From assembly GCA_904419495.1 (NCBI GenBank), contig CAJFRV010000001.1:1-32000 (forward strand): a stretch of 32,000 bases of DNA, in the 5' to 3' direction. Of this stretch, positions 1 to 32,000 are shown piece by piece. The notes under the pieces are model-generated. The model was not told the DNA's origin. It did not search any database and saw nothing but the letters and a program-made list of their open reading frames with translations. The position numbers and the translations under genes were made by a program. How positions within the stretch are numbered: the stretch's first letter is position 1; each line of letters opens with the position of its first letter. The DNA is from an uncultured Clostridia bacterium. GTDB taxonomy: Bacteria; Bacillota; Clostridia; TANB77; CAG-508.

Positions 1-98
1 GGGTAAATTAAAAGGAATGAGCCCTGTACAATACAGAGTTCATTCCCAAGCTGCCTAGTACATAATCAAAAAATGTCCAATTTTTTGGGTTCAGTACA
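1..98 (+). mobile_element. 3' end of an IS3-family insertion sequence (transposase C-terminus plus terminal repeat), truncated by the window edge
   Basis: Frame-2 translation of 2-58 gives GKLKGMSPVQYRVHSQAA-stop, the conserved tail of IS3/IS150-group DDE transposases. The following non-coding stretch ends ...GGGTTCAGTACA near 98, with the terminal CA expected for IS3-family ends. Confidence 0.5.
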
Positions 99-137
99 AG
101 ATGTACTCTTTCTTTTTATATATATAATTTTAATCTT

Positions 138-869
138 CTATGTAATAAACCATCCTCCATTTATAGATATAACTTGTCCTGTTGTAAAATTATCTTCTAT
201 AAGCCATTCTACACATTTAGCAATATCTTCTGGTTTACCTATTTTTTCTAACGGTGTTTCCTGCTTTATTTGTTCTAATACTTCTTCTGAAAATTCTTTA
301 TTCATGTCTGTTTCTATATACCCGGGAGCAATTGAATTTACTCTAATATTAGAAGGACCTACCTCTTTTGCTAAGGCCTTAGTAAGTCCATCCATTCCAG
401 CCTTTGTTATAGAATACACAATTTCTTGAGAAGCTCCAACAATTCCCCACACAGAAGAAATATTAATGATGTTTCCACTTTTCTCATGTATCATATAAGG
501 AATAACTCTTTGACACATACAAAATGCAGAATATAAATTGGTGTTAATCATTTCATTCCAATCTTGTTCTGTTACCTCGTCTATTAATTGAACTTTGCTT
601 ATTCCTGAATTGTTCACTAAAATATCTATTTTTCCATATTTGTCAATTGCATATTGAACTAATTTTTCACATTCCTCTTTTTTAGATACATCTGCTTTTA
701 TGATGTCAATAAAAATATTTTCTTTTTCTAATTCTTTTTTTAATATTTCTGCCTTTTCTTTAGATCTATTATAATCTGCAATTACTTTTACACCTTTTCT
801 GGCTAATGTTTCTACAATTGCTTTTCCTATTCCTCTTGCTCCTCCTGTTACAATTGCTATTTTTTCCAT
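138..869 (-). CDS. Short-chain dehydrogenase/reductase (SDR), 3-oxoacyl-ACP reductase (FabG)-like
   Basis: 243-aa ORF with N-terminal Rossmann motif VTGGARGIGKAI, catalytic YSITKAG (YxxxK), and an AGAGG ribosome-binding site (RBS) upstream. Confidence 0.88.
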   Translation of the reverse strand: MEKIAIVTGGARGIGKAIVETLARKGVKVIADYNRSKEKAEILKKELEKENIFIDIIKADVSKKEECEKLVQYAIDKYGKIDILVNNSGISKVQLIDEVTEQDWNEMINTNLYSAFCMCQRVIPYMIHEKSGNIINISSVWGIVGASQEIVYSITKAGMDGLTKALAKEVGPSNIRVNSIAPGYIETDMNKEFSEEVLEQIKQETPLEKIGKPEDIAKCVEWLIEDNFTTGQVISINGGWFIT

Positions 870-1091
870 ATTTTTACCTCTTTTATTTTATTTTTTTCAT
901 TTTACCATTTTTTCTTGCAAATAGCAAACTTATCTATAAGAAAAAACTATTCTTTATTTAAACATATCATTTTTTATTTTGGGCTAAATTCTTGTATAAA
1001 TTTATATTATAAAGTGTTGTTTTCTATATTATTTAATGGTACATTATATATATACTTTTAATCAATATACTATTAAAGGGGATTTTTATAA

Positions 1092-2672
1092 ATGAAAAAT
1101 AAAAAAGAGCTACTATTAGTAATCATTTTTTTAATATTACAAACTATCATATATATATGTGTTGGAATAAATAAATCTTATTTACATATAGATGAAGCTT
1201 ATTCTTTTGGATTAGCAAATTATGATAAAATTGAAATTCAAGATAATAAAGATTTTTTTAATAATTGGCATTCCAAAGAGTATTTTGAAGACTATTTAGC
1301 TGTACAGGAAGATGAAAAAGGAAATTATGTACCAGTATATGAAAATCAAAAAAATGATGTGCATCCACCACTTTATTATTTATTACTTAGATTTTGTATG
1401 GGATTTACAACTGGTCATGTCTCTATCTGGCCGGGAATTATTTTGAATATAATTATATATGCCTTTATTACTATTTTCATGTATTTCATATTAAAAAAAT
1501 TATTAAATACTACAACTTCTCCGAATATACCAGCACTTATTTTAGCTTTTATGTCATCAATCATATTGGCTTCTTTAAGTAATGTCATAAATATTAGAAT
1601 GTATGCTCTTTCAACACTTAATATATTAATAACTACTTTTTTACATATAAAATTGTATGAGACCGAGAAAATAAATTTCAAATTATTCATAGCTATTGGT
1701 TTTTCTGTTCTTGCAGGAATATTGACACATTATTTTTATGTATTCTATTTAGCTGTTTTATATTTAATATTCTTAATAAGATATATAAAAGAAAAACAAC
1801 TAAAATTACTACTATATTATACTTTGACAATCATCATTGCAGGAATATTATCTTTAATACTATTTCCATATTCTATACAACATATGTTTTTTGGTTATAG
1901 AGGACAAGGTGTTATTAGTAATTTAGAAAATATATATGAAATCATTCCAAGCATATTTTCACAAATGTATACTTTAAATTACTATGCGTTTAATGGTTTG
2001 TTACCTGTTATACTATTTATTATTGTTATTCTATTGATTTATAATAAAATACGAAAAAAAGAAATTCTAAAAATTACAAATAGAGAAAAACAAATTTTAA
2101 AAATAATATATATTCCGACTATATTCTTTTTTATAATTACTTCCATTGCTTCGCCATGGAAAGTTTTAAGATATATTGTACCTATTTGTGGATTAGCATT
2201 TGTACTAATTTTCTATTACTTATATAAATTATCACAAGTCACATTTAGCAAAAAAATAAGCAATATATTTATGTCTTTATTACTTTGTATGGTTTTAGTT
2301 GCACCGATTATCTTTCACTTAAAACCTGAACTTTTATATGATGATCGAAAAGAAATTGTACAAAGTATAAGTGGAGATCTAAATTTGCCAACTATATACT
2401 TCTTTAATTCTCAATCTGGGGGATTTTTAGATGATATATATATGTTTTCTATACTAAATAATTCTTATATAGCCAAAGATATTGAATATACAGAAGATAA
2501 TATACAAAACATATTTAAAAATATAGATATTTCTGATGGAATACTTGTTTTTGTAAATAAAGGACAGGATAATAATTTGATAATTGATACTGTTAAAAAG
2601 TCCTTAAATTTTACAAATTGTGAATCTTTACAAGAACTAACTTCTTGTAAAGTATATTATATATTTAATTAG
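1092..2672 (+). CDS. Polytopic membrane glycosyltransferase, GT39/ArnT-PMT-like
   Basis: 526-aa ORF with many predicted TM helices, the early loop motifs HIDEAYSFG and HPPLYYLLL typical of lipid-carrier-dependent glycosyltransferases, and a soluble C-terminal domain. An RBS (AAGGGG) lies upstream. Confidence 0.6.
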   Translation: MKNKKELLLVIIFLILQTIIYICVGINKSYLHIDEAYSFGLANYDKIEIQDNKDFFNNWHSKEYFEDYLAVQEDEKGNYVPVYENQKNDVHPPLYYLLLRFCMGFTTGHVSIWPGIILNIIIYAFITIFMYFILKKLLNTTTSPNIPALILAFMSSIILASLSNVINIRMYALSTLNILITTFLHIKLYETEKINFKLFIAIGFSVLAGILTHYFYVFYLAVLYLIFLIRYIKEKQLKLLLYYTLTIIIAGILSLILFPYSIQHMFFGYRGQGVISNLENIYEIIPSIFSQMYTLNYYAFNGLLPVILFIIVILLIYNKIRKKEILKITNREKQILKIIYIPTIFFFIITSIASPWKVLRYIVPICGLAFVLIFYYLYKLSQVTFSKKISNIFMSLLLCMVLVAPIIFHLKPELLYDDRKEIVQSISGDLNLPTIYFFNSQSGGFLDDIYMFSILNNSYIAKDIEYTEDNIQNIFKNIDISDGILVFVNKGQDNNLIIDTVKKSLNFTNCESLQELTSCKVYYIFN

Positions 2673-2756
2673 AAATTACACAAAATGTTTTCTTAATTTA
2701 TATAGGTTAAAATACTCAATATTAATTTCAGTAAATTCTTTATAAAAAGCATAAAA

Positions 2757-2786
2757 ATAACAGGATTTTTGAATCCTGTTATTTTA
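2757..2786 (+). terminator. Rho-independent terminator after the glycosyltransferase gene
   Basis: Perfect 11-bp stem ATAACAGGATT (2757-2767) / AATCCTGTTAT (2772-2782) with a 4-nt loop, followed by a T run. Confidence 0.8.
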
Positions 2787-3069
2787 GTTTATTTAATTTG
2801 AATAGTTTGTTCTTATCTCTTCTAATATGTTGATTTGTTTTTCCATATTTGATTTAGTATAAAACTAATTCAAAAATTTTATTATTCTTATTGGTGTTAA
2901 ACATATTGTTGTTGATATGTATGCTAAAGAAGTAATAATAAAAGTAGCAGAAATTAAAGAATATAAGAAATATGTTTATGTAAATTTAATGAAAATTAGT
3001 AATTATTTTTAGACATAAAAAAAAAGCCAATCGTCAAGAGCCTCTCTCAAAACGAATGACCTTCTATAA

Positions 3070-3146
3070 TGGAGCCACTTCCCAGATTCGAACTGGGGAC
3101 CCTCGCATTACAAGTGCGATGCTCTGGCCAGCTGAGCTAAAGTGGC
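3070..3146 (-). tRNA. tRNA-Thr (anticodon UGU), CCA encoded
   Basis: The reverse complement GCCACTTTAGCTCAGCTGGCCAGAGCATCGCACTTGTAATGCGAGGGTCCCCAGTTCGAATCTGGGAAGTGGCTCCA folds by eye into a cloverleaf. The anticodon loop is CTTGTAA and the T-loop is TTCGAAT. Confidence 0.9.
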
Positions 3147-3152
3147 AAAATG

Positions 3153-3227
3153 TGGTGACCCCGACGGGAATCGAACCCATGTCTCCGCCGTGAAAGGGCG
3201 ATGTCTTAACCGCTTGACCACGGGGCC
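3153..3227 (-). tRNA. tRNA-Glu (anticodon UUC), CCA encoded
   Basis: The reverse complement GGCCCCGTGGTCAAGCGGTTAAGACATCGCCCTTTCACGGCGGAGACATGGGTTCGATTCCCGTCGGGGTCACCA has anticodon loop CTTTCAC. Confidence 0.9.
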
Positions 3228-3259
3228 ATATAAAGAACTAAATTTTCATCTAGTTCTTT

Positions 3260-3335
3260 TGGTGAGCTATCCGCGACTCGAACGCGGGACAACTTGATTA
3301 AAAGTCAAGTGCTCTACCACCTGAGCTAATAGCCC
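3260..3335 (-). tRNA. tRNA-Lys (anticodon UUU), CCA encoded
   Basis: The reverse complement GGGCTATTAGCTCAGGTGGTAGAGCACTTGACTTTTAATCAAGTTGTCCCGCGTTCGAGTCGCGGATAGCTCACCA has anticodon loop CTTTTAA. Confidence 0.9.
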
Positions 3336-3364
3336 ATAAAATGCATTATCTAGAACGCTTTTAT

Positions 3365-3393
3365 AGTTTACAATATTTTTTAGCAGTTGTCAA
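3365..3393 (-). promoter_or_regulatory. Candidate sigma-A promoter for the tRNA-Lys/Glu/Thr cluster
   Basis: The minus strand reads TTGACA (3393-3388), a 17-nt spacer, then TAAACT (3370-3365), about 30 nt upstream of tRNA-Lys. Confidence 0.5.
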
Positions 3394-3505
3394 TAGATTT
3401 GTGAAAAATTTGTGAAATTTTTTTGTTTTTTTGCAAAACCCCATCATTTTTCACGATAAATTTCACAAATTTTCCATTTCTATCATCTATTTTCCCTTTT
3501 TTCTA

Positions 3506-3694
3506 TTACTCAGCATTCAATTTTTCTAATACGTCTTCTACGTCTATTCCATGTACATCACAAGCTTCTTCTAATGTTTCCATTTGAGATGCAGGACATC
3601 CTATACAATGCATTCCAACATTTAATAGTATTTCTGCTTTTTCTGGAGCAACTTCTAAAATTTCTCCAATTCTTGTATCTTTATTGAATTTCAT
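3506..3694 (-). CDS. DUF1858-like small redox/disulfide-domain protein
   Basis: MKFNKDTRIGEILEVAPEKAEILLNVGMHCIGCPASQMETLEEAC... carries the typical GMHCxGCP motif. I place the start at the second Met because AAAGGAGGA lies within the longer ORF just upstream of it. Confidence 0.7.
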   Translation of the reverse strand: MKFNKDTRIGEILEVAPEKAEILLNVGMHCIGCPASQMETLEEACDVHGIDVEDVLEKLNAE

Positions 3695-4170
3695 TATTTT
3701 TCCTCCTTTTAGCATTTTAAGTTCAAATTAAATTTTAACATAAATTTTAAAAAAAGTATAGACAAATAAAAAAAAATATTGTATTATGGAAAAAATTGTA
3801 AGGTGGTGATTCTATTTTTACACTGTTAGATTTATTTTTTATTTCTCTTATTATTCATCTTTTTGTTACTTTATATTCAATTTATACATTTTTTGATATC
3901 AAAATTTTTCACAATCAGCAAGGTTCTAAATTAAAAATAAAAGAAAAGCATTTCAATAAAGGAGGTTTTTAATTTATCAAAAAGTTTCTTATCACGATTA
4001 TTTTTACTATTGTTTCTATTTTTATACATTTTAAACTTTTTTATTCAATTTACACTGCGTCAGAATTAATTATTCCGTATGGATTAAAGCCATTTGACAT
4101 TTGTTCACAAAATCCGATTTTATGGAAATACTTAAAAATAATTCATATCATCAGTTATCTATTTTCCAAT

Positions 4171-5703
4171 ATGATTTTTATACATTTTTTACTTTCCAAA
4201 CTATCAAAAATTATCCACCCATTTCCTAATAAAAAAACTTCTACTAAAAATTTAGAACATTTTACAAGTAATCAATTGCATTTAGAAATTGGATATGATC
4301 CCTCTTCAAAAATGATTGTTTCTATTCCAGAAAGTGGTTTATATCAAAATTTCTTGATTACAGGAACAATTGGATCTGGTAAAACTTCTTCTGCGATGTA
4401 CCCTTTTACTGAACAATTTATAAAATTCGGTTCTAATCCGCATCAAAAAATGGCAATGTTAATTTTGGATGTTAAAGGTAACTATTATAAACAAATTAAA
4501 GAGTTTTGTAAAACATTTAACCGATTATCAGATTTAATTGTTATAGAATTACATTCTCGTATTCATTATAATCCTCTACATAAACCAAAACTAAAACCTC
4601 AAGTGTTAGCCAATCGATTAAAAACCATTCTTTTACTATTTTCAGAAAATAATTCAGAATCTTACTGGCTAGATAAAGCAGAACAGGTCTTAACAGAATG
4701 TATTAAACTTTGCCGATTTTATAACAATGGATATGTTACTTTTACAGAAATCCATAAATTAATTACCATTCCAAATTACTATAAAGAAAAAATTCCTATA
4801 TTAAAAAATCTTTTTATCCACTCCAAATTTAAATCTGATGAAATTTATGAATTAAATTCTTGTTTAGATTTTTTTCAAAAAGAATTTGAGACTTTAGATC
4901 AGCGAACAAAAGCTATTTTGGTTTCTGAAATTACTAGAATTACCAATACGTTTGTATCAGATTATGATGTTATGTCTTGTTTTTGTTCTCCCAAAGAAAC
5001 TTTAACATTTACAAGTTTTGAAGAAGTTTTAAAAAATGGAAAAATTGTTGTTTTAAATATGAATATTTCTGAATATAGTATTCTTTCAAAAATAATTGCT
5101 ACTTACTTAAAGTTAGATTTTCAATCTGAAGTCTTATCTAATTTATCTAAAAATAAAATATATCCTTCTTGCTTTATATGTGATGAGTATGACAAATATG
5201 CTAGTAAAACAGATGCTGAATTTTTCTCTTTAAGTAGAGAAGCAAAATGTATTAATATTGTTAGTACCCAAAGTTATTCTTCGTTGAAAAACACATTAAA
5301 AGATGATTCTTTTGTAAAAGTCATTGTCCAAAATCTAATAAACAAGATTTGGTTTCGAACAGATGATATTTTTACAATTGAAGAAGCACAAAAACAACTG
5401 GGGAAAGAAGAAAAAGTAAGAACTTCAAAAAGTTTTTCTGAAAACGCGAAAGAAACCACTTTTAGTTATATCACAAATACATTAAATTCTGAAAATTCAA
5501 ACATTTCTGAATCTATTAGTACTTACGTACAAAATGATTATATCTATGAGTCTAATTATTTTACACAAAATCTTGAAACATTTTTTGCTTTATGTTTTTT
5601 ATCTGATGGTCATAAAATATATCCCCCTTGCAAATTGCAAATGTTTCCATATTTTAAAAATAGAAAGGAGTTTTTAAATGAAAAAAGAAAAAACAAATCT
5701 TAA
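4171..5703 (+). CDS. Type IV secretion coupling protein (VirD4/TraG-family ATPase); the true start is probably near 3976
   Basis: Walker A GTIGSGKTSS, ILDVKGNYY, and a Walker B-like FICDEYDKY followed by INIVSTQSYSSL (TraG-D_C-like). Sixty-six in-frame stop-free codons upstream encode two TM helices but hold no ATG/GTG/TTG. Confidence 0.7.
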   Translation: MIFIHFLLSKLSKIIHPFPNKKTSTKNLEHFTSNQLHLEIGYDPSSKMIVSIPESGLYQNFLITGTIGSGKTSSAMYPFTEQFIKFGSNPHQKMAMLILDVKGNYYKQIKEFCKTFNRLSDLIVIELHSRIHYNPLHKPKLKPQVLANRLKTILLLFSENNSESYWLDKAEQVLTECIKLCRFYNNGYVTFTEIHKLITIPNYYKEKIPILKNLFIHSKFKSDEIYELNSCLDFFQKEFETLDQRTKAILVSEITRITNTFVSDYDVMSCFCSPKETLTFTSFEEVLKNGKIVVLNMNISEYSILSKIIATYLKLDFQSEVLSNLSKNKIYPSCFICDEYDKYASKTDAEFFSLSREAKCINIVSTQSYSSLKNTLKDDSFVKVIVQNLINKIWFRTDDIFTIEEAQKQLGKEEKVRTSKSFSENAKETTFSYITNTLNSENSNISESISTYVQNDYIYESNYFTQNLETFFALCFLSDGHKIYPPCKLQMFPYFKNRKEFLNEKRKNKS

Positions 5704-6037
5704 TTATCATTTTATATTTCAATATGCATTATTCCTATTTTTTATATGTATTCTTATTCTACTATTTTTCCCATCTTTGTCTTTTGCTTTAGGAGATCCC
5801 AAATTAATTAGTACTATTAATTCTGCTTTTGAAGACATAGAAGGATGGATTTTAAAAATATCTACGCCTGCTGCCGCCGTAGCAGTTGGAACTGGTGTAT
5901 TTATGAAAAAGTTTAGTTTTGGTGATGAAGAAAAAATTAGAACAGGTAAAAAATTAATAAAAGGATCTCTTTTTTCCTATGCATTTATCCTTGCTATTGA
6001 TTTAATTTTATCTGCTATTAAGTCTCTTGTAAGTTAG
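5678..6037 (+). CDS. Small membrane protein, VirB2/TrbC pilin-like
   Basis: 119 aa with an N-terminal signal/TM segment, a central AAAVAVGTGVF hydrophobic segment and a C-terminal TM. It has an AAAGGAG RBS, overlaps the coupling-protein gene end, and occupies the expected position in a Gram-positive T4SS operon. Confidence 0.45.
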   Translation: MKKEKTNLNYHFIFQYALFLFFICILILLFFPSLSFALGDPKLISTINSAFEDIEGWILKISTPAAAVAVGTGVFMKKFSFGDEEKIRTGKKLIKGSLFSYAFILAIDLILSAIKSLVS

Positions 6038-6045
6038 GAGGTTAG

Positions 6046-6921
6046 ATGGAACAATCACAAAACATCACACAAATTATTATTGATACAATTAATACCATTT
6101 TTGAAAATATGTTTAGTTCAATTGATAATACATTATATTCTTTATTAGATGAACTTACTTTCATTAGTTCTGACATTTTGAATGATCACTATTTTCAAGA
6201 TATTTTAGGAACTTCTGCTTCTAGTGGTATTTTACTTGTTGCTAATGCACTTCTATTTGCCTTCATTTTATATTATGGTATAAAATTTTTATTATCCCAT
6301 TTGACTTATGATAGAATTGACAGGCCTTCTAGCTTTTTTATAAAAATAATTTTATTTGGCATTTGTATGAATTCTTCCTTTTTTATCATACAGCTATTCA
6401 TTGATTTCATATCTAATATTTCTCTTTTTATCCGTAGTATTGGAGAAGACTTATTTCACGAAACTATTTGTTTTTCAACACTAATTTCAAATATAAATAC
6501 AAATATTTCTATCGATACTTCTTCCTTAAATATTTTTACAGTTGACGGCTTTATTAAAGGAATATTATCTGTCTCTTTACTAAATTTGGTATTTTCTTAT
6601 TCTTTAAGATATATTTTTATCAAAGTATTTGTTTTAATAACGCCTTTTGCTTTTCTATCTTTAATGCTTTCAAATACAAGTTGGTTTTTTAAAGCATGGC
6701 TTAAAAATTTATTTTCTCTTCTCTTTCTTCAAATTATTGTTTCTATTATTTTACTTTTAATGTTTTCTGTCGATTTTTCTAATACAGATCTATTTAATAA
6801 ATTTATATATGTAGGAGGCATGTATGCTTTAGTAAGAGCAAATTCATTAATTCGTGATTTTATCGGTGGTGTTTCCACAACTATTACACAATCTGTGAAA
6901 AGTTTTAAAAATTTCAAATAG
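6046..6921 (+). CDS. Polytopic membrane protein, VirB6/TrbL-like
   Basis: 291 aa with multiple TM helices and a GGAGG RBS, placed between the VirB2-like and VirB3/PrgI-like genes. Confidence 0.5.
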   Translation: MEQSQNITQIIIDTINTIFENMFSSIDNTLYSLLDELTFISSDILNDHYFQDILGTSASSGILLVANALLFAFILYYGIKFLLSHLTYDRIDRPSSFFIKIILFGICMNSSFFIIQLFIDFISNISLFIRSIGEDLFHETICFSTLISNINTNISIDTSSLNIFTVDGFIKGILSVSLLNLVFSYSLRYIFIKVFVLITPFAFLSLMLSNTSWFFKAWLKNLFSLLFLQIIVSIILLLMFSVDFSNTDLFNKFIYVGGMYALVRANSLIRDFIGGVSTTITQSVKSFKNFK

Positions 6922-6929
6922 GAGGTTTT

Positions 6930-7226
6930 ATGAAGTTTATTTTTCCACAAAATTATCATTTTAAAAATAAAATTTTTGGTGTTATTGATTATTCCGTTGC
7001 TTTTGTGAATATTCTTTGGGATTTATTGATTTTGGCAATATTGCATATATGTATTCATGATATAAGTATAAAAATAGTTATATTTATTATATTTTGTTTT
7101 CCCGTCTTTTTACTTAGCATTTCTGGAGTTCATGGAGAAAATATTGTTTATATTTTCATTTATATTTTTAAATTTATTTTTAAGCAAAAATTATTTTTTT
7201 ATTGTAAGACAGATAAATACAGATGA
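6930..7226 (+). CDS. PrgI/VirB3-like small membrane protein
   Basis: 98 aa with the pattern ...FKNKIFGVIDYSVAF..(TM)..(TM)..GVHGENIVYIFIYIFKFIFKQK, which resembles PrgI-family proteins that normally sit immediately before VirB4. AGGAGG RBS. Confidence 0.45.
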   Translation: MKFIFPQNYHFKNKIFGVIDYSVAFVNILWDLLILAILHICIHDISIKIVIFIIFCFPVFLLSISGVHGENIVYIFIYIFKFIFKQKLFFYCKTDKYR

Positions 7227-7262
7227 TATTGTTTTTTGAATGCAAAATTTAGAAAATTCACC

Positions 7263-7291
7263 TTGAATTTTTTGTCTAAAAAAGATATAAT
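7263..7291 (+). promoter_or_regulatory. Near-consensus sigma-A promoter for the DnaD/DnaI-like operon
   Basis: TTGAAT (7263-7268), a 17-nt spacer, then TATAAT (7286-7291), 39 nt upstream of the ATG at 7330. Confidence 0.6.
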
Positions 7292-7329
7292 TTGTATTAC
7301 AAAATTCTTTTGGAATAGAGGAGATTTTT

Positions 7330-8307
7330 ATGAAATTAGAACAAAATGATAAAACACTTTTATTTTCTGAAACAATGATACCTGATATCTTTTTTTCAGA
7401 CTATTTATCTCAAATACCGGGTGATTATTTAAAAATTTATTTATATATTATATTTCTTTCAAAGTATAATAAAGATATTAAATTAAATGATTTATCTAAA
7501 AAGTTAAATATACCTTTAAAATCTATTAGTGATGGTTTTAAATTTTTAGAAGAAAATAAATTAATAACAAAAAAATCTACTGGATATATAATAATAGATT
7601 TACAAGAAACGGCTCTTCATGAATTATATACGCCAAATTTAACTGTTTCTAAAGAAAAAGTTGCACAAACAGCTAAAAATCAGTCTAGAGCAAAAGCAAT
7701 TGAACATATTAATAATATGTATTTTCAAGGCATCATGAGTCCTTCTTGGTATAATGATATTGATATTTGGTTTAGAAAATATAATTTTGATGAACAAGTT
7801 ATGATTGCTCTTTTTGATTATTGTTATAATAGAAGTGCTATGCATAGAAATTATGTGCAAACAGTTGCAGAAGCTTGGGCTTCAAATAAAATTAAAACTT
7901 GGAATGATTTAGATAAATATTACGAAAAACAGGAAAAATTAAATTCTTTAAAGAAATCAATATCTAAAAAACTAGGAAAACATGGTAACTTAACACAATA
8001 TGAGGAAGCTTATATTGAAAACTGGGTATTAAATTTTGGTTATGATATGGATATTATTGAAATCGCTCTAAAACGTACAACCCTAAAGCAATCTCCTACT
8101 TTCGAATATATTAATACTATTATCACAGATTGGCATGATAGAAATTTGAAAACGCCTTCAGAAGTAAATGCATTTATTGAACAAAGGAAAAAATTAAATA
8201 AAGATACAAAAATATTGAAAAATCAAGTAGAAAAAGAAAATTACGAACAAAGAAAATATGAAAATCTAGACTTTTTATATGCAAATCAGATAAATAAGGA
8301 GGATTAA
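7330..8307 (+). CDS. DnaD-domain replication initiation/replisome organiser protein (DnaB/DnaD-like)
   Basis: 325 aa with an N-terminal winged-helix-like region and two DnaD/DnaB_2-like repeats (..WFRKYNFDEQVMIALFDYCYN..VAEAW.. and ..ENWVLNFGYDMDIIEIALKRT..INTIITDWH..). It is followed by a helicase-loader gene. Confidence 0.75.
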   Translation: MKLEQNDKTLLFSETMIPDIFFSDYLSQIPGDYLKIYLYIIFLSKYNKDIKLNDLSKKLNIPLKSISDGFKFLEENKLITKKSTGYIIIDLQETALHELYTPNLTVSKEKVAQTAKNQSRAKAIEHINNMYFQGIMSPSWYNDIDIWFRKYNFDEQVMIALFDYCYNRSAMHRNYVQTVAEAWASNKIKTWNDLDKYYEKQEKLNSLKKSISKKLGKHGNLTQYEEAYIENWVLNFGYDMDIIEIALKRTTLKQSPTFEYINTIITDWHDRNLKTPSEVNAFIEQRKKLNKDTKILKNQVEKENYEQRKYENLDFLYANQINKED

Positions 8308-8308
8308 A

Positions 8309-15167: not shown

Positions 15168-16547
15168 TTACAAATATAAAGTGAGGCGGAAGCCGATGTC
15201 ACCGTCGCTGTCAGCCGGACTGCAGTAGAAACGATAGGAAGCTGGATAGCCAGAACCTGTATAGCTGTAATTACCTCCTCGAAAAACACGAAAGTCAGTG
15301 TCGTAAGACTCCATTGTCCATTCATAAACATTTCCTGCTAAATCATAAATATTTTTCACATCATAATCATCACTTGCTCCGGTTGTTGTTACTTTTCCCT
15401 TCCAAGAGTTTGCATTTTCATCCTCGCTATAATTTCCTTTTCCTGTTGAATCTGCTACAAAATTCTTTTCTGCTACTAATTCTTCTGCTTTATTTTTATC
15501 TTTATATCTTGGCTCTATCCATGCCATAATAGCATCCCATTGCACTCCATAGATTAATGTACTTGTAACTGATGTATAACCTTTTTCATTTGCAAATTCT
15601 TTTGCCTTCTGCACTGCTCCTCCCGTTTCATTTGTCATATTATTACTATTTGACCAACCTATATAATTATATACATTTGCTCCTTGTTTAACTACTACAT
15701 CATCTGTAATTCCAGAACTACTTGTTCTTTCTTCTGTGCTTGCTGTTCCTGCTTCATATCTTCCTACATAAAATCCATTATGCTCTAATACACTTTCTTT
15801 CATTGCATTATATTCATCAACTTCATTTACATATCCATTCTCATATGGCTCTTTACAATCACTTAGTATTGAATCTATATCTCCATCAAAATATCCTTCA
15901 TAGGTTTTAAATGCACTATCATCTTCTACTGGCACCCATACAAATTGATTTCCTTTTAATGTTTTTGCCACTTCCCAACTTGTTCCTTTATTTTCATCAT
16001 TTGGATCATCTGATATAACTATTCCTTCTGCTTTACTTCCTCCTACATAATAAAATCCATCTGGGATTGTTACTCCTTCTACTATTGTTTCTGTATTATC
16101 ATTTCCACCATTATCTCCTACACTTGTACTTCCATTTCTATTTATCGTTACATCATATCCATCCACATTTACTGTATCTGGCAAACTCGTTATTTTATTA
16201 CTATCAGATATTGGACTTCCTTTATATGTTAAATTGTCTATCTTTTTTAGCTCATTATTTAAAGTATCCATATTAATTTTTCCATCTGTTCCTATACTTG
16301 CTGCTACTGCTAATTTTACTTGTTCTTCTGCATTTGCCCTTTTCGTATCTTCACTTGCTTCCTGTGCCTTTGTTAATATTCCATTATCTCCTGTTAGTGT
16401 TGCAATTGTTACTCCTGCTAGGATTAATAAGACAATGATTGTTATGACTAATGCTATTAATGTGATTCCTCGTTTTTCTTCTAATTTTTTTATTCTGTTT
16501 ACTTTCATCTTCATATCTTTGCTTTTTTCCTTTCTGACTCTTTCCAT
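15168..16547 (-). CDS. DGR target protein: N-terminal pilin-like signal anchor, central domain, C-terminal FGE-sulfatase/C-type-lectin-fold domain carrying the VR
   Basis: 459 aa. The N-terminus is KRGITLIALVITIIVLLILAGVTIATL. The C-terminal half carries FVWVPV, GFYVGRYE, GVQWDAIMAWI and YDLAGNVYEWT...FRVFRGGNYSYTGSGYPASYRFYCSPADSDGDIGFRLTLYL. A GGAGG RBS lies upstream. Confidence 0.9.
   Translation of the reverse strand: MERVRKEKSKDMKMKVNRIKKLEEKRGITLIALVITIIVLLILAGVTIATLTGDNGILTKAQEASEDTKRANAEEQVKLAVAASIGTDGKINMDTLNNELKKIDNLTYKGSPISDSNKITSLPDTVNVDGYDVTINRNGSTSVGDNGGNDNTETIVEGVTIPDGFYYVGGSKAEGIVISDDPNDENKGTSWEVAKTLKGNQFVWVPVEDDSAFKTYEGYFDGDIDSILSDCKEPYENGYVNEVDEYNAMKESVLEHNGFYVGRYEAGTASTEERTSSSGITDDVVVKQGANVYNYIGWSNSNNMTNETGGAVQKAKEFANEKGYTSVTSTLIYGVQWDAIMAWIEPRYKDKNKAEELVAEKNFVADSTGKGNYSEDENANSWKGKVTTTGASDDYDVKNIYDLAGNVYEWTMESYDTDFRVFRGGNYSYTGSGYPASYRFYCSPADSDGDIGFRLTLYL
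15181..15310 (-). repeat. DGR variable repeat (VR), last ~43 codons of the target gene
   Basis: 130 bp aligned to the TR without gaps. There are 22 mismatches, all where the TR has T on the + strand (A on the coding strand). The shared GC-rich 3' end ACATCGGCTTCCGCCTCAC is IMH-like. Confidence 0.92.
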
Positions 16548-17040
16548 CTAATTCTTTCCTCCTTCTTTTGTTTTTTTCTTATTTACTTTTGTTTTTTCTT
16601 TTAGCCTTTTAATTTCTTTTATATATAGCCAGTTTTTATAACTTACTGTTATGTAATTTCATAATTTGCTATTTTCATTATTTCCATTATTCTTCTAAAT
16701 ATGCACATTTCTTGCAAATTTTTATGTCCGTTTTCCTATTTTTAAAAACAAAGATATGAATTTTTCAATGTGCATATTCCGTAAGTATAACGCTAATAAC
16801 TCATATTCAAATTATACTGTAAGCATATTATTTTTGCAATACTTTTCTTATTTTTTTATATTATTTTACTGATTTCATATAATATCTTTGATTATATATA
16901 TTATGGTATAGTATAATAATTACCAATGTTGTTTTTGTTAGCATTTGCTTTTTGCATATTTTCTTCATACGCTTGCGGTCTGTCGGTTTTTAAGAATTTT
17001 TGTAATATAATGTAAATAATATTTTTATTGAGGTGACATT

Positions 17041-17379
17041 ATGCAAGAAGATTATAAAGTTGGAGAAAGAATTAGAGAAATACGTGAGAATTTAAATATG
17101 AATAGAGAAAAATTTTCAGAAATGATTGATATATCTAGTGTATTTTTAGGACAAATTGAACGTGGTGAAAGATCATTGAGTATAAAAACTTTATCAAAAA
17201 TTGTTAAATTCACAGGTGCTTCTACTGACTATATTTTATTTGGTAATGATCATTCAAATACAACCATAGATAAAATCAATCGAATTTTAAATGATTGTTC
17301 TAAAGATGGCTTAAATTTTATTTATGAATTTACTTGTTCAATTAACACATTTTTAAAAACTGAAAATAAAAAATTATAA
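17041..17379 (+). CDS. XRE-family helix-turn-helix transcriptional regulator
   Basis: GERIREIRENLNMNREKFSEMIDISSVFLGQIERGERSLSIKTLSKIVKFTGASTDYILFG is a classic HTH_XRE (Cro/CI) domain. GAGGTGA RBS. Confidence 0.85.
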   Translation: MQEDYKVGERIREIRENLNMNREKFSEMIDISSVFLGQIERGERSLSIKTLSKIVKFTGASTDYILFGNDHSNTTIDKINRILNDCSKDGLNFIYEFTCSINTFLKTENKKL

Positions 17380-17470
17380 TTATAAAGGGGATACATTTCC
17401 TCTTTTTTTATACAATATATTTCTTTAATTTTTAATAAATGTATACAATTTTATTTTTAAAAATTTTATT

Positions 17471-18190
17471 CTAAATTAATTTTTCAGCCAATGCTAATTG
17501 TTCTTGATTCAAATTAAAATTTTGTCCATTATTTTTTATTAAATTATGTATATTTCCTATTATTCTTGCTTGATTAATAATTTCTTCTAATGGAGCAAGT
17601 GTTTCTAATATTTTTTCTATTTTATTATATTCTTTTTCCATCTTTCCAAAATTTTTATCTTTGAAATTTTCCTTCCAATTATTCATGTATTTTTCAATAT
17701 TTTCTACTTCTATATTTTGTTCTTTAAATTTTTCTTCTATATTGTGTTCCACACTATTTAATATAATATCTTTTCCTTGTTTTATAGTATTAGCAATATT
17801 ATAATTTATAATTCCTTTTTTATTTACTTTGTCAACTACTGTATCCAACAAAGAAGAAATACCATCAATTAAACCTCCTGTTTCAATAGCATTTTGCATT
17901 TGTGAAATAGATTCAAAATTTCCTGTAAATATCCCTATAGCACTTTTACCAATATCTATTGCATCCTCTATTGTTTTTGTTATTCCATCTTTCAGTCCGT
18001 AATTTAATAAATTATCTTTTATATTAATAATTTGTTCATCAATAAAGTCTGGTAATAATGCTCTTATTCCTATATCAATTGCTGTATTTATTGTTTTTCC
18101 TAATGTTGTTTCTAAAAAATTTGTCTGTTCTTCTCTAATTTGTATTTCATTATTTAAATTTATTCCATTGTCTATTTTATTTATTTCCAT
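17471..18190 (-). CDS. Hypothetical protein (239 aa from the Met preceded by AAGGAG)
   Basis: The ORF track gives 17471-18217. I prefer the ATG at 18190 (MEINKIDNG...) because AAAAGGAG lies 8 nt upstream. It is helical (..TNFLETTLGKTINTAIDIGIRALLPDFIDEQI..) and I recognise no family with a known function. Confidence 0.6.
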   Translation of the reverse strand: MEINKIDNGINLNNEIQIREEQTNFLETTLGKTINTAIDIGIRALLPDFIDEQIINIKDNLLNYGLKDGITKTIEDAIDIGKSAIGIFTGNFESISQMQNAIETGGLIDGISSLLDTVVDKVNKKGIINYNIANTIKQGKDIILNSVEHNIEEKFKEQNIEVENIEKYMNNWKENFKDKNFGKMEKEYNKIEKILETLAPLEEIINQARIIGNIHNLIKNNGQNFNLNQEQLALAEKLI

Positions 18191-18224
18191 ATAAATTACT
18201 CCTTTTTTACTTTTCAATTTTTTA

Positions 18225-18440
18225 TATTTTTTTAATTAATAATTATTAACATTTTTATGTTTTTTATTTTTAATTATTATTTTATTATTGTTAATATTTT
18301 TTATGTTTTTTATTTTTTAATTATTATTTTATTATTATTAATATTTTTATGTTTTTTATTTTTTAATTATTATTTTATTATTATTAATATTTTTATGTTT
18401 TTTATTTTTTAATTATTAATTATTAATTATTTTATTATTG
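18225..18440. repeat. Tandem repeat, 46-bp unit, about 4.5 copies
   Basis: The landmark ATG within ...ATTTTTATGTTTTTTATT... recurs at 18257, 18303, 18349 and 18395 (period exactly 46). The units are nearly identical. Confidence 0.75.
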
Positions 18441-18649
18441 TTAATAATTTATAATTTTTTTAAATTTTAATTATTAAATATTTCTTTCTTTTTTAATTTA
18501 TTATAATATTAATTATTTCTTATATAATTATTTAAAATAATATCTATCATATAATTTTTTTATGATGTATTTTTTGATATTATTTACTCTTCAAGATAGT
18601 TTTTATTTTTATTTATTCATTATCATTGTTAAAATCATTCAATATTATT

Positions 18650-21600
18650 TCTAGATTATGTATACTAGGATTTTTAATTTTTTTATATTCTTTTATTTTT
18701 ATAAAATCCAGCTTTTCTTTTATTACGTAGGACTTTCTATCATTATTATTTATACTAATTCTATATATTTTTTTGTTTGATTCTGTATGTTTTTATTTTT
18801 CATGTAAACTTTTATATTAAAATGTTTTTAATAAAGTTCCTTTTTATATTTGTATTTTTTACTAAAAAATTTTGTTCATCTTTCATAGATTTTTAACTCT
18901 CTTATATTTATAATTTATATATATTTTTTTTAGTTAAACTTATATATTTTATAATTATTATTAATAAATTTATTTTTGGGATAAATAATAATTATTTAAA
19001 ATTATTTTTTATTCTTTTTATTATTATTTTATTTTTAAAATTTTTAAATATTTTAAATTCATTTTTTATTCAAATATTTTTATTTTTTTGTAGTAAATTT
19101 TATTTTAAAAAAATAAAGTTTGTTATATTCATTTTTTATTTTTATTATTAATATTTTATATTTAATTTTTAATTATTTTTTCTATTATTTTTTATTTATT
19201 TTATAACTCTTCATTTTATATTTTTATTAGCTTTCTGTTTTATATTATTCTCAAGATCCAATGTTATAAATTTATTTGTAAGTTTCTTAATAACTTTCTT
19301 TTTCTATATATATTTTTTTATAAATAAAAAATTTTATTTGTACATTATGTATACATAAATATTTTATCAAACTTCTATCTTTTATTTTTAATATATATCC
19401 GCAATCTCTCTTTTACGTAGCTTTTCATTTTTTTATATTTTTATTTATCTTTTAATTCTTATTTAGTTTTTCTATATTAGAAATTCTTATCGGTAAACTT
19501 CTATATTTCTTTTTATTAAAATTATTTTTTGAAACTTCTTTTTGTTTTTTCTCCTTGTTTGTTCTTTAATTTCTTATTTAATTTTTTTTATTTATTTTCT
19601 TTTCTAATTTTTTTAATTTTATTTTATTCGTTAAAAAATATTATTTTATTAATATTTTTATATTTTATTTATTTAACTGTTTTATTTAATTTTTTATTTT
19701 TTAATTTCTTTCCTATTTTATATTTTAATCTTTTTTATAAAAATTTTTATTTTCTAAAAATAAAATTATTTATATTTAGTTTTTTTATTTTTTATTTCTT
19801 GTATTTATTTTTTTATAATTAATTTTAATCATTTATTTTTTTTATTACTTTTTATATTATCTCTAATTTTATTTCTTTAATCTTTCCTTTTATATTTTTA
19901 TTAAATTTTTCATTTTTATATTATTTTTTATGTCTAATCCTATAAATTTATTTACTTATAACTTCACTAATAACTTCCTTGGTTTTCTCAAATAAACTTA
20001 TTCAAATATTTTATTTCTATATTATGTATATATAAATATTTTATAAAGCTCCTATCTTTTATTTTTAATACATATTCCTAATCTCTCTTTTACGTAGGCT
20101 TTTCATTCTTTAATATTTTTATTTATCTTTTAATTTCTATTTAATTTTTCTATATTAGTAATTTTTATCGGTAAACTTCTAAATTACTTTTTTTCAAAAT
20201 TCATTTTGTCTTTTCTTCTCGTTTGTTGTTTAATTTCCTATCCAATTTTTTTAATTTTATTTTATTTATGAAAAACATTTTTTTATTAATATTTTTTATA
20301 ATTTATTTATTTAATTTGTTATTTTTCTAACTTTTTATGTTTGAATATTTTTTTATTTAAACATTTTACTTTTTAATAATAAATTTCATTTTGCAAAAAT
20401 AGAATTATTAATTTTTAAATTCTTATTATTTACATTTATTTTTTTATAATTATTTTTTATTTTTTTAACAATAACTTTTATTTTTTTTAATTAAAATTAT
20501 TTATATTCAATTTTTGAATTTTTATTATTTATATTTATTTTTAATAATTAATTTTATTTTTTTATTATTATTTTGTAATTTATTTTGTAATTTTTCACTT
20601 TATATTTTCTAATTTCTTTTTTTTATATAATTTTTTTATAACTAATGCCATAAATTTATCTATTTAAAAATTTGCTATTAGCTTTTTCTTTCATTTAGAT
20701 ATACTTATATAGATATTTTATTTAGACATTATGTATACATATTTTTTTATCAAACTTCCATCTTTAATTTTTAATACATATCTCTATTCATTTATTTACG
20801 TAGTTTCTTCGTCTCTAATTTTTTTATTCGTTTCTTGTTCTTTATTTCATTTTTTCCATATTAGTATGCTTTATTGGTAAACTTCTAATTTTCTTTTTGT
20901 AAAAAGTAAAATTGCTTTTCCCATAGTTCATTTTGTCTTTCTTTTTTTTCTGTTTTCTAATTCCAAATGTATCTTTTAATCTTTTTCTTAATTTTATTTC
21001 TATTAATTATTTTATTTATTTAATTATTTTTTATTTTCTTTTTATTAATTTACTTATTAATTTATAAAATATTTTAATATATAATTTTTTTCTTTTTATA
21101 AATTTCTTCTTATTTAATAATTATTTTTTATTATATATTTATATTAATTAAAAATAAAATTGCTTTATTTTTGATTTTCATGCCTTACTTTTTAATTTTT
21201 ATTTTTACAAATTTTAAATAATTTTATTTATTAATTTTTATTATTTATTTTTATTGTTTATTTTTGTATATCTATTTATAATTAATTATTTTATTATTTT
21301 TTAATATTTTTATTAGCTTTATTTTTTATAAAATTAATAAAAAACTTTTTATAGATTTTTTTCATATATTTATAGACTCTTAATTTTTATTTTTGATTAT
21401 GTATACATTCTTCTGTTGTTGCTTACTTTATTTTTTCTTTCCTTATCTTTTATTTTTCCATTTCTATATAGTATTTTAGATTTTACTATTATAATTATTT
21501 TTTTACTTTTAAATTATTATTTAATTTTTTTATTTTAACGTAAACTTTTATTAATATATATTTTCTTGATTTTTTGTTATTATTTATATTATTTTATTTT

Positions 21601-22140
21601 TATCAATATTTAATATAATTAATTATTTATTTTATTTTTATTAATTTATAATTTTTAATAATTAAATATTTATTTTTTTATTACTTTTTTATTTTAAATC
21701 TTTAAATCTATTTTTTATTAAATTTTTCTGATCAAATAATTATCACTACTTTTTTTCTTTTATTATATATTTTTTTTAATAAATTATTTTTTATTTAATA
21801 ATTTATTTTATTATTATATTTATTGATTTTTTGTAAAATTCCATTTTAATTTTTTTACTAATTATTTCTTACAATTATTTTTTGAGTTTTTATTTTTGCA
21901 TACATATTTTACTCTGGTTTAAATTGTTTCTTTTTTCTTATTTATAATCTTCTCTTTTTTAACTTTATTTCTGTTTTATGTTTACTCTTTCTTTTTCATT
22001 TTATAATTTAACTTTCTTTTCTCATTTTCTGCTTCATCCTTTTTTACGTAGTTATTTACATATTTATCTTTTTACTTTTTTGCTAAAATTTTTTCTTTCT
22101 CTAATGTTTTCTTTTCTATTATTGGTAAACTTTTATTTAA
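18650..22140. repeat. Degenerate higher-order tandem array, about 6 units of roughly 590-710 bp, in an ORF-free ultra-AT-rich tract
   Basis: Co-linear landmarks recur in the same order. ATTATGTATACAT-like sites sit at 18655, 19344, 20021, 20728 and 21397 (degenerate at 21897). TACGTAG sits at 18724, 19414, 20091, 20797 and 22045. GTAAACTT sits at 18804, 19493, 20171, 20877, 21540 and 22125. Units 1-3 align by eye over more than 400 bp. Confidence 0.7.
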
Positions 22141-22362
22141 GTATCATATTGTATATATTTTTTCTCTTTAATACTAAAAACTTTTTCTTTCTTTTATCTT
22201 TTTCTACTTTTATTTTTTTAATAATTAATTTTTATGATTATTTTACTTAATCATATTTTTATTTATTATTATTAATTTTTTTATTATTTACTTTCTATTA
22301 AATAAATTATAAAAATTTTTTTAATTTTATTTTTGTATTTTTTAATATATATTTTTATTTTA

Positions 22363-23439
22363 TTAATTTATTAAATTAATTATTTTTATTTTATTAAATT
22401 TATTTTTTAATATTATTTTATAAAAATACTTTGATATATTATTTTTTTGATAATTTAAAATAATAAAATTTATTTTTTTATCTTTATTTAAATTCTTATT
22501 TAATTTTAATAAATTTTCTTTATTATTTTCCAATACTATTATGTTATTATTTTTATTTTTTATATAATTTTTATTTATATTCATATTTTTATATTCTATA
22601 TTAAATATTATATAATTATTATTTCTATTATATTTTTTTATTATTTTTTTTAATATTGCTATTTTTATTAAATTATTTCTATTTTCTAATATTTTATTTA
22701 TATTTATAATTTTTTTAAAATTTTTATTTATTATTTTTTCTTTTAATAAAAATTTTAATTTTGTTTTTAAATAATATTTATTTTTTATTTTATTTAATTT
22801 TATTGTTTTTTTATTATTTATATTATTTTTAAATTTTTTATTTCTTTTTTTATTATTTATTTTCAAATTTATTGTTATTACTTTTTTATTTTCAATAATT
22901 AAATTTTTTATAATTATTAATTCTATTATTTTTTTGTCTATTTTACTTTCTCCAAAAATACATATATTTTTATTGGTCGATATTTCTTCTTTTTTATTAT
23001 ATATTATTCTATTTTTTATTTTATTTATTATTATATTTAATTTATTATTTTTTATTTTATTTTTTAATTTACTATTTTTTTTATTTTTAATATTATTATT
23101 TTCTTTTAATTTTTTTATTAATTTATAAATACTAAAAATATTATTGTAATAAATATTTTTTATATTATTTTTAATTAATTCTGATTTTATTTTTTTATTA
23201 TTTAATATAATAATTATTTTTATTTTTTTGTTATTTTTTTTTATTTGTTTTATTAATTTTATAAAATTTATTTCCCCGGGAATTTTTTCACTAATAATTA
23301 TACTCTCTATTTTTTTATTATTTTTTATTGTATCTAAAATTGCTTCTCTATATAAAATATTTTTATTTTTTATTATTTTATTTTTTATCATTTTTCTTAA
23401 TATATTTTCTTCATATATGGCTGTCACAATTTTAGTCAT
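22363..23439 (-). CDS. Lys/Asn/Ile-dominated hypothetical protein, translationally coupled to the VirB4-like gene
   Basis: A 358-aa uninterrupted ORF in sequence where stop codons should be frequent. Its ATG overlaps the VirB4 stop (ATGACTAA) and AAAGGAG lies upstream. The N-terminal ~60 aa have more normal composition (MTKIVTAIYEENILRKM...ILYREAILDTI). Confidence 0.5.
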   Translation of the reverse strand: MTKIVTAIYEENILRKMIKNKIIKNKNILYREAILDTIKNNKKIESIIISEKIPGEINFIKLIKQIKKNNKKIKIIIILNNKKIKSELIKNNIKNIYYNNIFSIYKLIKKLKENNNIKNKKNSKLKNKIKNNKLNIIINKIKNRIIYNKKEEISTNKNICIFGESKIDKKIIELIIIKNLIIENKKVITINLKINNKKRNKKFKNNINNKKTIKLNKIKNKYYLKTKLKFLLKEKIINKNFKKIININKILENRNNLIKIAILKKIIKKYNRNNNYIIFNIEYKNMNINKNYIKNKNNNIIVLENNKENLLKLNKNLNKDKKINFIILNYQKNNISKYFYKIILKNKFNKIKIINLIN

Positions 23440-25839
23440 TTATTTTTTCTCCTTTTATAATTTCATATTCATCATTTGAACATTCTATTTTTGTTAGTAT
23501 GTGATCTTCTCCAACAAACATTAAACATTCTCCTCTTTTTAAAGATTTTATTTCTATTTTTTCTTTTTCTGATAAATTAGCATATTCTGATAATACTTTT
23601 ATATTTTCTTCTTCTAATGCAAAAAATGTTTTTATACTAGAATTATTTAATATACTTTTTCCATAAATTCCTTCTTCTAAACTAAATAAATCTGAAATGT
23701 CTTGTGTGATCGCAACACTACTTCCACCATATTTTCTAATTGTTTTAAATATTTTATATATAAAACTTGCTACATTTTTATTTGAAGTGACCCCTATTAG
23801 TCTCCATATTTCGTCTAAATAAATTGCTTTTTTTTCTTTTCTATTTTCTTTGATTTTATCCCAAAAAATATCGGTAAATAAATACATACCATATTTTAAA
23901 TTTTCTTCTCCTAATTCATATATATCTGCAATAATTAATTCATTTTTTAATTCTATATTTGTATAATGATTAAAAAATTTCATAGATCCCTTCACAAATG
24001 GTATTAACTTTATGGCAAATTTTTCTGTTTTTTTATCTTTTTTTAAATTATTGTATAAATCTTCTAATATAGGCATATCTTTTTTATTTTTAAAAATTAT
24101 TTTTTTATTTTCTTTTTTATATAAAGATTTATCATCAAAATTAATATTTTTATTTTTATAAGTTTCAATTAATTTTTCTTCTATTAATGCTTTTTCTTCT
24201 TCATTTAATTCTCCAAAAATTAAATTAAAAAATCCAATTAATTTTCCTATCTTAGTTGCTAAATATCCATTTTCTCCATCTTCTATACTTTCTTTTCTGA
24301 TTTCTAAGATATTAATATACGTATTAGAATTGGGTCCAATAATAATTCTAGTTCCTTTTAACTTTTCATTTACACTTACATACTCTCTTTCTGGATCAAT
24401 AATATATTGTTTTATACCCATTAATCTATATCGTAAAATTAATAATTTTGTATAAAAAGATTTTCCTGCACCACTTGTCCCAAAAATACATATATTAGCA
24501 TTTTTATATTTTTGTGTATCATATCTATCTATAAATACTAGGGAATTATTATATATATTTGTTCCAATAAAAATGCCTTCTTGATCGAAAATAGTTGAAG
24601 AAATAAATGGGTATGTTGCCACCAAACTAGAAGTCAATATATTTCTTTTTGCTACATTTTTTATAATTTTATGATTTTTCATAATTGGCAAACAACTTTC
24701 AAATATTTCTTCTTGTCTAAAATTTGCTCTTCTTGTTTGCAAACCTTTACTTTGTGAAATGCCTTCTATTTTACTTAATACATATTCTAGTTCCTTAATG
24801 TCCTGTGCATATACTAATAAATAGATATACAAATAATAGATTTCTTCATTGTTGACTTGGATCTCTTTTCTTATATACTTTGCATCTCCATAAATAGAAG
24901 TAGCAATATCAATATCTTGTCTATTTTCATGATTATTTTTTACTTCTACTCCTACATTTCCAATATGATATGTTAATTCTTTTATAACTCTGTAAGAATC
25001 TTGTTTTTCATAAAAAATCGATATGTTTACATTAATGTTACTTTCTATAATACTTTTTAATATAATATCTGTTTGTTCTCTATAATAATCTACAATTATA
25101 ATTCCTGAATAATACATATTATCAATTTCTATATATTGAGGATTTTGAAAATTAATATACGCAGGAGAAATTTTATCTTTTTCAAATATTGTTCCTTCTA
25201 AAATTTTTAATTTTTTTTCGTTATTTTTTTTATTCCAAATTTTTTTTAATTCTATTTTTATTCCTCCTTATAACTATAATTTTTATTAAAATGTTTTTTT
25301 GTATTTAAGAATGAAAAAAATATTTTTAATATTTCTTGTTTTTCATCAATTACATTTACTTTATTTCCACAACGTGATAAACATTCTTTTATTTTTAAAT
25401 ATTTTTCATTTAATTCTTGAATAATGATTTCTATATTTTTTTCTTTTTTATTTATTGGATAATTTTTTATTATGATATAAAATTTTTTTGAAGATGATTT
25501 TTTATTATTATTTAAATTTGAAATATATTGAATATAATTTTCAGATAATTCTTTTAAGAATTTATTTTCTTTTTTTAAAATATTTTTTTTTATTTTTGAA
25601 ATATGATGACTTAAATCTTCTTTATTACTTTGAATTAAAATTTGCATATCAAATTGACATGTTTTAAAAAAAATCTTATATGAATTTAAAATGGATTCTT
25701 TTTCTAACTCAGATTTTAAATTATAATTTATTGGAGTAACTTCCAATATTTTTATATATGTATTTTCTTTTGTTTCAATAATACCATCTTGATAGATATG
25801 ATTAACGGGTATCCATTCTTGGACAGTCTGATTATTAAT
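23432..25839 (-). pseudogene. VirB4-family T4SS ATPase, interrupted (two reading frames; no canonical start)
   Basis: The N-terminal frame reads ..INNQTVQEWIPVNHIYQDGIIETKENTYIKILEVTPINYNLKSELEKESIL.. (to the stop at 25258). The C-terminal frame is open from 25267 and reads ..ISPAYINFQNPQYIEIDNMYYSGIIIVDYY.., Walker A GTSGAGKSFY, and Walker B-like AIYLDEIWRL. The two frames overlap by only 10 nt. The combined length of about 800 aa matches VirB4. Confidence 0.8.
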
Positions 25840-25863
25840 TTTTTACCACTCTCCTTTGAAAGC

Positions 25864-25892
25864 ATTTTACAGTCATTTCTTATTTTTGTCAA
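25864..25892 (-). promoter_or_regulatory. Near-consensus sigma-A promoter directly upstream of the VirB4-like gene
   Basis: The minus strand reads TTGACA (25892-25887), a 17-nt spacer, then TAAAAT (25869-25864). AAGGAG (25856-25851) follows downstream. Confidence 0.55.
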
Positions 25893-26587
25893 GAAAAAAT
25901 CATCGACATAATTCGACTTCTATTATGTAAGTTTTTAAATATACTTATTTTTTATTGTTATTAATTCTACTTTTTATTTTATTATTTATTATTTTATTAA
26001 TTTATTTTTATATTTTAAATTAATTATTTTTTATTTCATTAATTTTATTTATTTTATATTTAATTATTTACTTTTATTAATTAATTATTTTTTTATTGAT
26101 TATATAAAATATTTATTTTTATATATTTTATTTTTAATTATTTGCTTTATATTTTTCTGAATATTTTTTTCATTTTTGAACATAATAAAAATGTAAGGTT
26201 AATAATAGTTAAACGAAGAGTAATAATAGATTTTATTGTTTATTATTATTCGAGCAAAGATGTATTATGGTGTTTTTAATATTATAATATGTCGGTGACG
26301 TGAATATATTACTTGTTTGTATGCTACCGTTTTTTTCTTTTATTTTTAAATGATTATATAGATTGTGGTAAAATAATATGTAATATATTTTAGTTAAGAT
26401 TATTCTTATATCTTTTAGTGATTATTAGTAGTCCTTTTTAAGGATGAATTTAGTTATTAATGGTGTATTAATAGTTGAGTGAAGAATGAATTTATGTGGT
26501 TGATAGTTTATGTATATAGTAATATATACTAGATTTTAAAATTATATATATTTGTTTTAACTGCGATTATTATTAGCTTTACTGATT

Positions 26588-26620
26588 AAAGAGGATTTCC
26601 TTTCTCAGGAAATCCTCTTT
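26588..26620 (-). terminator. Rho-independent terminator downstream of gyrB
   Basis: Perfect 13-bp stem AAAGAGGATTTCC (26588-26600) / GGAAATCCTCTTT (26608-26620) with a 7-nt loop, 44 nt after the gyrB stop. Confidence 0.85.
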
Positions 26621-26663
26621 AAATTATATCTCTCTTTTAATTTTTTTACCCTCATCTTTAATT

Positions 26664-28592
26664 TTATATATCTAAGTTTTTTACATATTTCGCATTTTGT
26701 TGAATAAATTCTCTTCTAGGTTCTACTTCATCTCCCATTAACAATGTAAATATTTCATCTGCTTTTATAGCATCATCCATTGTTACTTTGATTAAAATTC
26801 TTGTATCTGGATTCATAGTTGTATCCCATAATTGTTCTGGGTTCATTTCTCCTAAACCTTTATATCTTTGTAAAGATAAAGAATCTCTTGTAATTCCTTT
26901 TTCCTCCAATTCTTTATATGCTTTTTCTAAATCATCATCTGTATAGCAATATTTATCTTCCATTCCTTTTTTTGATAATTTGTATAGTGGTGGTTGTGCC
27001 AAATATACATTTCCATTTTCAATTAAAGGTCTCATATATCTAAAGAAAAATGTTAATAATAATGTTCTAATATGTGCACCATCTACATCAGCATCAGCCA
27101 TAATAATAACTTTTCCATATCGAATTTTTGTAATATCAAAATCAGCTCCAATACCTGCCCCAATTGCTACTATTACAGGATTTAATTTATCATTTCCATA
27201 TATTTTATCAGCTCTTGCTTTTTCTACATTTAACATTTTTCCCCATAAAGGTAAAATTGCTTGGAATTTTCTATCTCTTCCTTGTTTTGCACTACCTCCA
27301 GCAGAATCTCCCTCAACAATATATACCTCACATTCATCTGCATTTTTACTACTACAATCTGCAAGTTTTCCCGGTAATGTAGATGTTTCTAAATTACTTT
27401 TCTTTCTTACTAATTCTCTTGCTTTTCTAGCTGCCTCTCTTGCTCTTGATGCACTAATACATTTTTCTAATATAGCTTTTGCAACAGATGGATTTTCTTC
27501 TAAAAAGGTAGCTAATGCTTCATTTACCATACTTTGTACTACACCCGTAACTTCGCTATTCCCTAGTTTTGTCTTAGTTTGTCCCTCAAATTGTGGTTCT
27601 TTTACTTTAACTGATACAACTGCTGTTATTCCTTCTCTAATATCTTCCCCTTGTAAATTTGAATCTTTTTCTTTTAAAATGTTATGACTTCTTGCATAAT
27701 CATTCATAACTTTTGTCAAAGCTCTTTTGAATCCTTCTAAATGTGTTCCACCTTCAATTGTATTAATGTTATTAACAAATGTATATATATTTTCAGAATA
27801 ACTTGAAGTATATTGAATAGCAATTTCAACTGGTACTTCCCCGTTTTTTTCTATATAAATTGGTGTTTTATGTAACTTTTCTTTATTTTTATTTAAATAT
27901 TCTACAAAAGATATTAATCCACCTTCATAACAAAATTCAGATTTTTTTGGTGTTTCTTCTCTTTGATCTTCTATAGTGATTTTTAATCCTTTTGTTAAGA
28001 ATGCAATTTCTCTAAATCTTTTTTCTAAAACTTCAAACTCATAATTTAAACTTTCAAAAATAGTATCATCTGCTAAAAATCTTACTTTTGTTCCTGTACC
28101 TTCTGCATCCCCAAGTCTTTCTAATTTTTTTACTGTTTTCCCTTTTTCAAAAGACATTTGGTAAAGTCCACCATCTCTTTTAATAGTAACTTCAGCCCAA
28201 GTAGATAATGCGTTTACTACAGAAGCACCAACACCATGTAATCCTCCTGATACTTTATATCCACTATCTCCACCAAATTTTCCTCCAGCATGTAAAACTG
28301 TATATACAGTTTCTGCTGTTGATATATGTGTCTTTGGATGTATTTCTACTGGTATTCCTCTACCATTATCTGTTACGCAAATAATATTTCCTTTTTCTAT
28401 AATAACATTAATTTCTGTACAATATCCAGCTAAAGCCTCATCTACACCATTATCTACTATTTCATATACTAAATGATGAAGTCCTCTAATAGATGTACTT
28501 CCAATATACATTCCCGGTCTTTTTCTTACGGCTTCTAGCCCTTCCAATACTTGTATTTGTTCTGCTCCATATTTATGATTATATTTTTCCAT
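26664..28592 (-). CDS. gyrB: DNA gyrase subunit B
   Basis: 642 aa with [26 protein letters not shown], a GHKL ATPase domain, the Toprim motifs [15 protein letters not shown] and [12 protein letters not shown], and the C-terminal tail. Confidence 0.97.
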
Positions 28593-28604
28593 TTGTGTCT
28601 CCTC

Positions 28605-29699
28605 CTAAAACTCTTGATTTTCTTTTATCACTTTTCCGTCCCTAACATTATATATTAAAATATTTTTATTTTCAAGTTCTATTTTATCAGTACAAGTGAT
28701 AATTACTTGGATATTCTCAATTTTTTCTAATAGATGTTTTCTTCTTTTTTCATCTAATTCTGACATAAAATCATCTAATAATAATATAGGATATTCTCCA
28801 ATTTCATCATATATAATTTCTAATTCAGCCATCTTTAAAGATAGAATTGCTGTTCTATGTTGACCTTGAGAGCCATATATCCCTAGTTCTTTATCATTTA
28901 TATAAATAGTAAAATCATCTCTGTGAATTCCTTTTGTTGTATATCCTTTTATAATATCAAGTTTTCTTCTTTCTTTTAAAATTCTCTTGTACTTTTCTTT
29001 ATTTTCACAATCAGTTTGATATACAATTTTAATTTCTTCTTTATTATCTGTTACTTGATTATGTATTTTTATAATTTTTTCTTGTATTTTTTCTATAAAT
29101 TCTTTTCTATAACTATATATCTTCTCAGCATATTCTATTAATTTTTCATCCCATATTTCTAGTAATTCTTCACTTTTATTTTCTTCTCGAATTTGTCTTA
29201 AATAATGATTTCTTTCTTCTATGGTTTTTAAATATAAATTTAAATTGTACATATAATTTGGTTTTAACTGACTTATCATAATATCTAAAAAGCGTCTTCT
29301 ATTTTGTGGACCACCTTTCAAAATATGAATATCATCTGGTGTAAAAATAACAACATTTATACTTCCCAATAATTCACTTAATTTTTTTAATTTAATTCCA
29401 TTAAAATAAATATTCTTCTTATTACCTATATCTATTTTTATTTTTCCACATCGATCAGATTTTTCATAAAAAACTTCAATAGTAGCACTTTCTTTTTCTA
29501 GCTGAATCATCTCCGTATCTTTTTTGGCTCGGAAAGATTTTCCCATACTACATAAAAAAATTGCTTCTATAATATTAGTTTTTCCTTGTGCATTTTCACC
29601 ATAAAATATATTTAAATTTTTATCTAATTCTATTATTTCTTTTTGATAATTCCTGAAATTATTTAAAATTATTTTATTTATCCACATATTTTTCTCCAT
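28605..29699 (-). CDS. recF: DNA replication and repair protein RecF (start more likely the Met at 29687)
   Basis: NFRNY...FYGENAQGKTNIIEAI (Walker A) and ILLLDDFMSELD (Walker B). GGAGAAAAAT precedes the second ATG (MWINKI...). The stop lies 12 nt before the gyrB start. Confidence 0.93.
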   Translation of the reverse strand: MEKNMWINKIILNNFRNYQKEIIELDKNLNIFYGENAQGKTNIIEAIFLCSMGKSFRAKKDTEMIQLEKESATIEVFYEKSDRCGKIKIDIGNKKNIYFNGIKLKKLSELLGSINVVIFTPDDIHILKGGPQNRRRFLDIMISQLKPNYMYNLNLYLKTIEERNHYLRQIREENKSEELLEIWDEKLIEYAEKIYSYRKEFIEKIQEKIIKIHNQVTDNKEEIKIVYQTDCENKEKYKRILKERRKLDIIKGYTTKGIHRDDFTIYINDKELGIYGSQGQHRTAILSLKMAELEIIYDEIGEYPILLLDDFMSELDEKRRKHLLEKIENIQVIITCTDKIELENKNILIYNVRDGKVIKENQEF

Positions 29700-29780
29700 T
29701 TGTGTATAACTTATTTTTTATTTTTATTATTTTTTTTACTATTTTTTTATTTATTTTTTAATGACAAATTATATGAATCA

Positions 29781-29900
29781 AAAATAAAATTGGCTTATTT
29801 TTGATTTTCAAGCTTCATTTTTTTTATTTTATTTTTTTTATTAATCGATAAATTACATTACTAAAAAATTAAATCGGCTTATTTTTGATTTTCAAGCTTT
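29781..29900. repeat. Two copies of a ~35-bp dispersed repeat (third copy at 21151-21185)
   Basis: AAAATAAAATTGGCTTATTTTTGATTTTCAAGCTT at 29781-29815. The core GGCTTATTTTTGATTTTCAAGCTT recurs at 29876-29899. A near-identical AAAATAAAATTGCTTTATTTTTGATTTTCATGCC sits at 21151-21185. Confidence 0.7.
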
Positions 29901-30374
29901 GTTTTTTTTTATTAATTTATAAAAATTGATTTTTTTATATTTATAAATTAAATTTTTTTATTATTTTATTTTTTATTTTATAAAAATTTTGTATTTTTTT
30001 ATATTATTTTTTATTATTTATATTTATAAATATTTTTATTTTTTTCTTTTTTAATATTCTATTATTTATTATAAAATATTATTTTTATCTTTTTTTATTT
30101 TTTTTATAAAATTTTTTATTTTAATATTTTTTTATTTTTTCTTTTTTTAAAATTTTGTTTTTCTCTTTTTTTCTAATTTATTCTAATTTTTACTAATTTA
30201 TTCTATTTTTTTCATTTAATTTATTTTTCTTATTTTGTGTTTTTTTCATTTTTTTTCATTTTCTATTTTTATCTTTTTTTATCTTTTTTTTTCTAATTTA
30301 TTCTAATTTATATAAATTTGATTTTTTTGTATTCTTTTTTTATATTTAAAGTTTATATGTTTATTTTTTAAACT

Positions 30375-30406
30375 TTATCCACAATCTTTTCATAAAAAGT
30401 GGATAA
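30375..30406. promoter_or_regulatory. Inverted pair of DnaA boxes just downstream of dnaN
   Basis: TTATCCACA (30375-30383) is a perfect consensus. AGTGGATAA (30398-30406) is an 8/9 match in the opposite orientation. Confidence 0.6.
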
Positions 30407-30442
30407 CTATATAAAAGATTAAAGGTAGAAATACTTCCACCT

Positions 30443-31561
30443 TTAATCTTCTTTTAATCTAATTGGTAAAATCATATATACATAATCATTATTTTCCACT
30501 GATTTTATTAAACATGGAGATATACTACTTCCAAATTCTATATAGACTTCTTCATCATCAATTGCCTTCAAACTATCTAAGAAATATTTTGGATTAAATC
30601 CCACTTCTAAATTTTTGCCTTCTGTTGATACATATAACTCTTCTTTGGCATCTCCTGTCTGATTTGTACATAAAATTGTTACTTTTCCTATATCAACCTG
30701 TACTTTTACAGGATATTTCTTCTCTTTTTCTACCGAAGATGAAGAAATTAAACTAATTCTTTCAAAACTATCTTGTATATTGTTTTTATTAACTTTTATT
30801 CTTGTTTCCCAATTATTTGGAATTACATTTTTATAATTTAAAAATTCACCATCTAAAATTCTAGTAACAATCTTACAATTATCCATTTCAAATAATGCTT
30901 GATTTTTAGAAACCCCTATCTTTATTGGCTCAAAAGAATCTGTAATAATTTTATTTAATTCTATTAAGGTTTTCCCCGGAATAACTGCATTAAAGTCATT
31001 ACTTTGTTTTGTTAAAAATACTTTTCTTAAAGCTAATCTAAAACCATCAACAGCTACTAAACTTAACTTGTTATTCTCTATTTCAAATAAACATCCGGTA
31101 AAAATAGGTCTACTTTCTTCTGTACTTGCTGCAAAAATGGTTCTTCTTATCATATTTTTCAATACATTTTGGTCAATTTCAATAGAATTTTCCACTTCTA
31201 TTTTTGGTAATTCTGGAAATTCTTCTGGATTCATTGTTGCTAATTTATATAAAGATCCTTCACATTCAATTTCTAATAAATTATTGGAATTTAAAGAAAT
31301 TTTTATTTCTGTATCTGGTAATTTTCTGATAATTTCACTAAACATAATAGCATTTACAACTGTACTTCCTTGTTCTAGTACTTCACATTCTATTACATAT
31401 TCAATTCCTATTTCTAAATCGTAGGTTGTTAATTTTATTTCATTGTCATTTGTTTGAATTAAGATTCCTTCTAGTATAGGCATTGTTGTTTTAGAAGCTA
31501 CACCTTTTACTACGGAATTTAAAGCTTTAATAAGTTTGTCTTTATAACAAACAATCTTCAT
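30443..31561 (-). CDS. dnaN: DNA polymerase III beta sliding clamp
   Basis: 372 aa. MKIVCYKDKLIKALNSVVKGVASKTTMPILEGILI... has the three-domain clamp length and pattern. GGAGGAA RBS. Confidence 0.95.
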   Translation of the reverse strand: MKIVCYKDKLIKALNSVVKGVASKTTMPILEGILIQTNDNEIKLTTYDLEIGIEYVIECEVLEQGSTVVNAIMFSEIIRKLPDTEIKISLNSNNLLEIECEGSLYKLATMNPEEFPELPKIEVENSIEIDQNVLKNMIRRTIFAASTEESRPIFTGCLFEIENNKLSLVAVDGFRLALRKVFLTKQSNDFNAVIPGKTLIELNKIITDSFEPIKIGVSKNQALFEMDNCKIVTRILDGEFLNYKNVIPNNWETRIKVNKNNIQDSFERISLISSSSVEKEKKYPVKVQVDIGKVTILCTNQTGDAKEELYVSTEGKNLEVGFNPKYFLDSLKAIDDEEVYIEFGSSISPCLIKSVENNDYVYMILPIRLKED

Positions 31562-31574
31562 GGCGATTCCTCCT

Positions 31575-31793
31575 TATTAATATATATAATATTTTTAGTA
31601 GTAATAGTATTAGGTATTGTGGAAACTGTGGAAAACTATGTTGATAGTTACAATCCCTAGTAAAATTACTGTTTATAATTTAGTGGAAAACTCATAAAAT
31701 AATCCACACCTTTTTGTTACAATTGTGTAAAAGTTACTTATAAACAGTTTATAAACAGATTTTAAACATTAAGATGTGGATAGTCTTTTAAGC
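31575..31793. promoter_or_regulatory. dnaA-dnaN intergenic oriC segment (DnaA-box cluster plus AT-rich stretch)
   Basis: DnaA-box-like 9-mers: TGTGGAAAC (31618), TGTGGAAAA (31627), AGTGGAAAA (31682), TAATCCACA (31700) and TGTGGATAG (31785). An AT-rich stretch at 31575-31615 lies adjacent to dnaN. Confidence 0.65.
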
Positions 31794-31883
31794 TGTTCCG
31801 TAAGAATAGAAAGATTTGCTTTTTGAGAACAAAAATTCTATCAAACACAAATTTCAAAAAATGATTTTCAATGTGCAATTTTC

Positions 31884-32000
31884 TTATTGTTTTCCATTTA
31901 TAATTATATTTTTCACACTATCCACAATTAGTTTTGTATTACTTTTTTCTTTTACTTCTTTTTCTATTTTTTTACAAGCGTGCATAACAGTTGAATGATC
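31884..32000 (-). CDS. dnaA: Chromosomal replication initiator DnaA, C-terminal 38 codons (partial at window edge)
   Basis: The minus-strand translation DHSTVMHACKKIEKEVKEKSNTKLIVDSVKNIIINGKQ-stop matches the conserved DnaA domain IV end (..DH[ST]TV.HA..KI...). Its position upstream of dnaN also fits. Confidence 0.8.
   Translation of the reverse strand, partial: DHSTVMHACKKIEKEVKEKSNTKLIVDSVKNIIINGKQ

Follow-up and report, generated by a model that had tools for sequence, protein, structure and literature searches.

Why should a bacterial chromosome hold more than four kilobases of DNA that is nearly devoid of G and C, encodes no protein, and repeats the same short landmarks at regular intervals? 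The question is posed by positions 18218-22362 (minus strand) of the window analysed here, a stretch of 32,000 nucleotides. This ultra-AT-rich, ORF-free tract of about 11% G+C (0.08-0.14 along its length versus roughly 0.22-0.33 in the flanking genes) consists of a six-unit tandem array and a block of short-period repeats. The latter, at 18242-18431 (no strand assigned), comprises 4.1 copies of a 46-bp tandem repeat with 93% matches just upstream of a gene for a 239-aa protein, and its copy number varies among strains.

The remainder of the tract is a tandem array of duplicated, head-to-tail units. As originally predicted, six such units are present, 585-706 bp apart. Each carries a module that reads, on the minus strand, AAGTTTAC (island 1), 72-73 nt, CTACGTAA (island 2), 57-58 nt, and GTA(A/T)ACATAA (island 3). 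In unit 1 the module spans 18656-18811, with island 3 (GTATACATAA) at 18656-18665, island 2 (CTACGTAA) at 18723-18730 and island 1 (AAGTTTAC) at 18804-18811. The remaining modules, all likewise on the minus strand, lie at 19345-19500 in unit 2 (islands 3, 2 and 1 at 19345-19354, 19413-19420 and 19493-19500), at 20022-20178 in unit 3 (20022-20031, 20090-20097 and 20171-20178), at 20729-20884 in unit 4 (20729-20738, 20796-20803 and 20877-20884), at 21397-21547 in unit 5 (21397-21406, 21464-21471 and 21540-21547), and at 21976-22132 in unit 6 (21976-21985, 22044-22051 and 22125-22132). Island 3 of unit 3 contains one mismatch (ATATACATAA), where strain L003 has the G restored, and island 2 of unit 5 has decayed from TACGTA to CTATATAG.

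Two of the three predicted landmarks were found exactly where they had been placed. GTAAACTT recurs in all six units (18804, 19493, 20171, 20877, 21540 and 22125) in the same orientation; its sole other match in the window, where about 1.9 are expected over both strands, lies on the opposite strand within gyrA (10036). TACGTA occurs at 18724, 19414, 20091, 20797 and 22045, and the longer form CTACGYAA gave 5 matches compared with 0.25 expected. Recurrence of the third landmark was borne out as well, with the palindrome ATGTATACAT at 19347, 20731 and 21399, but two of its positions need correction. The unit nearest the upstream gene has GTAAACATAA at 21976-21985, the form seen in sister genomes, and the variant formerly placed at 21897 was wrong; unit 1 has an exact GTATACATAA at 18656 and not a variant at 18658. 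Apart from the gyrA match, the motifs are essentially confined to the tract within the window.

Periodic diagonals, which the original prediction called for, appeared upon self-comparison, where the best off-diagonal alignments fell at offsets of 695 and 1364. At this composition the usual blastn statistics carry no meaning, since one AT-rich stretch aligns with any other at about 65%. Unit similarity was scored by pairwise composition-aware local alignment. The units at 19347 and 20024 aligned with z = 129, those at 20024 and 20731 with z = 75, and those at 19347 and 20731 with z = 51. Over some 530-550 nt, units 2 and 3 were 82% identical, and unit 4 was about 73% identical to either. Full-length alignability is limited to these three; units 1, 5 and 6 (z = 1-8) share essentially the landmarks only, still spaced to within 1 nt. 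Shuffled tracts contained zero three-part modules. A single-offset autocorrelation of G/C along the tract showed no peak because the unit lengths differ, and an nhmmer search seeded with units 2-4 matched only itself.

At present the units are non-coding. The prediction of no ORF of 60 aa or more on the minus strand, the strand of the neighbouring genes, held, as the longest is 25-29 aa; stops number 160-181 per 1381 codons in each of the three minus frames (12% of codons). The plus-strand ORFs, of 97 and 90 aa, are the artefacts they had been taken for, rich in Phe, Leu and Ile because that strand is 61% T. Among units 2-4, substitutions showed no codon periodicity and indel lengths were not multiples of three. 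Thus, the synonymous or conservative changes noted earlier in the RSLPI peptide of the best-conserved island do not reflect coding constraint.

Might each unit instead be a gene for a small RNA or a micro-peptide, as had also been suggested? Unit 4 does contain a 29-aa ORF (MNYGKSNFTFYKKKIRSLPIKHTNMEKMK), and the islands could be promoter or processing elements, with TTGATA-N15-CATAAT overlapping island 3 in units 2 and 4. That ORF, however, is broken in units 2 and 3, and no micro-ORF is conserved across the units. Sister genomes do not retain the last T of the putative -10 element (CATAAA), promoter-like matches in the tract number 67 against a shuffle mean of 82, and neither terminator-like sites nor an Rfam match were found in the tract. 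RNA folding of the modules was no better than that of shuffles (z = -1.1), and DNA folding gave z near 0. We consider such a gene array improbable.

Folding also decides the case of an integron-like cassette array, in which GTTTAC of island 1 and GTAAAC of island 3 would act as attC-like inverse core and core. The two are indeed reverse complements about 146 nt apart, and the units are cassette-sized. Yet such a site needs a hairpin that the A-rich strand is unable to form: as single-stranded DNA the modules reached minimum free energies of -5.4 and -5.7 kcal/mol (z = -0.16 and +0.17) with the islands unpaired. In addition, GTAAAC has become GTATAC in the window species and island 1 shows no change to compensate, the scanned neighbouring genes include no integrase, and the cassettes would have no ORFs. 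The folding results effectively refute the integron reading, to which we attach almost no weight.

The tract separates two genes of a conserved locus. Upstream lies KN (22363-23439, minus strand), a 358-aa gene of 7.2% G+C with a receiver-like and a ParA/MinD-like part and a degenerate Walker A motif (GESKIDKK). No Pfam domain was found in the window's KN, and those of relatives matched CbiA and Response_reg weakly, below the Pfam cut-offs. KN is split in some strains; in 7-10 near-identical strains it has 15 SNP columns with no obvious mosaic. Downstream, and always the next gene past the spacer, is p239 (17471-18190, minus strand), which encodes a conserved all-helical 239-aa protein with no Pfam domain and an unusable AF2 model (pLDDT 46). 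Both genes are part of a split-VirB4 locus, which in the window further includes a VirB4-family ATPase corresponding to the C-terminal part of VirB4 (23432-25117, minus strand), our handle for finding relatives, and a TraC/TrsD-like 162-aa protein corresponding to the N-terminal part (25258-25746, minus strand). No recognisable ParB-like gene is present in the locus. More than 80 related MAG species have the locus at a fixed place between gyrB and gyrA, and the order ATPase, KN, spacer, p239 was seen there in at least 95 loci. A paper on TANB77 pili covers a type IV pilus cluster that is unrelated to this locus.

The locus lies 3-4 genes away from dnaA-dnaN. Together with the extreme AT content, and with a separate AT-rich recF-dnaN spacer that has DnaA boxes on its flanks, this position would suit a replication-origin element near oriC, either a DnaA-box cluster or a DNA-unwinding region. 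In 18218-22362, however, no DnaA box was found at one mismatch or fewer, and close relatives that share the origin region have a tiny tract or none at all. The lack of DnaA boxes effectively refutes the origin reading, leaving it a very small probability.

Across relatives, the length of the spacer between KN and p239 varies from roughly 0.05 to 4.8 kb, and its tandem repeats have periods that differ from species to species; in the 95 or more loci the distance from ATPase to p239 is 857 to 5909 bp and G+C is always 8-22%. Most long tracts are tandemly periodic, with periods that differ in the range of roughly 500-1300 bp. Close relatives differ in array copy number and length: the spacer measures 2.0 kb in L098 (ATPase 91% identical to that of the window), 2.8 kb in L014 (92%), 3.9 kb in L102 (93%), 4.1 kb in the window and 4.8 kb in L023 (90%), and in L100 and L101, whose ATPase is 92% identical, there is no array but 246-334 bp of A-rich micro-repeats. 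Many relatives retain KN and p239 without the array. The complete module was found only in the window species and in L016, L021, L071, L096, L097, L102 and L103 (ATPase identity 93-94%); sister species whose tracts are long (L014, L023 and L024) lacked it, as did tract-less relatives. Searches with the module pattern gave 0 matches in viral contigs and only 2 in metagenomes, both in the same kind of locus, and there is therefore no sign of a mobile element family. Many MAG contigs end inside the tract, which matters in practice for assembly. We also considered whether the islands had a master copy in single-copy loci, in the p239 promoter or the end of KN, and rejected this, as minimal loci are without islands 2 and 3.

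The relatives reveal how such arrays can arise. In eight species (L066, L043, L089, L054, L072, L047, L029 and L038), the spacer repeats are copies of the KN 3' end, with DNA-level z scores of KN 3' against the species' own tract of 88, 158, 47, 14.7, 9.1, 5.1, 4.5 and 3.5. These copies are tandem, combine the KN 3' part with spacer, display every stage of decay, and occupy the same position as the window tract. L066 carries 4 copies of KN residues ~219-359 at 76-83% amino acid identity (E 1e-32 to 1e-57); they contain in-frame stops, and their pN/pS of 0.37-0.58 fits gene-versus-pseudogene divergence. L089 and L043 likewise carry KN copies. In contrast, the arrays of L028, L055 and L082 have no KN similarity, and duplication of spacer only is therefore possible.

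Comparable similarity was not detected in the window's own group. KN 3' against the resident tract gave z of at most 1.5 in all eight window-clade genomes, and tblastn of all KN proteins against the tract produced the same score distribution as the reversed control (67 versus 63 bits). Anchored DNA comparison of both AAGTTTAC-containing KN segments with the window-clade tract found nothing, and PSSM register tests with C-terminal and N-terminal KN profiles reached z of at most 0.4 in the window clade; the same tests were positive in L089 and L054. A profile HMM of the KN C-terminus also found nothing in the translated tract, an uninformative outcome because even the window's own KN was missed. 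By-eye in-register matches (KNI, Tyr28 and SK) were not supported by the anchored and register tests. The only link between the window units and KN is the shared AAGTTTAC, which encodes a conserved (K/R)-S-L-H of the KN C-terminus in intact genes and decayed copies alike, and which the units share as Ser-Leu-His/Pro codons. The idea of duplicated genes dissolving under AT pressure is thus the best supported of those originally put forward, given the decaying KN 3' copies in relatives; for the window's own units, every statistical test was negative and the case is built on analogy and the shared AAGTTTAC. KN is the candidate parent, and by that analogy we infer that the window units may derive from its 3' end.

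Truncated KN copies could also serve as a silent archive, with gene conversion varying the expressed C-terminus as in pilS or vls. The copies in L066, L089 and L043 are partial, promoterless and in the same orientation as the gene, and between the close relatives L023 and L024 the most variable segments are the KN 3' half and the proximal tract. But the L066 copies carry stops and their pN/pS fits pseudogenes, and the window units are stop-saturated in every frame; they have no detectable similarity to the resident KN and therefore cannot donate usable sequence. Moreover, KN is no surface antigen but a ParA-like protein of cytoplasmic type. A cassette archive is thus very improbable.

What the units of the window group do retain are the three motifs, which look constrained. 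When 15 units from 5 genomes were compared, a G/C consensus of at least 70% was confined to 7 columns, which are the G/C positions of the three islands. Between-genome identity was 0.87 for islands 2 and 3, which had not been used for finding the units, against 0.50 between the islands and a random expectation of 0.46. Units located with island 3 as the sole guide also proved to have islands 1 and 2, exactly spaced, and the three motifs recur at fixed spacing in at least 15 units of at least 5 genomes. Not one of 38 island G/C sites was polymorphic among 7 closely related strains, versus 53 of 418 (12.7%) elsewhere in the tract (Fisher p = 0.007, a test confined to those 38 sites and 7 strains). 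Dyad symmetry is not conserved, since TACGTA is TACGCA in L021 and L071 and GTATAC is GTAAAC outside the window species. The proposal of a protein-binding array gains some support from the constrained islands, although the palindromes are not what is conserved, and it must accommodate a relative with a 92% identical ATPase and no array. No DNA-binding protein for the motifs was identified; p239 has no Pfam domain. We infer that purifying selection acts on the motifs because a protein, perhaps a product of the locus itself, recognises them in double-stranded DNA.

Could the islands nevertheless be the slowest-decaying, functionless leftovers of gene-fragment pseudogenes, in a tract that is pure genomic debris and a neutral by-product of a duplication-prone, AT-rich spacer? 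The tract is dispensable, being reduced to 0.25-0.33 kb in L100 and L101, the modules are missing from sister species, and KN is itself degenerate. Composition is at equilibrium, with 48 strain SNPs from G/C to A/T and 46 from A/T to G/C, and polymorphism in the tract is about 6-fold higher at G/C than at A/T sites. Divergence proceeds at close to a neutral rate (L021 and L071 are about 70% identical in the tract and 91% in the ATPase gene), and a decay series exists at the same site in many MAG genomes. However, AT-biased mutation should remove G/C first, whereas the island G/C are the only conserved G/C columns and none of the 38 island sites is polymorphic; island spacing is kept to within 1 nt although the intervening sequence is saturated. 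Bacterial deletion bias disfavours long-term retention of junk, which makes 4 kb of it unexpected. Debris alone is possible but, on balance, unlikely.

We favour, at a probability of about 0.55, a duplication-prone, decaying non-coding spacer bearing a lineage-specific tandem array, with motifs that are putative DNA recognition sites dispensable in close relatives. The minimal spacer is some 50-330 bp of A-rich short repeats between KN and the next gene of the locus. Its tandem duplication recurs, presumably by unequal recombination or replication slippage, and the left boundary of the duplicated segment often falls within the KN 3' end, so that units of about 500-1300 bp accumulate head to tail. 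Such recurrent duplication is evident for the locus and would extend to the window array. The copies, which are not translated, drift to a mutational equilibrium near 10% G+C and become unrecognisable by the time the neighbouring ATPase has changed by a few percent. In the window's species group, units with saturated sequence between the motifs keep AAGTTTAC, CTACGYAA and GTAWACATAA at fixed spacing, and the array may serve as an accessory cis element with multiple sites instead of being pure junk. A bolder version, which we regard as doubtful, is that the array is a fast-evolving cis element in which ParA-like 3' coding sequence was amplified and exapted, with the three putative recognition motifs kept. 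No less speculative is its further suggestion of a kilobase multi-site loading or organising platform, centromere-like or nucleoid-anchoring, which would adjoin both the ParA-like ATPase and the domesticated VirB4 module and lie within a few genes of oriC.

In a large uncultured clade of gut Clostridia, the locus is a hotspot where, always at the same chromosomal position, tandem duplications recur and their products decay rapidly. It offers a natural series that begins with fresh gene-fragment copies and ends with sequence that has reached mutational equilibrium. The data suggest a neutral G+C of about 10% in these genomes, below which KN, at 7%, survives as a protein gene. If the motifs are real binding sites, former coding sequence would have been recycled into a cis-regulatory or structural array, and the locus would provide a first handle on the function of the split-VirB4, ParA-like and p239 module.

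Several known systems invite comparison. Neisseria pilS, Borrelia vls and Mycoplasma genitalium MgPar are partial silent copies beside an expressed gene, and the truncated, promoterless, same-orientation tandem copies downstream of KN, clear in L066 and L089, are similar. Here, however, stops fill the copies, and in the window any resemblance to the resident gene has gone; the parent encodes a cytoplasmic ParA-like protein, and no sign of gene conversion was seen. Partition centromeres such as F sopC, P1 parS and pB171 parC are iterated sites beside a parA-family gene, much as several copies of a short conserved motif set stand here beside a ParA/MinD-family gene. The present sites differ in lying 600-700 bp apart instead of tens of bp and in having no conserved dyad symmetry; the locus pairs no ParB-like gene with its ParA-like protein, whose Walker A is degenerate, and the array is not co-conserved, as close relatives keep the genes without it. 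A further comparison is with the intergenic spacers of AT-rich reduced genomes such as Buchnera, which hold decaying pseudogenes and gene remnants (PMC3164680). The likeness lies in non-coding, AT-driven, formerly coding sequence at varied stages of decay, and in short conserved elements inside an otherwise unconstrained spacer (PMC3164680). The tract departs from such spacers in its host, a free-living gut Clostridia lineage and not an obligate symbiont, and in its dynamics: the 3' end of a single gene, or spacer, is duplicated locally in tandem, so that remnants are regenerated repeatedly, and they form kilobase arrays that differ in length between sister species.

The tract at positions 18218-22362 does hold a tandem array, which is non-coding, specific to its lineage and set in a spacer prone to duplication and fast decay. 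As had been proposed, the tract is free of open reading frames on the strand of the neighbouring genes: the longest minus-strand ORFs reach 25-29 aa, and stops occupy 160-181 of the 1381 codons in each of the three minus frames. Its G+C content is 8-14%, compared with 22-33% in the neighbouring genes. On the minus strand, the units share the layout AAGTTTAC (island I1), 72-73 nt, CTACGTAA (I2), 57-58 nt and GTA(A/T)ACATAA (I3). Five of the six units matched this module pattern with at most one mismatch, I2 being lost from unit 5. Shuffled tracts contained no I1-I2-I3 module. The landmarks lay where the original prediction had placed them, save for small corrections (I3 of unit 6 is at 21976-21985, not 21897), but the palindromes that it had singled out are not conserved as palindromes. 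Because standard BLAST statistics are invalid at this composition, we relied on composition-aware local alignment, by which the lengthwise similarity of units 2, 3 and 4 was significant (z = 51-129); units 2 and 3 are 82% identical over 545 nt, and both share 73% identity with unit 4. Units 1, 5 and 6 showed no significant lengthwise similarity (z = 1-8).

Of two further proposals, that the units are duplicated genes in decay is the best supported, and that they are an array of small RNA or peptide genes was not supported. Substitutions among units 2-4 fell evenly over the codon positions (p = 0.08-0.79) and their indel lengths were not multiples of three, which argues against coding constraint. 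Against small RNA or peptide genes, no Rfam family matched in the tract, the modules folded no better than shuffles as either RNA or ssDNA, no terminators were present, promoter-like matches fell below those in shuffles, and a 29-aa ORF in unit 4 is disrupted in units 2 and 3. The same folding result excluded an attC-like hairpin between the complementary hexamers GTTTAC and GTAAAC. There are no DnaA boxes in the tract. The module pattern was absent from the viral contigs searched, and in metagenomes it matched exclusively at the same locus type.

An ENA metagenome scaffold (L002) is identical to the window, which recurs at ~98% identity in many human-gut assemblies; public relatives are labelled "uncultured Clostridia bacterium" or "Clostridium sp. 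CAG:343 / CAG:575". The minus-strand order is dnaN, recF, gyrB, the genes for a 162-aa TraC/TrsD-like protein, a 561-aa VirB4-family ATPase (23432-25117) and the 358-aa K/N/I-rich protein KN (22363-23439), the tract, and the gene for the 239-aa protein p239 (17471-18190), beyond which lie a convergent XRE gene, a diversity-generating retroelement and gyrA. Using the ATPase as a handle, we fetched ~100 loci (given L numbers here), and throughout them the order ATPase-KN-spacer-p239 between gyrB and gyrA was kept. The TraC/TrsD-like protein and the ATPase together form a split VirB4 (23432-25746). In >80 MAG species (L011-L103) it occupies a fixed place between gyrB and gyrA, other type IV secretion genes being absent. 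ATPase identity across them is 74-100%, suggestive of a domesticated role.

The protein collection contains >4000 homologues of p239, which itself lacks a Pfam domain; none of the best 120 homologues listed carries a source-given name, and its AlphaFold2 model is all-helical at low confidence (pLDDT 46). Directly upstream of its start is a 46-bp tandem repeat (18242-18431; 4.1 copies, 93% matches) whose copy number varies among strains of one species. The retroelement is complete (12690-16547, minus strand), comprising minus-strand genes for the RT (13042-14067), bAvd (14051-14437) and a 459-aa target with an FGE-sulfatase/CLec C-terminus (15168-16547), together with a 141-aa ORF, a TR/VR pair (12836-12969 and 15177-15310; 134 nt, 83%) and an RT-14 RNA recognized by Rfam (12690-12840). 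Strain L003 lacks it, and in L011 and L012 it is found on the gyrB side of the locus. A second ORF-free, ultra-AT-rich spacer, between recF and dnaN (29700-30442; 743 bp, 10.4% G+C), is filled with TTAGAATAAATTAG-type repeats, has DnaA boxes at both ends (29678, 29701, 30375, 30398) and possibly belongs to the origin region.

Across the ~100 loci, the distance from ATPase to p239 ranged from 857 to 5909 bp, and the interval, always at 8-22% G+C, was essentially ORF-free except for KN. The spacer between KN and p239 measures 54-100 bp in several species and 246-334 bp, all pure A-rich micro-repeats, in L100 (a long-read contig) and L101, whose ATPase is 92% identical to that of the window; it extends to 2.0 kb in L098, 2.8 kb in L014, 3.9 kb in L102 and L103, 4.1 kb in the window and 4.8 kb in L023. 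Tandem periodicity is a feature of most long spacers, with a species-specific period of ~500 to 1300 bp. Since the periods differ by species at one site, they point to recurrent and independent amplification there. Many MAG contigs break off 1-3.5 kb past the ATPase, within the tract. In L064, a PD-(D/E)XK family transposase gene (4591-5484) is inserted in the spacer. L082 carries a ~600-bp unit family, its copies 85-90% identical, in three separate arrays (1997-2558, 7457-9154 and 12914-14177), one after KN and two after duplicated 182-aa ORFs; the units are therefore able to spread within the origin-proximal region. A copy of the array occupies the recF-dnaN spacer position in this genome.

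In KN, a receiver-like domain precedes a ParA/MinD-like one. Its relatives give weak Response_reg and CbiA matches and retain an intact GxxxxGK(T/S), whereas the window's KN has no domain match and a degenerate Walker A motif, GESKIDKK. At 7.2% G+C, this 358-codon ORF is below even the adjoining non-coding tract; gene calling splits it in two in strains L001 and L004, and it appears truncated in L008. Either the gene is decaying or AT-driven protein evolution has here reached an extreme.

In relatives, the 3' end of this upstream ParA-like gene is a common source of such arrays. The tract of L066 comprises four copies of KN residues ~219-359 (76-83% amino-acid identity) plus spacer, some with in-frame stops and with pN/pS against the gene of 0.37-0.58; L089 has four more decayed copies and L043 one or two. 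When the 3' 400 nt of KN were compared with the genome's own tract at the DNA level, z reached 88 in L066, 158 in L043, 47 in L089, 14.7 in L054, 9.1 in L072, 5.1 in L047, 4.5 in L029 and 3.5 in L038. As for the window, AAGTTTAC of I1, read as codons, gives (K/R)-S-L-H, part of KN's best conserved C-terminal motif (KSLHII.NKYYFNS); intact KN genes contain it, and so do their decayed downstream copies. In tracts of either clade, GTTTAC far outnumbers every other of its 120 anagrams (30 and 45 occurrences versus a median of 1). A decay series leading from KN copies to the window's state is plausible. In the window clade itself, tblastn for a KN origin equalled the reversed control, an anchored DNA comparison with KN found nothing, PSSM register tests gave z <= 0.4 in both the C-terminal (SLH) and N-terminal (ESLPG) contexts (z ~4 in L089), and KN 3' against the own tract gave z <= 1.5 in 8/8 genomes. 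Because these tests were negative and the arrays of L028, L055 and L082 likewise lack KN similarity, we infer a KN origin of the window's units only tentatively, at slightly worse than even odds.

To what extent the islands are constrained can be judged from 15 aligned units of five genomes (the window, L016, L019, L021 and L071). Columns with a G/C consensus of >=70% were solely the seven G/C positions of I1-I3. Between-genome pairwise identity was 0.87 for I2 and I3, which had not been used to pick the units, and 0.50 for inter-island sequence, against a random expectation of 0.46; in units chosen via I3 alone, I1 and I2 were present at the exact spacing. In L021 and L071, a further GTAAACATAA lies 81 nt upstream of I1. 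Seven strains of the window's species showed no variation at any of the 38 island G/C sites, whereas non-island G/C sites were highly mutable, with 53 of 418 polymorphic (Fisher p = 0.007); for A/T sites the count was 72 of 3393. With 48 G/C-to-A/T and 46 A/T-to-G/C SNPs, the tract is at compositional equilibrium. The tracts of L021 and L071 are ~70% identical and their ATPase genes 91%; neutral decay is therefore fast, and intact islands stand out. The three short motifs of each unit look protected in the window's species group.

A purely neutral reading is a serious rival. The full module is confined to a narrow species group (ATPase identity 93-94%) and absent from L014, L023 and L024, sister species whose tracts are long, and in L100 and L101 the tract is dispensable; the invariant island G/C sites speak for protection. 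The most economical reading is that the motifs are putative double-stranded DNA recognition sites of an accessory function, and no new kind of system is needed for the array.
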